Source of the DNA: a virus
Reading direction: 5' to 3' (one strand)
Length of the DNA stretch: 64,000 nt
Virus record (IMG/VR): IMGVR_UViG_3300035698_015907
Within the stretch, counting starts at the first letter, position 1. Each line of letters begins with the position of its first letter. Shown one piece after another: positions 1 to 64,000 of the stretch. Below the pieces are notes generated by a model. It made no database searches. It was given only the letters and a program-made list of their open reading frames with translations, and had not been told where the DNA came from. The position numbers and the translations under genes are program-made.

Positions 1-75
1 AGCAGAAAAATTCTCATGATGGTGTGAATATGTCATCAATGGATCTTATGATGTACGCAGAAACTGCAATAGTAT

Positions 76-105
76 AAAAATTAGGGGGCTCGAAAGCCCC
101 CTAAT
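76..105 (-). terminator. Rho-independent terminator after gene 32
   Basis: Minus strand reads ATTAGGGGGCT-TTCG-AGCCCCCTAAT followed by a T run; UUCG tetraloop typical of T4-like terminators. Confidence 0.85.
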
Positions 106-110
106 CAATT

Positions 111-1064
111 TTAATCTTCCTTCAATAGACCTTTAAAATAATCTAATGTTGAATCTCCATCATCACTAGTACTAGTACTAGTATCAAACGGGGCATCAGC
201 AGCAACAAGCTTCTTCTCTTCCTTCTTAGGTTCGGGCTTCGGCTTAGCAGGTGCTTCATCTTCATCAGATGACACATCAGTCATCCTCATATCAAGAACA
301 TTATATAGCTTCTTCTTAAGTTCAGCATATGGCTTGAACAAAGCGTATCCATTAACATCCTTGCCTTCTGGATTGATGAATTGCTTAAGAGACTGGATCT
401 TTTCATAGACCTTCTCTATTTCATCATCTTCTCCATCTAGTAAAGATGACTGCTCATCGAATGACGAATTATCATAATTAAGATAACCTTCAACCTTTCT
501 GATCTTGAGCTTAAAGTTTGCTCCTTCCCAGAAGTCATAAGGTACGATAGGCTTCTCTTCAAACTCTACAGGCGGATTCATTGCTTCCTTGATCTTGTTA
601 TAGATCTTGGTTCCAATCCTATAAAGGAATACCTGGCCTTCATTTTGAGGCTGGGCTGGGTCCTTTACTACATAGATGTTTGTAAGATAATGTAGACGCC
701 TCTTCTGTCGGCGAACTGTATCCTTATCTTCTTCTCTACCAGAATTCCATAGCTTCTGATTTAGTTCAGAAACAGGGTCTTCCTTTCCAATTGATGTAAG
801 AGAATTTTCGATATACCACTTTCCAGAAGGACCCTGGAAGCCGTGGTCATATACAGATACAAAAGGTACAACTAGATCATCTTCTTCCTTAGAAGGCAGA
901 AAACGAATTACAGCATAGCCATTTCCGGCTTTGTCTGTCTGAGGACGCCAAAATCTGGTATCTTCTACTCTTTTTCTAGATGATGGATCAAGCTTTGCAA
1001 CTTCATCAGCAAGCTTTTCAGCGGAGGTATTTTTACGGCGAGATTTATAGTTAGCGAACGACAT
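111..1064 (-). CDS. gp32: Single-stranded DNA-binding protein (T4 gp32 family)
   Basis: DKAGNGYAVIRFLP, HGFQGPSGKWYIENSLT, DFWEGANFKLKIRKVEGYLNYD motifs; acidic C-terminal tail. Confidence 0.97.
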   Translation of the reverse strand: MSFANYKSRRKNTSAEKLADEVAKLDPSSRKRVEDTRFWRPQTDKAGNGYAVIRFLPSKEEDDLVVPFVSVYDHGFQGPSGKWYIENSLTSIGKEDPVSELNQKLWNSGREEDKDTVRRQKRRLHYLTNIYVVKDPAQPQNEGQVFLYRIGTKIYNKIKEAMNPPVEFEEKPIVPYDFWEGANFKLKIRKVEGYLNYDNSSFDEQSSLLDGEDDEIEKVYEKIQSLKQFINPEGKDVNGYALFKPYAELKKKLYNVLDMRMTDVSSDEDEAPAKPKPEPKKEEKKLVAADAPFDTSTSTSDDGDSTLDYFKGLLKED

Positions 1065-1129
1065 TTATTTCATGCAACTCCTTTGCAACCTATTACAACA
1101 TAACAACTTAAGTCGTTTTCACGACTTAC

Positions 1130-1137
1130 TATTTATA
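1130..1137 (-). promoter_or_regulatory. T4-type late promoter TATAAATA upstream of gene 32
   Basis: Exact TATAAATA on the minus strand in the intergenic space. Confidence 0.65.
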
Positions 1138-1141
1138 TATC

Positions 1142-1747
1142 TTACACTGTTTTTGTGAATTTGTCAACAACTATTTTACGAAAAGACTTAAGTTTCTCAT
1201 CGTCTATATTCAAAAATTTAGAATATGTTTTCAGAATATTATACTTTTCTGGCCATATCACTGGATCATTTATTTTTTTATTCCACCTAGATAATACTTC
1301 AGTAAGTTTATTGATTATAATCACAGTTTCTAATGATACATCTTTTTCTAATAACATTTCTAATAATCTAGGATGTTGACCATCTACGACATTCAAAGCA
1401 TCATTAAATGAAATATCAATTTTTCCTATGTCTTGTTTAAACATATAGGTTAATGAATCTCTACGTTTAACCCACAAAGCATAGCGTTCTTCTCCTTCTT
1501 GATTTATTATATCTGTTATCCAAAAATTCGGATTTTCAATTAGTGATGCAATAATATATCCTTCTGGATCTTTTTTCTTTGATAGCTTATGAAAAAAATA
1601 TCTATCCTTTCTTTCCATAAATTTATCAAATTTAGTATTCATCTTTCCATTGTATTTGAAATAATCATATCCTCTGTTTGCAAAATGCGAACGCAATGCA
1701 AGAAACATCACATAAGCATCATATGCATCATAAGAATGCTTCTCCAT
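1142..1747 (-). CDS. gp59: Helicase loader (T4 gp59 family)
   Basis: YDYFKYNGK and RKDRYFFHKLSKK motifs; position between genes 33 and 32. Confidence 0.93.
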   Translation of the reverse strand: MEKHSYDAYDAYVMFLALRSHFANRGYDYFKYNGKMNTKFDKFMERKDRYFFHKLSKKKDPEGYIIASLIENPNFWITDIINQEGEERYALWVKRRDSLTYMFKQDIGKIDISFNDALNVVDGQHPRLLEMLLEKDVSLETVIIINKLTEVLSRWNKKINDPVIWPEKYNILKTYSKFLNIDDEKLKSFRKIVVDKFTKTV

Positions 1748-1981
1748 TTATATAGGAAGTCTCCTAGTTTTAGGTAAAAGATTCATATCTTCAGCTTCAA
1801 CTTGTAATTTACTTTTTAGAGGTTCGGATTTTTTTATAATAGCAGCGGCAGTTTCTATCTCAATACCATTCCTTTCACAATATTCTACTATAACATCAAA
1901 ATATTCAGCGCCAGTATCTTCTACTTTGCGTTCTATTGCTCTTAACATTTCAATGGAATCTAGCATTCCATTAACTTTCAT
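1748..1981 (-). CDS. gp33: Late transcription coactivator (T4 gp33 family)
   Basis: YFDVIVEYCERNGIEIE...LKSKLQVEAEDMNLL; synteny 33-59-32. Confidence 0.9.
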   Translation of the reverse strand: MKVNGMLDSIEMLRAIERKVEDTGAEYFDVIVEYCERNGIEIETAAAIIKKSEPLKSKLQVEAEDMNLLPKTRRLPI

Positions 1982-2661
1982 AAATGATTAATCTCCTCAA
2001 ATTCCTTTCTTATTTCTAAAAACTTTCCTATATAATCTCGGGATTTCTTTTTGAAAACCTTAGCTATAGGATCACCATCTCTCATTATTATAACAACTAT
2101 ATCTTCAAGTGTAATACCAAACATTTCATATGCCATAAAAGCATATGCAGCACCTTGCATGAAATATGATTCAATATCAGTTTCATACTTATCTCTAGCA
2201 CTAGTTTTAAAATCGACAATAGATTGGACGCCATCAAACTCTGCTATTAAATCAGCAGTGCCCGCAGATTTTAATCTACGAGAAAACATTTGTATTTCTG
2301 TGTGAAAAATATTATCTACGGAAATATCTAATACATTTTTAATAGGTATAAAATCCACTAAAATGAATGGATTCACATCTACACTATTAAGTCTATTATT
2401 AAGATAATCCTCACATAACTCATGCACCGCTGTGCCTCTCAGAGAGGCTCGCTGTGAGACTAGGTTAGCCTCCTCCTCACCAACACGAGCCCTCCACTCG
2501 CTTATGTGTGTGTCACTGAGCATAGACAGGACAGAGGTGACTGACGGAAAAGCGTCCCCGCCAGGCACTCTGTATAGTCTGTGTAGTTCCGAATCGATGC
2601 GCTCAATTGGAACGTACTTATCTTCTGGAAAAGATAAGTGAGTAAATGATTTGTGTTGCAT
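1978..2661 (-). CDS. PD-(D/E)XK exonuclease (Cas4-like phage exonuclease)
   Basis: PSVTSVL, RGTAVHELCEDYL, AGTADLIAEFDG, IVDFKTS motifs. Confidence 0.88.
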   Translation of the reverse strand: MQHKSFTHLSFPEDKYVPIERIDSELHRLYRVPGGDAFPSVTSVLSMLSDTHISEWRARVGEEEANLVSQRASLRGTAVHELCEDYLNNRLNSVDVNPFILVDFIPIKNVLDISVDNIFHTEIQMFSRRLKSAGTADLIAEFDGVQSIVDFKTSARDKYETDIESYFMQGAAYAFMAYEMFGITLEDIVVIIMRDGDPIAKVFKKKSRDYIGKFLEIRKEFEEINHL

Positions 2662-2665
2662 AGAA

Positions 2666-3436
2666 CTAGAATGTTATACCTAATCTGTTTTTGTTGATTA
2701 TATAATCTCTAACGAGACCAGACCTAACAATGTCATCTTCCGTAAATTCAACGTGATCAAACGATTTCATACTATCTATAATACTCATAAAACCTTTGAG
2801 ACCATTTTTCTCATGTGATCTTGTAAAATCACTTTGACTATAATCTCCACAAAATATGATTCTTGAATTATCACCTACTCTTGTTATAATAGAGTCTAAT
2901 TCATGTCCTGATAAATTAGAACATTCATCAACAATGATAATAGAATTAGATATAGTAGTTCCTCTTACAAATGATGTAGGAAGAAAATTTACTATCTTTT
3001 TTAATTTAAGAATCTGATAAGCATCAGCTCTGCCAAAAAGCTCATTAAAAATTGCTTGGTAAGGAGCTTCATAAACTTCTAATTTTTCTTTAGTTGAGCC
3101 AGGTAAAAATCCTATATCTCTTGTCGGCACTGCCGATCTAACTAAAGTTATTCTATTATGCTTACTTTTAGAATCTAATATTCTCTGTAAAGCCAAATAT
3201 ATCGAAATAAAGGTTTTACCAGTTCCTGCAGAACCATGTAAAAGAAGATGTTTACCACTTTCAAAAGATTCAAATACTTTAGATTGGTTGATTGTTTTTG
3301 GTTGCACCTCATTTAATATGAGATTTTCATCTACTTTAATTGGTTCTCCGTGCTTTTTTCTGCCTCTTCTTGTTGCTTTGACCCTCTTTTCCGTGGGTAC
3401 TTTTCGGTCCTCTTCTTCAACGAGACCTTCAAACAT
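2666..3436 (-). CDS. phoH: PhoH-like ATPase
   Basis: GSAGTGKT Walker A, RDIGFLPG, RGTT, IIVDECSN, IFCGDYSQSD, DIVRSGLV. Confidence 0.95.
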   Translation of the reverse strand: MFEGLVEEEDRKVPTEKRVKATRRGRKKHGEPIKVDENLILNEVQPKTINQSKVFESFESGKHLLLHGSAGTGKTFISIYLALQRILDSKSKHNRITLVRSAVPTRDIGFLPGSTKEKLEVYEAPYQAIFNELFGRADAYQILKLKKIVNFLPTSFVRGTTISNSIIIVDECSNLSGHELDSIITRVGDNSRIIFCGDYSQSDFTRSHEKNGLKGFMSIIDSMKSFDHVEFTEDDIVRSGLVRDYIINKNRLGITF

Positions 3437-3447
3437 ATTTGCTATTC

Positions 3448-3690
3448 CTAGAATGTGTTGACGTTTCCTTTCGGGTGCGCCTCCTTGACTCTTGATAATA
3501 CTTCTCTAAATCCATTGTCAGGCTTTGAATTTACGCCTTTAGATGAAACTAGATTCTGTTTAATCAGTCCGGGAGTATCAATTCCTCTCTTTACATTAGG
3601 ATGTTTTTCGAGATAATCATTTATCTCAGAGAACTTCATAATTTCGTTATAAATGTCTCCATTTTCTGCTACAAAATTATAACTGGGCAT
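3448..3690 (-). CDS. FmdB-like small protein of T4-like phages
   Basis: MPSYNF start and KPDNGFREVLSRVKEAHP C-terminus; usual position upstream of phoH. Confidence 0.65.
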   Translation of the reverse strand: MPSYNFVAENGDIYNEIMKFSEINDYLEKHPNVKRGIDTPGLIKQNLVSSKGVNSKPDNGFREVLSRVKEAHPKGNVNTF

Positions 3691-3879
3691 TATTCATATT
3701 CCTGATCATCTTCATCTTTTTTCTGAAATTCATCTAAAGGATCGAGTTTTCGGCTTCGATGAAATATTTTCTCATCTTTAACTTTCATTTTCTTATTTTT
3801 TTGCCTACGATAATTCGTATTACCATCATGGCTTTCGAAGCTATCGAATTTATCGAAGCTTCTATATGTTTTGCCCATT

Positions 3880-4335
3880 TTACTCGGCAGCCTCCTTACT
3901 CTTTGCTTTCTTTGTTTTGAATGGATCAAAAATACCCGGATACGCAGCTTCAAATACTGCATCTGTAATTTTATAAGGGAATTTTTTATCTTTAACGGAG
4001 CACAGTAATGCTGCGTCAAGAGGATCTAACTGTTCAAGAAACTGAATAAAGAGGGATTCGCGTTTAAGACTGGGCATTTCACCAGCATTAGGATTTGGCA
4101 CAAACAAATACATCCTTCTCCAAGAAGAATATAAATTGCCTTGATTATCTAGCTGTTCATTCTTATTATATGGTGGCACTCCATCTGGGAGAAGCCACTT
4201 CATATTTTTATCTTTGTATAATCTAAGAATATCACGAATTACTGGTGAATCATACTTTTGTAGTATGTTCACTTTTTCATTTTTCGTTTTAGCTTCTTCT
4301 ACCTTTTGAAATATTTCAGATACACCGAAATGCAT
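3880..4335 (-). CDS. Conserved T4-like hypothetical protein
   Basis: WLLPDGVPPY and KRESLFIQFLEQLDP motifs; GGAG RBS; downstream of rnh. Confidence 0.7.
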   Translation of the reverse strand: MHFGVSEIFQKVEEAKTKNEKVNILQKYDSPVIRDILRLYKDKNMKWLLPDGVPPYNKNEQLDNQGNLYSSWRRMYLFVPNPNAGEMPSLKRESLFIQFLEQLDPLDAALLCSVKDKKFPYKITDAVFEAAYPGIFDPFKTKKAKSKEAAE

Positions 4336-4345
4336 TTATATTCTC

Positions 4346-5209
4346 CTAAAATTCATTTATATTTTCGAATAGATTGACCAGTCTTTTATCCATAAAGTAC
4401 TTTACAAGTTTACTTCTATCCCCTTCTTTTTGGGAATTAAAGCTTTCTAATATACCAGTTTTGATATTATCTGGCACGCATTCGACATCTACCATTGTTT
4501 TGTTGCGTATAAAATTATCTTTCTCAGATATATCAAGACACGCATCAATAGGATCTTCAACAGACATAAATCGTGCCATGACCTTTTTAGTCACTGGCTT
4601 CTGCCTAATTCCCATAACAAATGAATTATCTGGTGATAGAACATTAGGGACGCCGTCCCCAACATCACCACGAATGATGTGTTCAACTAAGTACTTTTTT
4701 GGATCATTATGTACAATCATACGTTTATTTATTGGATCATATTGTTCAACATTCGGAAATTTTTGTAATTGTATAAAATCTTTGTCACTAGATACAATCA
4801 AAATGCGATTTTGATTATTAAGAAACTCTGTACTTCCTTTAGCTGCTAGTACAGCTATAACGTCATCTGCTTCCGCTCGAGGAAAATCTACTACTTTGTA
4901 GGGGAATACTTCTATTAAATCTGTCTTAACAATATCTAATAGAGAAAATATTTTATTCCAATCTAGTGTTAACTTATCTCTTGATTTCTTTCTACTAGCT
5001 TTATAATGTACATAAACATCTTTTCGCCATGATTTGCCACTATCAGCACATATAACTAATTCACCAAAATCATTCTTAAATCTCTTTCTGACAGATCTAA
5101 GTGAATTTAATATCATATGTCTAAGTAGATTTTCGTCTAATTCATCTGTGTTTTTAATAGATTGAAATAGATTTGAAAACATGATTTGAGATAAATCGAC
5201 TAATATCAT
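4346..5209 (-). CDS. rnh: RNase H / 5'-3' exonuclease (T4 rnh family)
   Basis: MILVDLSQ start, YKASRKK, AEADDVIAVL, SSDKDFIQLQ, GDVGDGVPNVLS. Confidence 0.95.
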   Translation of the reverse strand: MILVDLSQIMFSNLFQSIKNTDELDENLLRHMILNSLRSVRKRFKNDFGELVICADSGKSWRKDVYVHYKASRKKSRDKLTLDWNKIFSLLDIVKTDLIEVFPYKVVDFPRAEADDVIAVLAAKGSTEFLNNQNRILIVSSDKDFIQLQKFPNVEQYDPINKRMIVHNDPKKYLVEHIIRGDVGDGVPNVLSPDNSFVMGIRQKPVTKKVMARFMSVEDPIDACLDISEKDNFIRNKTMVDVECVPDNIKTGILESFNSQKEGDRSKLVKYFMDKRLVNLFENINEF

Positions 5210-6183
5210 AGTTGGCCTCTTAGAAACATATCCCACTCAATTTCTCTAACATCCCAAGAATAGAATGTATCAATATACTGAGAAGCATTAAACAGTCTTG
5301 TGTTCATAGCTCCAGATCTAGTGAGATCGATTGTCTGTCTTAACATATGGGTGAATATACCAGCATGGTCTCTTACACTATTTTGATATTGGTACATCAT
5401 AGTCCAATTAGCAGAAGTCTCATATAATGCAGCATAATTTGAATGAACACAAGCTAATCCAGCTGACATTGCTTCTATCAATGATATACAGCTAGTCTCA
5501 GGCCACTTTGATGGATATGCAAAAATATCATACTCAGGCAATTTCTTAACCAGGTCTTCGTGTGGAACAGCACCATGATAATTAATTGCGGGATGATTTT
5601 TCAGAAAAGAAAAAAGCTCTTCATATTCTTTGTCTCTTTCTTCCCAGCCATAAATGGAAAAACTAGAAAAGACATCGAGCGTAATATTCTTATCAACATT
5701 TTCATAGATATGATTAAATGCTGATGCTAATATATCTAAACCTCTGTGGGGTGTAGTATGATAAACCAATTTGATTGGTTCATCGGAAGGTATTATACCT
5801 TCTCGCTGACGCTTTTCTAAAGGTATAATAGCGTTTTTAATAACTTCGCATTTATACCATGGAATTGAAAAATGCTTAATATATGCTTGCATCTGCCAGT
5901 TGCTAACGAAAACTAGCTTATCAAAATGATTGTATCCACCTTCTTTTAAGAAGTTAGCTTCGGGGTCTTCAGGAAGATCGTGAGCAACAAATATCTTTTT
6001 CTTTGAATTATCTAAGTCTCTTACTCTTGAATGAATTATCTGAAAATTGCTTAATAATTCAGGATCAATCCGTTTAATCATTTCTTCAGCAATTAATTCT
6101 GTACCACCTCGAGCTTTGTTAGTAGTATCTTCTCGAATTAATTTGCCACCTAATATTTGAACCATATAGTTCCTATACTCCAT
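5206..6183 (-). CDS. GT-B (family 4-like) glycosyltransferase
   Basis: RGGTEL, YHTTPHRGL, FAYPSKWPETSCISLIEAMSAG. Confidence 0.9.
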   Translation of the reverse strand: MEYRNYMVQILGGKLIREDTTNKARGGTELIAEEMIKRIDPELLSNFQIIHSRVRDLDNSKKKIFVAHDLPEDPEANFLKEGGYNHFDKLVFVSNWQMQAYIKHFSIPWYKCEVIKNAIIPLEKRQREGIIPSDEPIKLVYHTTPHRGLDILASAFNHIYENVDKNITLDVFSSFSIYGWEERDKEYEELFSFLKNHPAINYHGAVPHEDLVKKLPEYDIFAYPSKWPETSCISLIEAMSAGLACVHSNYAALYETSANWTMMYQYQNSVRDHAGIFTHMLRQTIDLTRSGAMNTRLFNASQYIDTFYSWDVREIEWDMFLRGQL

Positions 6184-6259
6184 TAAAGCATTTTATTCTA
6201 ACACAGTTATCTGCATATGTCAATAAATATATCACTTGTGAATAAACCTGGAGTTCAAA

Positions 6260-6649
6260 ATGGAAGAAAAGAATAATATAATAAAGTTTCCTATTGATAA
6301 CACAAGGCTAGATCTTAGTGGCATTGCTGTTGACACCGAAGAAATTATGAACAATATTCTTGATATGAAGAAAATATATTTCTCCGAGATTGCAGATGCA
6401 TTAGTTGACGATGTAATGAGAAATGTTGATTCATTATGTTTAGAAGAATCTAGAATGTGGCGCGGCGGTATGGATGTTAAAGATGTTATTTGCATCAAAG
6501 AAGCAATAGTGGCAGGTCTTTGCAGAAGCATGGGTATAAATCATCCACTACATGACATAATGGATAACAACATAACTAGAACAGATGATAGCAAAGAAAC
6601 TAAATATGATAACAACATAAATTATTCATACACATTTAAGCAAGATTAA
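6260..6649 (+). CDS. Hypothetical protein
   Basis: GGAG RBS; NNIIKFP N-terminus; sole plus-strand gene in a minus-strand block. Confidence 0.6.
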   Translation: MEEKNNIIKFPIDNTRLDLSGIAVDTEEIMNNILDMKKIYFSEIADALVDDVMRNVDSLCLEESRMWRGGMDVKDVICIKEAIVAGLCRSMGINHPLHDIMDNNITRTDDSKETKYDNNINYSYTFKQD

Positions 6650-6930
6650 TTCTCTGCGGGAGGATCATCTTCTTTCATCATTTCAATATTATTAACGAAA
6701 TGTATTTCTCTATTGCCGCAGCACATACAAGCAGTTTTCATTATATTCTGAGATGGATCACGCTTATTTACTAAAAAATCGTACCAAACTAAACTATATG
6801 GCCTGCTTCCGCATTTTATGCATTCGCCTTCTAATACATAAAATCTAAAGTCTTTAATATCATCATCAATAGAAATAGCGTCATGTATAGGTCTAGCTTT
6901 TAAATTTGGAAGCTTTTTTGTATTTTTCAT
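6646..6930 (-). CDS. Small Zn-ribbon hypothetical protein
   Basis: CxxC...CxxC pairs. Confidence 0.5.
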   Translation of the reverse strand: MKNTKKLPNLKARPIHDAISIDDDIKDFRFYVLEGECIKCGSRPYSLVWYDFLVNKRDPSQNIMKTACMCCGNREIHFVNNIEMMKEDDPPAEN

Positions 6931-6932
6931 GA

Positions 6933-7427
6933 TTAACTCCTATTTAATAGGTGTACCGATTTTGTGATGTGCTTTCTATGTATTTTGCCACCTATGAATG
7001 AATTATAAAAATCATCTCTTATTAAAGCGTCCCTTACAATTTGTTCTCTCATTTCAAGATAATTCATATCGCCTTTAGAAGAGCACAAGTAAAGTATTTT
7101 TCTCGAAAAGCATTCTACTCCAAATTTTTCAATATCATTTTTCAGTTCAGCCGAACTTCCATAATATTCTTTCCAATCTGAAGAAATCCTAACTCTCTTA
7201 GTACGCTTTCTAGATTTGTTTTTAGGAAGCTTTTTTATCGCCCATAGGCCTTTTTGACCGATGTACTTTTTGCCATATGCGGCAGGGCTAAGGCATTCAA
7301 TTATATACACAAAACCAGCAAACTTTTGCAGTTCGCTATCTGGTAGGGTCAATTTAACCCCACTCTCAACAAGCCACGGATTGTTGTATTCTTGATCTGT
7401 TATTGATATTTGGTTTATGTCATCCAT
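6933..7427 (-). CDS. GIY-YIG family endonuclease-like protein
   Basis: GFVYII...KKYIGQK, SDWKEYYGSS, FYNSFIG. Confidence 0.75.
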   Translation of the reverse strand: MDDINQISITDQEYNNPWLVESGVKLTLPDSELQKFAGFVYIIECLSPAAYGKKYIGQKGLWAIKKLPKNKSRKRTKRVRISSDWKEYYGSSAELKNDIEKFGVECFSRKILYLCSSKGDMNYLEMREQIVRDALIRDDFYNSFIGGKIHRKHITKSVHLLNRS

Positions 7428-8084
7428 AAACCTATTTATGAAAGTTTATTCGTAGTTTATTCTTTTAGTATGCTGTTTCATTATGAATTCAGACATCGCA
7501 TTAACTAGATTATCATTCAATTCAAATGTAGGCATTTCATGACTGTATGAATTTAACTTTTCTGTTAAATCATAAAAGACATCATGATAATAATCTTCGC
7601 TAATTTCACTTAAAAGAGTTCTTGAAAGTCTGTCAACTACATCTTTGTGTATTAATTCACCTATTGTTTTGTTTTTATTTTTGTTATTCATTGATTCCCC
7701 TAAATTGCGCACATCCTAGTATAAAGTTTTAGTGCTTGTGTATTATGATCGTAATTTTGATAAATTCTATAAAAATAAGTATCCGGAAATAATCCTATAA
7801 AAGCAAAAATATTCGCATTTGCTTCTTCTAAAGTAGTTCCCACATAATATGTTTTAACAGAATATTCTTTTTCATATAACATAAAATTTGGTCCGGTCAA
7901 AAAACCGGCACATGTTTTTATTGCTGAAAGATTTATAAGTTCATCTGCGAGAAAAGTTTTGAATATTGTTTGGTCTGGAACAAGCGTATAACTAAGTTTG
8001 GTAATTTGTTCTTTCCAATCGAAGTAACTTATCATACTGCTATTAGAAACAGTAAGATCTATAATTTTGATCATTTCATTCATT

Positions 8085-8762
8085 TCAATCTTCCTTTGTT
8101 TCAAACACTTTAATATCATCTCTGTTAGGTCCTAATCTAACAGCAGTTAGCTTTCCATAACCTGGCTCGTCTTTGAAAACGCAGCCTGTATCTATGTTGA
8201 TTTGATTTTTGTTCAACTGAACAAAAGGAACCGGAGTGTGTCCATGAACTACAAAGACATTTTCTGCGAATTCGCCATCATAATCTATCCAATCTCTATT
8301 CCAGACCATAGAAAAATCAGACTGCTCATTTAGCGGATATGGAGTTATTCCTGCATGAACAAAGAAATAATCACCTTCTCTGTGAAAGAGAACAGTATGT
8401 TGTTTTAACCATTCAATGTGGTCTTTCAAAACAAGACTGTTCAATGCTTCGCTGTTTTTGAACTTATAAGAATTATATGTTGCACCACCACCATTAAATA
8501 ACCACATTCCGGTATTGCCATCTAGTGCTTCAATCATCAGTTCTTCGTGATTACCACTAAGAAAAATGTATTCATGTTTTCCGTGAATCTGTAATTGAAT
8601 TAACTTATCAATTACAGATTTAGAATCAGGGCCGCGATCTACATAGTCTCCAAGAAAAACTATTTTTGCTGGCTCATCTTTAGTATCTTCTTCTATTATA
8701 TCAAGTAATTTCAGTAAAGCGTTATAGCAGCCGTGTATATCACCTATTGCATATAAATTCAT
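8085..8762 (-). CDS. Ser/Thr protein phosphatase-like metallophosphoesterase
   Basis: GDIHG, GDYVDRG, GNHE, FVHAG, VHGHT, IDTG. Confidence 0.92.
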   Translation of the reverse strand: MNLYAIGDIHGCYNALLKLLDIIEEDTKDEPAKIVFLGDYVDRGPDSKSVIDKLIQLQIHGKHEYIFLSGNHEELMIEALDGNTGMWLFNGGGATYNSYKFKNSEALNSLVLKDHIEWLKQHTVLFHREGDYFFVHAGITPYPLNEQSDFSMVWNRDWIDYDGEFAENVFVVHGHTPVPFVQLNKNQINIDTGCVFKDEPGYGKLTAVRLGPNRDDIKVFETKED

Positions 8763-9001
8763 TTAGCACCTATTCTTTTCAATTCCAATCTGAGATCATC
8801 ATATCCCCCGATTGAAACATCATTAATTAATATTTGTGGCACTGTTTTAGCGCCGGGTATTCTAGAAAGCATTTCTTGTAAATTTTTAGTATTTTCTTCT
8901 ACATCATAATATGTGTAATCTAATTCTAATTCTTCTAAAATATCTTTAGATCTGTCACAGTATACACAAGTCTCCTTTCCGTATATTTCTATAAAATACA
9001 T
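8759..9001 (-). CDS. nrdC: Glutaredoxin
   Basis: CVYC, TVPQI, IGGYDDL; adjacent to nrdA. Confidence 0.9.
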   Translation of the reverse strand: MYFIEIYGKETCVYCDRSKDILEELELDYTYYDVEENTKNLQEMLSRIPGAKTVPQILINDVSIGGYDDLRLELKRIGAK

Positions 9002-10773
9002 TATGCCTCACATGCTACACAAGAAAGAAGTTCTCTAGCATATTCTTGTGCTGGGTTTGTTGAACGCTGATAATACAAACTCTTCATTCCAAGCTTCCAA
9101 GATTCCACTAAAAGCATATTAACATCTTTTACTGGAGCATCAGGATGTATCATCAGATTAATAGACTGTGATTGATCAATATATCTCTGTCGCTGAGCAG
9201 CCTGAATTATAATTTCAATCTGTGGTATTTCACCGAACGTTTTAAATACAGCTTTTTCTTCTTCAGAGAGAAAATCAAGATGTTGTACAGATCCGCCGTG
9301 CATTAATATATCTTTCCAAATTTCAGCAGTATCTAAATTTTTGCTCTTAAGCAATTCTTTCAGATATGGATTTTTCTTGGTGAACTTACCTTTTGCAAGG
9401 TCTTTAACATAATAATTAGAATTTTCTGGTTCTGTAGCTGGAGACACTTGGCCCAAAATAAAGCTTGAAGATGTAGTTGGAGCTACGGCCATCGTAGTAG
9501 TGTTTCTCATGTTACAACCAATGAGAACTTCTGGTTCACCAAGCTTTTCAGCTAGCTTTGAAGAAGCTTCATAAGTCTGCTTCTTCATCTGCTTCCAAAT
9601 ATCAATATTTAGTTTCTTTGCTTCAGCAGATTCAAATGCAATCATTTTAGACTGGAGAAGAGAATGCCAGCCTAAAACACCCACACCAATTGCGCGGTGT
9701 CTTTCAGCAAAACGTGCAGCATCTTCCATGAACATATATTTTCTAGGATTTAATTTAATCTTATCAATATATTCTTGTATGACTGCATCTAGCAACCAAG
9801 TCAAAACTTCTATAGCATCAGTATCTTTCCATTCATCCCAATAAAGAAGATTCATAGAAGATAAACAGCAGACAAAAGATTCATCTACAGTGGAAGGGAG
9901 TGCAATTTCTGTGCATAAATTAGATGACCAGATTTTCATTTTTAGTTTTTTATACCAAGTCGGCTTTCCTTTATTCATATTATCGCCAAAAATGATATAT
10001 GGGTAGCCAGTTTCAAATCTCTTTTGGATTACTTTAGTCCATAGCTTTCTTTTAGGAGCGTCACCTTCTATCATAGATTCCATCCATTCATCAGAAACTA
10101 CAATACCAAAAGAAAGTCTCTGAATTGGGTGACCTTCATCTCTCATAGTCAACCATTCTTTTGCATCAGGATGCTCTATATCAAGATAAATCGCTGCATT
10201 GCCCCTTCTAACATTACCCTGAGAAACAACATTCACATTAGTCTGAGTTAATTCGGCAAAATGCGCTGGGCCGTCTGCGACTCCGCCAGTGGATATAATA
10301 GAATTTCTACCACGTAGCGCTCCAAAATAAGCAGACGTACCAGCTCCATGCTTTGACATCATTCCTATTTCAGCATTCTTCCTAAGAATTTCTCCCATGT
10401 CATCAGCAATATAAGAACCATTGCATGATATAGGCAAACCGTTCGGAGAACCAAAATTAGACCAGACTGGTGATGCTAGAGAAAACCATCCTCTGAGCAT
10501 ATAATCTTCAAATTTATCAGCATAACCTTTACCAAGATGCTTTTCAGCAGCAACTGCAATTTCTCTGATTCTTTCTTCTGGAGTTTGGTTGTCTCTTAAA
10601 TAACCACGAGAAAGAAAAGTTCTTGAATCTTTATTAAGCCACCTTTCAGTATTAGGACTTTCCATTTTTATTATACCACTTGAAACTAGTTTATTGACAA
10701 TACGAACTGCTAAAGCTTCATTCGCTCTTTTAAAATTTTCGGAACTAATACCTTTTGAAATATAAGCTCCCAT
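9001..10773 (-). CDS. nrdA: Class I ribonucleotide reductase alpha subunit (short form, no ATP cone; true start may be MESP ~10664)
   Basis: SSNLCTEI, APTTSSS, DQSQSINL, SLYYQRS, C-terminal CVACE. Confidence 0.95.
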   Translation of the reverse strand: MGAYISKGISSENFKRANEALAVRIVNKLVSSGIIKMESPNTERWLNKDSRTFLSRGYLRDNQTPEERIREIAVAAEKHLGKGYADKFEDYMLRGWFSLASPVWSNFGSPNGLPISCNGSYIADDMGEILRKNAEIGMMSKHGAGTSAYFGALRGRNSIISTGGVADGPAHFAELTQTNVNVVSQGNVRRGNAAIYLDIEHPDAKEWLTMRDEGHPIQRLSFGIVVSDEWMESMIEGDAPKRKLWTKVIQKRFETGYPYIIFGDNMNKGKPTWYKKLKMKIWSSNLCTEIALPSTVDESFVCCLSSMNLLYWDEWKDTDAIEVLTWLLDAVIQEYIDKIKLNPRKYMFMEDAARFAERHRAIGVGVLGWHSLLQSKMIAFESAEAKKLNIDIWKQMKKQTYEASSKLAEKLGEPEVLIGCNMRNTTTMAVAPTTSSSFILGQVSPATEPENSNYYVKDLAKGKFTKKNPYLKELLKSKNLDTAEIWKDILMHGGSVQHLDFLSEEEKAVFKTFGEIPQIEIIIQAAQRQRYIDQSQSINLMIHPDAPVKDVNMLLVESWKLGMKSLYYQRSTNPAQEYARELLSCVACEA

Positions 10774-10776
10774 ATA

Positions 10777-11751
10777 TCAGAATAAATCTGCTTCGTCAAA
10801 GACTTTGCTCTTTTTAGAATATTCAATAGGACGACCATGAAAGAAATCAGTCATAGCATTACCAAGAACAGTCTCTTCAAACCACAAAGTTCTTTCAACA
10901 TTTTCGGTTATTGTATAGAATGGAGCTCCATAGCCTATTTGTACCATAGAATCATTAATTCTTTTAGCAACAAAATCTTTTAGAATTTCTGCTGATAGAT
11001 TTTCGTGCTCATAATCACCAACAATCCAATCAATAAGCTTGCACTCAGCTTCAAACGCTGAATATATTTCTCTATTGATGAGAGCTTTTAGCTCATCATC
11101 AAAAAGTTCAGGATATTCTACATGTAAGGTGTTGATCAACTTAATTCCAAGCTGAGCATGTAGTGTTTCTTCATTCTTAGTATACTGAACTTGTTGTGCA
11201 GTATCTTTAAGAATATTTTTATATCTGTTTAAATGTAATATAATATAGAACTGAGAAAACAATGAAACATTTTCAACGAACAAAGTGAATAATATTAGTG
11301 CATAAATCTGCTGCTTTTTATCATCATCAAAAACTTTAGAAAGATACTTTCTTAAATAAGTAACCCTACCAAAAAGTTCTGGTTCTCTAAGATTTTCCTC
11401 AAAAGCTCTACCAAGACCTAATCTATCTATTAGTTTTTCATATGCTTGATTATGAATGACTTCGGAATTAGCCATAACAAAACCAATATCAGACATTGAA
11501 GGATGGGGAAACTTATCACCAAGTTGTGCCCAAAACTTTTTAACTGCTATTTCTACCTGGCCAATAGCAGATAGTGTTTTAACGAGCATTATTTTTTCAT
11601 CTTCTGGCATCTCAGATTTAAACTGAGAAAAATCTGATTTGAAATCAAATTCATTCGGAGTCCAGAACCCAGCCCACATTCTATCGATGAACTCTTGCGT
11701 CCACGGGTACATATTAGGTTTACGTGCGATCTGTTCATCGAATAATCCCAT
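10777..11751 (-). CDS. nrdB: Class I ribonucleotide reductase beta subunit
   Basis: FWTPNEF, EVIHNQAY, ENVSLFSQF, EETLH, DFF..RPIEY. Confidence 0.95.
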   Translation of the reverse strand: MGLFDEQIARKPNMYPWTQEFIDRMWAGFWTPNEFDFKSDFSQFKSEMPEDEKIMLVKTLSAIGQVEIAVKKFWAQLGDKFPHPSMSDIGFVMANSEVIHNQAYEKLIDRLGLGRAFEENLREPELFGRVTYLRKYLSKVFDDDKKQQIYALILFTLFVENVSLFSQFYIILHLNRYKNILKDTAQQVQYTKNEETLHAQLGIKLINTLHVEYPELFDDELKALINREIYSAFEAECKLIDWIVGDYEHENLSAEILKDFVAKRINDSMVQIGYGAPFYTITENVERTLWFEETVLGNAMTDFFHGRPIEYSKKSKVFDEADLF

Positions 11752-11773
11752 TTCTTGGTTCCTTAAATTGATA

Positions 11774-12787
11774 TTATATTTGTTTATATTCAGAAAGCTT
11801 TACTGATGCCATGACACCATAGAATGTGTTTTTATCAATAATGTCTTTTACTTCAGCTGCAGTCATCCCCGCAACTATCATTTCATTCACATCTTTTCCT
11901 GGCACACTATTTGGCCAAATGCACACATGTCTACCGTCACTTATGAACTTCTTCATAAGTTTTAATATCTCTTTATTCCTAGGCTCGTTATCTAGGATTA
12001 TGATTGAATCATTAAAGTCTGGAACACTTCCTGAAGAACCCGCAAAAGCTATTGAGTTCTTTATAAAGAAGGAATCTATAGGTCCTTCGAATATGTATAC
12101 TCTTTCGTTAGGATCTATCTTATCCATACCATAGAGTTTATTAGCATTCTCATCAAATTTTATTGTGATGTATTTGAGTGCTGATTTGCTTTTAAACGAT
12201 CGTCCTGTTACAGCGAATATTTTACCCGTAGAATCTATAAACGGTATGACCAATCTAGGTTCATCCATTTTAAGTTTAGATTCTTCAAATTTATTAGGTA
12301 CTATAGTGTTTATCCACTCCATATATCGAGTGGTAAAATATAATCTCTCATAAACTGTAGTTGGTATCTTTCTTTTATCAAGATAAGATATAACTGGGTG
12401 TTCATCAGGAAAACTAGTTATTTTAGTTAAATTAGACAATACACCAGGAATTTCTTCCACAACATTTGGTGTATCTATATTTTTATCTGGCTTGTAAGTA
12501 CCGCTACGAAGCTCTTTTAATAGCTCAAGTCTATATTCTCCATATAGACCAACATCTAGTTCTTTTAAAAGTTTAGAAAATGTAGTGCCATAACCACAGT
12601 TGTGACACTTGTAAATTAATCTACCATCTAATGAATAGATGTATCCTCTAGCTCGAAATTTATTTTTTTCGGAGTCGCCGCATATTGGACATCTAAAATT
12701 CCAAGCGCTACCTCTTTTAGAAAATCTTTCTAATCTAGGAGATAATAAGCTTAAATATTTCTCTTCAAGCCAGATATAGCTCAACAA
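11774..12787 (-). CDS. gp61: DNA primase (T4 gp61 family)
   Basis: NFRCPICGDS...CHNCG Zn finger; EGPIDS, DNEPRN, KDVNEM Toprim motifs. Confidence 0.96.
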   Translation of the reverse strand: MLSYIWLEEKYLSLLSPRLERFSKRGSAWNFRCPICGDSEKNKFRARGYIYSLDGRLIYKCHNCGYGTTFSKLLKELDVGLYGEYRLELLKELRSGTYKPDKNIDTPNVVEEIPGVLSNLTKITSFPDEHPVISYLDKRKIPTTVYERLYFTTRYMEWINTIVPNKFEESKLKMDEPRLVIPFIDSTGKIFAVTGRSFKSKSALKYITIKFDENANKLYGMDKIDPNERVYIFEGPIDSFFIKNSIAFAGSSGSVPDFNDSIIILDNEPRNKEILKLMKKFISDGRHVCIWPNSVPGKDVNEMIVAGMTAAEVKDIIDKNTFYGVMASVKLSEYKQI

Positions 12788-12820
12788 ATTGAATAAAGTC
12801 CAAAATAATACGGGTGACCT

Positions 12821-12849
12821 ATTATACTAAATAGACCACCCGTTGTCAA
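12821..12849 (-). promoter_or_regulatory. Sigma70-type early promoter for the primase operon
   Basis: TTGACA-N17-TATAAT on the minus strand. Confidence 0.8.
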
Positions 12850-12853
12850 GGAA

Positions 12854-13096
12854 TTAAGACTGTGTGTTGAGTATTACTTTAATCCAGTTAATTACATTAT
12901 CATATAAAGCGATAATAGCTATTATGCCACCCGCAAAAACGAATAATACATTGCGCGCATACTTAGAAATCCAATTCAAACTTTTTTGTTTTACAAGCAT
13001 ATCTCGAAGAATGAGATATTCTGATCTAGGTAAAGTTACAACTACAACTTCGTCTCCCGTAGATACTGATTCTGTAACATCATTTTTCGGGGCCAC
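12854..13096 (-). CDS. Small membrane protein
   Basis: One hydrophobic helix near the C-terminus. Confidence 0.5.
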   Translation of the reverse strand: MAPKNDVTESVSTGDEVVVVTLPRSEYLILRDMLVKQKSLNWISKYARNVLFVFAGGIIAIIALYDNVINWIKVILNTQS

Positions 13097-13407
13097 TGTA
13101 ATTTACCCCTTCTTAGAAAACTTGTCAAAAACACCTTTGATCCAGCTCCATGCTACTGCTGCAATATCCTTAATAAGCTCATAAGCTACAGGAAATTTCC
13201 AGAAAATAAGCCACCCAGTAACTAAGCCTAGGAAATAGAAGATAAACTCAGACATTATTATTTCTCCCTTTCTTCTTATTCCTAGTAAGACGTTGTAAAA
13301 GTTTCATCATGGCAGTTTTTCCTGGTGGCTCGCCTCTCGGTCCAACACCTATACCATCTACTGCGCCGCCCCCGGCATTATTAGTAGGAGAATCTTCGAT
13401 AATATTC

Positions 13408-13806
13408 TTAGATGTCCTGTAAAACTTTTTCAATATGTTTGTCCGGAATAATTTCGTCACAATATATAGTTAAATTATTAATGCCAATTCCATATACTCT
13501 ATCAGGTAAAGTTCCTAATAAATCAAGAAATGGCGATAAGTATTCTTCAAAACCTTCAAGTTTAAGAAATAGCATTTTAGTCGTTTTTTCAGGACTAAAA
13601 ACATTATTAAGAGATATAATATGATTAAGTATCAATCGTTCTCTTAATTCACCGGTTTCTCTATATTTGTTGAGTAACCTTTTGATGTATTTGAATCTTT
13701 TAATATCTTCTTCAAATTCATCGATGTCATAGCACTGTGGATTATCATAATGTTTGGCCGCATACAGAAGCCAATTAGAATCGTCCAATTGATCATAATC
13801 AAACAT
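13408..13806 (-). CDS. Conserved T4-like hypothetical protein
   Basis: YAAKHYDNPQC, DIKRFKYIKRLL, LRERLILNHII motifs. Confidence 0.75.
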   Translation of the reverse strand: MFDYDQLDDSNWLLYAAKHYDNPQCYDIDEFEEDIKRFKYIKRLLNKYRETGELRERLILNHIISLNNVFSPEKTTKMLFLKLEGFEEYLSPFLDLLGTLPDRVYGIGINNLTIYCDEIIPDKHIEKVLQDI

Positions 13807-13812
13807 ATGGAC

Positions 13813-14139
13813 TTACCAGGATATTGCAACTCTTTTAATAGTACTAGCTCCAGTAATAATATAGATATAATCGCCATCTGACCATATAGATCCAACAGGA
13901 TAACCAGATGGGACATCTGTAGAATTAGCTGGTGTAGTAGTATCTGTAGCAATCAAGTAAGGAGCTTGAACACTTCCTCCGAATTCAACGTTTGCTACAA
14001 CATTTGATTCCAGAAAAACTTTAGCGGTGGATTTTTTTCCAGTAGGAGTTCCTGACGGATCGTCTATTATGTAAATTAGGTCCTCTGCAGCGACCGTTGT
14101 GATCGCTGAGAGGTCTGTTACTTTCTTTGATGTGGCCAA
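13813..14139 (-). CDS. Putative virion structural protein
   Basis: KKVTDLSAIT start and KRVAISW end resemble fibre/decoration proteins; downstream of a late promoter. Confidence 0.55.
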   Translation of the reverse strand: MATSKKVTDLSAITTVAAEDLIYIIDDPSGTPTGKKSTAKVFLESNVVANVEFGGSVQAPYLIATDTTTPANSTDVPSGYPVGSIWSDGDYIYIITGASTIKRVAISW

Positions 14140-14155
14140 TGTAGTTTATCCTCTA

Positions 14156-14773
14156 TTAGCTGAATGTTAATGCAGCAGCTTCAGAATAAACTGTGGTTGT
14201 GTTGGTATTGCTTAGCCTTGCTCTCCACAACGAACCATCAGTCAAACCATTGGTGTTAGATATAGACAGCGTAGCTGTATCTACATTAGAATAAACACCT
14301 GCTTCGGCAACGTTAACAAAAGTTCCATTAGCGTCAACATCAACCTGCCACAAGTAATCAATTGATCCACCTGTTGGATTGGTGATAGCAACAACAGTGA
14401 ATGTTGCTGGATCATCTTCTGTAACTTCACTAGCAGAAGGATCTGTACTAACAAGAATTACATAGTTATCAATACCGTCAGCAGCATCACCAGTAAATGA
14501 AGATGATGTTACTAGAGTTTCATAGATAACTCGACCGGCTCTACCACCAGAGCCAGTAGTTTTAAGATTCCACCCAGCATGAGCAACATCAACAAAAATT
14601 GTTTCAACATCTGAGACACCGAACATTCCATGAGTTGCACCAGTGATGTAAGCGCTACTAGTTGTGTTATTAAATAATGCGTTTGAAGTCGTTGAATTAG
14701 CGACTTTATTCAAGAGGGCTGGTGCCCAGCTAACCGAGTTGGCCTCTTGATCGTTTCTACCCCATTGGGCCAT
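14156..14773 (-). CDS. Putative virion structural protein with Ig-like domain
   Basis: MAQWG start, HAGW..TGSGGRAGRV..ETLV; C-terminal YLWQ...TATLSI Ig-like fold. Confidence 0.7.
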   Translation of the reverse strand: MAQWGRNDQEANSVSWAPALLNKVANSTTSNALFNNTTSSAYITGATHGMFGVSDVETIFVDVAHAGWNLKTTGSGGRAGRVIYETLVTSSSFTGDAADGIDNYVILVSTDPSASEVTEDDPATFTVVAITNPTGGSIDYLWQVDVDANGTFVNVAEAGVYSNVDTATLSISNTNGLTDGSLWRARLSNTNTTTVYSEAAALTFS

Positions 14774-14804
14774 TGATTGACTCTCCTGATATTATCTGGT
14801 GTTA

Positions 14805-14812
14805 TATTTATA
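14805..14812 (-). promoter_or_regulatory. T4-type late promoter
   Basis: TATAAATA on the minus strand 32 nt upstream of the virion gene. Confidence 0.7.
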
Positions 14813-14961
14813 CGTCACGTATTAAGGTAGGATCGGCAGAAATAGCTAGAACAGCTGTTTCTGTGATGCTTCTATTGTGACTACCAGAGAGTCTAGACCT
14901 AACAAGATTCCATGTAAAAGATTCAGATGTATTAGTTGGAGCTGCACCCGGATGAGGTTTC

Positions 14962-15594
14962 TTAACCTCTGGGTATAGAATAATTTCTCCGTACTGATTT
15001 TTCTTTTGCTTTTTTGACTTCTTTTGCATTATTAGACCTATTAGAAGACTCTCTCTTAGGTCTATTTATACTGTTAATATCTCGATATAAATTAAAAATA
15101 TCTATTGGAGACACATCTTTATAAGCAGAGCGGAATGATTTGTAATCTCCATCATTAACAAATGATCTTATTTTGGTACCAGACAACCAATTTTCATCAT
15201 TTCGTACACATGGTAATACAGTCGTAGTTGAAAAATTGAAATTTTTTGTATTACAATTCTCAAGCATTCTAAAATATTCTTTAGATCTATCTGATCCACA
15301 TACCAATACAACATTTTTGTAGCTAATGTTAATGTATGTTAACCAATCTACTATATGCATTTTATCTGGAGTAGATAATTCATAATTAGCATAACCTAAT
15401 ATCTTAGGAAGATAAGAAAACTTTGTTTCGGGCTTTAATGGGTTGTGAGAATTTCCACTAGTACAAGAAACACCTATTATATGATCAAAATTACACGACT
15501 CTGCTATATCTATAACAGTATCTCTGATAATTTTATGACCGAGTGTGGGAGGATTAAAACGGCCGAACGAAAATACTACGGTGTCTGATGCCAT
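14962..15594 (-). CDS. Cytidylyltransferase-like nucleotidyltransferase
   Basis: FGRFNPPTLGH, GSDR, SGTKIR motifs. Confidence 0.85.
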   Translation of the reverse strand: MASDTVVFSFGRFNPPTLGHKIIRDTVIDIAESCNFDHIIGVSCTSGNSHNPLKPETKFSYLPKILGYANYELSTPDKMHIVDWLTYINISYKNVVLVCGSDRSKEYFRMLENCNTKNFNFSTTTVLPCVRNDENWLSGTKIRSFVNDGDYKSFRSAYKDVSPIDIFNLYRDINSINRPKRESSNRSNNAKEVKKAKEKSVRRNYSIPRG

Positions 15595-16646
15595 TTTTTA
15601 TGATTCTTTCCTGTGAATCTTTGATTAACGATCTTTAATGCTCTCATCGATCCAGAAACTACATCAAAAAACTTAAGAACAAACCCTTCAATATCTCTTT
15701 CATTTATTACTACGTCAGAACAATTTTTCAGCTGCTTAACCAACTCTATAACATTGTTATAGTGCTGCTCATTTTCTGTTATATCTCTTAGAATGTTATC
15801 ATATTTTTTATTAATATTCTCGATGGCTTTTTCTCTAACCATCTTTGATACTTTTTTCTGTTCTTTCTGAATTAGAAAATTTTTGAATGCATCTATGTCC
15901 ATAGAATTAAAATAGTATGTTCTGAAAGACGAATTCAAGAATTCATTTAGTTCTTTTTTGTAACCAATTTTTTCTATTGATTTCGCAGATTTCACATTCT
16001 TAAGTAGAGATTTTACTGATAAATTACATTCCATTAATCTGAGTGATGTGATATAACTATCACTGATGTATGGCGTGTTTTTAACATAATGGATGGATTT
16101 ACTATTTCTATGTGGGTCGCTTTCGCATGGTACAAATTTGCCATCGACACATTTAGATGTTATAGTGATAGCTAATTTCTTGTTTGGATCGTAGGTAGAA
16201 CCCAAATCATATGTTATAACATTCGGTGTTATGTAACATGATAAACCGCTGTCATCATATTCCATCCATCCAATTTGATATAACACATTTTCACCACCTA
16301 ATATTTCTTCAGCATAATCTAATGCTATACTAAGAATTTTTAGCTGGTTTTTCTTGTCTGAATAAGCTTTTTCAATATCAGATTTATTAGTGAACATAGG
16401 AGATTTAACTCCTTTATATCCTACAGCAGGCAAGCTATTATGGATACCAACTTTTATAGACATAGCATCGTCTATTTTTTCTGAAATTTCACATCTAAAA
16501 GAATTAGACCCCATAGCTTTAAGTGACATTTCATCAAAGCACACTGATGCTAATTCTAATGATTCAATACACTTTTCAGCATTTTCATCAAGTTGCCACA
16601 CGTGATCAATATGTTCTATGACCGGAGGCTTTATATCAATACTCAT
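15576..16646 (-). CDS. Conserved T4-like hypothetical protein that usually precedes the cytidylyltransferase
   Basis: HIDH, EKID, TPNVITY, EGFV, KIVNQRF motifs. Confidence 0.55.
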   Translation of the reverse strand: MSIDIKPPVIEHIDHVWQLDENAEKCIESLELASVCFDEMSLKAMGSNSFRCEISEKIDDAMSIKVGIHNSLPAVGYKGVKSPMFTNKSDIEKAYSDKKNQLKILSIALDYAEEILGGENVLYQIGWMEYDDSGLSCYITPNVITYDLGSTYDPNKKLAITITSKCVDGKFVPCESDPHRNSKSIHYVKNTPYISDSYITSLRLMECNLSVKSLLKNVKSAKSIEKIGYKKELNEFLNSSFRTYYFNSMDIDAFKNFLIQKEQKKVSKMVREKAIENINKKYDNILRDITENEQHYNNVIELVKQLKNCSDVVINERDIEGFVLKFFDVVSGSMRALKIVNQRFTGKNHKKWHQTP

Positions 16647-18229
16647 TATATAATCCTAATCTTGAGAACATTTCTATTTCCATCATAATCAACATGTCGT
16701 AACACCGTTTTAATTTTTAATTCGGCGTTCAAATCTTTAAGTATTTCAAGATTTTCAACTCTATCATCCCACATCTGTACTTCATCATATGATCCATTTA
16801 CAACTAAATCTTTTATAACACGTTTCTTATTTTCTTCGGTAGTTTCATTATTCAATTTTATATTGCCAGATCTATGAATATGTATTTTGTTTGCATCGAT
16901 ATTATATTCATTCAATTTCTTTAAGAATATATCATGATCAGTGAAATCTGTTCTAGCTGTTACTATAATAACATCTTTTCCGTCATTTGATAATTTTAGC
17001 ATTCTATCAATCATTTTTTGTATAGGTAATGCATTACCAAAGAAGTGTTCAGAGTCTTTAAATGTTTCATAAGAAAATGAATGATCATTCATAAGTTCAT
17101 GATCATGATATTCTTTTGTAGATAATTTATGTACAACAGCACCAGATTTATCTATTACATGAACTGATGGTTCAGTACCTTCTTTATACCAGAATAATGT
17201 ATCATCCATATCAAAAATATAGAGCACACGCTTTTTTCTTTTTCGTTCATTAAGCATTTGTACTTTAAAATCACCACGCCAATTAGTAACAGGTCCAGAA
17301 TTTGTTCGTATTGATAAAGTAGCAACTATTTCTTCTACTTGAAATTTCTTATTGAATGCTAGAAAATTGATATTAATAGAATTACTGTTATTGTGAACTC
17401 TAAAATTTTCATATTTCTCAGAAGCTTCTTTAGTCTTCCGTTCAATGTTATACACATCAAACAAAGCACCAGCTGGATGCACTCTTACATGCGTTCTATA
17501 ATGTGGAAAAACAGTATCATGACACGAAGCTTCAATTATGATATTTTTGATAAAATCAGAGCTGCTATTTTCTAATGAGTTTCTAATAGCTTGAGCTATA
17601 TTGCGTCGATATGCTAAACTAGATTGTTCAGCTTTTTTCGCAATATCAGTGCCTTTCAGACTTTTATATCTGTCATGATTTTCTTTTGCTGTGCCATTAA
17701 AACCGAGCTGTTTTATGTATTTGTCATGTTGTTTTCTAAAAGAATTTAGATAATCAATTTTTAATTTTTCTTCTAAAGTCGAACAACCAGAATTTCTTAA
17801 TGTAGCATGTTTTGATGTACCGTACTTAGCTGAAATACCAATAAAGTTACCGGTAGAAATAGTCTGTATCATTAAATCAGCATCAGAATTTATATCTTTG
17901 ATACCAGTAAGTTTTTCATGCTCACCTATAGATCCTAAGCTGTCATCAAGTGATGTCCATGTAACGCTCTGAACATCAGTAGTGTTACATAGATGGCCAT
18001 CAACATGCAGCGCAGATTTAATATGTTCTGATAAAGAATATGAATGCTCAGATATTAAATCACAAGCTTCAATTCCTAGTGTATTAACACATACATTATA
18101 AATTTCAGATGGAGAAGATTCTTCAGATCTAAAATGATTAGGCCACGTATTTCCAGATAAAGCCCATGCTAACATTATTTCATGAGCTTTACCGCGAGCA
18201 TCATGTTTGCTCCCGTTAATTCTTGTCAC
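16646..18229 (-). CDS. Fusion of a PD-(D/E)XK-like nuclease domain and a HAD phosphatase domain
   Basis: DADLM...GISAKYG N-terminal; FDMDDTL, VTAR, WDD..ENL C-terminal. Confidence 0.65.
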   Translation of the reverse strand: MTRINGSKHDARGKAHEIMLAWALSGNTWPNHFRSEESSPSEIYNVCVNTLGIEACDLISEHSYSLSEHIKSALHVDGHLCNTTDVQSVTWTSLDDSLGSIGEHEKLTGIKDINSDADLMIQTISTGNFIGISAKYGTSKHATLRNSGCSTLEEKLKIDYLNSFRKQHDKYIKQLGFNGTAKENHDRYKSLKGTDIAKKAEQSSLAYRRNIAQAIRNSLENSSSDFIKNIIIEASCHDTVFPHYRTHVRVHPAGALFDVYNIERKTKEASEKYENFRVHNNSNSININFLAFNKKFQVEEIVATLSIRTNSGPVTNWRGDFKVQMLNERKRKKRVLYIFDMDDTLFWYKEGTEPSVHVIDKSGAVVHKLSTKEYHDHELMNDHSFSYETFKDSEHFFGNALPIQKMIDRMLKLSNDGKDVIIVTARTDFTDHDIFLKKLNEYNIDANKIHIHRSGNIKLNNETTEENKKRVIKDLVVNGSYDEVQMWDDRVENLEILKDLNAELKIKTVLRHVDYDGNRNVLKIRII

Positions 18230-19539
18230 TCACTCCTTCCTTCTTCTCATCATCAAAAGCAGATCCTGTGCACATATCATTCATAATTGCAAAAACAAAA
18301 TCTTGATTCTTTTCAACCCATTCATCAGGAAAAAACATAGTATCAATTTCTCCATGACAATGCGCATCAAGCTGCGTAGTATGTTCGTCATCTAGTTTTT
18401 TTGATGTAATCTTTTGAACATACTTTTTACATTTCTTGCATATTATTTTCATGTATATTTCTTTTTAAGATCCTTTACGTATGCATCAGTAACGTTTTCT
18501 GCTACAGTTATAGCAGTGTCAGCGTCGCTGCCAGCTTCGATGATTCCACTATATGTTATATTCCAGATTTTGGCTACATGATCTATTAGTATAGAATCAA
18601 GCCAATATCTTGCTAACATTTCATAATCAGCATAACAATCAGCTGCTCTATCGAATAGAGTGTCTATATCTGATCTGATATGAGGAAGATTATGAAAATC
18701 TTTTACTAGCATGCGCTCCTTCTTAGAAGGCTTTTCTTTAAACAAAAAATCTACATTACATGCTGTAAAAAATTCCATCCTTTTTAGGACTTGATTCCAG
18801 TATTCTTCTATTTTGTCTTGATCAGTCATAGTAGGAGGCATAATTCATTCTCACACTAAAAAAATATTGTACAATGAATTATGTTCTTTGTCAATATATT
18901 AAAATTCTTCGTATTTTCTTTTTATATATTCAGCTTCATCCATGTGTTCAACATAACCATCTGAATCTGTGATTATATAATCATCAAACTTTATGATTCT
19001 TTTAGAATTAGTCTTTGTAGAATAATAGTGTATTTCATAAAGTTTTTCATTAATCATTGTATGATTTAAGTTAATATTAGTCGCAACTATAGATGATCTG
19101 CAAGATGAAGTAACAGAATTAAGCCATAGAGAAATTTCTAATGCTGAAGATTGTTTACCATCAAACTTTATAGCATATAATTTCGCTGGATTAATTTTTA
19201 TTATTTCTTTCATTCCTTTTACTGGAGGAACTACAATATAATTTTCATCAAACAAATATTCTGGAAAACTATGTTTATTATTAGTATCACAATCAATAAA
19301 AACTATATCAGTTTCACAAGTATCTAAATTTGTTATCTTAGAAATAAAACACACGTTATTAGGAACATATTCATAATCGCGGCCATCACCAGCATCACCA
19401 TCATTCACATAGTGTGTAGGCTGTAGTTTTTCTTCTTCATATAAAGCAAATCTTTTATTGATATTAGCAGTATAAGAATTCTTTGCCAAATCAACTAGAA
19501 TGTTCTTAAGTTTGCTTGATATTAATTCATCTTCAAATT

Positions 19540-19785
19540 TCATTTTCTTGTACCATCCTCAAATGCACTTTTTGTTGCGTTTTTCATTATTATTAAATCA
19601 TAAAGAGATATATTCCATTTTTTAGAATATTCTTCTATTGCGCCAATCAAATCTGATAATTCTATCAAACTCATAACATGATTGTTTTGTTCTATCGCAT
19701 CAATGAATTCAAGATATTCTTCAGTTATCTTAGAAGCTTCCCCAAATTCACCTTTCGGTATTTCAGTTAGATGATATGCCATCAA
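19540..19785 (-). CDS. Small MazG-like (all-alpha NTP pyrophosphatase) protein
   Basis: KITEEYLEF...IELSDLIGAI EE..E..E..D pattern. Confidence 0.5.
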   Translation of the reverse strand: MMAYHLTEIPKGEFGEASKITEEYLEFIDAIEQNNHVMSLIELSDLIGAIEEYSKKWNISLYDLIIMKNATKSAFEDGTRK

Positions 19786-20379
19786 TCATTCCTCATATGT
19801 TTCTAAACAATTTATCAACTGGGACAATCTAGGCTCTGCTACACCTGTGCCATAAATCCAAGTTCCTAACAAAGTAGAATTTCTTATACCATATGATCCC
19901 AATTCATATCCAAAATATGTAATATCACATCCTTCATCAGTTTTGTCAAATCTTATACCTTTATCATGAGGTACAATCTTTTTGAAAAATTCTGATGCAT
20001 CATCCATCATCTCATCTAATAATCTAGACAGATAATCTTCCTCAGCATTAGAATCTATTATTATAAGTTCATTTTTGATGAAATATTTAGTGTGCAATTC
20101 ATCAAATTGATTATCTCTGATGCAAGGTGTTACCGTTTGATACTTACCATCTGGTAGATAACCTTTTGCAAGCATATACAAAAACGATTGTTCACCACTT
20201 CCAACGAAAGTTTTCTTTTTACCTCTGTGTTCAACATGATAATTTGAAGCAAAATCGGGTTTAGTTATATTGTTAATATCTTCTGTAACAAGCCATGGCG
20301 CTTCAATTCTAGTATAACCACAACTTTCATAATGCGTTATTGATATATCAATAATGCCATAATCTATAGTTCTATTCAT
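19786..20379 (-). CDS. Stand-alone class II aminoacyl-tRNA synthetase-like catalytic core
   Basis: Motif 1-like GYTRIEAPW, GSGEQSF, motif 2 TPCIRD...F, motif 3 GTGVAEPR; no anticodon-binding domain. Confidence 0.65.
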   Translation of the reverse strand: MNRTIDYGIIDISITHYESCGYTRIEAPWLVTEDINNITKPDFASNYHVEHRGKKKTFVGSGEQSFLYMLAKGYLPDGKYQTVTPCIRDNQFDELHTKYFIKNELIIIDSNAEEDYLSRLLDEMMDDASEFFKKIVPHDKGIRFDKTDEGCDITYFGYELGSYGIRNSTLLGTWIYGTGVAEPRLSQLINCLETYEE

Positions 20380-21388
20380 GAAATAATTTCACCATTTTAT
20401 CTATTATCATGTAATGATCAAATGCTAAAGCATTTTTCATATTAGTTCGAACATAATCTAAATCTATCCAACCAACCCAAGCAGCATCATCTTTTGCTTT
20501 AATTTCTATGTCATAATTATCATCTAGTATGTGACCATAAGCTATGGATATAATAATAGCTCGTGGGTCACGGTCCTGGTCGCCTGAGACCACCACATGC
20601 TGACCTAAGCTTAAGCCGTGAGTGACCTCATGCAGCTTTATGTGGGTCTCCTCATAAAGCTCTCTTATAGCTCCCTCTAGTGGCGTCTCGCCAAGCTCAA
20701 AAAATCCACCAGGCAGAGCAAACCCTCCAATATAAGGATTCTTCTTTCTTTTTATGAGCAATATTTTGTTGTTTTGAATTATGACATTATCACATGTTAT
20801 GTGTGGTCTAATCCCGTGAGAAGTTATATAATAACTGCTGGAGTTATACATATCAACAACGTTTTTAATTTCGGGATTTTTAAAATTATCTAAAACAATG
20901 TCATGGTGTCTGTTAGACACCCATGCTAGATCAAGAATGCTACTATTTTTACGATCTACATTCAAATTTTTATAATAACATTCTCTTATAACAGTAGAAT
21001 TAACTGAATTAATTTTTTCAGCTAATACTACATTCCAATATGGTTGAAATGAATTAATATAAGAATATTCATCTAAATTTTTAACATGAACATAAAGAGA
21101 ATTATCTCCAGGTCCAATTAATTTCATAATATTTCTAGACCACAGTTCAGTATTACCTACATCATACATATGATGTACTAGAACTCTATTTTTATATTGC
21201 TCCGGTATAGCGCTATCAATGATTTGTAAGCGTTCTCTGAATGTGAACGGGTCTCTAGCAGTTCTCATCTGATTCGGAGAACACACTATTAAATGAAGAT
21301 AATCACAATCTGCTAAAGCTTTTTCAACAACTGACATGTGCCCAGAATGAAAAGGCTGAAATCTACCTATTACTACAGAGTTTTTCAT
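20372..21388 (-). CDS. nadM: Bifunctional NMN adenylyltransferase / Nudix hydrolase (NadM-Nudix)
   Basis: GRFQPFHSGH, NSTVIR, Nudix box GGFFELGETPLEGAIRELYEET, RDPR, AFDH. Confidence 0.92.
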   Translation of the reverse strand: MKNSVVIGRFQPFHSGHMSVVEKALADCDYLHLIVCSPNQMRTARDPFTFRERLQIIDSAIPEQYKNRVLVHHMYDVGNTELWSRNIMKLIGPGDNSLYVHVKNLDEYSYINSFQPYWNVVLAEKINSVNSTVIRECYYKNLNVDRKNSSILDLAWVSNRHHDIVLDNFKNPEIKNVVDMYNSSSYYITSHGIRPHITCDNVIIQNNKILLIKRKKNPYIGGFALPGGFFELGETPLEGAIRELYEETHIKLHEVTHGLSLGQHVVVSGDQDRDPRAIIISIAYGHILDDNYDIEIKAKDDAAWVGWIDLDYVRTNMKNALAFDHYMIIDKMVKLFHE

Positions 21389-22614
21389 TATAGAACTCTC
21401 AGAAGAATTGTATTTTCATTAATTCTACCATTAGGCTTATATCCACTCCCATTGAGAGTGTCCATATATTTCTTAAGTGCTACTTTACCAGATAACATAA
21501 TGCCATCTAATCTTTCTTTAGTTTGACGTCCAATCTTTTTTGATATGGATTTTTCTTCATCATAGTTAAGAATTGTAGTTCCCTTAACACTAAAACCTTG
21601 ATCATTTCTTGCTCTATAGAGAGTTAGTAATGTGTACTTTGAATTGTAAATCCAAAGTTCATTAGCACCAAGAATTTTGATTGGGCTTATGGATTCCATT
21701 TTAGTATCAGGATCTTCTTTCTGATACTTTAGACGAGAAATAAGTTTTTCTGCAGATACTGGTTTTTTTCTTCTAGCTTTTCTGACTTTGGGTTCATCAA
21801 TATCATTAGAAGACTTTTTAGTTTGCTTAGATTTCTTAGTATCGGAAAGAAACGCTCTGCAATCAAAAAGAATTTTTTCAGCTAAAGTTCTGCTCTTTTT
21901 AAGTTGACCAAAACTTTTTCTCTCAATCTCATCTAACTCAGATGTATCAGAGTTTAATAGTCTATCACAATCTTTAATAAATTCTTCTATCTCAACCATC
22001 ATGTCTTTTACATGTTCGGGCTGAACTTCATCATCTTTCAGAATTTTGATAATATCAATAGCATTATTCATCCTCTTTTTTGGAAGAGGATCAAAAGCAT
22101 TGAATGCTTCATTCAATATTTCAAGATAACGATCAAATTTTAATTCTTGCGGGGATCTTTTAAGTGAAGGTAGTCGAAATGGCTTTTTTGTTTTGAAAGA
22201 TTCTTCGACATCACGAAATTCTTGATCTACACTTTTTATCTTTGTGAGTTGACTTTCAAAAAGATTAATGTAATAATCTTCATCTTCGAAAGTCTCTTCT
22301 ATAAGAAGCATTCTAGCAATCCAGCATGCTGAACTGCCAAAGCCAAAAATACGAGACTCATGTATTCTTTTAATATTATCAACATCTTCAAATCTATTAA
22401 TAGATGTTAGATAATCAGTTAAAAAGTTTTTTGCTTTCTTGTAATCCACTACATTAAGTGTATACCAATTGAAAGCTGTTGAAACTTCTGTATGGGACAT
22501 TGGATGATCATATGTGATCTCAGTCCCATAAGCTTTTTTATTCAAAGCAGCGAGGGCAGATTTTCCCATCCGTCCTGCTGATACTTTGGCAGGTTTCTTA
22601 TCTATCCTAGCCAA
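21388..22614 (-). CDS. Conserved T4-like hypothetical protein
   Basis: IIGANELWIYN, VKGTTI, NGRINENTILL motifs. Confidence 0.7.
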   Translation of the reverse strand: MARIDKKPAKVSAGRMGKSALAALNKKAYGTEITYDHPMSHTEVSTAFNWYTLNVVDYKKAKNFLTDYLTSINRFEDVDNIKRIHESRIFGFGSSACWIARMLLIEETFEDEDYYINLFESQLTKIKSVDQEFRDVEESFKTKKPFRLPSLKRSPQELKFDRYLEILNEAFNAFDPLPKKRMNNAIDIIKILKDDEVQPEHVKDMMVEIEEFIKDCDRLLNSDTSELDEIERKSFGQLKKSRTLAEKILFDCRAFLSDTKKSKQTKKSSNDIDEPKVRKARRKKPVSAEKLISRLKYQKEDPDTKMESISPIKILGANELWIYNSKYTLLTLYRARNDQGFSVKGTTILNYDEEKSISKKIGRQTKERLDGIMLSGKVALKKYMDTLNGSGYKPNGRINENTILLRVL

Positions 22615-22647
22615 TTTTTATATCCCATATTATTAGAGTATATACTA

Positions 22648-23244
22648 TCACACTTTAATTTCAATGTCAACAGCGTCGATCTCTTTATTAGATCCTCTTT
22701 GAATGATTTTACCAGTCCAATTCGGTAGAAATTGAACCCAATCAGGATCATCAACAACAATCGGAAACTTAGACCTGATTTGCATCATTTCATAGAAAGA
22801 TGGTGTCCAAGGAGTTTGCCGTGGCTTCCATTTCGGTGACAATGAATCACCTTTTGCATTATTACAATCTTTACAAGAAGCAACAACGTTATCCCACGTG
22901 TGTTTACCGCCTGCTGCTCTTGGCATTAGATGATCATAAGTCATGTTAGATATACTTAATGGATCACCACAATATTGACAAAGACAATGATCTCTGTAAA
23001 ATAGTGATTCCTTTTTAAGTCTAACATCTTTTCTGAAAGAATGACTATTGAAGTTAGCAATAACAGACGGCCATTTCAATCCAAGGTCTTTCACTGTTTT
23101 AATACCATCTTCATACCAAAGTACAACAGTGCAGTTATCAGTAAGATAACGAGTTATCGCATCTTCAGCTGGTATTGTATATAGAGGAAACATTGATAAT
23201 GGCATAAAACTAGAATTTAATACTAGAGTACGTCTGTTTTTCAT
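22648..23244 (-). CDS. HNH endonuclease
   Basis: RD..CQYCG, TYDHLMPR..GG..TWDNVVASCKDCNNAKG. Confidence 0.9.
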   Translation of the reverse strand: MKNRRTLVLNSSFMPLSMFPLYTIPAEDAITRYLTDNCTVVLWYEDGIKTVKDLGLKWPSVIANFNSHSFRKDVRLKKESLFYRDHCLCQYCGDPLSISNMTYDHLMPRAAGGKHTWDNVVASCKDCNNAKGDSLSPKWKPRQTPWTPSFYEMMQIRSKFPIVVDDPDWVQFLPNWTGKIIQRGSNKEIDAVDIEIKV

Positions 23245-23324
23245 TTCATAATCTCATACAAAAATGAGGCTAAGCCCCTCGACTTAACCTCATATTTCAC
23301 CATATACTATGTTTTGTCAAGGCT

Positions 23325-23489
23325 TTACATAATATAATTCTTTTGTTCCATAGCAATAGCTTTAATATCGGCACGTGAAATGCCCAAATCTGAAAGCGAT
23401 CTATTATCTAAAGAAGATAGTTCTCTTACTGTATTCTGATACTGCATCCATCTTTTGAATGAATTCTTAATATTTTTCATGACACCCAT
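23325..23489 (-). CDS. DUF1127/YjiS-like small protein (54 aa, not in the ORF track)
   Basis: MGVMKNIKNSFKRWMQYQNTVRELSSLDNRSLSDLGISRADIKAIA; GGAG RBS. Confidence 0.85.
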   Translation of the reverse strand: MGVMKNIKNSFKRWMQYQNTVRELSSLDNRSLSDLGISRADIKAIAMEQKNYIM

Positions 23490-23587
23490 GATGTTCTCCT
23501 ACTTTTCTATAAGTTATTATACCTTATATTTAGCGCAAGAAACATGGATAATTGGGTATACCTACTATTCACTGAGGTTGACCCTCT

Positions 23588-24244
23588 TTACTTGTGCTTA
23601 TCTTTGTGGACGTACACAACATCAGCAACTGACATACAAACTCTATCATATCCAAGTGATTTCATATGTTCTTCACCTTTTCTATCATAGCTTTCTGCAG
23701 CAACTACTGGCTTAAATTTCTTTATTGTTTCATCAGCTCCAAGTATAGCTTTGTGTTCGTGACGTTCTATATCAAGCCATAATAAATCGCATGCATCTAA
23801 TTCAAGTTGATCTACTTTAAATGCTGGAATATTTTTAGTTGAACCAGCATCAATAGTATTCATACCAAGATTTCTACTATTATTAACACTAATTCCAACT
23901 AAACCATTTTCATCAGATAATGCTGCATTAAATTTGAATATGTTATCAAATGGAGTATTCAGAGCTAAACACAAAAAACTTAGAGGATATGGTTCAAAAG
24001 TATAAACTCTCTTAAATCTTCTTCCAAGCATTAAGGGATACAATCCCATGTTTCCGCCTGCTTGAACTACAACATCAAATTTTAAAACTCTACTAAATAT
24101 TTCTTTTCTGTGAGTTTCCCAATCTTTGTGCGGTCCATGCCAAGAACCTGATTCACCTTTAGGCCACCAAAGACCATTTACGCCTTCATCAGCTATAATT
24201 TTTTCATTGTCAAGATGAATTTGATTTTCGAAACTTTCAGACAT
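23588..24244 (-). CDS. FkbM family SAM-dependent methyltransferase
   Basis: VQAGGNMG, YTFEP, NAALSD, DLLWLDIE. Confidence 0.85.
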   Translation of the reverse strand: MSESFENQIHLDNEKIIADEGVNGLWWPKGESGSWHGPHKDWETHRKEIFSRVLKFDVVVQAGGNMGLYPLMLGRRFKRVYTFEPYPLSFLCLALNTPFDNIFKFNAALSDENGLVGISVNNSRNLGMNTIDAGSTKNIPAFKVDQLELDACDLLWLDIERHEHKAILGADETIKKFKPVVAAESYDRKGEEHMKSLGYDRVCMSVADVVYVHKDKHK

Positions 24245-24803
24245 TTCTATTGAACACTGCTAATATGGCTGCTTCACCCTGTGAATCTATATCTCTGGTT
24301 CCAATACCAGTCCACAAACCAGATGGCTCTGTTACATCTTCTAATGAAATTTTATTCCATTTTATTAATTCCCACTGGAACCACTGCTCTCTTCTAGAGT
24401 CATACAAATATATTTCATTTGAATCTGGATAGAGTATTTTAAAAACTTCAATAGCCCAAGCAGTTCCACCTATTACAAGGCCAGTATCTATATCAAGGCC
24501 AGCGACAGCGTAAACAGAATTAGTATTTTTAACTTGCCAATAATTTCTTCTAAGCAAATTATTGACATGATCTGATTTAGTGGGGAATTTTCTTTTTAGA
24601 ACTTTGTTAGCCATACACAATAAAGGATCAGCTAAATTAAGGTCTTGTTGAGATAAAACTTTTGAACCTTCATTATTAGAAGATCGGTGGGTTTCAAAAA
24701 CATAATTAATATATTCATGACCAGCTCTTTTAGCTGCTTCTATCCAAAGAGTATCAGCTCCAATCGCGCCGCCCGATTGACAGTAATTAATATTCGAACT
24801 CAA
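24237..24803 (-). CDS. SLOG/DprA-like Rossmann-fold protein
   Basis: SGGAIGAD, RRNYWQV, GGTAWA, TGIGTR. Confidence 0.7.
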   Translation of the reverse strand: MSSNINYCQSGGAIGADTLWIEAAKRAGHEYINYVFETHRSSNNEGSKVLSQQDLNLADPLLCMANKVLKRKFPTKSDHVNNLLRRNYWQVKNTNSVYAVAGLDIDTGLVIGGTAWAIEVFKILYPDSNEIYLYDSRREQWFQWELIKWNKISLEDVTEPSGLWTGIGTRDIDSQGEAAILAVFNRNV

Positions 24804-25004
24804 GGTAATTCAATTCCTGTGAAAATCTTAATCATGAAAATATTAAGAAGAATAAAAGAAAATACATAAACATAAAGATCATTATGTTCTGCGAATGCTA
24901 ATGCAAACATTGTTATGATGGTAGAAATAATACCAGCAACAACAAATATACCAGAATAAATCAACGCATCCATAAACAACATTATTTTCCAGCTTTACAT
25001 TTTG

Positions 25005-25451
25005 TTATGTATTAGCAGCAGGCTTCTTTACAACAGGCTTCTTAGCAACCTTCTTTACAACCGGAGTTTTAACTGAAGGCTTTTTAGCGGCTGGCTTCTT
25101 TACTGGTGTTTTCCCAACAGAAGCTTTTTTGACTCTTTTCTTTGGAGCTGGCTTAGGTGTTTCCACAACATTAGAAACAACTTCTGCTTCAGTAGATTTT
25201 TCTTTTACTACCACCACTTCAAGTGTCGCAGAGCCTGAAGAATTCAAAGATTCTTCATTGTCAGTCGCAGCATCTATAATAAAAGTTTGTGACTTGAATT
25301 CTAGTTCATCGCCAGGTACCATTAACGAATGCATTAATGCATTCGCAGTTTCTTTACTTTCGCGGTCTTTGCGTCCAAAATAATAAACAGCCCAGCAGAC
25401 TAATACAAATCCACCAACAAATAACAAGCTCCACATAAGTTCAATGTCCAT
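25005..25451 (-). CDS. Membrane-anchored protein with Lys/Pro/Ala-rich tail
   Basis: N-terminal TM helix; KKPAAKKP repeats. Confidence 0.6.
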   Translation of the reverse strand: MDIELMWSLLFVGGFVLVCWAVYYFGRKDRESKETANALMHSLMVPGDELEFKSQTFIIDAATDNEESLNSSGSATLEVVVVKEKSTEAEVVSNVVETPKPAPKKRVKKASVGKTPVKKPAAKKPSVKTPVVKKVAKKPVVKKPAANT

Positions 25452-26104
25452 TTAAATTCTCCTTAATTGCACTATTTGTTTCAATCCATTCTATAAGATT
25501 GTTTCCATACGAAGCATCTGAAATCGTGATAACATTAGGAAAATTTCTTTCAATCATTTCTGTAGCTTCATCAAAATTACGAACTATTACAGTTCCATTT
25601 TTATATGGGACTTCAGCAATACCAGTATCCGTAACGAAGAGTTCATAATCACTCTTTCTTATCATATTTATCACTCATATTTATAAATTCAACGTGTTAT
25701 TTTGAATACACAATCCACTCAGGCTTAATTTCACATGAGATAGAAAAGTGTGGAAAATGACCTTCAGTAGTTACTAAATAACCCGAATGAACAGAACCAT
25801 CTGTATCAGGTTTATTTTCAGGATAGATATTATCTTTATTGTTCTTAAACCAGTTCTGCACCATTTCTGCTATAGCTTCTGGACTTTCTCTATCAGACAA
25901 AAATTTATTATATGTAGTTGAATCAGAATTTGTCGCCCAATGGAGAAATAAACTTTTCCCTCCATCAGATACAGTCCAACCACAAAAATCACTGTTTATT
26001 AATCTAAGTAAAACTGCAAGTCGACTTACACTTTCACCAGTAGCTCTTAATGAAAAGAGGCCATTTATACCTCCTGAAATATCTTCAGACATCATATATC
26101 CTCT

Positions 26105-26650
26105 TCATACCGTTTCAACTTCTAACGAAACACCTTGAGCTTCTATCATAGTTTCAATCTCATCAAAAGAAACTGGTGTATATGCAATTCTTTCAACAGA
26201 TATATTCAAATATCTCTTATCAGGTAAAACTCTTTCATGAATATGGCCGTGAACATTAGCTTTAATTCTAATTTCATGCTCACCAAGATAAACAGGACGA
26301 TGTGTTAATAGTATCGGTCCCATCCTCCTAGATTCCATCACTTTTTCAAAATGCTGAAAATAGAATTCAAAGTCTTTACGTTCAGCATAATCATGATTTC
26401 CTAAAATCAGACGTTTGTGACCATTCATTCGATGTAAAAGAGGTGAAAGCTTTTTGATACCAAACCCTACATCACCAAGACAATACCATTTATCATAAGG
26501 ACGAACAACTTTGTTGTGGCACTCAATGATATGCTCATTCATTTCATCTGCATCAGCAAATTGGCCACGAAAAAGATTTCCATCATCATCTTTGAATGTG
26601 AGAATCTTTGCGTGATTTAAATGTAGGTCGCTTGAGAAAAATAATGTCAT
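26105..26650 (-). CDS. Calcineurin-like phosphoesterase
   Basis: SDLHLNH, LGD, GNHD, HGHIH. Confidence 0.9.
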   Translation of the reverse strand: MTLFFSSDLHLNHAKILTFKDDDGNLFRGQFADADEMNEHIIECHNKVVRPYDKWYCLGDVGFGIKKLSPLLHRMNGHKRLILGNHDYAERKDFEFYFQHFEKVMESRRMGPILLTHRPVYLGEHEIRIKANVHGHIHERVLPDKRYLNISVERIAYTPVSFDEIETMIEAQGVSLEVETV

Positions 26651-26689
26651 TTAAATATTGTACTACAAAAATAATGCTTTGTCAACAGA

Positions 26690-27250
26690 TTATTCAGTAT
26701 CATCTTCATTTGTATCTAATGCTTCTATGAATTCATCATCTGTAGGTAGTTCATGTAAAGTATATTCTTTCACAAACTTAACTGGTTCATATTCACCACC
26801 ATCATCAAAGATAGAAGAAGGAAATCTTTCACCTTCACCTACTAGAATTTTGTTGCACCCTTCATAAATTTCAAACATTTCTCTATCAAGATCTATAATA
26901 TAAGCCCATTCACAAAATAGACTATCACCTGCAAAATCAATGTCATTTTTAAGAACTATTTCATTAGAATTATTATTTTCATTAATGAACTTAATAATTT
27001 GTGCGCCGTGAATTCGGTGAGTGAAAGGAAATTTTTCAACATAACTTCCTGTAAATTCGCTCTCAGTGCCAAATCTGCATTGATCTAAGCTGTTCTTGAA
27101 ATTTTCAATACCATGATCTTCTTCCATGATATTTCTAAGTATTGTTAAAAGATCAAGACCTTGACCTCTAGGATAACCATACCACTGACCATACTGTGCA
27201 ACAACAGGTTCACCATTGCGATAAACCGCGATAAGATGTCTAGTACCCAT
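26690..27250 (-). CDS. Conserved phage hypothetical protein
   Basis: MGTRHL...QYGQW.GYP.GQG, SLFCEWAYIIDLD. Confidence 0.65.
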   Translation of the reverse strand: MGTRHLIAVYRNGEPVVAQYGQWYGYPRGQGLDLLTILRNIMEEDHGIENFKNSLDQCRFGTESEFTGSYVEKFPFTHRIHGAQIIKFINENNNSNEIVLKNDIDFAGDSLFCEWAYIIDLDREMFEIYEGCNKILVGEGERFPSSIFDDGGEYEPVKFVKEYTLHELPTDDEFIEALDTNEDDTE

Positions 27251-27842
27251 TTTAATTCACTCCTTCATTTCCAACTATAGGTCCACCTGGAAATACAGCT
27301 AGACCACCATTTTTATATCTAACTAATCGACCGCTTCCACAGCAAATCTTACATTCTTTTTCACCGAAGAAATCTAATCCCATTAGACCATAATCAGAAA
27401 CATGACCATATCCTGCACATTCATAGCATTCTACAAAATCATGATTTTCTTTGAATTTGTTTAACATAGATGACATGCCAAATTCTGGATGCATGCCATC
27501 AGACAATGTTGATATAACATCTAAATATCTATTCCATGAGGGGACTTGTTCATAATGATTATGTAATTTTTTAATTGCGATATATATTAAAGCAGGATTA
27601 CAAAATGGATTATCTACACTTTCAAGTATTTTCTTGTAAAGCTTTTCCACATCGCCATGCAATAACATAGCATCAATATAAGAATCTGTTACAGAAACAC
27701 TCATCAGAGCTTGCTTAAAACCTTTTTAACTTCTTTGATAGTTTCCTTAACACCATTTCTAAGTTCGGTGTATTGCTTAATTTTCTTCTCAAACATAACA
27801 TGTTTATCATTAAGAACAACAAGACGATCTTCTAATTCTTTT

Positions 27843-28427
27843 TTAGTTTCTATCATTTATCAATTTCTCTATTTTTTCTTTAACATAAGCAGGGTTAGCT
27901 TTGCCTCGAGCTTCTTTCATAACTTGGCCAACTAGCCAATTATTTACTTTGTCTGAACCATCTAATTTTTCAGAATTAGCTTCAATGATATTAATTATCG
28001 TTGTATCAATATCACTATTTTTCACTGGAACATATTTAGGATCGGATAAAATTTTGGAGAGCTCTTCACCAAACAAATATCGCCTAATTACATCTTTGAA
28101 ATGTCTCTTATCAAGAACTTCAAATTCAAACATCATTCTACATAGAACATTCATTAATTCTATGTTAACTAGATATTCTAAACCGACTTCACCAAATTCA
28201 TTAGATATTGCATTGCCATCATTATTAATAAGCTTTGCTATCTTTGAAGAATAGTCAAAGTTTTTAGTAAATGGTTCACTAAATTTAATTGCTTCTGGTA
28301 TCCAAGCATCTGTCAGTCTAACATAACCTGTAGTGAATTCTATATTTCCAAATTCATCAAGTCTGTTGCATGTACCATATTCTATATCATCTACAATTTT
28401 AACATTTTCATATGAATATTTAGACAC
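27843..28427 (-). CDS. Protein with GatB/YqeY-like C-terminal tRNA-binding domain
   Basis: NWLVGQVMKEARGKANPAYVKEKI matches the GatB tail. Confidence 0.7.
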   Translation of the reverse strand: MSKYSYENVKIVDDIEYGTCNRLDEFGNIEFTTGYVRLTDAWIPEAIKFSEPFTKNFDYSSKIAKLINNDGNAISNEFGEVGLEYLVNIELMNVLCRMMFEFEVLDKRHFKDVIRRYLFGEELSKILSDPKYVPVKNSDIDTTIINIIEANSEKLDGSDKVNNWLVGQVMKEARGKANPAYVKEKIEKLINDRN

Positions 28428-29646
28428 AAGTCTTCCCTATTCCATCAAGCAGTTCTTCACGATTTAATACAAATCTAGAATTTCCCCACTCGGTGCGAAG
28501 CTCTTTAAGCTTAATACCAACATCAGGACCAGGTGGAATTCCAAGTTCAATTAAATCTTTACCAGAGACTGGAAATTTTGGCTTTGGCATTGCCATATAT
28601 TCATCAAGAAATCTTGCAAGCTTATGATCACCAATATAAACAGAATAATGATATAGCTTTCCAGGATCAAGTTCACCTCGTGCTATTCTAGACATAACAT
28701 ATTCTGGGCCATCAACCCAGTAAATTGCATGTCCTTTAGCTCCATCTTCTACAATATGATTCTTAATTATGAATTTCATAATATCATAAGAATTATTGTC
28801 GAACTTAAGTCTCTTTCTCAAATTTATCAGATTATCTAACGAGTTGAGCATTGCTACTATGTAATACAACGGGCTCTTTGCTCGATCATTTATAGCAAGT
28901 TCTTCTATTTTAGCAATGCAGTCAGGTGATAGATACAAACTAGCATCTATAGAATACAGTATATTATGATATTCCATAATCTTTAGCACTGTTAATGCAG
29001 ATGTGCCAGAACAAATCTTAATAAGTTCAGACCAAATTCTTTCACCAGAGATTTCTGAAAGATTGCTACTTAATTTTGTGATTATTTCTAATGTTATAGG
29101 ATCAATGACTGGATTATTAAGCTTTGACGCGAAACGAAAATAACGAAGTATTCTAAGATAATCTTCTTTGATTCTAGAATCAGCATAACCTACAAATTTA
29201 ATGACTTCGTTATTTAGATCATTCAAGCCATCAAAATAATCGTATAATACACCTTCTTTATCCATATACATAGCATTGAATGTGAAATCTCTGCGTGATG
29301 CATCAACTTCCCAATCAGTAGTAAATTCTATTTCAGCATGACGGCCATCAGTAATAATATCTTTACGAAGAGATGTTATTTCAACGGCTTGCTTATTGAT
29401 AATAGCTGTAATTGTACCGTGCTTCAGACCGGTTGGAATTACATTATATCCTAATGCAGCTAAAGAACTGCATATATCAGTCGGCTTAACATCTGTAGCA
29501 ATATCAATATCATCAGGTTCAATGCCCTGAAGCATATCACGTACACAACCTCCAACAAGTCGTGCACTGCCACTTTTTATACTAGCAGCCTTATCAACCT
29601 TTCGTAGTATTGATAATGTGTTATGATCTATTTCAAAAGAATTCAT
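28420..29646 (-). CDS. cca: CCA-adding tRNA nucleotidyltransferase
   Basis: VGGCVRD, DIDIAT, DASRRDFTFNA, EDYLRILRYFRF, SGERIWSE. Confidence 0.95.
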   Translation of the reverse strand: MNSFEIDHNTLSILRKVDKAASIKSGSARLVGGCVRDMLQGIEPDDIDIATDVKPTDICSSLAALGYNVIPTGLKHGTITAIINKQAVEITSLRKDIITDGRHAEIEFTTDWEVDASRRDFTFNAMYMDKEGVLYDYFDGLNDLNNEVIKFVGYADSRIKEDYLRILRYFRFASKLNNPVIDPITLEIITKLSSNLSEISGERIWSELIKICSGTSALTVLKIMEYHNILYSIDASLYLSPDCIAKIEELAINDRAKSPLYYIVAMLNSLDNLINLRKRLKFDNNSYDIMKFIIKNHIVEDGAKGHAIYWVDGPEYVMSRIARGELDPGKLYHYSVYIGDHKLARFLDEYMAMPKPKFPVSGKDLIELGIPPGPDVGIKLKELRTEWGNSRFVLNREELLDGIGKTCV

Positions 29647-29708
29647 TTAATGTAACCACATTTTGTTCAGTTTTATATTTGTTATTTAAGCTCTCTGAAA
29701 AATAAACA

Positions 29709-31175
29709 TTATTTCTTTTTCCACGGCATATCTACTACGCCAGCCATAATAGATCCTCTTGGCATAATACGATCTTCAACAGTAGCAAGACCATATTTAT
29801 TTATTTGACTCTGGACTTGTTCAGCATTTTTATATGATGACGGAAGCTCAGATATATCAATATCACCAGTGTAAAACCGAATATCAAGACCTTCGGTTTC
29901 CCTTTTCAATACTGCATCTTTAACTTCTTTTGGAACAGTCCTATTTTTATTCCACTGATCTCTCACGCCAAATTCATCTACAATTCTTCTAGTATGTTCA
30001 GTTCTTGACAAGTTTCTTCCTGCACCATGGGGTGCAAAACCAAGATTCTTATCTGAATTAGCATGGCTAGTAAGAAGAATTGGCTGAGCCATATTCAAAG
30101 GAATGATAGTAATTCCATTATCATCTAATGAATACCCATCATATGATGGCGTAGCTCCTTTAGCATGGAAGAAATTATCTCCACGTTTGAACACGAAGTT
30201 GTGTTCATTCCAAAACCAGTCTTCCATGGAATTACCAAGTCTTTTTGCAATAGTTTCGTGTATAGCAAAATGATTCATTTTAGTCCACAAACGAACAGTC
30301 TGAAGAGCTATCCAATAATCATGACCAATTTTGCTGTCATAATCTAGCCACGCCTGATGCTCTGGAATTCTTGGTGCTACAACAGCAGTATGCTTCTTTG
30401 CAGCTGACATTCCATGCTTATATAACAAACCACCAAGAGACCTAGAACCATGATGAGTAACTAGACACATCTGTCCTGTGGATTCTAATTCACCGACATA
30501 CAAAAAGTGATTTCCATCACCTTGAGTCATAAAGTGGTTCTCGGCAGCATCAACAAACTTCTTATTATCAAGAAAACTATTTCCTTCGAATTTAGAAATA
30601 AGTTCCTTTAGTTTGTGGTTTCTGCGCACTTCTGATTTAGATCTTTTGCCTAAACCAAAGTGAGTAACTTTCATTGCTTCATCAAGAACTCTTTTTACAT
30701 CATCATTGCGCTTGAAAATAGTTACTGCCATCGAGCAGCAAATATCAGCAGAATGCATTCCTGGATGAATGGTACCTTTAGTTTCTATTACGCCCCCAAC
30801 TGGAATAGTTCCAAGCTGATTTCCAGCCGGCATTGAATCTGGCATAACCGCAGCTCTTTCCACGGTCGGTAGTCTCATAATTGCATCCATGTGTTGGATT
30901 ACATTTTTGAGATTCTCTCTTTCATCATCAGATTCTGGATCTAAAAATATCTCGAACGGGCGAGAATTTGTACGAAGAGATAAAAGGCTTTCTTCATACA
31001 CTTTCTGTTTTTCTAGAACATCATCATAGAATTTTAAAGCAGCAAATTTAATTTCATCTAATGAACTGCCTTTATTTTCCATTAGATTTACAACATTTAA
31101 CAAATCACGAAAGTGTTTACCTTCCGGGATTCCCCACTCTTTTAATTTTTCGCCATTCATAGTATCATCCGCCAC
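29709..31175 (-). CDS. rtcB: RtcB 3'-phosphate/5'-OH RNA ligase
   Basis: MPD, IPVGGV, ADICCSM, GDGNHF, HHGSR, EHN, KGATP, APHGAGR, ELPSSYK. Confidence 0.93.
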   Translation of the reverse strand: MADDTMNGEKLKEWGIPEGKHFRDLLNVVNLMENKGSSLDEIKFAALKFYDDVLEKQKVYEESLLSLRTNSRPFEIFLDPESDDERENLKNVIQHMDAIMRLPTVERAAVMPDSMPAGNQLGTIPVGGVIETKGTIHPGMHSADICCSMAVTIFKRNDDVKRVLDEAMKVTHFGLGKRSKSEVRRNHKLKELISKFEGNSFLDNKKFVDAAENHFMTQGDGNHFLYVGELESTGQMCLVTHHGSRSLGGLLYKHGMSAAKKHTAVVAPRIPEHQAWLDYDSKIGHDYWIALQTVRLWTKMNHFAIHETIAKRLGNSMEDWFWNEHNFVFKRGDNFFHAKGATPSYDGYSLDDNGITIIPLNMAQPILLTSHANSDKNLGFAPHGAGRNLSRTEHTRRIVDEFGVRDQWNKNRTVPKEVKDAVLKRETEGLDIRFYTGDIDISELPSSYKNAEQVQSQINKYGLATVEDRIMPRGSIMAGVVDMPWKKK

Positions 31176-31446
31176 TTCCTAATGGAAAAGGAGCTTCACT
31201 TAATTTAAGTTCTTTTCCAATTACAACATCATCATTAAAATAGTCATAAGCAAATTTAGTCTTAATTCTTTTTGCGAGCCACAAACCATTTTCAACACTA
31301 AAATTTACTGACCATGAATTATGCAATTTATATTCTAATTCTGCTACTGACCCTGCAATCTTCATCAAGTTTTCTGCCGAAACCACTGCAGGTGCAGCAA
31401 TCAAACCGATTGCTGCCGTAATAAAACTTCTGCGTTGAATATTCAT
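31165..31446 (-). CDS. Small protein with twin-arginine (Tat)-like signal
   Basis: MNIQRRSFITAAIGLIAAPAVVSA. Confidence 0.55.
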   Translation of the reverse strand: MNIQRRSFITAAIGLIAAPAVVSAENLMKIAGSVAELEYKLHNSWSVNFSVENGLWLAKRIKTKFAYDYFNDDVVIGKELKLSEAPFPLGSGG

Positions 31447-31453
31447 TTCTTTC

Positions 31454-32095
31454 CTAGCATGAACAAGAGAAATATTCAGGTACAACACCAGTTATAGGTG
31501 AACCGATGATAGTAGCAATATCTTCCCACAAATAAGAAGGAATATTGCCGCGTGCGTCTGAATCATATATTGTGATATGTGAAGTGTCAATACAATCTAA
31601 ACATACATGAATAAATTCTGTTAGTTCCATAGAAATATCATTATCATTCATAACTCGTTGTATGCGTTCTTCAGCATTTTTAACGTCTGATGTTTCTGGA
31701 ACACCCCATTTATTAATAGTATAAGTGCTAGCAATAGTCACCGTTGAACCGCTTATAGCTTCTTGATCACCATTAAATGATGGATGCTCCCATTCATGGC
31801 GAAGAGCTGTGATAGTTCTTGGATATAGAATTAGCCAAAACTTTAGACCTGGATTAACACCAGTCTAAAGAAATGGATCAACAATACCAATGAATTTTTC
31901 AGTAACACCAATAATTGACGAAACTTTATCATGACTTCCGGCAACCAGACCAACATGTTGATTTGGAAAAAGTCTCTCATCAGAAGTCACTGGAACTACT
32001 GCAAGATGAATAGCATCTCTGTTGCTTTCGGTAGCAGCTAGAATAGTGCCGAGAGTTTCTAGTGCTGTTGCGGGTTCACTCGTAGAATTAGCCAT
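31454..32095 (-). CDS. Conserved phage hypothetical protein interrupted by one in-frame TAG (31865-31867)
   Basis: RDAIHLAV...[37 protein letters not shown] continues in frame into ORF 31454-31741. Confidence 0.7.
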
Positions 32096-33064
32096 AACTT
32101 TATATTCCTTTCCTTTTCCTATTGCACTTCTCATGCAGAGTGTGCATGGACCACATGTCCCGCATTTATTAGTATCAATCATTTCTTCCCGGTCACGGTA
32201 AAAAGCTCTCATGTACTAAAGCGGTGTCTGAAAAATAATCTAACGCCCTAGTCAAATCACTTTTTTATATATACACGTAGGCTCGGATAAAGAGCCTATT
32301 ACTTGGTACGCTTGAGATGATTTAGTTTCTAACATATTAGCTAAATCATTTACGTCTTTAGCTGGAACATACATTTCACCATTATGCATAATATATGACG
32401 GTGACAATGATATATCATCAAATTTTGCAAGAACTGTTACTGATAAAATCTCAGCTATTACTATCTAAATCCTTATAAAATGTGCATGAAGATAGTAATG
32501 ACAATCGAACTTTGCCGCTATTTTCAAGCAGAATAAATTTTGAAGTTTTTCCCATGTACTTATCAATGAGATATGTGCCGTCTTTGAATTTAATGAAAAG
32601 ACGTTTACCTTTTGGAAAGGTTGAATGAAGGACCATAATTACCACGCGTTAATTTCAATGTCAACCCATGACCACGAGCTCGCTTTATAATTAGAGGGCT
32701 CCCACGGTCAGTTTTTACCGACTTGAGCTTATATAATTCATGCCAGCGGAAAAACATATTCCAATCTGACTCTCTAAATGTATCATCTGGGAACCAGAGT
32801 TTAACTTTAGATTTCTTTACAATTGACTTACCATCCGCGAAGACGCGGGCTATCGCTCGGACTGTTGTTGCAGATGGATATGTTATGATTTCATCAGCTG
32901 ACATGAGAGACCTATTAAATTATTGTAGACCACACCAGTATCCACTGGGGCCCAAAGACAGATCTTATTGTACACATAAAAATGGGTTTTGTCAAGGCTT
33001 ATTTTACAAGCTATTGTTTTTAAATTACTATTTGACAACCAGTTGTTTGTATTATATAATTTAG

Positions 33065-33325
33065 TTGACATTTGCAACTTTGGGACTTATAATGCTAAAA
33101 TTGCAGTATTATACAGACGGGAAAAGACATTTAATATGTCTGCCCTATTCAATTCAAAATCTTCATAAGATGGCTGATGAATTGGGTATTAAACGATGTT
33201 GGTTTCATCGTGATCATTACGACATCCCTAAAAGAAGGATCGTAGAAATAGAAGCTAAATGCTGCTTTATAACCTCTAAGGAGATAGCACAAATTGCTAG
33301 ACCAAACATCAATAACAAGACTTAA
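33065..33325 (+). CDS. DUF4031-like small protein
   Basis: LHKMADELGIKRCWFHRDHYDI. Confidence 0.7.
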   Translation: MTFATLGLIMLKLQYYTDGKRHLICLPYSIQNLHKMADELGIKRCWFHRDHYDIPKRRIVEIEAKCCFITSKEIAQIARPNINNKT

Positions 33326-33568
33326 TCTCACTCTTGGTGAAAACATTATTATCAGTGGAACTGATGATCAGTTTGAAAATGCAAAAGGATCAAATTTAGG
33401 GCTTGGGATTCTCGGTAGTTCTAATGCTCCTGATGTATACATTATATTGCTAGAAGATAGAATTCCAGAAAATATTGCAATTTTAATGTCAGAAGAATAT
33501 TTGTATAGATTCCAATAAGGATTGATACGTTTAAACGTTTTGATCGATTAATCAATAAAATAGAAAAA

Positions 33569-33844
33569 ATGATACCTTGGGGTAAAAATTTCCTTAAATG
33601 GGTTATAAAGCCAGAAGCATTCATTTTTAGAATCCCACTTGCTATACTCTTTATGCTAGGTGGGCTTATAAGTTTTCTTCCTATATTGGGAATTTGGATG
33701 TTTTCCCTCGGTCTCATTTTATTAGCTATTGATATAGTAGTACTACGAGAGCCGCTCGCAAGATTTCTTATCAGAGTTCATCGTCTATTTCAAAAAATTA
33801 TTAGAAAAATAAAATTGAAGTGGAGTGAAATAAATGGCTGGTAA
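33569..33844 (+). CDS. Small membrane protein
   Basis: RIPLAILFMLGGLISFLPILGIWMFSLGLILLAID. Confidence 0.65.
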   Translation: MIPWGKNFLKWVIKPEAFIFRIPLAILFMLGGLISFLPILGIWMFSLGLILLAIDIVVLREPLARFLIRVHRLFQKIIRKIKLKWSEINGW

Positions 33845-34037
33845 AAAAGAAGTTTTTATATTTTTAGATGCTTTAAGGCGCAGTGGCGCTGTGAATATGT
33901 TTAGTGCTTCTTCATATATTGAAGAAGAGTTTGATCTACCTAACAAAGAATCAAAACAGCTGTTAGTAGATTAGATGGAAACATTTGATGATGAAATATC
34001 TGTTGAAGATAGAATAAAACAACTAAAAAGTAGTTGA
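33834..34037 (+). CDS. Small conserved phage protein with in-frame TAG at codon 47
   Basis: FLDALRRSGAVNMF...KQLLVD*METFDDE; frame stays open to TGA at 34035. Confidence 0.6.
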
Positions 34038-34062
34038 CAAACATAAAACTCTGATATATAAT
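34034..34062 (+). promoter_or_regulatory. Sigma70-type promoter for the Ro60-like gene
   Basis: TTGACA-N17-TATAAT. Confidence 0.85.
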
Positions 34063-34129
34063 ATCTTACCATCAATTTAGAATGGTTAATAAGCACAAAG
34101 ATATTAACATTATCTGAGCGAGGATACAA

Positions 34130-35635
34130 ATGAACAAGTTTATGAAGTCACTAAAGACAAATCAAGAAAAGAAGCTAACCGAGAATGGAGGAATTACTTT
34201 TGATTCCTCGGGTCAATCTAATGTTGATCTGTTTTTCCAAATCGGTGCACTTCGTGGTCAAGAACCAGATCGGCTTTATAGACTTTTTTCTAAGGCTTAC
34301 GGCGAAAATAAAGAACTAGCAATTAGAACTATGTTGTGGGTTCGTGATGTTAGGGGAGGAGCTGGTGAACGCAAGATTTTTAGGGATCTACTAACCTGGC
34401 TCGAAACTAATGATCGCGATATTTTGGTAGATATTCTTCCAGCGATTCCAGAGCTGGGACGTTGGGACGATCTTTTGGTTTTCGGTACTAAGAAATTCAA
34501 GACCAATGCTTTCAATATGATTGAACAAGCTTTGGGCGAAGCAAATGGTCTTTGTGCAAAATGGATGCCTCGAAAGGGCGTCGTTGCAAATGAACTTAGA
34601 AACCATATGAAACTTTCACCGAAGCGATATAGAAAACTTCTAGTTGAATTAACTAATGTTGTCGAAAATCAGCTTTGCGCTAAGCAGTGGGAAGACGTTA
34701 ATTATGAAAAAGTTCCTTCTGTAGCTCAGTCTAGATATAATAGAACTTTCCTACGACATGATGAGGAAAGGTATCGTGAATTTAGTGAAAAAGCTAAGAC
34801 ATATGCTGAAGCTGTAGCATCAGGTGAACCGATTCCAGATGATGTTGAAAAGGTAAAAATCAATGCTGGTGCCGTATATCCATATGATGTTTTGAAGTCT
34901 GTCGTTAATAGTTATTTTGGCGGCTATGGTTATGGAGCACAAGATAATAGTTTCAGTGTCGATACTGTTAGAGCACAGTGGTTGACTTTGCCTAATTATA
35001 TAGGAAATAATAGTGTTCTTCCTATGGTTGATGTTTCAGGATCAATGACTTCATTGATTGGTTCGAAAAATCTAAGTGCGTTGCAAGTTGCATTGTCACT
35101 TGGTTTGTATATGTCTGGAAAGAACAGCGGCGCATTTCATAATGCTCTATTGACTTTCACTTCTGTGCCGGAGTTGATTCACTTGAAGGGTGAAGATATT
35201 ATTGCTCATATAGAGCAGATGTCTAAAGATCGCTGGTATGGATCTACAAACGTTTCTGCAGCATTTACAAAGATTTTGTCTTTCGCAGTTAAGAATGCTG
35301 TTCCACAGGAAGATATGCCTGAATATATCATAGTATTTTCTGATATGGAATTTGATCGTGCTGATCGTACTGGTGGTGAAACTGCATCTGAAGATATGGA
35401 AATCCAGTTTTCTAGTGCTGGCTATAGAGTTCCTAAAGTTGTTTGGTGGAATATCCAATCACGTCAGGATAATGTACCAGTATCATTTAATAAGAATGGT
35501 GCTGCTCTAGTTTCTGGTTTTTCGCCATCTCTTGCAAAGAACATCATGAGTGGTGAAAGTATTAATCCAACTGAAATGATGCTAAAAGTTATCATGGACG
35601 AAAGATACGATCTAAAGAAGTATGCAGCCGCTTAA
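34130..35635 (+). CDS. Ro60/TROVE-like + vWA protein (DUF2828 family)
   Basis: TENG, DLFF, RDVRGGAGER, GRWDDLL, AKWMPR, VDVSGSM MIDAS, STN, FSDMEFD, WN, SGFSP. Confidence 0.88.
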   Translation: MNKFMKSLKTNQEKKLTENGGITFDSSGQSNVDLFFQIGALRGQEPDRLYRLFSKAYGENKELAIRTMLWVRDVRGGAGERKIFRDLLTWLETNDRDILVDILPAIPELGRWDDLLVFGTKKFKTNAFNMIEQALGEANGLCAKWMPRKGVVANELRNHMKLSPKRYRKLLVELTNVVENQLCAKQWEDVNYEKVPSVAQSRYNRTFLRHDEERYREFSEKAKTYAEAVASGEPIPDDVEKVKINAGAVYPYDVLKSVVNSYFGGYGYGAQDNSFSVDTVRAQWLTLPNYIGNNSVLPMVDVSGSMTSLIGSKNLSALQVALSLGLYMSGKNSGAFHNALLTFTSVPELIHLKGEDIIAHIEQMSKDRWYGSTNVSAAFTKILSFAVKNAVPQEDMPEYIIVFSDMEFDRADRTGGETASEDMEIQFSSAGYRVPKVVWWNIQSRQDNVPVSFNKNGAALVSGFSPSLAKNIMSGESINPTEMMLKVIMDERYDLKKYAAA

Positions 35636-35647
35636 AGAAAGAGTAAA

Positions 35648-35821
35648 ATGAAGAATTTTTTTCTAGATCCTTTGTTTTGGCTATGTTTTGTTGGTGTACT
35701 TTTTGTATCAGGATTATGTTCAGTGTTCATTTATCCTGATTCACCAGCAGTAGGTAGATTTATCGCAGCATTTCTTATTGGAATTGTTGGAGGTAAGTTT
35801 TATGGAGTTCTTTCAAAATAA
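35648..35821 (+). CDS. Small two-TM membrane protein (57 aa, not in the ORF track)
   Basis: MKNFFLDPLFWLCFVGVLFVSGLCSVF...FIAAFLIGIVGG. Confidence 0.55.
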   Translation: MKNFFLDPLFWLCFVGVLFVSGLCSVFIYPDSPAVGRFIAAFLIGIVGGKFYGVLSK

Positions 35822-35845
35822 GAGGACCACGGCCCTCTTATTTTA
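35817..35845 (+). terminator. Terminator after the Ro60-like operon
   Basis: AAATAAGAGG...CCTCTTATTT hairpin with T run. Confidence 0.6.
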
Positions 35846-35889
35846 TTGACAAATGCATTTATCTCGTATAAATAGATGCATATGATTAT

Positions 35890-35961
35890 GGGGTAGGCGT
35901 CGGGACGCAAGTTTCCTTTGCACGGAGACTGTCGAGGGTTCAACTCCCTTCTACTCCACCA
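35890..35961 (+). tRNA. tRNA-Ala(UGC), shortened D arm
   Basis: GGGGTAG/CTACTCC acceptor with G3:U70, loop TTTGCAC, CCA. Confidence 0.8.
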
Positions 35962-35962
35962 C

Positions 35963-36038
35963 GGGCCCATAGCTCAGCTGGGAGAGCGTCTGAATGGCAT
36001 TCAGAAGGTCGTCGGTTCGATCCCGATTGGGTCCACCA
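35963..36038 (+). tRNA. tRNA-Ala(GGC)
   Basis: Canonical cloverleaf, G3:U70, loop ATGGCAT, CCA. Confidence 0.95.
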
Positions 36039-36049
36039 AATTTTTATGG

Positions 36050-36078
36050 TTGACAAGGTAAGTTTTACTTGGTATAAT
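36050..36078 (+). promoter_or_regulatory. Sigma70-type promoter in the tRNA array
   Basis: TTGACA-N17-TATAAT. Confidence 0.85.
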
Positions 36079-36088
36079 TAATTATAAT

Positions 36089-36163
36089 GCGGGTATAGCT
36101 CAGTGGCAGAGCTTTAGTTTTCCAAACTAAGAGTCGTGGGTTCGATCCCCATTGCCCGCTCCA
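36089..36163 (+). tRNA. tRNA-Gly(UCC)
   Basis: Cloverleaf, loop TTTCCAA, U73, CCA. Confidence 0.95.
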
Positions 36164-36277
36164 AACATCGGAGATTGCGCTTTGAGTAAAACTCTTAAGT
36201 TCGTCTTCTACATCGGTTTATTGAAAATTGCAATATTAACGGTGATTATAGTGTATATAATGACGTTTTAGAAATAT

Positions 36278-36353
36278 GCCCCGGTAGGCAAACGGCAAAG
36301 CCGCTCTTCTCAAAAGAGAGTGTATGTAGGTTCGACTCTTACCCGGGGCACCA
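36278..36353 (+). tRNA. tRNA-Leu(CAA), short variable loop
   Basis: Loop CTCAAAA, A73, CCA, 5-nt variable region. Confidence 0.88.
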
Positions 36354-36362
36354 GATTTAACT

Positions 36363-36446
36363 GCGCTTGTGGCGGAATGGTAGACGCACTGGTTTTAGGT
36401 ACCAACGCCGAAAGGCATGGAGGTTCGAGTCCTCTCAAGCGCACCA
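36363..36446 (+). tRNA. tRNA-Leu(UAG)
   Basis: Class II cloverleaf, loop TTTAGGT. Confidence 0.95.
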
Positions 36447-36516
36447 ATTATCATTAGAATGGAGGCGAGATTCAAGCACATTCTAATGAAGGGACGATGC
36501 ATCGTCCCGGTGATAT

Positions 36517-36589
36517 GCCTGTGAAACTAAGTAGTTCGATCGTTCTCATAAGACGATTCGCGGAGGGGCGGGACCTCCCATAGGTACCA
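36517..36589 (+). tRNA. Atypical tRNA(CAU), reduced D arm and non-canonical T loop
   Basis: GCCTGTG/CATAGGT acceptor, loop CTCATAA, T loop GGCGGGA, ACCA. Confidence 0.65.
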
Positions 36590-36601
36590 ATTTTGAATAA
36601 T

Positions 36602-36676
36602 GCTCTTGTCGTCTAGTGGCTAAGGCGTTCGGCCGATAACCGAGAAAACATGGATCGAAACCATGCTGGAGCACCA
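36602..36676 (+). tRNA. tRNA-Ile(GAU)
   Basis: Cloverleaf, loop CCGATAA, CCA. Confidence 0.88.
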
Positions 36677-36683
36677 AATGAAT

Positions 36684-36769
36684 GCGATTGTGGTGGAATG
36701 GTAGACACGATAGCTTGAGGGGCTATTGAGGTAACACTCGTGAAGGTTCAAATCCTTTCAGTCGCACCA
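36684..36769 (+). tRNA. tRNA-Leu(GAG)
   Basis: Class II cloverleaf, loop TTGAGGG. Confidence 0.95.
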
Positions 36770-36975
36770 AAGAATTAGGCTCTGAATTCGGCATAATAAT
36801 CAGTCTTTTTGCGAGGACAATGATTAAAACCGGAACTAGCGCAAACTAGTACTGTATCTGAGATGGTATAGGTTTCCTGTGAAGGGAATGGGCTGGATTA
36901 TAAAGTTTGAAAGAGTTCTTTGAGAACGTTTAAGTTTACTTAAATAAAGGTTCGATTCCTTTTCTTTCTCAGAAT

Positions 36976-37068
36976 TGCGGGGTTGAGAAGTCTGGTCATC
37001 TCCCTGGTCTCATAAGCCAGTAGCGCAACGACGTTGCGTCGGGGGTTCAAATCCCCCTCCCGCTTCCA
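36976..37068 (+). tRNA. Initiator-like tRNA(CAU) with long variable arm
   Basis: 1:72 mismatch, loop CTCATAA, 7-bp variable stem GCGCAAC/GTTGCGT, CCA. Confidence 0.8.
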
Positions 37069-37185
37069 GTATAGGTCTATCAATCCCTCAGAGTTTGACT
37101 CTGAAATAATAGATTGTTGATAACAGGTGCGTAACTACAACAATATTTGGAGCCCAAGGTGATCCAAATGCCTATAAACTAATAT

Positions 37186-37266
37186 GGACCTGGAGCGTAA
37201 AGCTACTCAGGAGAGAGCAATGGCTTCAGCCATCCGCAGGAGGTTCGATACCTCCCAGGTCTTCCA
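37186..37266 (+). ncRNA. tRNA-like RNA with acceptor and T arm but non-canonical core
   Basis: GGACCTG/CAGGTCT-TCCA, GGAGG-TTCGATA-CCTCC, no 7-nt anticodon loop. Confidence 0.6.
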
Positions 37267-37376
37267 TTGTTGGTATCTAACACCAATAGAAGTTAGATAT
37301 TTTTGAAACCCCTGCCGATGTGGGCTCAAGAAGAATGTTGAATATCGGATAGGTAAGTTTGAAGGCTTACCGAACT

Positions 37377-37451
37377 GCTCGAGTATTCTAATGGCAGTGA
37401 TCATTCCTTGGTACGGAATGGGTCTGGGTTCGATTCCCGGTTCGAGCACCA
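37377..37451 (+). tRNA. tRNA-Thr(GGU)
   Basis: Loop TTGGTAC, CCA. Confidence 0.9.
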
Positions 37452-37671
37452 TAGAATTTAAATGAAAGAATTTGTGAATGTCAGATACTGTTATTGATAA
37501 CTTATATGTTCGGATTTTTTTATACATTCGGTGTAAATTACAATGACCATTCAGAGTTAGAACAAAAACTTGATACTGGTGTGATTGTTGCTAGATCATT
37601 AACTCTCAGTATTTTTGGCCAATATATTGGCCTGCTAGAATATCAATTGATTTGACTAAAAACTAATAAAT

Positions 37672-37747
37672 GCCTCATAGGTGAAAATGGCTGTCATGCC
37701 TCTCTTGTAAGGAGGAGGACTCGGTTCGAATCCGGGATGGGGCACCA
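37672..37747 (+). tRNA. tRNA-Thr(UGU)
   Basis: Loop CTTGTAA, CCA. Confidence 0.9.
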
Positions 37748-37756
37748 CAAATTTAA

Positions 37757-37831
37757 GCTCGGTTAACTCAGCGGAAGAGTGTCTCTTTTACACGGAGAAA
37801 GTCGTGGGTTCGATCCCCTCACCGAGTACCA
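37757..37831 (+). tRNA. tRNA-Val(UAC)
   Basis: Loop TTTACAC, CCA. Confidence 0.95.
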
Positions 37832-37838
37832 ATTTAGA

Positions 37839-37913
37839 GCCTGATTAGCTCAGAGGAAGAGCACTACGTTGACATCGTAGGGGCGGCAGGATCGTTACCT
37901 GCATCAGGCACCA
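37839..37913 (+). tRNA. tRNA-Val(GAC)
   Basis: Loop TTGACAT, CCA. Confidence 0.93.
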
Positions 37914-37918
37914 TTAAT

Positions 37919-37993
37919 GCGGTTGTAGCTCAGTGGAAGAGCGAAACATTGCCAATGTTTAGGTCGCGGGTTCAATCCCCGCCAGCCGCTCCA
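37919..37993 (+). tRNA. tRNA-Gly(GCC)
   Basis: Loop TTGCCAA, U73, CCA. Confidence 0.95.
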
Positions 37994-38010
37994 TTAAATG
38001 GATATTCTAT

Positions 38011-38436
38011 ATGAATGATGATAAAGAGGAAGTTTGGCGCTTTGATGAAAAATCAAATGAGCATAGCGTTGAATTTGATAATACATTCATAGATGGAAAA
38101 TATACTGAATATGTTCCATTAGAAGATCCTAAAGATAGAGCAAGGCAATTACATGTAATTGAACACTATGTATCTAATACTGTACATGTACTTAATACTA
38201 ATATTAAATCTTGGATCGGTCAGCGTTTCAAAATACAAATTGGGAAGTATAAAGGATATACTGGTACAGTAATTGATTGTATAATAGTTGCTTGTTATAA
38301 TAGAAATGACGGCAGAAGTTATGGAATCAATTTTATGCTTGAAATAGATAGAAAAGATGGTTCTGGCACTATTGCTATTGGTCCGAATTATTGGACTCGA
38401 GTTTATTATGCTGCTCATGATTTAGAAACTATATGA
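38011..38436 (+). CDS. Hypothetical protein within the tRNA array
   Basis: 141-aa open frame with phage-like codon usage. Confidence 0.55.
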   Translation: MNDDKEEVWRFDEKSNEHSVEFDNTFIDGKYTEYVPLEDPKDRARQLHVIEHYVSNTVHVLNTNIKSWIGQRFKIQIGKYKGYTGTVIDCIIVACYNRNDGRSYGINFMLEIDRKDGSGTIAIGPNYWTRVYYAAHDLETI

Positions 38437-38627
38437 GAAAATTTATTTTAGAACTTGAAATTGATGGTGATCAGCACGAAAGATTCGAAGAAGTTCGTTT
38501 GAGAGATATTGAAAAAGATCGGTTATTAACAGAAGCTGGTTGGCAAATACTTCGAATAAAGTGGAAAGATATGTTCAAAGATACTAAATTTTGGACACAG
38601 AAAGCCAATAGTTTTATTGGGTTGTAG
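38433..38627 (+). CDS. DUF559/Vsr-like endonuclease fragment
   Basis: LEIDGDQH...RD..KD..L...GWQILRIKW; N-terminal half absent. Confidence 0.6.
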   Translation: MRKFILELEIDGDQHERFEEVRLRDIEKDRLLTEAGWQILRIKWKDMFKDTKFWTQKANSFIGL

Positions 38628-38692
38628 CTCAACGGTAGAGCACCGAGCTGTTAACTCGACGGTTGCAGGTTCGAATCCTGCCCTCCCAGCCA
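38618..38692 (+). tRNA. tRNA-Asn(GUU)
   Basis: Loop CTGTTAA, G73, CCA; two acceptor-stem mismatches. Confidence 0.85.
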
Positions 38693-38736
38693 ATTCCTAA
38701 GCTTCGTTCGAATCGAAGTGCAGGAGCCATTTATTA

Positions 38737-38813
38737 CTGGCTATAGCTCAGCTTGGCAGAGCGCCTGCTTTGGGAGCAGGAAGTCGGAGGTTCAAATCCT
38801 CCTAGCCAGACCA
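38737..38813 (+). tRNA. tRNA-Pro(UGG)
   Basis: Loop TTTGGGA, C1:G72, CCA. Confidence 0.95.
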
Positions 38814-38824
38814 AATTATGAATA

Positions 38825-38902
38825 CTGTGTGTAGCTCAGCTTGCGAAGAGCGCTTCCCTCGGAAGGAAGAGGCCAGAGGTTCAAATCCTCTCACACAGAC
38901 CA
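38825..38902 (+). tRNA. tRNA-Pro(CGG)
   Basis: Loop CTCGGAA, C1:G72, CCA. Confidence 0.93.
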
Positions 38903-38906
38903 AAAT

Positions 38907-38981
38907 ATGGGTGTAGCTCAGAGGAAGAGCACGAGTCTCCAAAACTCGGTGTCGGGATTTCGAAATTCCCCACCCATGCCA
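38907..38981 (+). tRNA. tRNA-Trp(CCA)
   Basis: Loop CTCCAAA, G73, CCA. Confidence 0.93.
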
Positions 38982-39160
38982 ATTTAGAATATTGATATGA
39001 AACTTTATCGATATAAAAGGAATGGACAGCTTTATCTTTTGTATAAAGTAAATCCACCTAGACAAACTGGTAGTTATTATGAAGCTGTTGGATATAGTCA
39101 TCATGATGTTATCAAGAATGTAAAGTTAAAGGATTTCGTATTAAAATATAATAATTAAAT

Positions 39161-39236
39161 GCCCATCAAGCTAACCAGGTGGAAGCGCTTGTCTGAAGAA
39201 CAAGAGGGCTCCGATCAATACGGAGGATGGGCACCA
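39161..39236 (+). tRNA. tRNA-Phe(GAA)
   Basis: Loop CTGAAGA, CCA. Confidence 0.9.
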
Positions 39237-39243
39237 TATTCAA

Positions 39244-39309
39244 GGTATACTTACAGCAACTATTGCCTTAAGGGCATTCAAACTTGAACTTTGAAGAAGA
39301 ATGTATACC
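39244..39309 (+). ncRNA. Y-RNA-like ACAGCA-motif RNA 1
   Basis: GGTATAC-TTACAGCAA...GTATACC terminal stem enclosing TTCAAA-CTTGAAC-TTTGAA anticodon-like hairpin. Confidence 0.65.
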
Positions 39310-39322
39310 GATAACTACATAA

Positions 39323-39399
39323 TGCCCTCTAGCACAATTGGTAGTGGCGCCTGGCTCTGAACCAGGAGGTTCTAGGTTCGAGACCTGGGAGGGCAACCA
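39323..39399 (+). tRNA. tRNA-Gln(CUG)
   Basis: U1:A72, loop CTCTGAA, CCA. Confidence 0.9.
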
Positions 39400-39488
39400 T
39401 TTTAAGGATATGAAATGTCGATATTGTTTGTTCCAGTATTAATAGGAATATCATTAGCGTTTCATATCCTTCGTACTAAAGATACTAA

Positions 39489-39551
39489 AGGATCATTACA
39501 GCATTAATACTATTTCAGATAATAAGGCGCTGTTCAGACAGCATTGATCCT
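39489..39551 (+). ncRNA. Y-RNA-like ACAGCA-motif RNA 2
   Basis: AGGATCA-TTACAGCA...TGATCCT terminal stem, internal GCTGT-TCAG-ACAGC hairpin. Confidence 0.6.
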
Positions 39552-39564
39552 GAAATTATAATTA

Positions 39565-39641
39565 TTGTTTTGCTGCAGCATAATTTATTAGCTGGTTCGA
39601 TTCCGACTATCCCCGCCATATGGGGATTTTGGTAAAAACAA
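39565..39641 (+). ncRNA. Y-RNA-like RNA 3 (variant GCAGCA motif, permuted T arm + acceptor)
   Basis: TTGTTTT-GCTGCAGCA...AAAACAA; GGTTCGATTCC T loop, ATCCCC-GCCATAT-GGGGAT loop-closed acceptor. Confidence 0.5.
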
Positions 39642-39653
39642 ACCAGAAAAATT

Positions 39654-39741
39654 GGAAGATAAACTGAGTAGGTCACTCAGGGCTCCCTGGAAAGGAGTAC
39701 GGTCCCACTGGACTGCGTTTCGAGTACGCTGTCTTCCGCCA
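39654..39741 (+). tRNA. tRNA-Ser(GGA)
   Basis: Class II, loop CTGGAAA, G73. Confidence 0.9.
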
Positions 39742-39754
39742 TTAAGGATGTAAA

Positions 39755-39937
39755 ATGTCAGCATTAATTTCTTTTGTGATAGTCGCAGCTGTTGCGTTGC
39801 TTATAGCAGAAATTTGTATTTTTATTGTTAGAAAAGTACCTATCATAGATAACGCAATCAAACAGATTGTAGAATGGGCAATTTATGCCGTAACTGCAAT
39901 TTATCTTCTCATGGAAATTTTGAAGTTAGTAGGATAA
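39755..39937 (+). CDS. Small two-TM membrane protein
   Basis: AAGGA RBS, two hydrophobic helices. Confidence 0.6.
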   Translation: MSALISFVIVAAVALLIAEICIFIVRKVPIIDNAIKQIVEWAIYAVTAIYLLMEILKLVG

Positions 39938-40017
39938 TAAATCTAACAGGGTTAGACATCGTTTCGAAAACGATTGGGTCCTAACGGACTGGGGATCGAG
40001 ACCTCTATTATCCGCCA
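39932..40017 (+). tRNA. tRNA-Ser(CGA)
   Basis: Class II, loop TTCGAAA, G73. Confidence 0.88.
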
Positions 40018-40023
40018 TCTATT

Positions 40024-40110
40024 GGAGAGTCAACCTAACAGGGGTTAGGGCCCGCCTTGAAAGCGGATCGGTCCTTCGGGACTGGGGTTCGAGTCCTCGG
40101 CTCTCCGCCA
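40024..40110 (+). tRNA. tRNA-Ser(UGA)
   Basis: Class II, loop CTTGAAA, G73. Confidence 0.93.
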
Positions 40111-40142
40111 TCTAATTAAATTTAATAACATATAATAAACGG

Positions 40143-40173
40143 TTGACAACGGATGCTAACCGTGGTATAAATA
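40143..40173 (+). promoter_or_regulatory. Composite early (TTGACA-N17-TATAAA) / late (TATAAATA) promoter for tmRNA
   Basis: Both motifs overlap at the -10 element. Confidence 0.7.
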
Positions 40174-40176
40174 AAG

Positions 40177-40573
40177 TCATGATCAAGTTGTTAAGTCAGC
40201 AGGTTCATAGCAGATGGTTTCAGGACCCGGGGGCAGTACCCGGCGCCTCCACCATGAGTACACAGTAACAAAATATATTTTGTTATAACAAAATATTGGT
40301 CAGGACTTCCGCGGCCCTGGTTTTATTATAGTTGTTAAACGATCTCACTCGCGATCACTCGCGATGAGATGCAGAATCTATAATAGTTATCTGTGTATTC
40401 TTGATGGGGGCGAAATAGGTTTCGACTGATGCAGTAAACTAGAAAATCGATCATCGTTTTGCACACGCCAGTGCTCGTAAGATAGATGCCAACGATAATG
40501 ACATCGCTGTTGAGATGGCCCTAGCGGCTTAATCTCTCGGGGTTCGAAGGTACCTGGCAACAGAAACCTTCAC
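40177..40573 (+). ncRNA. ssrA: Permuted two-piece tmRNA (alphaproteobacterial type); tag ANDNDIAVEMALAA (40488-40532)
   Basis: Acceptor piece ends GGACCCGGGGGCAGTACCCGGCGCCTCCACCA (40254); coding piece starts GGGGGCGAAATAGGTTTCGAC (40406); outer ends approximate. Confidence 0.93.
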
Positions 40574-40587
40574 TTAATTTTGGCTAA

Positions 40588-40710
40588 AGGATTGTTACAG
40601 CAAAATTTATGCTTGGCTTTCAACCACCTTGTCGTAGGTTCGAATCCTACCTTCTCCAATTGGGGAAGTAGCTCAGTTCGGTAGAGCGGGTAACGCAAAA
40701 AAGCAATCCT
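40588..40710 (+). ncRNA. Y-RNA-like ACAGCA-motif RNA 4 with circularly permuted tRNA module (YrlA-like topology)
   Basis: AGGATTGTT-ACAGCAA...AGCAATCCT stem; order is T arm, loop-closed acceptor CTTCTCC-AATT-GGGGAAG, then D arm. Confidence 0.75.
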
Positions 40711-40742
40711 GACCAGCATACCACGAATTAATAATTTGAATT

Positions 40743-40819
40743 GCCCCGATAGCTCAACGGTTAGAGCAGATGTTTCTAAAGCATTGTGTTGTGGGTTCGA
40801 ATCCCACTCGGGAGCGCCA
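40743..40819 (+). tRNA. Amber-anticodon tRNA(CUA)
   Basis: GATGT-TTCTAAA-GCATT anticodon arm, canonical D and T arms, bulged A in acceptor stem, GCCA end. Confidence 0.75.
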
Positions 40820-40905
40820 TTTGAGGAACTATAATGAATAATTTTTAGATTAATATGGAGGTGATGATGTAGATCATTAAGAAACCTCCATAAAGTACAT
40901 ATCAA

Positions 40906-41340
40906 TTGAACATTAATTTTAATTCAAGGAGATATGTAATGCATTCTGAAACAAGAAAATGGGTTGAAGATTCAATCCGCAATGAATATTTTTTCACCAA
41001 AGAAAGTTCTGAGTTTAATAGTCTTTGGCGAGAATATTTTTCAATTATTAATAAGTTTTCAAAAGAGTTGAACACCCTCAATACTTCTAAAGAAGTATAT
41101 TTGGATTGGGTTAAGACTTGGAGAATGTTTTATTCTAAGCTTTCTTATGAAAGTAGAATGTGCAAGAAGGCTAGGAAAACTACAAAGTTTAGTAATAGTC
41201 ATGCAGAATATGCCGCTGAAAATGCACGAAGACTTAAGACTGTTGCAACAAGTATGATGCATCTTAGGGCAGAATCAAAAGAATTTGCCGAAGAATCATA
41301 TTTAAAAGAACATAAAGAAAAAAGTGAAATAGCAGCTTAA
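40906..41340 (+). CDS. Hypothetical protein (probable start at MHSET ~40939)
   Basis: AAGGAG RBS; YLDWVKTWR..Y..LS motif. Confidence 0.65.
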   Translation: MNINFNSRRYVMHSETRKWVEDSIRNEYFFTKESSEFNSLWREYFSIINKFSKELNTLNTSKEVYLDWVKTWRMFYSKLSYESRMCKKARKTTKFSNSHAEYAAENARRLKTVATSMMHLRAESKEFAEESYLKEHKEKSEIAA

Positions 41341-41347
41341 ATAAAGG

Positions 41348-41376
41348 TTGACATGTTAATTCTAGTGTGGTAATAT
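41348..41376 (+). promoter_or_regulatory. Sigma70-type promoter upstream of the large ncRNA
   Basis: TTGACA-N17-TAATAT. Confidence 0.7.
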
Positions 41377-41429
41377 TACTACACAATAACAAATTAGCAA
41401 ATTGCCTTTTAACAAAAGCAGAAAGAAAA

Positions 41430-42370
41430 TATATAACAAGAATTGCGTGTGGCAAATGGATGGTGTTTAGCCATCGCCTACTAATCAAGGAATAACCTGT
41501 CTCTTAAAAGACAAACGAGATTAGATGCAGCAAGAATTGGCGGCGTGACGTCATTAGGATAAGTTCCGTAAGGAACCCAATGCAGGAATTCCTACATACC
41601 TGCTCTGAAAGGCCATTTACGCAGACCTGACCGACATCGCGAGATGTGCTTCGTTTAGAAAACGGACGGAGATAAAATGGAAGTCAGGCAGAGGAAATAG
41701 CATATGTTTATGTGCCACCTCGGTGGGAACACAAGCATATGAAGAGATCTGGAAAATCCTCTCTGCAACCAAACTGACCATATTCTACGGTAAAGGGTAG
41801 TTCATTTGTTCGAGATCGCAATCAAGAGCTTATGAGCAGTTTTGCGGGTTAAGGGTTTCACTTGTAGTGAAGTCATTGATCCAAAGAAATCAGCTGAGTA
41901 GTCGGCAGACGAAAGGTATGAGGAGTGTTGTATTCTGTATCTAACAAGATTCGGAGCAACTGAGATAGCACTTTTCTGTAGGTTAGCATAGCTCAAACTA
42001 GAGCAACTCGGTTTTAACGAGTAGGTTGGTGGTCTGATAGCCACCTGTTTATTTAAACGCAAAGACTATCTCAGATAACCACGTAAAGTGGCAAATGGTT
42101 GAACCTTCGGGTAATCAACCCCAAAGAGACTCGCAAGGTCAAATTGGTTCGTATTTAATGTTTCATAAAGGGAAGCACCCTTGAATGGCCCGCAAGGTCA
42201 ATGAGAATATGAATGCGGAGTAGTGGTTATTGTTAAGCCTAACGCATGGCTTTAAATTGCGCCATCGATGTTTTACCGGAAAATTCTGGTGGATGTCTTG
42301 TTAATCTCACTCGCAAGGTGTAGAGTACGGCAGGAAGAAGCATCATATAAACGGGTAATCTCACCGTTTT
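41430..42370 (+). ncRNA. Large structured ncRNA, GOLLD-like
   Basis: ~0.9 kb without a credible ORF; many GNRA/UUCG-capped hairpins (CGCAAG x3, CGTAAG, CGCGAG, CTTCGG); within a phage tRNA array; family assignment from recollection, not searched. Confidence 0.6.
41982..42053 (+). tRNA. tRNA-Lys(UUU)-like module embedded in the large ncRNA
   Basis: GCTC/GAGC D arm, ACTCG-GTTTTAA-CGAGT, GGTGG/CCACC T stem; weak acceptor stem, no CCA. Confidence 0.5.
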
Positions 42371-42399
42371 GTAATTCTCTTAATGGATTAAGTGATAAA

Positions 42400-42783
42400 A
42401 TGAAAATCAAAGTTATTCTAACTCAAGATTTTTATCAACACGACTATGATGATTATGACAGTAATAGGATTATTACATCTGGTATTACTGAGTGGGAAGA
42501 AGTAACTCCAAAAGAATTTGAGTTTCTTAGACAGAATATTAAAAAAATTAATGTTAACGATCAAAATGCAATAATAGTTCAGCAGGATGATATTCCTGTA
42601 ATTAGACGTATTGCAGATATTAAAGAATATATTAAAAAAGAAGTTGCAGCAGAAGAAGCTCGGCGAGAAAAAGAAAAGAAGATTGCTGAAGATAAAAAAA
42701 CAGCGTGGCTTCTAAAAAAGAAAACAAAGATTGAAGCAGATGAACTTTTGTTGCTGAAAACTTTGCAAGAAAAATATAAATAA
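42400..42783 (+). CDS. Hypothetical coiled-coil protein
   Basis: MKIKVILTQ start; ITEWEEVT motif. Confidence 0.6.
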   Translation: MKIKVILTQDFYQHDYDDYDSNRIITSGITEWEEVTPKEFEFLRQNIKKINVNDQNAIIVQQDDIPVIRRIADIKEYIKKEVAAEEARREKEKKIAEDKKTAWLLKKKTKIEADELLLLKTLQEKYK

Positions 42784-42789
42784 CATCAA

Positions 42790-42875
42790 GGAAAGTGAAA
42801 CGGGGAGGTCTCCGTACCTGTTTGCTAAACAACGTGCTCTAATAGAGTGGGCTTCGATTGCTCCGCTTTCCGCCA
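42790..42875 (+). tRNA. tRNA-Ser(GCU)
   Basis: Class II, loop TTGCTAA, G73; weak anticodon stem. Confidence 0.8.
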
Positions 42876-42882
42876 GTTTTAT

Positions 42883-42971
42883 GGGATACTTACAGCAAAA
42901 TTTACATTAGCAATGGTAGCTAATCTGTCTTTAAAACAGATGATTCGGTTCAGATCCGACAAGTGTATCCC
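42883..42971 (+). ncRNA. Y-RNA-like ACAGCA-motif RNA 5 with D, anticodon (UUA) and T arms
   Basis: GGGATAC-TTACAGCAA...GTATCCC stem; TTAGC/GCTAA, TCTGT-CTTTAAA-ACAGA, TCGG-TTCAGAT-CCGA; no CCA. Confidence 0.7.
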
Positions 42972-42995
42972 GCTTTAATTTAAAAGGTTTTTAGA

Positions 42996-43300
42996 ATGTG
43001 TGCTGCTTCTTATATTGGTGATTATTTTCAGAAAGGTTTTGAGAATAATTATCCAGATACTTGGAAATATATCTATGATCAGCAACCAACACCAAAATAG
43101 ATTTGAGTAATTTTGTTACTAAAGAAGAATTCAATAAGCTCAAAACAGATATTGAAGAACTTAAAATTCTTCTAAAAGCAGCTATAAGATATGATGAGAA
43201 AACAAATCAACCTCATTGTGAACACGAAGATAAGGTTACTTTAATTAAAAGACTTGCTGAAGCTGTTGGTGTAGATCTTTCGGATCTTGATTTGAACTAA
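42996..43300 (+). CDS. Conserved phage hypothetical protein, frameshifted in the A run at 43094-43097
   Basis: MCAASYIGDY N-terminus joins VTKEEFNKLK...YDEKTNQPHCE if one A is added. Confidence 0.55.
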
Positions 43301-43305
43301 TATAT

Positions 43306-43379
43306 CACCCGGTGGCAGAAAATTGATGTATCCGCCTGCAAAGCGGAGGAAGTCGGAGAGTTACCGACCCGGGTGTCCA
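43306..43379 (+). tRNA. tRNA-Cys(GCA)
   Basis: Loop CTGCAAA, U73, CCA; atypical T loop. Confidence 0.85.
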
Positions 43380-43396
43380 TCACAGTAAGAAGAAAT

Positions 43397-43420
43397 AAGG
43401 CCCTGCGGGGCCTTTTTATT
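43397..43420 (+). terminator. Rho-independent terminator
   Basis: AAGGCCC-TGCG-GGGCCTT then T run. Confidence 0.8.
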
Positions 43421-43759
43421 GACATATGAATTCAGTTATGATATTATATTGATATAATATGGTGAGATTGATATGGCACTAGATGATGTAGTGTTTCTAC
43501 AAGTTGTTCTGGGTCCAGAAACAATTAAGAAATATTCAGATTGGATGCAGAAGTGTATTGCTGATGATTTAGAACATCAAAAGAAAAACATCAAAGATCC
43601 AGATGAAACTTATCTTATGTCGTGGGAAGCTGGATTTCCCTATCATGGTGCAATAGGCGGAGGTGTTACAATAGAAGTTTCTGAGACTAGTATTGGACAA
43701 GTAGTTCGTGCTAATTATACACCCTTAGATAGAAACATTGATCTCACGGAGTATGACTT

Positions 43760-44035
43760 ATGGTAAATAAAGATACTATGGTAGAGTTTCTCAAAAACAA
43801 TAAATATGTTAGAGTGGAATTCACCAAAGTTGATGGCTCAAAGAGAATTATGCTTTGCACTATCAATTCAGATGAATTGATCAAAATCGCATATACAATT
43901 CCTATTAAGCTAGGAACTGAAGATAAATTGAAAGAAGACACTAGCGATAGAATTGTAGTTTGGGATACTGAAAAGGATGGGTGGCGTTCTTTTCTTGTTG
44001 CTAATGTTGAAAAATTTGAGGCAATCAATATCTAG
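43760..44035 (+). CDS. WYL_2/SH3-like (DUF2693) protein
   Basis: VEFTKVDGSKRIMLCT...VWDTEKDGWRSF. Confidence 0.75.
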   Translation: MVNKDTMVEFLKNNKYVRVEFTKVDGSKRIMLCTINSDELIKIAYTIPIKLGTEDKLKEDTSDRIVVWDTEKDGWRSFLVANVEKFEAINI

Positions 44036-44247
44036 ATGAGAGCTGAAATACCAGAAGATAAAGTAATGGCAGCCGAAATGGCATTTAGAATCTCAGAACC
44101 ACATGGTGATGAAAATTCTTTTGCTGTTGCTTTAGGGAAAGGAAAGAAATTTAGAAGAGCGGGTCTTCGCCCATTCTATATCTTTGATGATGAGCAGATG
44201 CAAATCATTGTTACATCCAAAGAGAATATGGAGAACATTCTACATTA

Positions 44248-44817
44248 ATGTCATCTAAAATTCGTTTCTATTATGGAAGCATGGGTTGTGGAAAATCAAC
44301 ATATGCAATGCAGATGTGTCACATGTTAACAGCATCTGATTTTGATGCAACACTTCTTAAATCATCTTTTGACACGAGAGATGAAAATGTTATAAGATCA
44401 CGAATTGGCTTTGAAGCTAATTGTATTTCAATAGATGCTAATACTAATGTTTATGATGTGGTTAACATCTATAAAGTAACTCATATTATAGTAGATGAAG
44501 CACAGTTTTTATCTACTAAAAATATAACTTCATTAATAAAATGTGCTGATGAATACAACATGGAAATTAATTTATTCGGTTTAAGAACTGCTTATACTGG
44601 AAAATTATTTGATGCTTCTGCAGAAATTATGGCTGTAGCTGATGAACTTATTGAACTCCCTTTGATATACAAAGATGGCGAAAAAGCTATAATGCATATT
44701 AGAAAAGTTGGAGGGACTGAAGTTTATAGCGGCAAAGATGAATTTGTCGGTGATATAGATGAAGAATATGAATCAGTATCTAGAAGAGAATATTTTTCCA
44801 GAAGATATTCTAATTGA
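44248..44817 (+). CDS. tk: Thymidine kinase
   Basis: YGSMGCGKST, IRSRIG, VDEAQFL, FGLRT, YESVSR. Confidence 0.92.
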   Translation: MSSKIRFYYGSMGCGKSTYAMQMCHMLTASDFDATLLKSSFDTRDENVIRSRIGFEANCISIDANTNVYDVVNIYKVTHIIVDEAQFLSTKNITSLIKCADEYNMEINLFGLRTAYTGKLFDASAEIMAVADELIELPLIYKDGEKAIMHIRKVGGTEVYSGKDEFVGDIDEEYESVSRREYFSRRYSN

Positions 44818-44822
44818 ATTAA

Positions 44823-44894
44823 TCCCCGTTGCTCTGGTGGGTAAGTAGGCCTTTGACCCCTACCGGCTTGGTTCGAATCCAAGGCGGGGATCCA
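44823..44894 (+). tRNA. tRNA-Gln(UUG), shortened D arm
   Basis: U1:A72, loop CTTTGAC, canonical T arm, CCA. Confidence 0.75.
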
Positions 44895-44910
44895 CCTACA
44901 GGATGATAAA

Positions 44911-45420
44911 GTGAACAAACTATTCGTTTTCATACGCAGTGATTTAGAGTCTATGTCAGTTGGTAAAGCGTGCGCTCAAGTTGCTCATGCTGCTAGCATG
45001 GTATCTCATGTTTATTTTAGCATTGATGTTTTAGAAGAATATTATTCTTGGTCCGAATCTGCTCATGATTATGCAAAAAGCATAGACAAAGAAAACAAAC
45101 TTCTGCCATCATATCTTGGCTTTGGTACTACGGTCGTTTTAGATGGAAAGAATTTAGATCCTTATACTATTGTTGCTGCCCGACCAGAATTTAAGAATAA
45201 ATTCCCCGAAACAATCGAAGAATCAATTGAATCATTAGGTCAAGCTTCTGGTGTCGTTAGAGACCCTACATATCCATTAAGAGATGGTGATGTGGTTCAT
45301 AGTATAGATATTCCTACATGTTTCTGGGTTTTTGGTGATCCTTCTTCAGATTTTGAACTTTATGCATTTCTCAGAAAGTTTTCATTATATAATGGTAACG
45401 AGATAAGCTCTAATAAATAA
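44911..45420 (+). CDS. Peptidyl-tRNA hydrolase 2-like protein
   Basis: RSDLESMSVGKACAQVAHAA, GTTVVL, D.TYP. Confidence 0.75.
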   Translation: MNKLFVFIRSDLESMSVGKACAQVAHAASMVSHVYFSIDVLEEYYSWSESAHDYAKSIDKENKLLPSYLGFGTTVVLDGKNLDPYTIVAARPEFKNKFPETIEESIESLGQASGVVRDPTYPLRDGDVVHSIDIPTCFWVFGDPSSDFELYAFLRKFSLYNGNEISSNK

Positions 45421-45425
45421 AAGAA

Positions 45426-45501
45426 GCTTCCTAGGTGAATAAGGATGTCACACCCGTTTCGTAATCGGGAGGACTCGGTTCAATTCCGAGAGGGAGCACC
45501 A
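45426..45501 (+). tRNA. tRNA-Thr(CGU)
   Basis: Loop TTCGTAA, CCA. Confidence 0.88.
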
Positions 45502-45527
45502 TTTTATATTATGGAGTAGAAAATAAA

Positions 45528-46121
45528 ATGCTAAGGGCAGTATTTGCAGTAATCATATTATTAGCTTCGGTGATTTCGGCATTTATTGCCATCGGTTCAG
45601 TCAATCAAATAAAAGCAGCAGAAATTTCTACAATAGATGATAGTATTATCATCGAAGGTTTTTTTGTACCTGAAGATTTTGATAATTTTATAGAAGAAAT
45701 AAAAAAAGAAGAATTTAATAGTGTAACTAAAGTTATATTAAAAGATTCTTTAGGTGGTGATTTTTATACTTCTGTTCGTATCGGCTTATCCATAAAAATA
45801 CTTGAACTTGATACTCAAACAGAAGGCTTGTGTTATTCAGCTTGTGCATATACGTGGTTGTCTGGAAATACACGCTATTATGATCCTTTTTCTACTATTG
45901 GAATACATATGCCTGCGGGTGTAAACGATGAAACAGATGAAGATTATGCAGCTAGTTCTGAAATAGCAACACTAATGGTGGTTTGGTATCTAACCAAAGT
46001 AGATGTTCCTCTTCCTGCAATAGAAATTTTTGTTGAAGTAGATAATAGAAAAATTTTGTATTTCAATAAAACATTTCTTTTTATGCTAAATATAGAAGCT
46101 GAAGAAATAACGGATTATTAA
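45528..46121 (+). CDS. Exported ClpP/crotonase-fold protein
   Basis: Signal peptide; DSLGG, CYSACA, IGIH. Confidence 0.65.
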   Translation: MLRAVFAVIILLASVISAFIAIGSVNQIKAAEISTIDDSIIIEGFFVPEDFDNFIEEIKKEEFNSVTKVILKDSLGGDFYTSVRIGLSIKILELDTQTEGLCYSACAYTWLSGNTRYYDPFSTIGIHMPAGVNDETDEDYAASSEIATLMVVWYLTKVDVPLPAIEIFVEVDNRKILYFNKTFLFMLNIEAEEITDY

Positions 46122-46688
46122 TTATGGAAGATGCATATTATTATAAATTAGCATCCATAGCAGCAGATTTGCAGTGGATGTCTAAAGAGCTTAAATCTAA
46201 TAATTTTGAAAAGCTTTTTACTTCCGAAGGAACAAGAAAGAAAGCAAGAACTCTTTTAGGAGAAATCGGAAGAGATGCTAAATATATTCAATCTAAGGCC
46301 GGTGAAGAATTTCACACAGAATTTGAAACACAGAATTCACAGCCGCCAATTAAAGGATGATATATCTAAACGTTTAGCTAATGAAAAGATTAATCCTCTA
46401 GATTTAGAAACTGAAAGCTCTATAATTGATATTCTAGTAGAGAATAATAAACCGAATAAATGGGCTAAATTTGATTTCAATCCAGCTGAAAATTTAGCAG
46501 ATTGTGTTGAACTAGTAGAAACCGCATTCCCACAAGAAATTTGGTCCGTCGATCGTGAGATCGACGGATTTTATGTTGCGTATGTAGCTAATGATAGCTA
46601 TAGTGTTGTGAGTTTCAGCTCGTCAAGAGCTCTGATTTGGGCTGCATGGAATGCATATAGAATATCTAATGATTCAGGTACTGAATAA

Positions 46689-47045
46689 TTAATCTACATT
46701 TTCCCAGCGGTTTGTAGTTGAATTAAAAACTCTTTTCGTTGTATTGCTATTTGACTTATTAAAGAAATTAGGAAGTTTTATTCCTGTACCACCAGTAGTA
46801 ACTGGTTCTTTCCATTTTTCAGCAGCTTTTCTTCCTCCTATCAGAGCAGCTGTTATTATACCGAGAGTTATGACTCCAACTCCGGCAGCTGCAGGCCAGC
46901 CTCCAATCTTAGTTATGAAAGAATAGATATTCCAACACACACCAAAAACGATTAGAGCTACACCTACTACTATAGCGATTTGAAGCCAAAAAGGAACTAA
47001 CCCCCAGAAGCATTCAGCTGAAAGATTGAATACGCAAGCTAACAT
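46689..47045 (-). CDS. Two-TM membrane protein in the lysis cassette (holin candidate)
   Basis: Two hydrophobic helices; abuts the endolysin gene. Confidence 0.45.
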   Translation of the reverse strand: MLACVFNLSAECFWGLVPFWLQIAIVVGVALIVFGVCWNIYSFITKIGGWPAAAGVGVITLGIITAALIGGRKAAEKWKEPVTTGGTGIKLPNFFNKSNSNTTKRVFNSTTNRWENVD

Positions 47046-47944
47046 TATAATATACCCTCAATTGAATTAGTTCCCTTTAGCCTTTCTCTTATGATCCAGA
47101 ACGCAAATCCTGCAACAATAAGTATTAGCAGAATTTGAACTGCAAGTGGTAAGGAACCTAACACACCAACAATAGATGCTACAAGTGCACCTAGTGCAGA
47201 CCATATTGTAGTTGAATTCATAGCGCCTTTGTTTTCTTTCTGGGGAGCAGGATTCATGATAAGAACTTCTTCATTCTCGTCTGAATTCTTTTTGGCTACT
47301 AAATCACCGGGCGCTGGAATAACACCTTCAGAATTTCTTAGTGCAGTTTCGAATTTAAGAGCGTAGTCAGCTATTACTTTTGATTTATCAACACCATTTA
47401 CTATTTTTCTAGCTGCAGCGTATTCTTTAGCATCTTCAGCGTCTGATTCATCTACGCCATCTAGATAATCTGGAAGTTTCTTTCCAGTAAACATGCCTTT
47501 TAGCATGCCTTCATATATGATTTGAGCTGCAATATCTGGATCTAGCGCTAGGCTCGGATTCTTAACAAGATCAAGCTTGAGCCACTCACCCATTTTCTTA
47601 TAGTTGTATTCATGGGTTAGCTGAACAAATCCTCTACCAAAGAAACCAGTTTTCCAGTAAGGAGTCTTTACCCAAGTCAACTGGCCTTTGCTCCAAGCGC
47701 TATTTAAACGAGCAATAGCCTGAGCATCTGTGTCTGCGAATGTCTCTCTTACCGGTTCCATAGTTGCGCCAGTTTCATGCCATGCAGTTGCTAGAACGTA
47801 AGAAATCCATTCAGTATTAAAATTTCTTCTTTCGCCTTCTGTAATAAGAAGTTCTATTCCATCAACTTGTCCTTGACCAAGTCTACCCCCAACGGCAAGC
47901 TTAGATCTAATAATATCGAATAATTTTTTTCGATCGTAAAACAA
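47045..47944 (-). CDS. Endolysin, GH19-like lysozyme/chitinase fold, with C-terminal TM helices
   Basis: YVLATAWHET, GRGFVQLTHEYNY, ARKIVNG. Confidence 0.85.
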   Translation of the reverse strand: MFYDRKKLFDIIRSKLAVGGRLGQGQVDGIELLITEGERRNFNTEWISYVLATAWHETGATMEPVRETFADTDAQAIARLNSAWSKGQLTWVKTPYWKTGFFGRGFVQLTHEYNYKKMGEWLKLDLVKNPSLALDPDIAAQIIYEGMLKGMFTGKKLPDYLDGVDESDAEDAKEYAAARKIVNGVDKSKVIADYALKFETALRNSEGVIPAPGDLVAKKNSDENEEVLIMNPAPQKENKGAMNSTTIWSALGALVASIVGVLGSLPLAVQILLILIVAGFAFWIIRERLKGTNSIEGIL

Positions 47945-47969
47945 TTTGTATCTCCTCCTAATTATATTC

Positions 47970-47977
47970 TATTTATA
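47970..47977 (-). promoter_or_regulatory. T4-type late promoter for the lysis cassette
   Basis: TATAAATA on the minus strand upstream of a GGAGG RBS. Confidence 0.75.
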
Positions 47978-48005
47978 TTTTAGTCGTGTACAACTGTATT
48001 AATTT

Positions 48006-48647
48006 GTGGTATTATATAAGAAAAGGAGATTGTTCATGGAGCAGCTGCTAAAAAAGCTCTATCTTGAATATAAACCATGGAATTGCGATCATAATTCTGT
48101 TGAATTATCTGCTGTATCCTATTTTTCTGCTACAGCTCATAAAGGCCAATTTTATGGAAGCAAAGATTATTTCACTGAACATGTGTATGAAGTATACAAA
48201 AAGACTCGTGACATAACAAACGATCCTATTTCGTGTGCTGTAGCTTTGCTTCATGATGTTATTGAAGATACTCCAATTAAACTTGAAGATATTAATAATG
48301 AGTTTGGTTCAGAAGTAGCATTGCTTACTCATTTGTGCACTGATCCTGTTGGCAGCAGCAGAAAAAATAGAAAAAAAGCTCTTTATGATTTGTATGATGA
48401 ATACATTTTCATCGATCCAGTTCTTACGATAAGAGCCGCAACAGTTAAATGTATAGATCGTATTAAAAATCAAGAATATGGAATTTCAAACAATAATATT
48501 TCAAAAATGGAAATGTATGTAAAAGAATTTCCAGAATTCATGCGTAGAATTGGTCATCTTGTTAATAATTCTTATGATGGCGTCATATGGAATGAATTGT
48601 TTGAACAGAATAAAAAAATGATAGAAAGAGCGGTTATATACAAATGA
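48006..48647 (+). CDS. HD-domain (p)ppGpp hydrolase-like protein (SpoT/Mesh1 type)
   Basis: AHKGQ, ALLHDVIEDT, VKCIDRIKN. Confidence 0.8.
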   Translation: MVLYKKRRLFMEQLLKKLYLEYKPWNCDHNSVELSAVSYFSATAHKGQFYGSKDYFTEHVYEVYKKTRDITNDPISCAVALLHDVIEDTPIKLEDINNEFGSEVALLTHLCTDPVGSSRKNRKKALYDLYDEYIFIDPVLTIRAATVKCIDRIKNQEYGISNNNISKMEMYVKEFPEFMRRIGHLVNNSYDGVIWNELFEQNKKMIERAVIYK

Positions 48648-49143
48648 AAGAGCTAAAAGGTAATATCATAAACACAGAGCTGAAACATATTTTTCATGGC
48701 GCTAATTGCAAAGGTGTGATGGGAGCTGGAGTAGCACTTGCACTGAAAAATAATTATGATGGTCTTTTTGAAGAATATAAAAATATGTAGATAGCTTTGA
48801 ATTTGATTCAGAACTTGTGGGCACATCAGTAAGTTATGAACACAAAGAAACAGGAAAATATATTCATAATCTATTTACTCAGTATAATGTAGGATATGGC
48901 AAAAATGCTAGATACAATTATCTAGTAACTGCTGTTATACAAGCATGCCAGGAAATTACGCAGGTTATAGAGCCACTTAAAAGAGCTAGAAGCCCGATAG
49001 AAAAAGCTGGGATGGACCGGATTAAAATTGCAATTCCACGTATTGGTGCTGGTCTTGGTGGTTTAGAATGGTATATTGTTAGAGAACTCTTAGTTGAACT
49101 TGAAGAAAGACTGCTTGTAGAATTCTAGGTGTATACACTTTGA
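48644..49143 (+). CDS. Macro-domain protein with a frameshift (A run 48779-48783) and in-frame TAG (49126)
   Basis: HGANCKGVMGAGVA, NLFTQ, IPRIGAGLGGLEW, terminal VYTL after the TAG. Confidence 0.75.
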
Positions 49144-49509
49144 TCGTAAGACTAGAAAAATTTATTAGTTGACATTGAAAATTTAATGTGATATATTAAT
49201 AATGATTGTGGCATGATGCCACAGTTTGAAAAAGAGCAATCATGAAACTTTTGTTTAGTATTGTAGCAGCGGCTACCATGCTTTTTTCTTCACTTGCATT
49301 TGCACAGACCGCAGTAAGCAGCGTTTGATTGCTACGATCGATCGTGTTGATCCGATTAGTGATGAAGACCTACGTCCCAATATTTCTTCTTGGGCTGACA
49401 TGTGGGATAGTCTTAAGTCTGTAACTGGCTCGAAAGCTGTTGAAATGATGGAAGCATCTAAGGCAGCTCTTGATGATGTTTTGGATGAAGCTACCAAATA
49501 AGTCTAGGA

Positions 49510-49535
49510 TGTAGGAGGGGACGCGTCCCCTCCTA
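49510..49535 (+). terminator. GC-rich hairpin, probable terminator
   Basis: GTAGGAGGGGA-CGCG-TCCCCTCCTAC. Confidence 0.6.
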
Positions 49536-49560
49536 CTATTCATTATGAAATGGGTGTAAT

Positions 49561-49953
49561 ATGAAATTCTTTCTCATTAAATGGATTACAGTTATAGTAT
49601 TTTTCATTGCTACATTTTGGCCAGAATATGGTCTTATGTTTCAGGCGATCAAATACTTCCCTGTTAATCCAGTTCTTGTTTTAGCAATGGTTATGATTTG
49701 GGCAATTCCAGCAGCACTGTTTTTGCCACTTAGCAGATTTTATTTCCAGATGTTTACAACAATATCATTTGTTGGACTGTTCGGAACTTTGACATGGATG
49801 GTATATCCTAATGTAGATTTTATTCTTTCGAATGTCTACATTTATCTTATTGTTCTAGCTGCTGTTATAATTGGTTGGTGGACTGTTTCTACTACAGTAT
49901 GGCGCAGAATGCGTAATATTGTTGCTGTTGATGAAGGCGATGATCCAGACTGA
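49561..49953 (+). CDS. Multi-pass membrane protein
   Basis: Four hydrophobic segments. Confidence 0.6.
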   Translation: MKFFLIKWITVIVFFIATFWPEYGLMFQAIKYFPVNPVLVLAMVMIWAIPAALFLPLSRFYFQMFTTISFVGLFGTLTWMVYPNVDFILSNVYIYLIVLAAVIIGWWTVSTTVWRRMRNIVAVDEGDDPD

Positions 49954-50456
49954 TGCGTATTTTTCTAGATTCAGATGGCGTTGTAGCAGACTTCGATAAG
50001 TCTGCTCGCGCTATTTTAGGAGAAGATCCTAAAGCATTCGAAACGCTAAATGGCGCTAGTAAATTTTGGGAGATATTAGAATCTGCGGATAGATTTTATT
50101 ACAATCTCGAAATAATGCCAGATGCTATGAAACTCATAAACTATCTGATGCCAGTGAATCCAACGATATTATCAGGTGTACCTAACAATATGCCTGAAGC
50201 GCATTATGATAAGCATCAGTGGTACAAAGACAAGCTAAACAATCTATTTCCTGTTATTACATGTCAAAGTAAAGATAAATTCAGATATTGTACATACGGA
50301 GATATTCTGATTGATGATACTTTGAAATATCGTCAGCACTGGGAAGATATGGGTGGAACTTTTGTTCATCATACTTCTGCAGAGAATACAATTAGAACTT
50401 TGCGTTCTAATATACCGTTTCTTATTAAATTAAATTGGAGAATTTTAACGGATTAA
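49953..50456 (+). CDS. HAD-family 5'(3')-deoxyribonucleotidase-like protein
   Basis: FLDSDGVVADF, ILIDD, WEDMGG. Confidence 0.85.
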   Translation: MRIFLDSDGVVADFDKSARAILGEDPKAFETLNGASKFWEILESADRFYYNLEIMPDAMKLINYLMPVNPTILSGVPNNMPEAHYDKHQWYKDKLNNLFPVITCQSKDKFRYCTYGDILIDDTLKYRQHWEDMGGTFVHHTSAENTIRTLRSNIPFLIKLNWRILTD

Positions 50457-50909
50457 TATGAAGTTCATTTGGTATCTTTTCAAGAGTACATTTATTACTG
50501 GATCAGTAATAATCGGGGCAATTTTCTTAGCTTCATTGTTTTTTGCACTAACTTGCAGATCTGGTGATTCTGGTTGTGGAATAATAGCAATTGGTGTACC
50601 ATATGCTCTCTTTATGTATCAATGGATTGTTTGGATTGCTGCTGCTTTATGGACGCTGTTCAAATATATCATTGCTAATCGATTTGGAAATTTTTTATAA
50701 ATGGATGCAAAAGAAGGTGATACTGTTAGATGGATTTCGTCAATAGATAAAATTGAAAGAATTGGCTTGGTTGTAAGAAAACTTCCTTGCAAAAGTAAAA
50801 GAGAGCCACGACCATCGAAGCATTGGTATTCTATTGTTAAATCTACTACGCCTATTATAAGCTTAGAATTAGCACCGAGTTCTGCAATTAAAGAGATAAT
50901 TGAAGCAAG

Positions 50910-51383
50910 TTGACTGTAATAGCATATAGAAATGGTATAATAGCTTCTGATAGTCTTATGGCTGATACTAATAGTGGTAGTGTACATTTCACCACTGAAA
51001 AATTATTCAGAATGGCTAATGGGGAAGTTATAGGTTGCGCTGGAGATATAAGAGAGTATACTAGATTTATTGAATGGTATGAAAGTGGCGAATTCATCGA
51101 CTCTTGGGAACCTCATGAAGAAGATACGTTTGAAGCCATATGTGCGTACTCAAATGGTTGTATTCATTATTTTGACAATTCAACGAGAGCAATAGAAATA
51201 AAAAATGATTACATAGCAATTGGTATTGCAGCAGATGTTGCAATGGGTGCTATGTATATGGGAGCTGATGCAGACATTGCAGTTAAAGCAGCTTGTGAAT
51301 TGAATGTGTGGTGTCGGCTGCCGATTAGAATAGAAAAAATATCAAAAGAGGAATCAAATAATGACTTTAGTACAACATCCTAA
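50910..51383 (+). CDS. HslV/proteasome-beta-like Ntn hydrolase
   Basis: MTVIAY..IASDS, GCAG, AIG..A.GAM..GA. Confidence 0.7.
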   Translation: MTVIAYRNGIIASDSLMADTNSGSVHFTTEKLFRMANGEVIGCAGDIREYTRFIEWYESGEFIDSWEPHEEDTFEAICAYSNGCIHYFDNSTRAIEIKNDYIAIGIAADVAMGAMYMGADADIAVKAACELNVWCRLPIRIEKISKEESNNDFSTTS

Positions 51384-52536
51384 ACTTTACAAAAAAGACG
51401 ATCATGAAAATGTTAGAGTGTGGTGGGTAGAAACTGATGAAGATCAGTATCGAGTAGTGTATGGTGTACTCGATGGTAAAATGGTTGATTCTGATTGGAA
51501 GACTGCGGTACCTAAGAATGTTGGTAAAGTGAATGGAACTACAGGAATATCTCAGGCTATTTCTGAAAAGGATTCTCTTTATAAAAAGCAGCTGAAGCAG
51601 GGTAAGTATCACGAATCCATCGATGATGTTGATGAGGATGGATACTTTGAACCTATGCTCGCTACAGTGTGGACTAATTCTAAAAAGAAGCCCATTGGTA
51701 AAAAAATTCTAGAAGATGCATTTGAATCTAAAAATTATAGAATTTTTGTTCAGCCAAAATTAGATGGTATTCGTAATATTACTACATCTAGCGAGATGAG
51801 ATCACGCAATGGAGAAAAGAGAGTATCATGTCCGCACATTCATAATGCTCTTGCTGATTTCTTTGTACAGCATCCTGATGTTATTCTTGATGGAGAATTG
51901 TACAATCATGAATACCATGATAATTTCAATCAGATACAATCTCACGTTCTAAAAACTAAGCCTGGTCTTATTGATCTTGCCGAGACCGCTAAAAATATCA
52001 AATATTATGTTTATGATGCATATATTCTAAGTCTGCCTACAGTTCCATATAACCAGCGTAACATATTAATTAATGAACTTGTTGGTACTCCCGGTATTGA
52101 AGTAGTAAAAACTCATGAAGTTCTTAGTATGGAAGAACTCGATGAAATTTACGGAGAAATTCTAAACCAGAATTATGAAGGAATGGTTGCTAGAATTAAT
52201 GGTTCATATGAACCCGGTAAGCGTTCTAAGCTCCTCATAAAGCGCAAAGAATTCTTTGATGAAGAATTTGAAATTGTTGATATTATGGAAGGTACTGGCA
52301 ATTGGAACGGAAAAGCTAAATCTGTGAAGTTTAAACTTCCAGATCGTGATCTACCTTATGATAAATTGCCTGAATCTGGTATTAGAGGTGATGAAGCAGA
52401 AATGTCTGAGCTCCTAAGAAATAAAGGCAAGTATATTGGCGGTGATGTTACTGTTAGATACCCCAATAAAACTCCTGATGGGAAGCCGCGGTTTGGTGTT
52501 GCAATCGCTTTTTATGAAGGTAAAAGAAAGTCTTAA
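51361..52536 (+). CDS. gp30: ATP-dependent DNA ligase
   Basis: QPKLDGIR, LDGELY, YEGMVAR, KRK, KPRFG. Confidence 0.93.
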   Translation: MTLVQHPKLYKKDDHENVRVWWVETDEDQYRVVYGVLDGKMVDSDWKTAVPKNVGKVNGTTGISQAISEKDSLYKKQLKQGKYHESIDDVDEDGYFEPMLATVWTNSKKKPIGKKILEDAFESKNYRIFVQPKLDGIRNITTSSEMRSRNGEKRVSCPHIHNALADFFVQHPDVILDGELYNHEYHDNFNQIQSHVLKTKPGLIDLAETAKNIKYYVYDAYILSLPTVPYNQRNILINELVGTPGIEVVKTHEVLSMEELDEIYGEILNQNYEGMVARINGSYEPGKRSKLLIKRKEFFDEEFEIVDIMEGTGNWNGKAKSVKFKLPDRDLPYDKLPESGIRGDEAEMSELLRNKGKYIGGDVTVRYPNKTPDGKPRFGVAIAFYEGKRKS

Positions 52537-52641
52537 TGCTTTGGAGAATCCCTCACACAGTTAAAAATGTTGAGAATAATATCTCGTCATTTGTAAAATG
52601 GATTGTGAAGAAAATAAAAAACTTCAAACACAATAGCTAGG

Positions 52642-52670
52642 TTGACAGCCTAATATTTTTGTGGTATAAT
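52642..52670 (+). promoter_or_regulatory. Sigma70-type early promoter
   Basis: TTGACA-N17-TATAAT with TGTGG extension. Confidence 0.85.
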
Positions 52671-52692
52671 ATAAAAATGATGGAGGTCATTT

Positions 52693-52950
52693 TTGAAATT
52701 CAATTCTAATGCTTCGGCGGAATTTATACTAGATACACCACTGGACCATCCTGAGCGTATTTTTTCTTCCCCATCAACGATGCGGGATGAATATAAAATA
52801 CTTGCGAAAAAGTGGCATCCAGATGTTGTTGGTGATTTAGGTTCCGCCGAAGCAGTTCTTGCTCATATCAATGTTCTTTTTAAGAATGCAAAAGATAAAC
52901 CAGCATATAATGAATTTTATGGGGCTTCATTCAAATTTTCAAAACCATGA
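52693..52950 (+). CDS. Small J-domain protein
   Basis: YKILAKKWHPD...HIN. Confidence 0.7.
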   Translation: MKFNSNASAEFILDTPLDHPERIFSSPSTMRDEYKILAKKWHPDVVGDLGSAEAVLAHINVLFKNAKDKPAYNEFYGASFKFSKP

Positions 52951-53141
52951 AAACATTAAGAGAAGAAGCAATCATAGCAGATGATTGCAATCAAGTTCTT
53001 ACTGATGTTGACCCTCGCGATATACTTTCTTTGTATAAAGAATTAGATGATCTTCGCGAATATATAAGAATATGGCAAATAGAGAAAAAAAGAGTTGACA
53101 ATAAAATCTAGTTGTGGTATAAATAGACTATAATAATTTAT

Positions 53142-53217
53142 GCCCCTGTAGGCAAACGGTAAAGTCAGTCGGTTTAAGCCCGATAATTTGCAGGTTCGAC
53201 TCCTGCCAGGGGCACCA
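53142..53217 (+). tRNA. tRNA-Leu(UAA), short variable loop
   Basis: GTCGG-TTTAAGC-CCGAT, A73, CCA. Confidence 0.85.
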
Positions 53218-53222
53218 AATTT

Positions 53223-53306
53223 GGGCCATCAGCGTTAAATCAGACAGGTGTTTGGAGCAGCCTTTTAAGCTGTCCGCAAGAGGATCGTTACCTCGGTGGC
53301 CCTCCA
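53223..53306 (+). tRNA. tRNA-Lys(UUU) with atypical enlarged D region
   Basis: GGGCCAT/GTGGCCC, loop CTTTTAA, CCA. Confidence 0.7.
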
Positions 53307-53446
53307 CTTTTTATAAGGGTTTTGATTGTTTATGGAAGATTGGATATGTAAAATTGGTGTAGATAATTTATCTATTATCGCATTTGTTTTTATTCTAATT
53401 GTTTCGGAAACAGTGTTTTCTTTCTAATATATGAAATGACATGTGA

Positions 53447-54526
53447 ATGACGAAATATCAGAAATTTGGTTCTAACGTTGTTATTATTGATCGCTATGAA
53501 GATAATATTTTAAATAAAATTCCTTCTGAAACTTTTTTAGTATCATTCAATCCTAATAATGAAAGCTATTTTTTAGAACAGATGTCTGATCTGAAAGTTT
53601 CAGACAAAGTTTATGGTGATGTTGAAAATATAGCTGATAGAATTCTTTATACTTTTGATGATAGAAAAGTATCTACTGGTGTTCTTCTAACTGGTGAAAA
53701 AGGTTCCGGCAAAACTCTTCTTGCAAAAATTCTTTCTAAGAAATTGAAGAAAGCAGAGATTCCGACCATCTTGGTTTCATCGCCATTTTGTGATGATAAC
53801 TTTAAATCTTTTATCCAAAGTATTGATGACAAATGCATGATACTTTTCGATGAATTTGAAAAAGTTTATTCATCAAAAGAACAGATGCAACTATTAACGA
53901 TGTTTGATGGCGTTATGAGTTCTAAAAAGCTGTTCGTTATTACTAGCAATAATGAACATCGTTTAGATTCTAATATGATGAATAGACCAGGTCGTTTCTT
54001 TTATGCATTGCATTATGATTCTATCTCTATAAAGCAAATAAAAGAATATGCAAAGGACAATTTAAAAAATAAGAATAACATAGATTCTCTTATTAAATTA
54101 GGAGAAGTATTATCTAATATGAACTTTGATATGCTTAAAGCTCTTGTTGAGGAAATGAATAGATTTGATTGCTCAGTCAAAACTGCTTTACAATTTCTTA
54201 ATATTTCTCCAAGAAAAATTCTTTTTAATTATGAATTAGTAAATTTTGTTCTTCTAGATGAAGAGTTAGCTAATAGAAGTAAACCTACTAAGAATAATAT
54301 GAATTATAATATTGATATTGAAGAAGATGTTGTACACGTAAATCTCGAAAACAAATCTGGTAAACTAGAGCTTAATTATAATGAAACTGAAATATATTTT
54401 AAGCAGCAAGATATTACTTCTATAAAAGACGGTATTGTTACATACGAAAAGCCGAATCTTGCTGTTGCAAGTTTCGCTCGTAGATCAATTAAAAGAAAAA
54501 ATTATGATATAAAGAATATGTTATAA
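53447..54526 (+). CDS. AAA+ ATPase
   Basis: GEKGSGKT, ILFDEFEK, NRPGRF. Confidence 0.9.
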   Translation: MTKYQKFGSNVVIIDRYEDNILNKIPSETFLVSFNPNNESYFLEQMSDLKVSDKVYGDVENIADRILYTFDDRKVSTGVLLTGEKGSGKTLLAKILSKKLKKAEIPTILVSSPFCDDNFKSFIQSIDDKCMILFDEFEKVYSSKEQMQLLTMFDGVMSSKKLFVITSNNEHRLDSNMMNRPGRFFYALHYDSISIKQIKEYAKDNLKNKNNIDSLIKLGEVLSNMNFDMLKALVEEMNRFDCSVKTALQFLNISPRKILFNYELVNFVLLDEELANRSKPTKNNMNYNIDIEEDVVHVNLENKSGKLELNYNETEIYFKQQDITSIKDGIVTYEKPNLAVASFARRSIKRKNYDIKNML

Positions 54527-54538
54527 ATATATTCAAAT

Positions 54539-54620
54539 GCCCATGTATCGTCACCGCCTCCTAAGCGGTCGTTAAAAGCGTAACTGGAGTATGTCGGTTC
54601 AAGTCCGGCCATGGGTACCA
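54539..54620 (+). tRNA. D-arm-less rearranged tRNA-Arg(CCU)
   Basis: GCCCATG/CATGGGT-ACCA, ACCGC-CTCCTAA-GCGGT, T arm, long variable region. Confidence 0.7.
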
Positions 54621-54629
54621 CAAATTAAC

Positions 54630-54706
54630 GGCCTAGTAACTCAGCTGGACAGAGTAGCTCCCTTCTAAGGAGACAGTCGAGGGTTCGAATCCTTCCTAGG
54701 TCACCA
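54630..54706 (+). tRNA. tRNA-Arg(UCU)
   Basis: Loop CTTCTAA, A20, CCA. Confidence 0.95.
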
Positions 54707-55618
54707 ATTTTAAATGTGTATTATGAACCTATATTTTGAAAAAACATCGTTCTCTCATGTTACTAAAGAAGCTGATACAAGTGATGAATGGGATAGAGAC
54801 GATACTAGTACTGAATGGTCTTTTGGTAGATTAGGTCTTACAAAAAGACAATATGAAGAATCATTTCCAGTCTCATTTGATGTAAAAGCTGGTGATATTG
54901 TTTTTGCAGTAGTAGCAGTATGGAGTACTGGGAATTCATTCAGTCATGATGAACAACACTGTTCTGAACTATTTGGCATATTTAAAGATGCTAACGAAGC
55001 ACTAGAATTTGAAAAAGCACTAAAAAATAAATCTGTACCTGATATATATTATCCGTGGGATGGATATTTTGAAAGTTTAGATTATATTGAACTTTTAACG
55101 AGAATTGTTGAACCGTGAAATGGGCATTACTTTTATTTTTGGTTCCAATGTTTCCGAATGCGGAAGAAACCACTGGTTATTCTATATTTGAAGATGAACT
55201 TGGATATAATATTACAATAGATGCTTCAAATGAAGATGCATGCAACGTCGCAAAAAATTATTTTCTTGGTAAAATTGTAGACCTTCCTACTGAGCAAGAA
55301 CCAGACTGGATTGTTCTCAAATCTATATGTAAATTAGCCTTGACAGCGTAGTCTGTTTGTGTTATTATTAACATATGAATAGGAAAGAGTTTTTCTTAGC
55401 GGTGGCTAAGATAATAGGAAATGAAGATACTTATATAGAACCAACTGACTATATAAGAAGGTGGAAAAGAAAAAGATCAAAAGAAGGTTTATATCCTGGT
55501 TTTGGAATTATTAGATGGTTCAATGAAAATTTGATCTGTGTAGTTTTAGAAGGTTCTGGTTCCAAAGTAGTTTTATCCGCAGATGCAGCTTTGTTAATTA
55601 TCAAAAAGAAGATTGAAA

Positions 55619-55868
55619 ATGAAAAGACGTAATTTTCTAACTGGAATTACATTAGTACTTGCCGCATCTGCAACACGTGCTGTTGCAGCAGAAGATGTTG
55701 CAGTAACTCATGATTATGATGAGTGGATTCATATTACTAATAATATGCCCTATGCCCTATGAGCACACTAAACGCATCGTTGAAAATATTGATGCATTCA
55801 AATTGCATTCGAATTTCATGCTAAATACACATGCAGTAATTGATGGGCGAGATATATACGACGTCTAA
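55619..55868 (+). pseudogene. Tat-signal protein frameshifted by a 7-nt tandem duplication
   Basis: MKRRNFLTG start; TATGCCC repeated twice at 55744-55757; removing one copy opens the frame to 55868. Confidence 0.5.
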
Positions 55869-56097
55869 GAAATTTAATGCAGTTTTAAGTAATGAATTAA
55901 TACAAGATTTGAAAGCTATTCAAGGTTTTGATGCAGAAAAAGAACTAGTAGAGATCATATCTACTGAAATTTCACAGGAACTTGATGAATTTCTGAAATC
56001 TAACCATTATGTCTATGATATATCAGCAGTTAGATTTATAGATGATAGAACGTTTGCACCCTCGCTAGGATTTATAATGAGGTATGCTGAAGTATAA
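55840..56097 (+). CDS. Miniature gp23 (major capsid protein)-like protein
   Basis: ELIQDLKAIQGFDAEKELVEIISTEI and DDRTFAPSLGFIMRY resemble two conserved gp23 segments. Confidence 0.7.
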   Translation: MMGEIYTTSKKFNAVLSNELIQDLKAIQGFDAEKELVEIISTEISQELDEFLKSNHYVYDISAVRFIDDRTFAPSLGFIMRYAEV

Positions 56098-56103
56098 GAA
56101 TTC

Positions 56104-56178
56104 GGGCCTGTAGCTCAATGGTGGAGCCGACCGCTCATAACGGTCTGGTTGTAGGTTCGAATCCTACCGGGCCCACCA
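56104..56178 (+). tRNA. tRNA(CAU), probably Ile2 (lysidine type)
   Basis: GGGCCTG acceptor, loop CTCATAA, ACCA. Confidence 0.85.
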
Positions 56179-56368
56179 CTTTACCCGTGTCTATTCCCAG
56201 ACTCGTTAATAATGGGGAAGGTGTATAGCGGCCACACAGCATCCAGCGCTAGGTATTCTGGATAAACAAAGTGCCTAGTGCCTAGGAAAGACCTGATTGG
56301 AGACTTCGCGAAGTCTCTAATTATAGGATCAGTATTTTGGTAGATACTGATCCTATTCCACAGATTAA

Positions 56369-56459
56369 GCGCGTAAGACTTGGCAGTCAGGGATGTTTTA
56401 TAAACATTTCGCTCCAGATGGGAGCCCTTGAGAGAGTTCGATCCTCTCTGCGCGCACCA
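56369..56459 (+). tRNA. tRNA-Ile(UAU) with long variable arm and short D arm
   Basis: GATGT-TTTATAA-ACATT, GCTCC/GGAGC variable stem, ACCA. Confidence 0.7.
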
Positions 56460-56464
56460 ACATT

Positions 56465-56539
56465 GCTAGATAGGAGTTGATAGCGGCTCGCTGGACTGTG
56501 AATCCGGAGGGGTAGGGGCAGTACCTACATCTAGTACCA
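56465..56539 (+). tRNA. tRNA-His(GUG) lacking G-1
   Basis: Loop CTGTGAA, G1:U72, A73. Confidence 0.85.
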
Positions 56540-57158
56540 ATAGGAGGAATTTTTATGGATAAAACAGTAGGTAGATGTTCTCAATGTGGAGGCAATGTTA
56601 CAGTTCCAAGTGAATGGCTTGGCATACATCCTCCGGTTCCAACTTGTCATTCTTGCGGAGCTCAAGCAGTTAGCAGATTGCCAATCATAGAAACTGAGCC
56701 AGTCGCAGAAGCTAATTCTGTAGGTTATCTTGCAGAATTTGATAAATGGACGAATAACACTCGTTCAAAATTAGATAAGATTTATAATTTAAAAGAAAAT
56801 AGCAAACCATAGGTAATTTAATTTGGAAGATGATGAATTTGGCCTTGAGATGCTAGAATCAGTATCAATAGGTTACGAGCTGGGTGAAAAGTTCATGTTT
56901 ATGCTTAATGACAATCCAGCTGAAAATGTAATAGATATGCATGGCAAACCAATAAAGGAAGATTTCTTCGTTCCAGAATTAAATGACGAAGATGAAATAA
57001 AAGGTTTCAATGCTGCTATTCATGATCATCTACAAGTTGAAGATGATTTTGATTATCTGAAGTTGTTTCTTTTTATAAAGAACGCAGGTTAATATAAAAT
57101 GAATATGAAAATAAAGGAGAGTTGTATGTTATGTAGATAAACTACAGGAGAACATACA

Positions 57159-57641
57159 ATGGAAAATTGGAATGGCATAAGTGCCGTTACTGTCTGTTTC
57201 AGGTCTGGAAAGAAGATTGAATATTCTTCGTTAGAAGAAGCTGTTTCTCATTCCACATATGCTGAAATTGAGACAGAGTCCAAAGATCAGCATGATTTGA
57301 TTATTCCTGCTTGGAAAATCAAAGAAGTTTCTGATAAAGTTCCGAGGATTTATCGGAGCTGGAAAAGATTTGCTAACAGGAAATTCAAGTTTCGAGACGG
57401 TCCTGTTCCTTATGTGCGCAGCAAGCGCGGTGGTAGGGCTGGAGGAGTTCATAAAGGAAAGCTGAAGCAGCAGCTTGTTTCTTCTTATCAGTATCTTGAT
57501 GATATGGAAGAATCAGAAGGTTATCTCAAGCCGTGCACACGAAATGTTCGTCCGTTCTTTTTCTGGAATGATTATTATGAAGAAGCCGGTTTGAGAAATA
57601 ATAACTGGAAGCGCTTCAGGAAACAGCAATACAAAAATTAA
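57159..57641 (+). CDS. Hypothetical basic protein
   Basis: GGAG RBS; FRDGPVP and WKRFRKQQYK motifs. Confidence 0.6.
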   Translation: MENWNGISAVTVCFRSGKKIEYSSLEEAVSHSTYAEIETESKDQHDLIIPAWKIKEVSDKVPRIYRSWKRFANRKFKFRDGPVPYVRSKRGGRAGGVHKGKLKQQLVSSYQYLDDMEESEGYLKPCTRNVRPFFFWNDYYEEAGLRNNNWKRFRKQQYKN

Positions 57642-57800
57642 TTTACTTTTTTGTTGACACAACAGCAAAAACGTGGTATAAATATAAACACAATCAATAA
57701 AGGAAATACAAAGTGACTTACAGTGAACGCGATTATCGTGAGGATTATTCAATCGAGTAAAGCTCGACGCGGACATCTGTTGCCTTGTATAGGCCAATCA

Positions 57801-57830
57801 GGGACCGAGTCGAAAGACCGGTCCTTTTTT
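57801..57830 (+). terminator. Rho-independent terminator
   Basis: GGGACCG-AGTC-GAAA-GAC-CGGTCCT then T run. Confidence 0.7.
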
Positions 57831-58027
57831 ATTGGGGAATTGAAATGGATAAGTACGATAATTATAACAAAAACGAACTTATCAACATCATGAAAGTTCG
57901 TATTCGAGCTGGTAACTGGACCGAAGCAAGGACTATCGGAGAGTATATCAGACAGAATTTTAGAGAGCCTGCAACCAAGGAGGGTGACACTACGTTGCTG
58001 GTTTGAAAAAATCTGTAAAAAGTTAAT

Positions 58028-58110
58028 GGGAAGGTAAAGCTAGTGGTTCTAGCAATGAGTCTGTAAAACTCATCCTAACGGGAGTGGATCGAAACCGCAC
58101 TTTCCCACCA
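58028..58110 (+). tRNA. tRNA-Tyr(GUA)
   Basis: Loop CTGTAAA, variable arm, ACCA. Confidence 0.9.
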
Positions 58111-58130
58111 CAATATGATCGGAGAATATT

Positions 58131-58433
58131 ATGTTTACGGGAGGAAAAGAAAACTTCCTTAAGAAAGATATTTCTGATAGAGACCTTGATGTTCTATTTG
58201 GTCCTTTTGAAGAAGGCGAAAAAGAGAAAGCTAATGTTTGGCTAGAAGATGCTGCTATGCTAGAAGATATAGTAGTGATGCTTGGGAAAATGCCATCAAA
58301 AGGACAAGCTAGAAAGAATGGATGGGGAGGAGAAATCCCCAAAGGTTTCAAAGAGTGGAAAATAGGAAAAACAAAGTTCTGGACTTGGGGTGGTTACAAC
58401 AAGGAAGAATTGGTGATAGAACAGATATGCTAA
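58131..58433 (+). CDS. Small protein resembling the S4-like C-terminal domain of TyrRS
   Basis: IVVMLG..PSKGQARKNG...KIGK. Confidence 0.5.
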   Translation: MFTGGKENFLKKDISDRDLDVLFGPFEEGEKEKANVWLEDAAMLEDIVVMLGKMPSKGQARKNGWGGEIPKGFKEWKIGKTKFWTWGGYNKEELVIEQIC

Positions 58434-58511
58434 AGAGTACTCTTTAGTATGATATGCGAAACATTTGCTGTTAACAAAATGTTAGAGGTGAGAGCCCTCC
58501 TATCACCGCCA
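58412..58511 (+). tRNA. Atypical tRNA-Asn(GUU)-like RNA with a greatly extended D hairpin
   Basis: GGTGATAG/CTATCACC-GCCA, long TGCTAAAGAG/CTCTTTAGTA hairpin, loop CTGTTAA. Confidence 0.6.
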
Positions 58512-58516
58512 TTAAT

Positions 58517-58591
58517 GTTCACGTATCCGTCTGGTGACGGAAGCTGTCTGTCTAACAGCCGAGGCGGGTTCGATTCCCGTCGTGAGCGCCA
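58517..58591 (+). tRNA. tRNA-Asp(GUC)
   Basis: Loop CTGTCTA, G73, CCA. Confidence 0.9.
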
Positions 58592-58651
58592 TTAAGTTGT
58601 TGATTGCGTAAATAGGTAATCCGAGATCCTACAATCAACAACTCTTTATAT

Positions 58652-58728
58652 ACCCACGTAGCTCAGCGGACAGAGTGCAACCCTGCGAAGGTTGAAGTCG
58701 GTAGGTTCAAATCCTCCCGTGGGTACCA
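58652..58728 (+). tRNA. tRNA-Arg(GCG)
   Basis: CAACC-CTGCGAA-GGTTG, A20, CCA. Confidence 0.88.
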
Positions 58729-58739
58729 ATACAAATAAT

Positions 58740-58820
58740 GCCCCTGTATCGCCCCTGCCTTCGAAGCAGTCGTTAAAAGCGTAATGGAGTATGCAGGTTC
58801 AAATCCTGTCAGGGGCTCCA
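58740..58820 (+). tRNA. D-arm-less rearranged tRNA-Arg(UCG)
   Basis: GCCCCTG/CAGGGGC-TCCA, CTGC-CTTCGAA-GCAG, same variable region as 54539. Confidence 0.7.
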
Positions 58821-58826
58821 TAATTT

Positions 58827-58902
58827 GTCCCGTTCGTCTAGTATGGAAGGACACCACCCTCTCAAGGTGAAAACAGGGGTTCCAATCCCCTACGGGATAC
58901 CA
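58827..58902 (+). tRNA. tRNA-Glu(CUC)
   Basis: Loop CTCTCAA, CCA. Confidence 0.9.
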
Positions 58903-58907
58903 AATAC

Positions 58908-58982
58908 GGCCCAGTCGTCTAGTGGCTAGGACACTTGCCTTTCAAGCAGGGAAAGAGGGATCGAAACCCTTCTGGGCTACCA
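58908..58982 (+). tRNA. tRNA-Glu(UUC)
   Basis: Loop CTTTCAA, CCA. Confidence 0.92.
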
Positions 58983-59594
58983 ATTCAAAGAATGTACAAA
59001 AGAAGTCTCCTGTGGTATATTAATTTATACCATAGGAGTTTTGTTATGAATGGTAGCTACGAATTTGAAATTCCTGAATTTAATAGACTGATCAAGTATC
59101 GTACTTCTGGTGACATTGTTCATTTTACATTAGACAAAAAAGAATTCATATTTCGCCAGAAATATACTAATAAAGCTATAAAATCAATGAAGAAATTTGT
59201 TGAAAGATCAAAAAATCCTTCATTACATAATATTGCAGCATTTAATAGTGTTTCAGGAAAATTAATTTCAGAATATGAATATATTACTCCGATAGAAATA
59301 GATCATAAAGGTTCTATTCTCTGTGAACTCTCAAAGACTAAGGGAGTATACCATATTTTGGGGCAGAAATTGTCACAGAATTATACACAGCGAAATTTTA
59401 ATCCTCATCACAAAAGTGAATTCGGAAAAAACATTAGATATAGTGTGCTGGTTTTTGATAATGGTTTAGAATTAGAACCATATGAAAATATTATTTTAGA
59501 AAATTTGAATAAGCAATATAGTGATCCAATTCTTAGCATATACACTTTCTGAATTCTAATAAATAAGATAGAATGCGGGGATGCTCTATCTTAT

Positions 59595-60146
59595 ATGAAA
59601 AATCTATTCACTAGTACACTGTCTTCTATAGCACTCGGTCTTTTATTAGCTGCTGTAGCGTGGTTATCATATATCAGTGCAGTGCACGAATATAGAAAAA
59701 ATATACCAGTATCATCTATTTTTACTGCTGCAGTGCAAGTTCCTAATTTTCCAGCTGGGGAAAATCCTCATGTAATTTATAATAGAGTAATATATCAAGA
59801 TTTTATTGGAAGTTTTTCTGTAGAAGTTAAAAGAATAAAAGATTCAGCAACACTTTGTATTGGAAGTATTTCAGGGTTAAAATATTCTGTAGACGAAAGT
59901 TTTGATGAAGAATTAGCAACTTTAGATTGGTATATAGGAAAGAAGTGTTCAGCAAATCTAAAACCAGGAAATTATTTTCTAGAGACAACATACACGATTA
60001 ATGTATCAGAAGTTGATTATCCAAGAAAATATTTAACAACGACATCTAATATTTTTTCTGTTATTGATCCCGCATTAGAAGAGAATCTTAAACAAAAATT
60101 ATTATCCAGTCCTGTACCGGTACAGGACTGGAATTGGGAGGATTGA
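59595..60146 (+). CDS. Membrane-anchored exported protein
   Basis: N-terminal TM helix, beta-rich body. Confidence 0.55.
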   Translation: MKNLFTSTLSSIALGLLLAAVAWLSYISAVHEYRKNIPVSSIFTAAVQVPNFPAGENPHVIYNRVIYQDFIGSFSVEVKRIKDSATLCIGSISGLKYSVDESFDEELATLDWYIGKKCSANLKPGNYFLETTYTINVSEVDYPRKYLTTTSNIFSVIDPALEENLKQKLLSSPVPVQDWNWED

Positions 60147-60150
60147 TATT

Positions 60151-60540
60151 ATGAACGATTGGATAAAACCTGTAATAGTTTTTGGTATAATTATATTAGT
60201 ATTAGTAGTTGGTGCAATTGCAATCAAATTCTATTACTTTTCTGATGATCCTTTGGTTGAACTTGGAATAGTTGAAGAAACAGAAGAAAAAGCTCCAATA
60301 CACGTAACACAATTTTCCTCCCATAGGACTAAAGACGAGGCTGCTAGAGCAGTAGAAATACATTCTAATAAGTATCCAGATCTTTTTAGATCGTCTGATT
60401 TAAAAGTATTCAGGGTTGAATTAGATTCAGGAACGTGGTATAGAGTTCTCTTACCAACTGAAACTAGAACACAATCAGAAGCGTTGTGTAATACGATAAA
60501 ATCACGGGGCGGAGATTGCTTAGTGTTATCATTCAACTAA
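60151..60540 (+). CDS. SPOR-domain (peptidoglycan-binding) membrane protein
   Basis: TM helix; Q..S.R...A, GTWYRVL, ALCNTIKSRGGDCLV. Confidence 0.8.
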   Translation: MNDWIKPVIVFGIIILVLVVGAIAIKFYYFSDDPLVELGIVEETEEKAPIHVTQFSSHRTKDEAARAVEIHSNKYPDLFRSSDLKVFRVELDSGTWYRVLLPTETRTQSEALCNTIKSRGGDCLVLSFN

Positions 60541-61152
60541 GATTTATCATAATTCTTTTGATGTTTTAAGACTTCGTCTGTTGAATTAACAGTCTTAACA
60601 TATTCACTATGTTTGTTAGGATGAAACAATGCAACAGAATGCATATCTTTATCAGTATCGCTCATAGAAAAATCAGCATGAACAACTCCATGAAAACCTC
60701 TACTTTTTAAATGATTTACTAGACCGTCTACTTCTTTGTGGGAATATTCTCCAACATTTCTATCTAGATGCGAATATACTGGATCATCTTTATGATGTTT
60801 AACAGATTTTCCGCTGATAGCTGCCATAGATTGTCTAACTTCATGTTCATTAGCTAATTTGACATTAGCTTTCATTTTTCGTATATGTATTTTCTGGTCC
60901 TTATCACCCACTAGATGGTCCTTCATGAAACGAAGCTTCAGTTTCTTTAGCACCATTATAACCTTTATGACCAGAAGTAAACCATGTCACAGGGTGTGAT
61001 GATTTTTCTTGCATTTTTGAATTATCAGAATATTTAGAAGCAGTAATATGATATAGAGGTGATCCAGCTTTAGGCGCTTCTAGATGCTTAGGAGTTTCAT
61101 GAGTAAATTCACCTTCTGCTTTATAGTTTTTATTTGTATCAGCTTCTAACAT
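60537..61152 (-). CDS. ADP-ribosyltransferase-fold-like protein split by a frameshift near 60925
   Basis: LYHIT...WFTS in the upstream frame; LKSRGFHGVV...VALFHPN in the downstream frame. Confidence 0.4.
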
Positions 61153-62866
61153 GAGCCGTCTATATGTATTAGTTAGATTTAGATGTATTTTAGAAATCCT
61201 TTTTGTCTTATTTATTAATTGACATTTATGATTATGTATGGTATTATAAAACAAATATCATGAAAGGTTTCTTAAATGAAGAAAGTTGTGTTGATTACTT
61301 TTGTTTCTAGTCTAGATGATGAAATTATCATCACTGTCCCAGAATTAGAAACACAGACTGTTAAGGATTATTTTACTCTCGGGGGAAGAAATCTTCAAGA
61401 TTATGACCGAGTAGAATATTCTGATGATATTTCTATCAACCCTAGGATGAGAATTAACGGTCAGATTGCTAGCTCTAGCAATTAGTAAAATCCATAGTTA
61501 TATGAAAGAATTAACATGGCAAAAGTTACAAATCGCGCAATCATCTCGTTTTCAGCAGTATTAACATTAGAAGAAGAAGAAATTAGAGCGCTTGATGCTT
61601 TAGTTGGATATGGTGATGATGCTTTCATAGAAGAATTTAAGGAACGTCTTGGGAAATCTTATTTGCGCGATCATGAAAATGGTTTGCGTTCTGCTTTCAG
61701 TGCTATTCGCAGCCAAGTTCTACCAGCACTAAGTACTATTGATGAAGCTCGGCGCCGGTTATCAGTTGATGTGCCCAATAGTTAATTGTACATGAGAAGA
61801 TTGTTATGAGCAATAAGCATGTTATGAAGTTTAAAGGAAAAACTTTTACTTTCACGGATGATGATATTATCAAGTGGTCAGTTGGTATTGAATTGACTTC
61901 TAATAATATTGTAGAAGAGTGTGTCCTATTAGCTCTTACTGATAATTGGCTAGATGACATTGAACACTCACAGCTTGCTCATACTCCAAGAAAAGAACTT
62001 GATGATTTTTTCGAGTTTGGTATGACTGCACTAATCAAAAAAATCTTCAAAAAAGAAAAAACTACTGTCTAAATCCAATCTTCAGAAAAAAAAGAAGTGT
62101 TGACATTGTGCTACTATTGTGGTACAATGTTTACATTATTGACACCCTCTGGAGTAGAATATAATGCAGGGTGAAGTCACCATATCTAATAGAATAATAA
62201 ACTACGATATAATAAGAGGATTTTTTCATATTAAATCATCTTGGTTAAAAGAGATGAATGATATTATGTACGTTAATATGTCTGATAAAAATGTCAAATA
62301 TGTTTTTGAAGATTATATTATGGGTGAAGAAATGAATGGTTTTATATATGGTCCCGAAGATAAAACCGTAAATCATGTTTTAGTTATTTGGGACGATTAG
62401 GAAGATAATGACAACAATTAATACTGCAGTGTTGTTCCCTGATGTAAGCATGAGTGAAGTCATGCATAAATTCAGAGCGTCAAAAGGAACAATAATTCTT
62501 AGAGCTTATTCTCCAAAAGCTGCTAGGCCTAAGAAGCCTAAGTTTGAACCAGGTCAGCCTAGAGTAAAGCTTGAAAAAGAAGTAAATCTACAACATTGGA
62601 ATATTGATTTTATTGGGCCAAGACCTGAATTAACTGGTTTAGCTCATGAAGGTTGATAATGAAAGGGAACATAATGACAGTTGACAGATTCAGCAACTAA
62701 GAAAAGAAGAAGTAGAAAGAACAAAAGCGATCCATTATCTCAAAAAGAATCAGATCGTTTAGTTCAAGAATTTCTTGACTCTGGCGGAAAGGTTAAGAAA
62801 TATAGAACTGGCGCCACTTCAAAAAAGAAAGAATAGACATTTCGTCTAGAAATTAAAGGAAATTAA

Positions 62867-63334
62867 ATGAATAAGTTTATTACTGCAGCTTTTGCTGCTC
62901 TTGCTCTTGCTTCGGTAAGTATGCCTGCTGTATCACAGGATCAGGTTGAGATTGGACGTCTCTCTTGTGATGTAGATGGAGGTCTAGGTTTTATTATCGG
63001 TTCTAGCAAGGATATGTCCTGCGCTTTTATTCGGGCTGGACAAGAGACTGAATATTTTGATGGCACTATCAAGAAGCTTGGTCTTGACATTGGATTCACG
63101 GCCGCCAGCAGAATTGAATGGCTAGTCTTCTCAGCAAATCCTAGTCAGGTCGAAGAAAGCTCACTTGCTGGTACATATGTAGGTGCTTCTTCTGAAGCAA
63201 GTCTCGGTGTTGGACTTGGTGCTAATTGGTTGGTAGGCGGATCGGAACGTGGTGTTGCACTCCAGCCATGGAGTGCTCAGGGATCGCTCGGTCTTAATCT
63301 CACTATGGCAGTTGCTACGCTCGAGCTTTATTGA
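62867..63334 (+). CDS. DUF992-family exported protein
   Basis: Signal peptide; G.LSCDV.GG.GFIIGSSK, GLDIG, GLGAN.LVGG, LQP.S.QG..GLN. Confidence 0.85.
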   Translation: MNKFITAAFAALALASVSMPAVSQDQVEIGRLSCDVDGGLGFIIGSSKDMSCAFIRAGQETEYFDGTIKKLGLDIGFTAASRIEWLVFSANPSQVEESSLAGTYVGASSEASLGVGLGANWLVGGSERGVALQPWSAQGSLGLNLTMAVATLELY

Positions 63335-63813
63335 TCAAAACGGGAGGGGAATTTCCCTTCCCAATCTATATGAAAGAAAAACATGCAAGAAATTACTCCT
63401 GCTACCAAGAAAATAATTCATTCTATCACTTGTGATTGTTGTAAAGTGAAATATGATGATATTTTTGAAATTCAAGAATTTTTATCATGGGAAGATGTGG
63501 CAGGATACGGTAACAGCAATTATGGTGATGGAAGTAAGTTGGCTCTAGATTTATGCCAATACTGTACTGCGAATTTATTAAGTAGATATATCAGACGCGA
63601 AGAAGATTATGTTTGAATTTATAATAGTAATTATTTGGTTATTTTTCGCAGGTTGGTCATTTGGAAATCTTATTTCTGATTATGATTATGATAAATCAAA
63701 AGATTCTTTTGTTCCAATATTCATGTTCTGTTCTGTTTAGCTTTTGCACCTTTTGTTGCTGGTGTGATATTAGCAGAAATAACAATAAAAAACAAATCTA
63801 AAGAAGATGAAAA

Positions 63814-64000
63814 ATGAAAAATTCTGAAGACGACTATATTACTGCCTCAAATAGAAAATTCCTTTATGGTGCGTTCGGTATTGTATTTCTAATTGTATTT
63901 CTAATTGTTACTTGGATGGTTGTTGCTCCGCAGTATAATGTCTGGGCTCAGAGGCTAGCTGGTGAAGCTAGACTAGAAGAAGCTAAGTCTTCACGACAGA
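63814..64000 (+). CDS. SPFH/band-7-like membrane protein (partial, runs off the window)
   Basis: TM helix then PQYNVWAQRLAGEARLEEA. Confidence 0.6.
   Translation, partial: MKNSEDDYITASNRKFLYGAFGIVFLIVFLIVTWMVVAPQYNVWAQRLAGEARLEEAKSSRQ

What the first reader, a model, noticed from the sequence alone, without database searches (positions are those of the whole stretch)
40588..40710. Circularly permuted tRNA body inside the ACAGCA stem (YrlA-like topology plus an extra anticodon loop)
Seen: the 5'-3' order is stem, ACAGCAA, TGG-CTTTCAA-CCA (7-nt Glu UUC-like loop), GTAGG-TTCGAAT-CCTAC (T arm), CTTCTCC-AATT-GGGGAAG (acceptor closed by a loop), TA-GCTC-AGTTCGGTA-GAGC (D arm), stem. The T arm precedes the D arm, so this is not a linear tRNA. 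Established: YrlA has this T / closed-acceptor / D order. Inference: an unchargeable tRNA elbow mimic. Copy 39565-39641 shows the same permutation without a D arm.
Basis: partly seen in the sequence, partly recalled or inferred. Interest (0 to 1): 0.8.

Follow-up and report, generated by a model that had tools for sequence, protein, structure and literature searches.

The report
Inside-out tRNA on Ro60-type handle
This unannotated 124-base stretch of a phage tRNA cluster is a real small-RNA gene: a complete glutamate-type tRNA written inside-out and clamped by a short tagged stem, belonging to a widespread, uncatalogued family that travels with a Ro60-like ring protein the phage also encodes.

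Summary
The order is closing stem, UUACAGCAA, anticodon-like hairpin, T arm, loop-closed 7-bp acceptor stem, D arm, closing stem.

It is not a decayed junction of two tRNA genes. A covariance model built from 45 homologs in other phages, without this window, scores it 92.7 bits (E 5e-17). The best tandem-tRNA junctions in the window reach 42.6 bits.

I collected 90 relatives. All helices covary: 94% of cells are paired against 59% in shuffles. The RNA ends leave the tRNA body between nucleotides 29 and 30, inside the anticodon stem. When the order is restored in silico, ARAGORN calls a tRNA in 66 of 90; this copy reads tRNA-Glu(UUC).

Rfam YrlA matches only the tRNA-like core (46 bits, gathering score 69). 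The Rsr-binding motif of YrlA is replaced by NCAGCAA.

The likely partner is ORF 34130-35635 (Pfam DUF2828 + DUF7788). Its model matches Ro60 structures over the full length. Homologs lay on the same strand as the RNA in 21 of 21 RNA-protein pairs. Its Bas63 homolog gp130 is reported to counter the Ppl defence.

Binding, processing and function are untested. This scan has met the same RNA-protein system many times on other DNA. I found no Rfam family or paper describing the RNA.

The parts
40588..40594 (+). P1 closing stem, 5' strand (AGGAUUG). It may extend to 40596 through U-G and U-A pairs.
   Evidence: It pairs with 40704-40710. All 7 P1 pairs show compensatory changes in the family, and 96.7% of cells are paired.
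40595..40603 (+). Handle motif UUACAGCAA. It is single-stranded and lies directly 3' of the P1 5' strand.
   Evidence: The CAGCAA core is kept in CM-found relatives that were not selected by the search pattern. It matches 9 of 11 positions of the Dictyostelium Class I motif, including all five invariant positions.
40604..40614 (+). 5' linker (AAUUUAUGCUU).
   Evidence: Its length and sequence vary across the family.
40615..40625 (+). Anticodon-like hairpin GG-CUUUCAA-CC. This is tRNA nt 30-40, with anticodon UUC, U33 and A37.
   Evidence: The hairpin pairs are kept in 75.5% of cells, with compensatory changes. After un-permuting, ARAGORN reads tRNA-Glu(ttc).
40626..40628 (+). Upper anticodon stem, 3'-side strand ACC (nt 41-43).
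   Evidence: It pairs with GGU at 40689-40691. This helix was not used to select sequences. It is paired in 83.6% of cells, with CG/UA/AU/GC exchanges.
40629..40633 (+). Variable loop UUGUC (5 nt).
   Evidence: Alignments to YrlA and to the family models.
40634..40650 (+). T arm GUAGG-UUCGAAU-CCUAC.
   Evidence: The T arm is 99% paired in the family.
40651..40668 (+). Acceptor stem closed by a loop: CUUCUCC - AAUU - GGGGAAG. It has 7 bp. The A at 40658 sits at the discriminator position. No CCA is encoded.
   Evidence: All 7 pairs covary and 93.7% of cells are paired. Closure is strongly enriched over shuffles.
40669..40688 (+). U8-A9, D arm GCUC-AGUUCGGUA-GAGC, and G26.
   Evidence: U8, A14, A21 and G18-G19 are kept in the family.
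40689..40691 (+). Upper anticodon stem, 5'-side strand GGU (nt 27-29). The RNA leaves the tRNA body after this point.
   Evidence: It pairs with 40626-40628.
40692..40703 (+). 3' linker AACGCAAAAAAG.
   Evidence: It is A-rich in relatives. The Klebsiella phage KP13-26 homolog has the almost identical UACGCAAAAAAGC.
40704..40711 (+). P1 3' strand CAAUCCU followed by G. Many relatives share the ..CCUG ending.
34130..35635 (+). Candidate protein partner. It is a 501-aa Ro60-like protein (Pfam DUF2828 + DUF7788, vWA with an invariant DxSxS MIDAS motif). It lies 4.95 kb upstream on the same strand, behind a perfect sigma-70 consensus promoter at 34034-34062.
   Evidence: Pfam. AF2 model with pLDDT 84. 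The 12 best Foldseek PDB hits are all Ro60/TROVE, aligned over the full length. Linkage to the RNA family. Promoter.
39243..39310 (+). Sister RNA with the same frame (GGUAUAC - UUACAGCAA - non-tRNA cargo - GUAUACC).
   Evidence: R2 scores it 23.9 bits, which reflects the frame only.
39489..39555 (+). Possible sister frame (GGAUCA - UUACAGCAU - cargo - UGAUCC). Its 5' part overlaps the end of a 30-codon ORF, so this copy is less certain.
39565..39646 (+). Weak D-less relative. It has the handle variant CUGCAGCAUAA, a T arm, and a closed acceptor with GCCA in the loop.
   Evidence: R2 gives 23.9 bits and the alignment is. The fold is ambiguous for the closing stem.
42882..42972 (+). Sister RNA with the same frame (GGAUAC - UUACAGCAA - cargo with a T-arm-like hairpin - GUAUCC). 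It lies about 0.5 kb (515 nt) downstream of the GOLLD RNA.
   Evidence: R2 gives 29.5 bits.

Best explanation
Region 40587-40711 encodes a stable small non-coding RNA of the Y-RNA type. It has two modules.

Module 1 is a handle: a 7-9 bp closing stem plus single-stranded UUACAGCAA. Sister RNAs in this window and hundreds of phage RNAs share it. It is the probable docking site for the phage's Ro60-like ring protein (ORF 34130-35635).

Module 2 is the cargo: a complete tRNA-Glu(UUC)-like cloverleaf in circularly permuted order. Its acceptor ends are joined by a 4-nt loop. The chain enters and leaves between nt 29 and 30 of the anticodon stem.

The RNA is probably cut out of the tmRNA/tRNA operon transcript. 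The tRNA-shaped module would then present a tRNA look-alike to enzymes that recognise tRNA shape, such as RNase P, the CCA-adding enzyme, modification enzymes or host anticodon nucleases. This would either tether the Ro60-like ring to them or act as a decoy, as part of phage RNA quality control or counter-defence.

Shown here: the fold (by covariation), family membership, the Ro60 fold of the neighbouring protein, and the RNA-protein gene linkage. Inferred: expression, protein binding to the handle, and the effector role.
For: 1. Structure. RNAalifold and pair counts on 52 and on 90 homologs give 92-94% paired cells, against 59-62% in shuffles and 33-44% when the partner is slid. All six helices show compensatory changes, including the 3-bp upper anticodon stem that was never used for selection. 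G-U outnumbers A-C by 123 to 44, which fits RNA on this strand.

2. Not chance. The leave-one-out model gives 92.7 bits, against at most 42.6 bits for tandem-tRNA junctions. Among the pattern matches, 52 of 130 have both the outer stem and the closed acceptor, against 2.0% of shuffles.

3. tRNA completeness. After un-permuting at 29|30, ARAGORN calls a tRNA in 66 of 90 relatives, with many anticodons. This copy reads Glu(UUC).

4. Partner protein.
- Pfam assigns DUF2828 + DUF7788.
- The AF2 model has pTM 0.83.
- The top 12 PDB hits are all Ro60/Rsr/phage Ro60 over about 520-570 columns, with TM up to 0.60.

5. Linkage. Loci fetched only by an RNA pattern hold a homolog of the protein in 36 or more cases. 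The protein gene was on the same strand as the RNA in 21 of 21 RNA-protein pairs (19 loci), 166-5615 nt away. The same pairing occurs in three cultured phages:
- Klebsiella phage KP13-26.
- Mycobacteriophage LeBron gp53, annotated 'Ro-like RNA binding protein'.
- E. coli phage Bas63.

6. Function hint. Bas63 gp130 is 41% identical to the window ORF. Its deletion is reported to sensitise the phage to the Ppl defence (10.1101/2024.10.10.617714).

7. The handle is a separate module. Sister RNAs with the same frame carry non-tRNA cargo, in this window and in KP13-26.
Against: - There are no expression or end-mapping data for this phage.
- No test shows that the protein binds the handle. The linkage is genomic only.
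- The protein gene lies 4.95 kb away, further than the roughly 0.7-kb median seen elsewhere.
- The family alignments were seeded with a pattern that forces ACAGCA, the T loop and part of the D arm, so conservation of those letters is partly circular.
- CM-made alignments lean towards the model's structure.
- The effector (RNase P, a nuclease or another enzyme) is a guess by analogy with YrlA.
Confidence: 0.65

Rival explanations
1. The mature form is a two-piece RNA. RNase P cuts 5' of G40662 in the acceptor loop. The upstream 3' end is then trimmed and CCA-tailed. The result is a nicked tRNA-like molecule with a tRNA-type 3' end, held together by the acceptor, anticodon and P1 helices. The layout would parallel the two-piece tmRNA encoded next door. 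This is a variant of the best explanation and concerns processing only.
For: - The acceptor stem has exactly 7 bp here and in nearly all relatives.
- M. smegmatis YrlA, the one YrlA with a 7-bp stem, is cut by RNase P in vitro and is cleaved and CCA-tailed in vivo (PMC4201824).
- NCCA directly follows the acceptor 3' strand in 14 of 90 relatives, against about 1.4 expected. It is often NCCA plus a single further base.
- The weak copy at 39565 has GCCA in its loop.
Against: - This copy has a 4-nt AAUU loop and no CCA. The canonical tRNAs of this window aligned do encode CCA.
- Most relatives lack CCA and have 2-6 nt loops.
- S. Typhimurium YrlA and D. radiodurans Yrn1 are not cut (PMC4201824).
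Confidence: 0.2
2. It is a genuine circularly permuted tRNA-Glu gene. The handle and linkers are excised, nt 29 and 30 are ligated into a circle, and the circle is opened at the acceptor loop. The product is a working tRNA, as in Cyanidioschyzon merolae.
For: The body has all tRNA features, and ARAGORN accepts the un-permuted sequence, here and in 73% of relatives with many anticodons.
Against: - A canonical tRNA-Glu(UUC) already exists at 58908-58982.
- The body is at most 69% identical to any window tRNA and lacks the encoded CCA that the others have.
- The same handle frames non-tRNA cargo.
- The handle is the most conserved part and tracks a Ro60-like gene. That fits a retained module, not an excised one.
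- No bulge-helix-bulge motif is evident at 29|30.
- The loop is only 4 nt.
- From general knowledge, bacteria lack the splicing endonuclease pathway.
Confidence: 0.07
3. It is a cis-acting processing or stability element of the polycistronic tmRNA/tRNA transcript. For example, it could be an RNase entry site or a protective clamp. It would have no dedicated protein partner and no life as a free RNA.
For: - It lies 13 nt after the tmRNA and 32 nt before tRNA(CUA), with no terminator between them.
- The base of P1 is semi-conserved (UAGG../..CCUG).
Against: - A processing signal would not need a full, covarying tRNA cloverleaf with a varying anticodon.
- It would not need strict same-strand linkage to a Ro60-like gene in diverse phages, including mycobacteriophage LeBron, whose copy in the 6.4-kb stretch examined is not flanked by annotated tRNA genes.
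Confidence: 0.06
4. It is the junction of two decayed tandem tRNA genes and has no function.
For: - Real tandem junctions resemble the T / acceptor / D order.
- A Synechococcus phage tRNA-Ser/Pro junction scores 31.3 bits with Rfam YrlA.
- Junctions in this window score up to 42.6 bits with the family model.
Against: - There is a 50-bit gap to those controls.
- The acceptor strands are complementary and are closed by 4 nt.
- The outer stem and handle are conserved, with compensatory changes, in 90 relatives from different phages.
Confidence: 0.01

Closest known systems
YrlA, the tRNA-like Y RNA of bacteria and mycobacteriophages bound by Ro60/Rsr (Rfam RF02553; Chen et al. 2014, PMC4201824; structure preprint 10.1101/312249)
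   Same: - The order is T arm, loop-closed acceptor stem, D arm, closed by a short anticodon-stem-like helix.
- The tRNA tertiary-pair nucleotides are kept.
- The gene lies on the same strand as a Ro60-fold protein gene.
- The Rfam model aligns positions 23-89 at 46 bits.
   Different: - The score is below the gathering score (46 against 69).
- The 5' GNCGAA(N)G motif and the long Rsr-binding stem are absent. A 7-bp clamp plus NCAGCAA replaces them.
- A true anticodon hairpin is retained, so the chain exits at nt 29|30.
- The partner is a DUF2828/DUF7788 Ro60 paralog, not Pfam TROVE.
Dictyostelid Class I RNAs (Rfam RF01414; Kjellin et al. 2021, PMC7919456)
   Same: - A short stem joins the 5' and 3' ends.
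- A conserved single-stranded motif lies directly after the 5' strand: CCUUACAGCAA in Dictyostelium, UGUUACAGCAA here. All five invariant positions match.
- The rest of the RNA is variable.
- The 3' end is ..CUGU there, and ..CCUG here and in many relatives (..CCUGUU in several).
- Two short KP13-26 sisters hit RF01414 at 25 and 23.5 bits.
   Different: - Class I RNAs are 42-65 nt and carry no tRNA body.
- The only direct binder reported is the RRM protein CIBP.
- They have been reported only in Dictyostelia.
- The Rfam model gives no hit in window 39200-39700, which holds three sister copies, nor in 39400-40900, which holds this element.
- Common descent or a shared partner is untested.
Circularly permuted tRNA genes of Cyanidioschyzon merolae and Thermofilum pendens (from general knowledge: Soma et al. 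2007; Chan et al. 2011)
   Same: The 3' half is encoded before the 5' half, the acceptor ends are joined by a short linker, and the full cloverleaf is recoverable in silico.
   Different: - Those genes are matured through a bulge-helix-bulge cut, a circular intermediate and RNase P/Z into working tRNAs.
- Here the flanks form a conserved protein-type handle that is shared with non-tRNA RNAs.
- The breakpoint is at 29|30.
- A canonical isoacceptor is present.
Two-piece (permuted) tmRNA, present 13 nt upstream at 40139-40574
   Same: It is a permuted tRNA-like domain in which T arm and acceptor 3' strand precede the acceptor 5' strand. It is matured by cleavage in the intervening loop.
   Different: The tmRNA carries CCA, a tag reading frame and pseudoknots. 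It has a long intervening segment, no anticodon arm and no NCAGCAA handle.
Bas63 gp130, a Ro60-like counter of the Ppl defence (PhageMaP preprint 10.1101/2024.10.10.617714)
   Same: It belongs to the same protein family (41% identity, E 1.6e-91). It lies directly upstream of the tRNA array. A family RNA (R1 62.8 bits) lies 1 kb downstream on the same strand.
   Different: The authors only guessed that some annotated tRNAs might be Y RNAs. The RNA found here is unannotated in Bas63 and overlaps a small reverse-strand 'hypothetical protein' (bas63_0137).

Membership tests
YrlA (Rfam RF02553) | tRNA-like domain in the order T arm, closed acceptor stem-loop, D arm, closed by a short helix. | tested here: met
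   cmscan aligns model positions 23-89 at 46.0 bits with no non-canonical pairs. The helices covary in homologs.
YrlA (Rfam RF02553) | Score at or above Rfam's gathering threshold of 69 bits. | tested here: not met
   This element scores 46.0 bits. Relatives in KP13-26 score 40.1 and 32.5 bits, and the LeBron relative 39.8 bits. A plain tandem-tRNA junction scores 31.3 bits.
YrlA (Rfam RF02553) | GNCGAA(N0-1)G motif near the 5' end, the proposed Rsr contact (PMC4201824). | tested here: not met
   The 5' part, 40587-40625, contains no GNCGAA. UUACAGCAA occupies the equivalent place. Model positions 1-22 and 90-114 are unaligned.
YrlA (Rfam RF02553) | Encoded within 4 kb of a Ro60 ortholog, on the same strand. 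| tested here: inconclusive
   A protein with the Ro60 fold lies on the same strand 4.95 kb upstream. By Pfam it is DUF2828 + DUF7788, not TROVE. Relatives usually lie 0.2-3 kb away.
NCAGCAA-handle RNAs linked to DUF2828 (uncatalogued; defined here and in earlier notes of this scan) | A 7-10 bp closing stem of variable sequence with conserved pairing, followed by NCAGCAA within 0-3 nt of the 5' strand. | tested here: met
   P1 is 40588-40594 with 40704-40710, and UUACAGCAA is at 40595-40603. All P1 pairs covary.
NCAGCAA-handle RNAs linked to DUF2828 (uncatalogued; defined here and in earlier notes of this scan) | A DUF2828/vWA Ro60-like gene nearby on the same strand. | tested here: met
   The ORF is 34130-35635. 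The family-wide pairing was on the same strand in 21 of 21 RNA-protein pairs.
NCAGCAA-handle RNAs linked to DUF2828 (uncatalogued; defined here and in earlier notes of this scan) | Recognised by a family covariance model built without the sequence. | tested here: met
   R2 gives 92.7 bits, E 5e-17.
Dictyostelium Class I RNA (RF01414) | Short terminal stem plus the 11-nt motif CCUUACAGCAA next to its 5' strand. | tested here: met
   9 of 11 positions are identical, including the invariant U3, C6, C9, A10 and A11.
Dictyostelium Class I RNA (RF01414) | Length 42-65 nt, score at or above the Rfam gathering score of 41.5 bits, dictyostelid origin with a DUSE promoter. | tested here: not met
   This element is 124 nt, from a phage. 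RF01414 gives no hit in 39400-40900 or in 39200-39700. Only the short KP13-26 sisters reach 25 bits.
Functional circularly permuted tRNA gene | 3' half upstream of the 5' half, with a full cloverleaf recoverable. | tested here: met
   ARAGORN calls tRNA-Glu(ttc) on the un-permuted sequence.
Functional circularly permuted tRNA gene | Processing motif at the junction (bulge-helix-bulge), a circular intermediate and a mature aminoacylated tRNA. | not testable with these tools
   This needs RNA data. By inspection the flanks form a conserved handle rather than a BHB, and a canonical tRNA-Glu(UUC) exists.

The most novel reading that the evidence does not exclude
The stem + NCAGCAA handle is the universal docking tag of the DUF2828 branch of Ro60 proteins. 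The Class I RNAs of Dictyostelium, unexplained since 2004 and thought unique to social amoebae, would then be the same kind of RNA. One of the four proteins pulled down with Class I RNA DdR-21 is DDB_G0281243, of unknown function (bioRxiv 10.1101/2020.04.05.026054). I could not check whether it is a DUF2828/vWA protein.

Within that frame, this copy would display a whole tRNA-Glu. RNase P could nick it into a two-piece, CCA-tailed tRNA tethered to the ring. Such a molecule could act as a decoy or adaptor against tRNA-targeting host defences.
Probability: 0.3. Interest if true: 0.85.

Novelty: new variant of a known kind. Interest (0 to 1): 0.7.

Why it matters
Ro60/Y-RNA particles are known from animals, about 5% of bacteria and a few mycobacteriophages. 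This element belongs to a much larger, uncatalogued viral branch.

- The partner protein family has at least 7,900 clusters at 90% identity.
- It occurs in 711 sequenced phages, including Felix O1-like, Listeria, Staphylococcus, Campylobacter, Vibrio and cluster L mycobacteriophages.
- Its RNAs are missed by tRNA finders and by Rfam, and are sometimes overwritten by spurious ORFs.

One family member, Bas63 gp130, is reported to counter a bacterial defence. The RNAs are therefore candidates for the missing half of that mechanism.

The complete inside-out tRNA with an intact anticodon loop suggests a way of presenting tRNA shape to enzymes. The shared handle offers a testable explanation for the Dictyostelium Class I RNAs.

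Tried and rejected
- No whole genome is held for this window.
- Megablast of neighbouring structural genes against cultured phages found nothing.
- The MFE fold of the single sequence is only mildly better than shuffles (z -2.26), so I did not rely on it.
- The Rfam score alone was rejected as evidence, because a real tRNA-Ser/Pro junction scores 31.3 bits with YrlA.
- ACAGCA as a bare hexamer is not enriched in the window: 37 found against 27 expected. Only the stem-adjacent copies count.
- Rfam's Class I model gives no hit in 39200-39700.
- The body is not a recent copy of the phage's own tRNA-Glu or of any other window tRNA (at most 69% identity).
- The Dictyostelium link could not be tested:
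  - Avesson et al. 2011 is not held.
  - The supplements of Chen et al. 2014 are not held.
  - The Atlas and protein searches returned only viral or metagenomic DUF2828 clusters without eukaryote names.
  - No paper in the library annotates DDB_G0281243.
- The sequence profile of the protein against PDB chains gave only weak TROVE hits (E 0.044). The Ro60 assignment rests on the fold search.
- Complex prediction was not used, because RNA cannot be a chain there.
Full report
**Context**

The window is part of a large phage genome. No whole genome is held. A 23-kb stretch on the + strand carries about 31 tRNA genes, among them a suppressor tRNA(CUA) at 40743-40816. It also carries a two-piece alpha-type tmRNA (40139-40574; 108.6 bits) and a GOLLD RNA (41920-42367; 172 bits). 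The finding lies 13 nt after the tmRNA and 32 nt before tRNA(CUA).

**Observation**

The exact coordinates are in the parts list.

Rfam's YrlA model aligns the T arm, the loop-closed acceptor stem, the D arm and a short closing helix. It covers model positions 23-89 at 46.0 bits, E 1.1e-8 in a 1.5-kb search. This is below the gathering score of 69. The outer, Rsr-binding part of the model is not matched.

The thermodynamic fold of the single sequence closes the same outer stem, T arm and acceptor hairpin. It is only modestly better than shuffles (z -2.26).

**Is it a decayed junction of two tRNA genes?**

This rival deserved a real control, because tandem tRNA genes naturally give the T / acceptor / D order.
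- A tRNA-Ser/tRNA-Pro junction of Synechococcus phage S-WAM2 was hit by blastn with my query.
- That junction scores 31.3 bits with the YrlA model.

A CM score of 46 is therefore not decisive by itself. The comparative data are.

**Relatives**

blastn found a homolog in Klebsiella phage KP13-26.
- It has a different outer stem (GUAGCU/AGCUAC).
- It has the same AUACAGCAA after the stem.
- It has the same T / closed acceptor / D body.
- It has an almost identical 3' linker (ACGCAAAAAAGC).
- It sits among five tandem 'stem + NCAGCAA + cargo + stem' units.

A pattern scan of IMG/VR (ACAGCA ... Of 130 unique matches, 52 have both an outer stem of at least 7 bp abutting the motif and a closed acceptor. 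Only 2.0% of shuffled controls do.

**Covariation**

Alignment A1 holds 52 sequences. RNAalifold recovers P1, the T arm, the 7-bp acceptor and the D arm, and 19 of 23 pairs show double changes.

Pair counting on my fuller structure gives 91.7% paired cells. Shuffles give 61.8%, and sliding the partner gives 33-42%.

The 3-bp helix between the strand just before the variable loop and the strand just after the D arm played no part in selecting sequences. It still shows CG/AU/UA/GC exchanges.

**Covariance models**

Model R1 finds 90 members at E <= 1e-7 in 99 sources, often several per phage. On that alignment 94.0% of cells pair, against 58.9% in shuffles. G-U outnumbers A-C by 123 to 44, as expected for RNA on this strand.

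The leave-one-out model R2 uses 45 sequences and contains neither this window nor KP13-26. It scores the finding 92.7 bits, E 5e-17. The best tandem-tRNA junctions of the same window score 42.6 and 31.3 bits. The junction hypothesis is rejected.

**Anatomy: a whole tRNA, opened at 29|30**

In most members the hairpin upstream of the T arm has a 7-nt loop with U at the second position and a purine at the sixth. Examples are CUUUUAA, CUGUCAA, UUUGGGA and, in this copy, CUUUCAA.

Its 2-bp stem stacks on the 3-bp helix described above. Together they make a composite 5-bp anticodon stem. The 5' strand of that stem is discontinuous:
- nt 27-29 come from the strand after the D arm;
- nt 30-31 come from the leader.

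The RNA chain therefore enters and leaves the tRNA between nt 29 and 30, and the acceptor ends are joined by a loop.

I rejoined the halves in a script. ARAGORN then calls a tRNA in 66 of 90 members. The anticodons are diverse: Pro UGG 7, Thr UGU 6, Asn GUU 5, Gly UCC 5, Lys UUU 4, Asp GUC 4, and others. The finding itself is called tRNA-Glu(UUC).

It is also what distinguishes this family from YrlA, where a long stem replaces the anticodon arm.

The body is not a recent copy of the phage's canonical tRNA-Glu(UUC) at 58908-58982, nor of any other window tRNA. The best identity is 69%. Unlike the canonical tRNAs aligned, it encodes no CCA.

**The partner protein**

I tested that lead.
- Pfam gives DUF2828 (90 bits) and DUF7788 (151 bits), with weak vWA matches.
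- An alignment of 29 homologs taken from the RNA-selected loci has an invariant DxSxS MIDAS motif.
- The AlphaFold model has pLDDT 84 and pTM 0.83.
- Its 12 best matches in the PDB are all Ro60/TROVE, aligned over the full length at E 1e-7 to 1e-5 with TM up to 0.60. They include Xenopus and human Ro60, Deinococcus Rsr and Thermus phage phiLo Ro60.
- A perfect TTGACA-17-TATAAT promoter precedes the gene.

**Linkage of RNA and protein**

The 120 loci were fetched by an RNA pattern only, yet 36 or more of them hold a homolog of this protein. In 21 of 21 RNA-protein pairs (19 loci) where a strictly defined RNA and the gene lie in one locus, the two are on the same strand. They are 166-5615 nt apart, with a median near 0.7 kb.

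The pairing also holds in three cultured phages.
- KP13-26: the homolog lies directly upstream of the five RNAs.
- Mycobacteriophage LeBron: gp53, annotated 'Ro-like RNA binding protein', is DUF2828 + DUF7788. The RNA lies 110 nt downstream. It scores 61.3 bits with R1 and only 39.8 bits with YrlA.
- E. coli phage Bas63: gp130 is 41% identical, E 1.6e-91. The RNA at 82780-82906 scores 62.8 bits with R1. It lies under a reverse-strand 'hypothetical protein' annotation.

The protein family is very large. It has at least 7,919 clusters at E <= 1e-5 and occurs in 711 phage records.

**What is known**

Chen et al. 2014 (PMC4201824) defined YrlA by three features:
- a 5' GNCGAA(N)G motif;
- the T / AS / D tRNA-like domain;
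- a position within 4 kb of a Ro60 ortholog, on the same strand.

They showed that M. smegmatis YrlA, the only one with a 7-bp acceptor stem, is cut by RNase P and CCA-tailed in vivo.

The PhageMaP preprint reports that deleting Bas63 gene 130 sensitises the phage to the Ppl defence. Its authors guessed that some annotated tRNAs might be Y RNAs.

I found no Rfam family and no paper that describes the NCAGCAA handle RNAs.

**The Class I RNA resemblance**

Rfam's Dictyostelium Class I model hits two short KP13-26 sisters at 25 and 23.5 bits, below its gathering score of 41.5. This is due to the motif.

Kjellin et al. 2021 describe Class I RNAs as follows:
- a short 5'/3' stem;
- the 11-nt motif CCUUACAGCAA next to the 5' strand, with U3, C6, C9, A10 and A11 invariant;
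- a variable remainder;
- a 3' CUGU end.

The element here reads UGUUACAGCAA and ends ..CCUG. CM-found relatives that were not forced by my pattern keep CAGCAA while the preceding base varies.

This is a resemblance, not a demonstrated relationship. The Class I model gives no hit in this window. I also could not check whether Dictyostelium has a DUF2828 protein, or whether the pull-down protein DDB_G0281243 is one.

**Mechanism**

The most economical reading is a Y-RNA-type molecule with two modules.
- The handle is constant and is shared with sister RNAs carrying other cargo, at 39243-39310 and 42882-42972 and in KP13-26. It would dock the Ro60-like ring.
- The cargo is a full tRNA look-alike. 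It would engage proteins that read tRNA shape.

Whether the acceptor loop is opened by RNase P is open.
- For: the stem has 7 bp, there is the M. smegmatis precedent, and NCCA follows the acceptor 3' strand in 14 of 90 relatives.
- Against, for this copy: the loop is AAUU and no CCA is encoded.

A working permuted tRNA gene is unlikely, for the reasons listed under the rival explanations.

**The second copy**

Region 39565-39646 aligns to the family model with a handle variant, a T arm with one mismatch, a closed acceptor with GCCA in the loop, and a deleted D arm. It scores 23.9 bits, and its closing stem competes with a local hairpin. I regard it as a plausible minimal or degenerate member.

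**Earlier findings of this scan**

Look-ups after my own analysis show that this scan has reported the same RNA-protein system on many other genomes. Those reports include permuted-tRNA cargo and the Class I resemblance.

I used two of those notes as leads and tested both here: the Ro60-like ORF in this window and the Bas63 link. The remaining notes agree with what I found independently.

**Verdict**

It needs one correction: this is a sister of YrlA, not a member, and it carries a whole tRNA rather than an elbow. It is a new variant of a known kind (the Ro60/Y-RNA particle with a tRNA mimic). Expression, binding and function are untested.

Noticed in passing
39654-39741, 39932-40017, 40023-40110 (+): Three unannotated tRNA-Ser-like genes (anticodons GGA, CGA, UGA) with long variable arms and an unusually long D stem. 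Each ends in an encoded GCCA. ARAGORN misses all three. The third is picked up only by Rfam's tRNA-Sec model, at 47.7 bits against a gathering score of 47, although its anticodon is not UCA.
   Followed up: partly
41920-42367 (+), with 42882-42972: A GOLLD RNA (172 bits) lies in the tRNA region. About 0.5 kb (515 nt) downstream is another stem + UUACAGCAA RNA whose cargo holds a T-arm-like hairpin.
   Followed up: partly
40139-40574 (+): A two-piece (permuted) alpha-type tmRNA with tag ANDNDIAVEMALAA. A TTGACA-17-TATAAA promoter-like site at 40143-40171 precedes it. This suggests an alphaproteobacterial host. The finding probably shares this transcript.
   Followed up: partly
40743-40816 (+): A suppressor tRNA with anticodon CUA, which ARAGORN labels 'Pyl', lies directly after the finding. 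Other notes on this genome mention in-frame TAG codons.
   Followed up: no
39416-39508 (+): A 30-codon hydrophobic ORF (MSILFVPVLIGISLAF...) ends inside the stem + UUACAGCAU of the putative sister RNA at 39489-39555. That copy may therefore be a coincidence or may have a dual use.
   Followed up: no
L128 (Bas63, MZ501086 82748-82900, - strand): The annotated 'hypothetical protein' bas63_0137 lies on the opposite strand, exactly over the family RNA found by the model at 82780-82906. It is probably a spurious ORF call.
   Followed up: partly
44911-45420 (+) and 51361-52536 (+): A PTH2-type peptidyl-tRNA hydrolase domain and an ATP-dependent ligase-domain protein lie within the tRNA region. No RtcB or polynucleotide kinase turned up among the 17 ORFs I scanned against Pfam.
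   Followed up: partly
L005 6493-6632 (-): An IMG/VR contig carries a family member whose closing stem and handle (AAGGAUUGUUACAGCAA ... CCAAUCCU) are nearly identical to those of the finding. Its anticodon loop (CUUAUAA) and its acceptor stem differ. This suggests that cargo is exchanged on a fixed handle.
   Followed up: no

Follow-up and report, generated by a model that had tools for sequence, protein, structure and literature searches.

Two genes of about 80 bases in the genome of a giant phage can, with good confidence, be read from their sequences as functional arginine-accepting decoder tRNAs, one for AGG and the other for CGA and CGG, belonging to a phage family with a rewired core. 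Genes of this design are widespread, occurring in hundreds of phages, and are not peculiar to the phage studied here. Both lie in the 64,000-nucleotide stretch of viral DNA that was analysed, designated the window. Their parts and their canonical neighbours are as follows.

54539..54620, + strand: copy 1, rewired tRNA-Arg(CCU), whole gene with encoded CCA (Rfam tRNA model RF00005, 29.9 bits with the D arm deleted; family covariance model R1, 89.9 bits)
54546..54548, + strand: copy 1 junction J1, UAU (U8, A9 and one more nucleotide; U8 and A9 invariant in alignment A1)
54549..54551, + strand: copy 1 helix h1, 5' strand CGU, pairs with 54578-54580 (alignment columns 11-13 with 40-42)
54553..54569, + strand: copy 1 anticodon arm ACCGC/CUCCUAA/GCGGU, 5-bp stem, anticodon CCU at 54560-54562
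54570..54577, + strand: copy 1 linker CGUUAAAA, from the anticodon stem to the h1 3' strand
54578..54580, + strand: copy 1 helix h1, 3' strand GCG, putative role of D-stem strand 10-12 (covariation, RNAalifold)
54581..54592, + strand: copy 1 junction J2, UAACUGGAGUAU, D-loop-like connector leading directly into the T stem (UAA, GGA and final AU invariant in A1)
54593..54609, + strand: copy 1 T arm, canonical loop UUCAAGU
54630..54706, + strand: canonical tRNA-Arg(UCU), partner isoacceptor, 9 nt downstream of copy 1 (ARAGORN; RF00005, 58.1 bits)
58652..58728, + strand: canonical tRNA-Arg(GCG), partner isoacceptor, 11 nt upstream of copy 2 (ARAGORN; RF00005, 57.8 bits)
58740..58820, + strand: copy 2, rewired tRNA-Arg(UCG), whole gene with encoded CCA (RF00005, 31.7 bits; R1, 92.4 bits)
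58750..58752, + strand: copy 2 helix h1, 5' strand CGC, pairs with 58779-58781
58754..58770, + strand: copy 2 anticodon arm CCUGC/CUUCGAA/GCAGU, anticodon UCG at 58761-58763
58779..58781, + strand: copy 2 helix h1, 3' strand GCG
58782..58792, + strand: copy 2 junction J2, UAAUGGAGUAU, D-loop-like connector
58793..58809, + strand: copy 2 T arm, loop UUCAAAU

The sequence at both positions read as the original prediction had described it. The acceptor stem of copy 1 had 7 bp, including a G1.U72 wobble, and the gene ended with the acceptor 3' strand, A73 and the encoded CCA. Only UAUCGUC separated the acceptor stem from the anticodon arm, and CGUUAAAAGCGUAACUGGAGUAU lay between the anticodon arm and the T arm (GUCGG/UUCAAGU/CCGGC). 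Copy 2 followed the same plan, differing by UAUCGCC, the loop CUUCGAA, CGUUAAAAGCGUAAUGGAGUAU and a U73 discriminator, and the uppermost pair of its anticodon stem, 27:43, was a C.U mismatch; this mismatch and U73 count against a functional tRNA. The stems of the two copies differed by compensatory changes and the connectors were the same but for one base and one indel, so that an origin of the two copies by chance or decay is unlikely. Elsewhere in the window there were genes for an RtcB ligase, a CCA-adding enzyme, a PNK-like protein, a Ro-like protein and tmRNA, as well as further odd tRNA-like genes and large structured RNAs.

The pairing of CG(U/C) with GCG proposed from the two copies proved to be real. 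The 29 members aligned with MAFFT had 93.2% of their cells paired, as compared with 33-46% when the partners were slid; in h1, 84 of 87 cells were paired with changes on both sides at all three pairs, and RNAalifold predicted the helix unaided. Covariation in homologues, which the original prediction had named as a test, was also found in a larger set of 133 sequences, where h1 had at least 3 bp in 128 members against a mean of 54 and a maximum of 67 with shuffled partners. The 29 base combinations observed included CGC:GCG, CUC:GAG, CGG:CCG, CCG:CGG, CAC:GUG and CAG:CUG. Thus h1 is a genuine covarying helix. In copy 1, its 5' strand CGU reached the anticodon stem through a hinge nucleotide, C54552, and it is proposed that geometrically this strand takes the place of D-stem strand 22-25. 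The linker sequence CGUUAA was conserved in 46 main-type members; in the remaining ones the linker had a length of 2-11 nt. Single-sequence thermodynamics favoured a local hairpin in the region of linker and J2 over the 3-bp h1 in both window copies, which suggests that h1 would need tertiary context to form. The description of these tRNAs as D-arm-less was somewhat inexact: there is no D hairpin, but a D-stem equivalent is present with its strands flanking the anticodon arm. The D-arm is therefore best described, at the level of sequence, as rewired or permuted and not absent, one of its strands lying 5' of the anticodon arm and the second, with the loop, apparently 3' of it.

The J2 pattern, UAA(N)YGGA...AU followed by a canonical T arm, was present in all members obtained through sequence similarity, and the A immediately 3' of the GG was always present. 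Among the 133 sequences the constancy of J2 was due in part to the search pattern, while the similarity-derived set was unbiased in this respect. The likeness of AA(C)UGGA to a D loop, noted at the outset, held up on comparison with AGCUGGACA and AGCGGACA, the D-loops of the adjoining canonical Arg tRNAs. We infer that J2 supplies U13, A14, A15, ..G18 G19 A20.., and U48; the corresponding tertiary pairs, U8-A14, A15-U48 and the GG with the T-loop, would involve invariant bases and hence give no covariation signal.

The secondary structure would be a three-way junction with the acceptor stem stacked on the canonical T arm. The nucleotides just past U8-A9-N would pair with the strand 3' of the anticodon arm to form the 3-4 bp of h1, which would stack on the anticodon stem via a non-Watson-Crick hinge layer, like the D-stem in normal tRNA. 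After the h1 3' strand, the connector U-A-A-(N)-Y-G-G-A-N(1-5)-A-U would run straight into the T stem and could provide the functions of a D-loop, namely A14, R15, the docking of G18-G19 on the T-loop, the Arg determinant A20, and U48. The segment comprising the D-stem 5' strand and the D-loop would have been shifted from before to after the anticodon arm, possibly by internal duplication and then reciprocal loss. The L-shape and the contacts with ArgRS (the A20 equivalent, C35, U/G36 and N73) could be retained along this different backbone path.

Although the family search placed no constraint on the anticodon, the anticodons parsed from the 133 members were UCU (88), CCU (21), ACG (13), UCG (8), CCG (1) and GCG (1), with one register slip, so that every parsed anticodon was Arg and all six types were represented. 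U33 was present in 131 of 132 anticodon loops, C35 and A37 in all 132, and position 36 was only U or G; the discriminator was A or G in 107 of 133 members. The main bacterial Arg determinant is A20, and these features fit the bacterial determinants (PMC9976931). The expectation that the Arg identity A would be found in the variable region was supported, since an A always follows the GG of J2 and would match A20 in position (PMC9976931).

In 37 loci with both rewired and canonical Arg tRNAs, an anticodon was shared in none; by Fisher's test this non-redundancy had p = 0.0015 for UCU and 0.014 for ACG, the loci being partial genomes. Where one locus had two rewired copies, their anticodons always differed. 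The Arg set of the window, canonical UCU and GCG with rewired CCU and UCG, was complete and non-redundant, and AGG, CGA and CGG accounted for 9.0%, 8.8% and 3.0% of the Arg codons in the window's open reading frames. Moreover, in at least two complete genomes, those of Escherichia phages Bas93 and TH42, RF00005 matched nothing but the rewired gene, and the same held for a 43-kb contig that was 84% complete. The anticodons never shared with canonical Arg tRNAs and the phages with a sole tRNA indicate real decoding. The rewired genes would be co-transcribed within tRNA arrays and processed like their neighbours, and their products, charged by the host ArgRS, would occupy the Arg anticodon slots left open by the canonical Arg tRNAs of the phage. 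A synthetic, fully D-armless tRNA is accepted by E. coli EF-Tu and the ribosome (PMC11551756).

Matches were found by blastn in 161 GenBank phage records, among them phages of Streptomyces, Escherichia, Klebsiella, Salmonella, Proteus, Erwinia, Vibrio and Mycobacterium, and pattern scans of IMG/VR viral contigs gave the 133 distinct sequences. In these, J1 was UAU in 109 of 133 and UAN in all, the T-loop was UUCRANY throughout, and CCA was encoded in 86 of 133. A literature search found no published description of the family, and the design has mostly been overlooked by gene finders. ARAGORN in default mode called neither rewired gene of the window and, with a lowered threshold, called both tRNA-Phe(aaa), while GenBank labels include tRNA-Val(aac) in Yaboi and tRNA-Leu(taa) in 121Q. 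The RF00005 scores barely exceeded the gathering score of 29, and in both alignments 15 D-arm model positions were reduced to 4 nt, with an insertion of 19-20 nt in the variable region. With R1, none of the canonical tRNAs, whether of the window or of 32 further loci, scored above 32 bits, and the matches in the window were exactly the two rewired copies.

An additional anti-defence role, in which a functional Arg tRNA would, through its rewired core, be acted on poorly by a tRNA nuclease or modifier (of the host, or for phage shut-off) that recognises the D-arm or variable region, is conceivable but rather unlikely. PARIS AriB contacts the D-loop base-specifically and T5 tRNA-Lys escapes partly via a D-loop change (PMC12409363), and Retron-Eco7 and Septu cleave tRNA-Tyr in its variable loop, which T5 tRNA-Tyr resists by having a different loop (PMC13096335). 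These defence-evading T5 tRNAs (PMC12409363, PMC13096335, PMC10264068) are likewise phage-encoded isoacceptors in tRNA arrays that differ from those of the host outside the anticodon triplet; their changes, however, are at the point or loop level in a normal cloverleaf and the nuclease is demonstrated, whereas the rewired family departs from it in backbone topology and is not known to have a cognate nuclease. The RtcB, CCA-adding enzyme, PNK-like, Ro-like and tmRNA genes of the window phage could serve as a damaged-RNA toolkit, and the rewired design has spread among phage lineages that are not related to one another, some small phages having no other tRNA. This support is circumstantial. The search gave no defence nuclease known to target tRNA-Arg via the D-arm, colicin D acts at the anticodon loop, which is fully canonical in the rewired family, and the canonical Arg tRNAs beside the rewired one in many phages would remain vulnerable. 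The evasion of host nucleases originally suggested is speculation, with literature precedent for other tRNAs only (PMC12409363, PMC13096335).

It is improbable that these are truly D-armless, Y-shaped tRNAs of the mitochondrial tRNA-Ser(AGY) type, with h1 a longer anticodon stem and J2 an undocked flexible connector. The D hairpin is absent, and mitochondrial D-armless tRNAs also show an extended anticodon stem; in Mycobacterium phage Wildcat, h1 is contiguous with the anticodon stem except for a 2-nt bulge. A synthetic Y-shaped tRNA is tolerated in E. coli translation but was limited by PNPase degradation (PMC11551756), which argues that a natural version would have to have a folded core to be stable; moreover, the T-loop is canonical, UUCRANY, throughout the family and the UAA..YGGA..AU of J2 is kept in all similarity-derived members, which is unexpected for a mere spacer. 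A tRNA-like RNA that does not decode, acting as a nuclease decoy, regulator, primer or substrate for non-ribosomal Arg transfer, would agree with the non-canonical architecture, the odd tRNA-like genes and large structured RNAs also present in the window, and a translation role that is itself predicted, yet we consider it quite remote given six types of anticodon, all Arg and never duplicating a canonical Arg tRNA of the same locus, a canonical anticodon loop with U33, C35 and A37, the frequently encoded CCA, and the phages for which this is the sole tRNA. Almost no weight is given to a class-II-like tRNA that has its own variable-region hairpin (GUUA...UAAY) and no h1, to that hairpin being the anticodon arm, or to decaying pseudogenes. 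The hairpin is part of the minimum-free-energy fold of both window copies, and as an anticodon arm it would match the permissive ARAGORN call and the GenBank labels in Yaboi and 121Q. However, it can form in only 46 of the 133 members; its inner pairs never covary, it is disrupted by the substitutions seen, and 8 of the 46 lack the outer pair. Closely related members differ in the alternative anticodon, but the real anticodon is Arg in every case. Readings of the hairpin as tRNA-Phe(AAA), Val(AAC) or Leu(UAA) are disfavoured by this lack of covariation and by its absence in 87 of 133 members. Decay is excluded by compensatory changes in four helices, and the earlier argument that conservation across anticodons speaks against it was upheld.

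The rewired Arg tRNAs share with canonical class I tRNA-Arg (RF00005) the 7-bp acceptor stem, discriminator, CCA and U8-A9, the 5-bp anticodon stem with the loop C32 U33 N C35 U/G36 A37 A38, the 5-bp T stem with its UUCRANY loop, an overall length of 73-82 nt, and a D-loop-like A-R-(Y)-(U)-G-G-A motif that includes the A20 equivalent. In the canonical tRNA a D hairpin precedes the anticodon arm on the 5' side and the junction is four-way, whereas the rewired family has no such hairpin and a three-way junction; its D-stem equivalent joins nucleotides 10-13 to a strand located 3' of the anticodon arm, and its D-loop equivalent lies in the variable region and leads directly into the T stem. Segment order also departs from the canonical in the circularly permuted tRNA genes of Cyanidioschyzon merolae, where the permutation is at the gene level, the break is in a loop, the ends are joined at the acceptor termini, and a normal cloverleaf is regained when the RNA is processed via a circular intermediate. 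In the rewired family, by contrast, an internal segment is transposed; since no known processing could restore the canonical order, the mature RNA itself must be non-cloverleaf. D-armless mitochondrial tRNA-Ser(AGY/AGN) of mammals and nematodes (structure in PMC9427863) similarly has no D hairpin, a three-way junction and an extended anticodon-side stack, and is a real decoder, as is proposed for the rewired family. Its connector, however, is short, the G18G19/T-loop elbow is missing, the T-loops are degenerate, the shape is a Y, and it relies on co-evolved organellar factors, while in the rewired family the T-loop is still canonical and the GG-containing connector is conserved, and its members must function with unmodified bacterial ArgRS, EF-Tu and ribosomes. 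Finally, the synthetic D-armless mini HisT of evolved E. coli is a non-cloverleaf tRNA that is charged and used in bacterial translation (PMC11551756). Mini HisT is an artificial, plain deletion of positions 11-25, Y-shaped, unstable and dependent on a host pnp mutation (PMC11551756), whereas the rewired family is natural and conserved and appears to retain the elements of both D-stem and D-loop, differently ordered.

Two elements on the plus strand of the window had been predicted to be arginine tRNAs of unusual construction, and a reading of the sequence bore out the positions and layout of both.

54539-54620 (+): copy 1, tRNA-Arg(CCU); 7-bp acceptor stem, UAUCGUC, 5-bp anticodon stem, loop CUCCUAA (anticodon CCU), the 23-nt stretch CGUUAAAAGCGUAACUGGAGUAU, normal T arm, acceptor 3' strand, A73 and encoded CCA
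58740-58820 (+): copy 2, tRNA-Arg(UCG); plan as in copy 1, with UAUCGCC, loop CUUCGAA (anticodon UCG), U73 and CCA; the long stretch is that of copy 1 without one C

The acceptor and anticodon arms were canonical in both copies, with a 7-bp stem, discriminator and CCA in the one and a 5-bp stem, 7-nt loop, U33 and a purine at 37 in the other, and the T-loops (UUCAAGU in copy 1, UUCAAAU in copy 2) matched the consensus UUCRANY. The gap between the acceptor and anticodon stems was only 7 nt and had no local D hairpin (positions 10-13 with 22-25). Alignment to RF00005 deleted 15 D-arm positions and inserted 19-20 nt in the variable region of each copy, giving scores of 29.9 and 31.7 bits, marginally above the gathering score of 29; a scan of the whole window at the gathering threshold listed copy 2, not copy 1. 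ARAGORN in default mode called 31 RNA genes in the window, with neither copy among them, and at a lowered threshold called both tRNA-Phe(aaa), the real anticodon arm being taken as the D arm. Each copy lies 9-11 nt from a canonical Arg gene of the window. The description of these elements as D-arm-less held insofar as there is no local D hairpin (the 15 positions deleted by RF00005), but an equivalent of the D stem is present as a long-range helix, designated h1, that encloses the anticodon arm. Genes with this arrangement, one D-arm strand 5' of the anticodon arm and the other strand and loop 3' of it, are here called rewired.

Further copies were found in unrelated IMG/VR viral contigs, one of them of 500 kb, by an exact-pattern scan with the shared connector. 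Matches by blastn were obtained in 161 GenBank phage records, including Streptomyces phages of about 130 kb, phi92-like, Mydovirus, Sugarland-like, 121Q-like and Kuravirus phages, the BASEL phages Bas93 and Bas94, an Erwinia Kolesnikvirus, a Vibrio phage and Mycobacterium phage Wildcat; megablast of a 5.5-kb region of the window against GenBank phages gave no match. The covariance-model search envisaged in the original prediction set the family clearly apart from canonical tRNAs, since R1, a model built from 29 distinct members, scored members at 65-97 bits, and no canonical tRNA, either in the window or in 32 loci, exceeded 32 bits. There were exactly two copies in the window, and their own scores (89.9 and 92.4 bits) are partly by construction because both were in the seed alignment, which does not apply to the separation of the other loci. 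A broader IMG/VR scan, in which only the connector and T arm were fixed and the anticodon was free, returned at least 120 stretches, which together with the earlier loci gave 133 distinct sequences among the matches listed.

A scan of prokaryotes (one genome per species) with the motif of the main-type members, those with a CGUUAA linker, gave eight matches, four of which fit R1. All four were on MAG contigs and three adjoined several canonical tRNA genes, so that the rewired design looks phage-borne. Four genome contigs (L038, L041, L044 and L045) had no R1 match at E <= 1e-6 and no tRNA call, while the viral pattern matches L007, L008, L016 and L017 were chance occurrences without tRNA structure. 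The sole match to a first loosened pattern (connector 1 and linker), L003, was not a tRNA, and the L012/L018 candidate was a normal tRNA-Cys, scored at 31 bits by R1, rather than a family member.

The proposed pairing of CG(T/C) with GCG proved to be a real covarying helix, h1 (CGU:GCG in copy 1, CGC:GCG in copy 2), in a MAFFT alignment, by RNAalifold and in the larger set. In the MAFFT alignment, 84 of 87 cells showed pairing between the three nucleotides after U8-A9-N and the three that precede UAA, all three pairs changed on both sides, and the whole structure was 93% paired as against 33-46% when the partners were slid; all seven acceptor pairs were 100% paired and covaried, and the T helix was 99.3% paired. 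RNAalifold predicted h1 without prompting. Among the matches listed, h1 had at least 3 bp in 128 of 133 sequences, compared with 54 on average and at most 67 for shuffled 3' partners, and at least 29 base combinations occurred in the 133 distinct sequences. Between h1 and the anticodon stem was a recurrent non-Watson-Crick layer (C.A 57, A.C 23, A.A 23 among the matches listed), reminiscent of the 26.44 hinge of canonical tRNA. A Watson-Crick fourth pair, 14:39, was discarded; it was unpaired in 26 of 29 sequences and behaved as a C.A, A.C or A.A hinge. In the Wildcat member (L034 1466-1538), h1 was 4 bp long and contiguous with the anticodon stem, and in Streptomyces phages LilMartin, Mildred21 and Moab, which form a subfamily (UAUUGGC...GCGCA UAA), h1 fit only with a bulge.

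The connector from the 3' strand of h1 to the T stem, J2 (UAACUGGAGUAU in copy 1, UAAUGGAGUAU in copy 2), has the form U-A-A-(N)-Y-G-G-A-N(1-5)-A-U. The resemblance of AA(C)TGGA to a D loop, which had been noticed from the sequence, was supported by its match to the D-loops AGCUGGACA and AGCGGACA of the window's canonical Arg tRNAs. The T-loop was canonical throughout the family, the T arm being fixed in the broader scan.

Other folds of the same stretch were weighed against h1. A local hairpin, GUUA...UAAY, which would amount to a class II-like variable arm, is the fold of lowest free energy for both window copies, but among the matches listed it is possible in 46 of 133 sequences and impossible in the other 87, it shows no covariation and substitutions break its pairs; we therefore reject it as the fold of the family. 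The variable-arm hairpin of class II tRNAs, in contrast, is conserved and covaries. Pairing of the GGAG of J2 with the anticodon loop, possible for CCU and UCU loops, was dropped because ACG members cannot form it. The tRNA-Phe(AAA) reading (ARAGORN -ps80) and the Val and Leu labels in GenBank were also rejected. The CGUUAA linker (54570-54575 and 58771-58776) was nearly invariant in at least 46 main-type members, a conservation accounted for by none of the structures considered; other subfamilies had linkers of 2-5 nt and different sequence, for example AGAAA, AGCA and GA.

The helix h1 suggests how the tRNA core could be rebuilt. Its 5' strand, which runs on into that of the anticodon stem, would take the role of D-stem strand 22-25, and its 3' strand, followed by the D-loop-like motif, that of strand 10-13, so that the segment consisting of the D 5' strand and D-loop would have been shifted from before to after the anticodon arm. 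In the corresponding tertiary mapping, U8 would contact A14 (the first A of UAA), A15 would contact U48 (the last U before the T stem), G18 and G19 would dock on the T-loop, and A20 would directly follow the GG. The predicted stack of the 5-bp anticodon stem, hinge and 3-4-bp h1 has about the length of a canonical anticodon stem, 26.44 pair and D stem, which makes an L-shape of normal dimensions plausible. In one simple route to this order, positions 10-45 would have been duplicated in tandem within the gene and complementary parts of the two copies then lost; circular permutations in proteins arise by duplication and complementary losses. Mitochondrial tRNA-Ser(AGY), like the window copies, is without a D hairpin, but it has no conserved GG and a degenerate T-loop, whereas the rewired family keeps the GG and a canonical T-loop. 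Circularly permuted tRNA genes carry the 3' half ahead of the 5' half, and processing makes the mature ends, whereas the rewired copies have their acceptor strands at the gene ends in the normal order and an encoded CCA.

All parsed anticodons in the 133 sequences among the matches listed were those of Arg, although the anticodon was unconstrained in the search: UCU 88, CCU 21, ACG 13, UCG 8, CCG 1 and GCG 1, with one register slip. Also among the matches listed, C35 and A37 were present in 132 of 132, U33 in 131 of 132 (the exception being Wildcat, with C33, loop CCCCUAC and anticodon CCU), position 36 was only U or G, and the discriminator (n=133) was A in 55, G in 52, U in 25 and C in one. 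An A lay directly 3' of the GG in every member, the connector being fixed in the broader scan, in a backbone context other than that of canonical A20. The bacterial tRNA-Arg identity set consists of A20, the main determinant in E. coli, C35, U/G36 and A/G73, and U73 is also listed for bacteria in a table of the same review (PMC9976931). As read from the aligned members, the A after GG, if ArgRS reads it as A20, would together with C35, U/G36 and the mostly A or G discriminator correspond to this set.

The distribution of anticodons was non-redundant. Among the matches listed, none of the 37 loci with both rewired and canonical Arg tRNAs had an anticodon shared between them (Fisher p = 0.0015 for UCU and 0.014 for ACG), and rewired copies paired in one locus always differed in anticodon. 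In the window, canonical UCU and GCG together with rewired CCU and UCG make a complete, non-redundant Arg set; AGG, CGA and CGG account for 9.0%, 8.8% and 3.0% of the Arg codons in its ORFs. A rewired tRNA-Arg(UCU) was the only tRNA-model match in the complete genomes of Bas93 and Kuravirus TH42, and likewise in a 43-kb contig that is 84% complete. A synthetic D-armless tRNA was accepted by E. coli EF-Tu and ribosomes, the limit being its stability against PNPase (PMC11551756). Both window copies are very probably working Arg decoders.

Rewired genes were missed by ARAGORN in 144 of 148 cases, and the GenBank annotation of the matches was mostly blank or else read tRNA-OTHER, tRNA-Val(aac), tRNA-Leu(taa) or a hypothetical CDS on top. 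HNH endonuclease genes lay directly next to the rewired tRNA-Arg in four phages unrelated to one another, Bas93, Klebsiella phage Roth37 and Streptomyces phages TunaTartare and Braelyn (L026 1034-1483, L030 1585-2094, L023 990-1499 and L025 1124-1498), and may be a route for its horizontal spread.

Textbooks present all bacterial-type tRNAs as cloverleaves, and a 2024 paper (PMC11551756) likewise describes every known bacterial tRNA as one. Full-text literature searches, mainly of journals outside subscription, returned no description of the rewired architecture, though an earlier report may exist; in a Poultry Science paper on phage 1-6bf, tRNA-Arg appears only as a host typing locus. Judged by sequence, phages that infect Actinobacteria, Enterobacteria and Vibrio evidently make use of a conserved family that breaks cloverleaf connectivity. 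Such a family would mean that bacterial translation can cope with a rewired backbone in the core of a tRNA, and it would be a natural test bed for the elbow features read by ArgRS, RNase P, the CCA-adding enzyme, EF-Tu and the ribosome. It would also reveal a consistent gap in annotation and give a new scaffold for engineered tRNAs. Some E. coli phages that are easy to work with (Bas93, Kuravirus) have the rewired gene as their only tRNA, which opens the question to direct tests.

Evasion of host nucleases had been put forward as a possible reason for the design. The window phage encodes, besides a permuted tmRNA and about 40 tRNAs, the following RNA-related proteins, a toolkit consistent with conflict over RNA integrity.

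16646-18229 (-): PNK-like protein
28420-29646 (-): tRNA nucleotidyltransferase (CCA-adding enzyme)
29709-31175 (-): RtcB-type ligase
34130-35635 (+): Ro-like RNA-binding protein, encoded a short way upstream of the first tRNA array

Some defence nucleases are known to recognise the D-loop or variable loop in other tRNAs, but the literature searched yielded none that targets tRNA-Arg in this way, and canonical Arg tRNAs coexist with the rewired ones, so we regard evasion as an unlikely explanation. The fuller proposal, of a natural and widespread non-cloverleaf tRNA working on bacterial ribosomes, with L-shape and ArgRS recognition kept, that was selected to hide from a host immune nuclease or modifier reading the D arm or variable pocket, is similarly doubtful; if true, it would represent a structural counter-defence as well as a ready-made alternative tRNA scaffold. 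In Streptomyces phage Francob, a Ro-like gene is also near a rewired tRNA. The possibility that the element is a Y-RNA-like partner of the Ro-like protein was rejected, the element having a true anticodon loop and Rfam giving no Y RNA.

Several other RNAs and an inverted repeat were found on the plus strand of the window.

40139-40623 (+): two-piece (permuted) tmRNA; alpha_tmRNA 108.6 bits, tmRNA_permuted 78 bits
40743-40815 (+): tRNA with anticodon CUA; RF00005 55.8 bits, ARAGORN label 'tRNA-Pyl'
41920-42367 (+): GOLLD RNA; RF02032, 172.3 bits against a gathering score of 150
56369-56459 (+): tRNA-Ile(UAU), 91 nt, with an extra hairpin GCUCC-AGAUG-GGAGC in the variable region
56465-56539 (+): tRNA-His(GUG), with an unusual T-loop, GGCAGUA
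about 58029-58111 (+): tRNA-Tyr(GUA)
58517-58592 (+): tRNA-Asp(GUC); Rfam 43.1 bits
58595-58641 (+): 11-bp perfect inverted repeat GUUGUUGAUUG ... CAAUCAACAAC with a 25-nt loop

The tag peptide of the permuted tmRNA is ANDNDIAVEMALAA (ARAGORN). The CUA tRNA is a potential amber suppressor and raises the question of TAG recoding in the phage. The GOLLD RNA is inside the tRNA region, with the tmRNA and the CUA tRNA on one side and tRNA-Cys on the other. The His, Tyr and Asp genes were absent from the default ARAGORN output and were seen only in its mitochondrial or low-threshold modes or by Rfam, and the inverted repeat sits between tRNA-Asp and tRNA-Arg(GCG).
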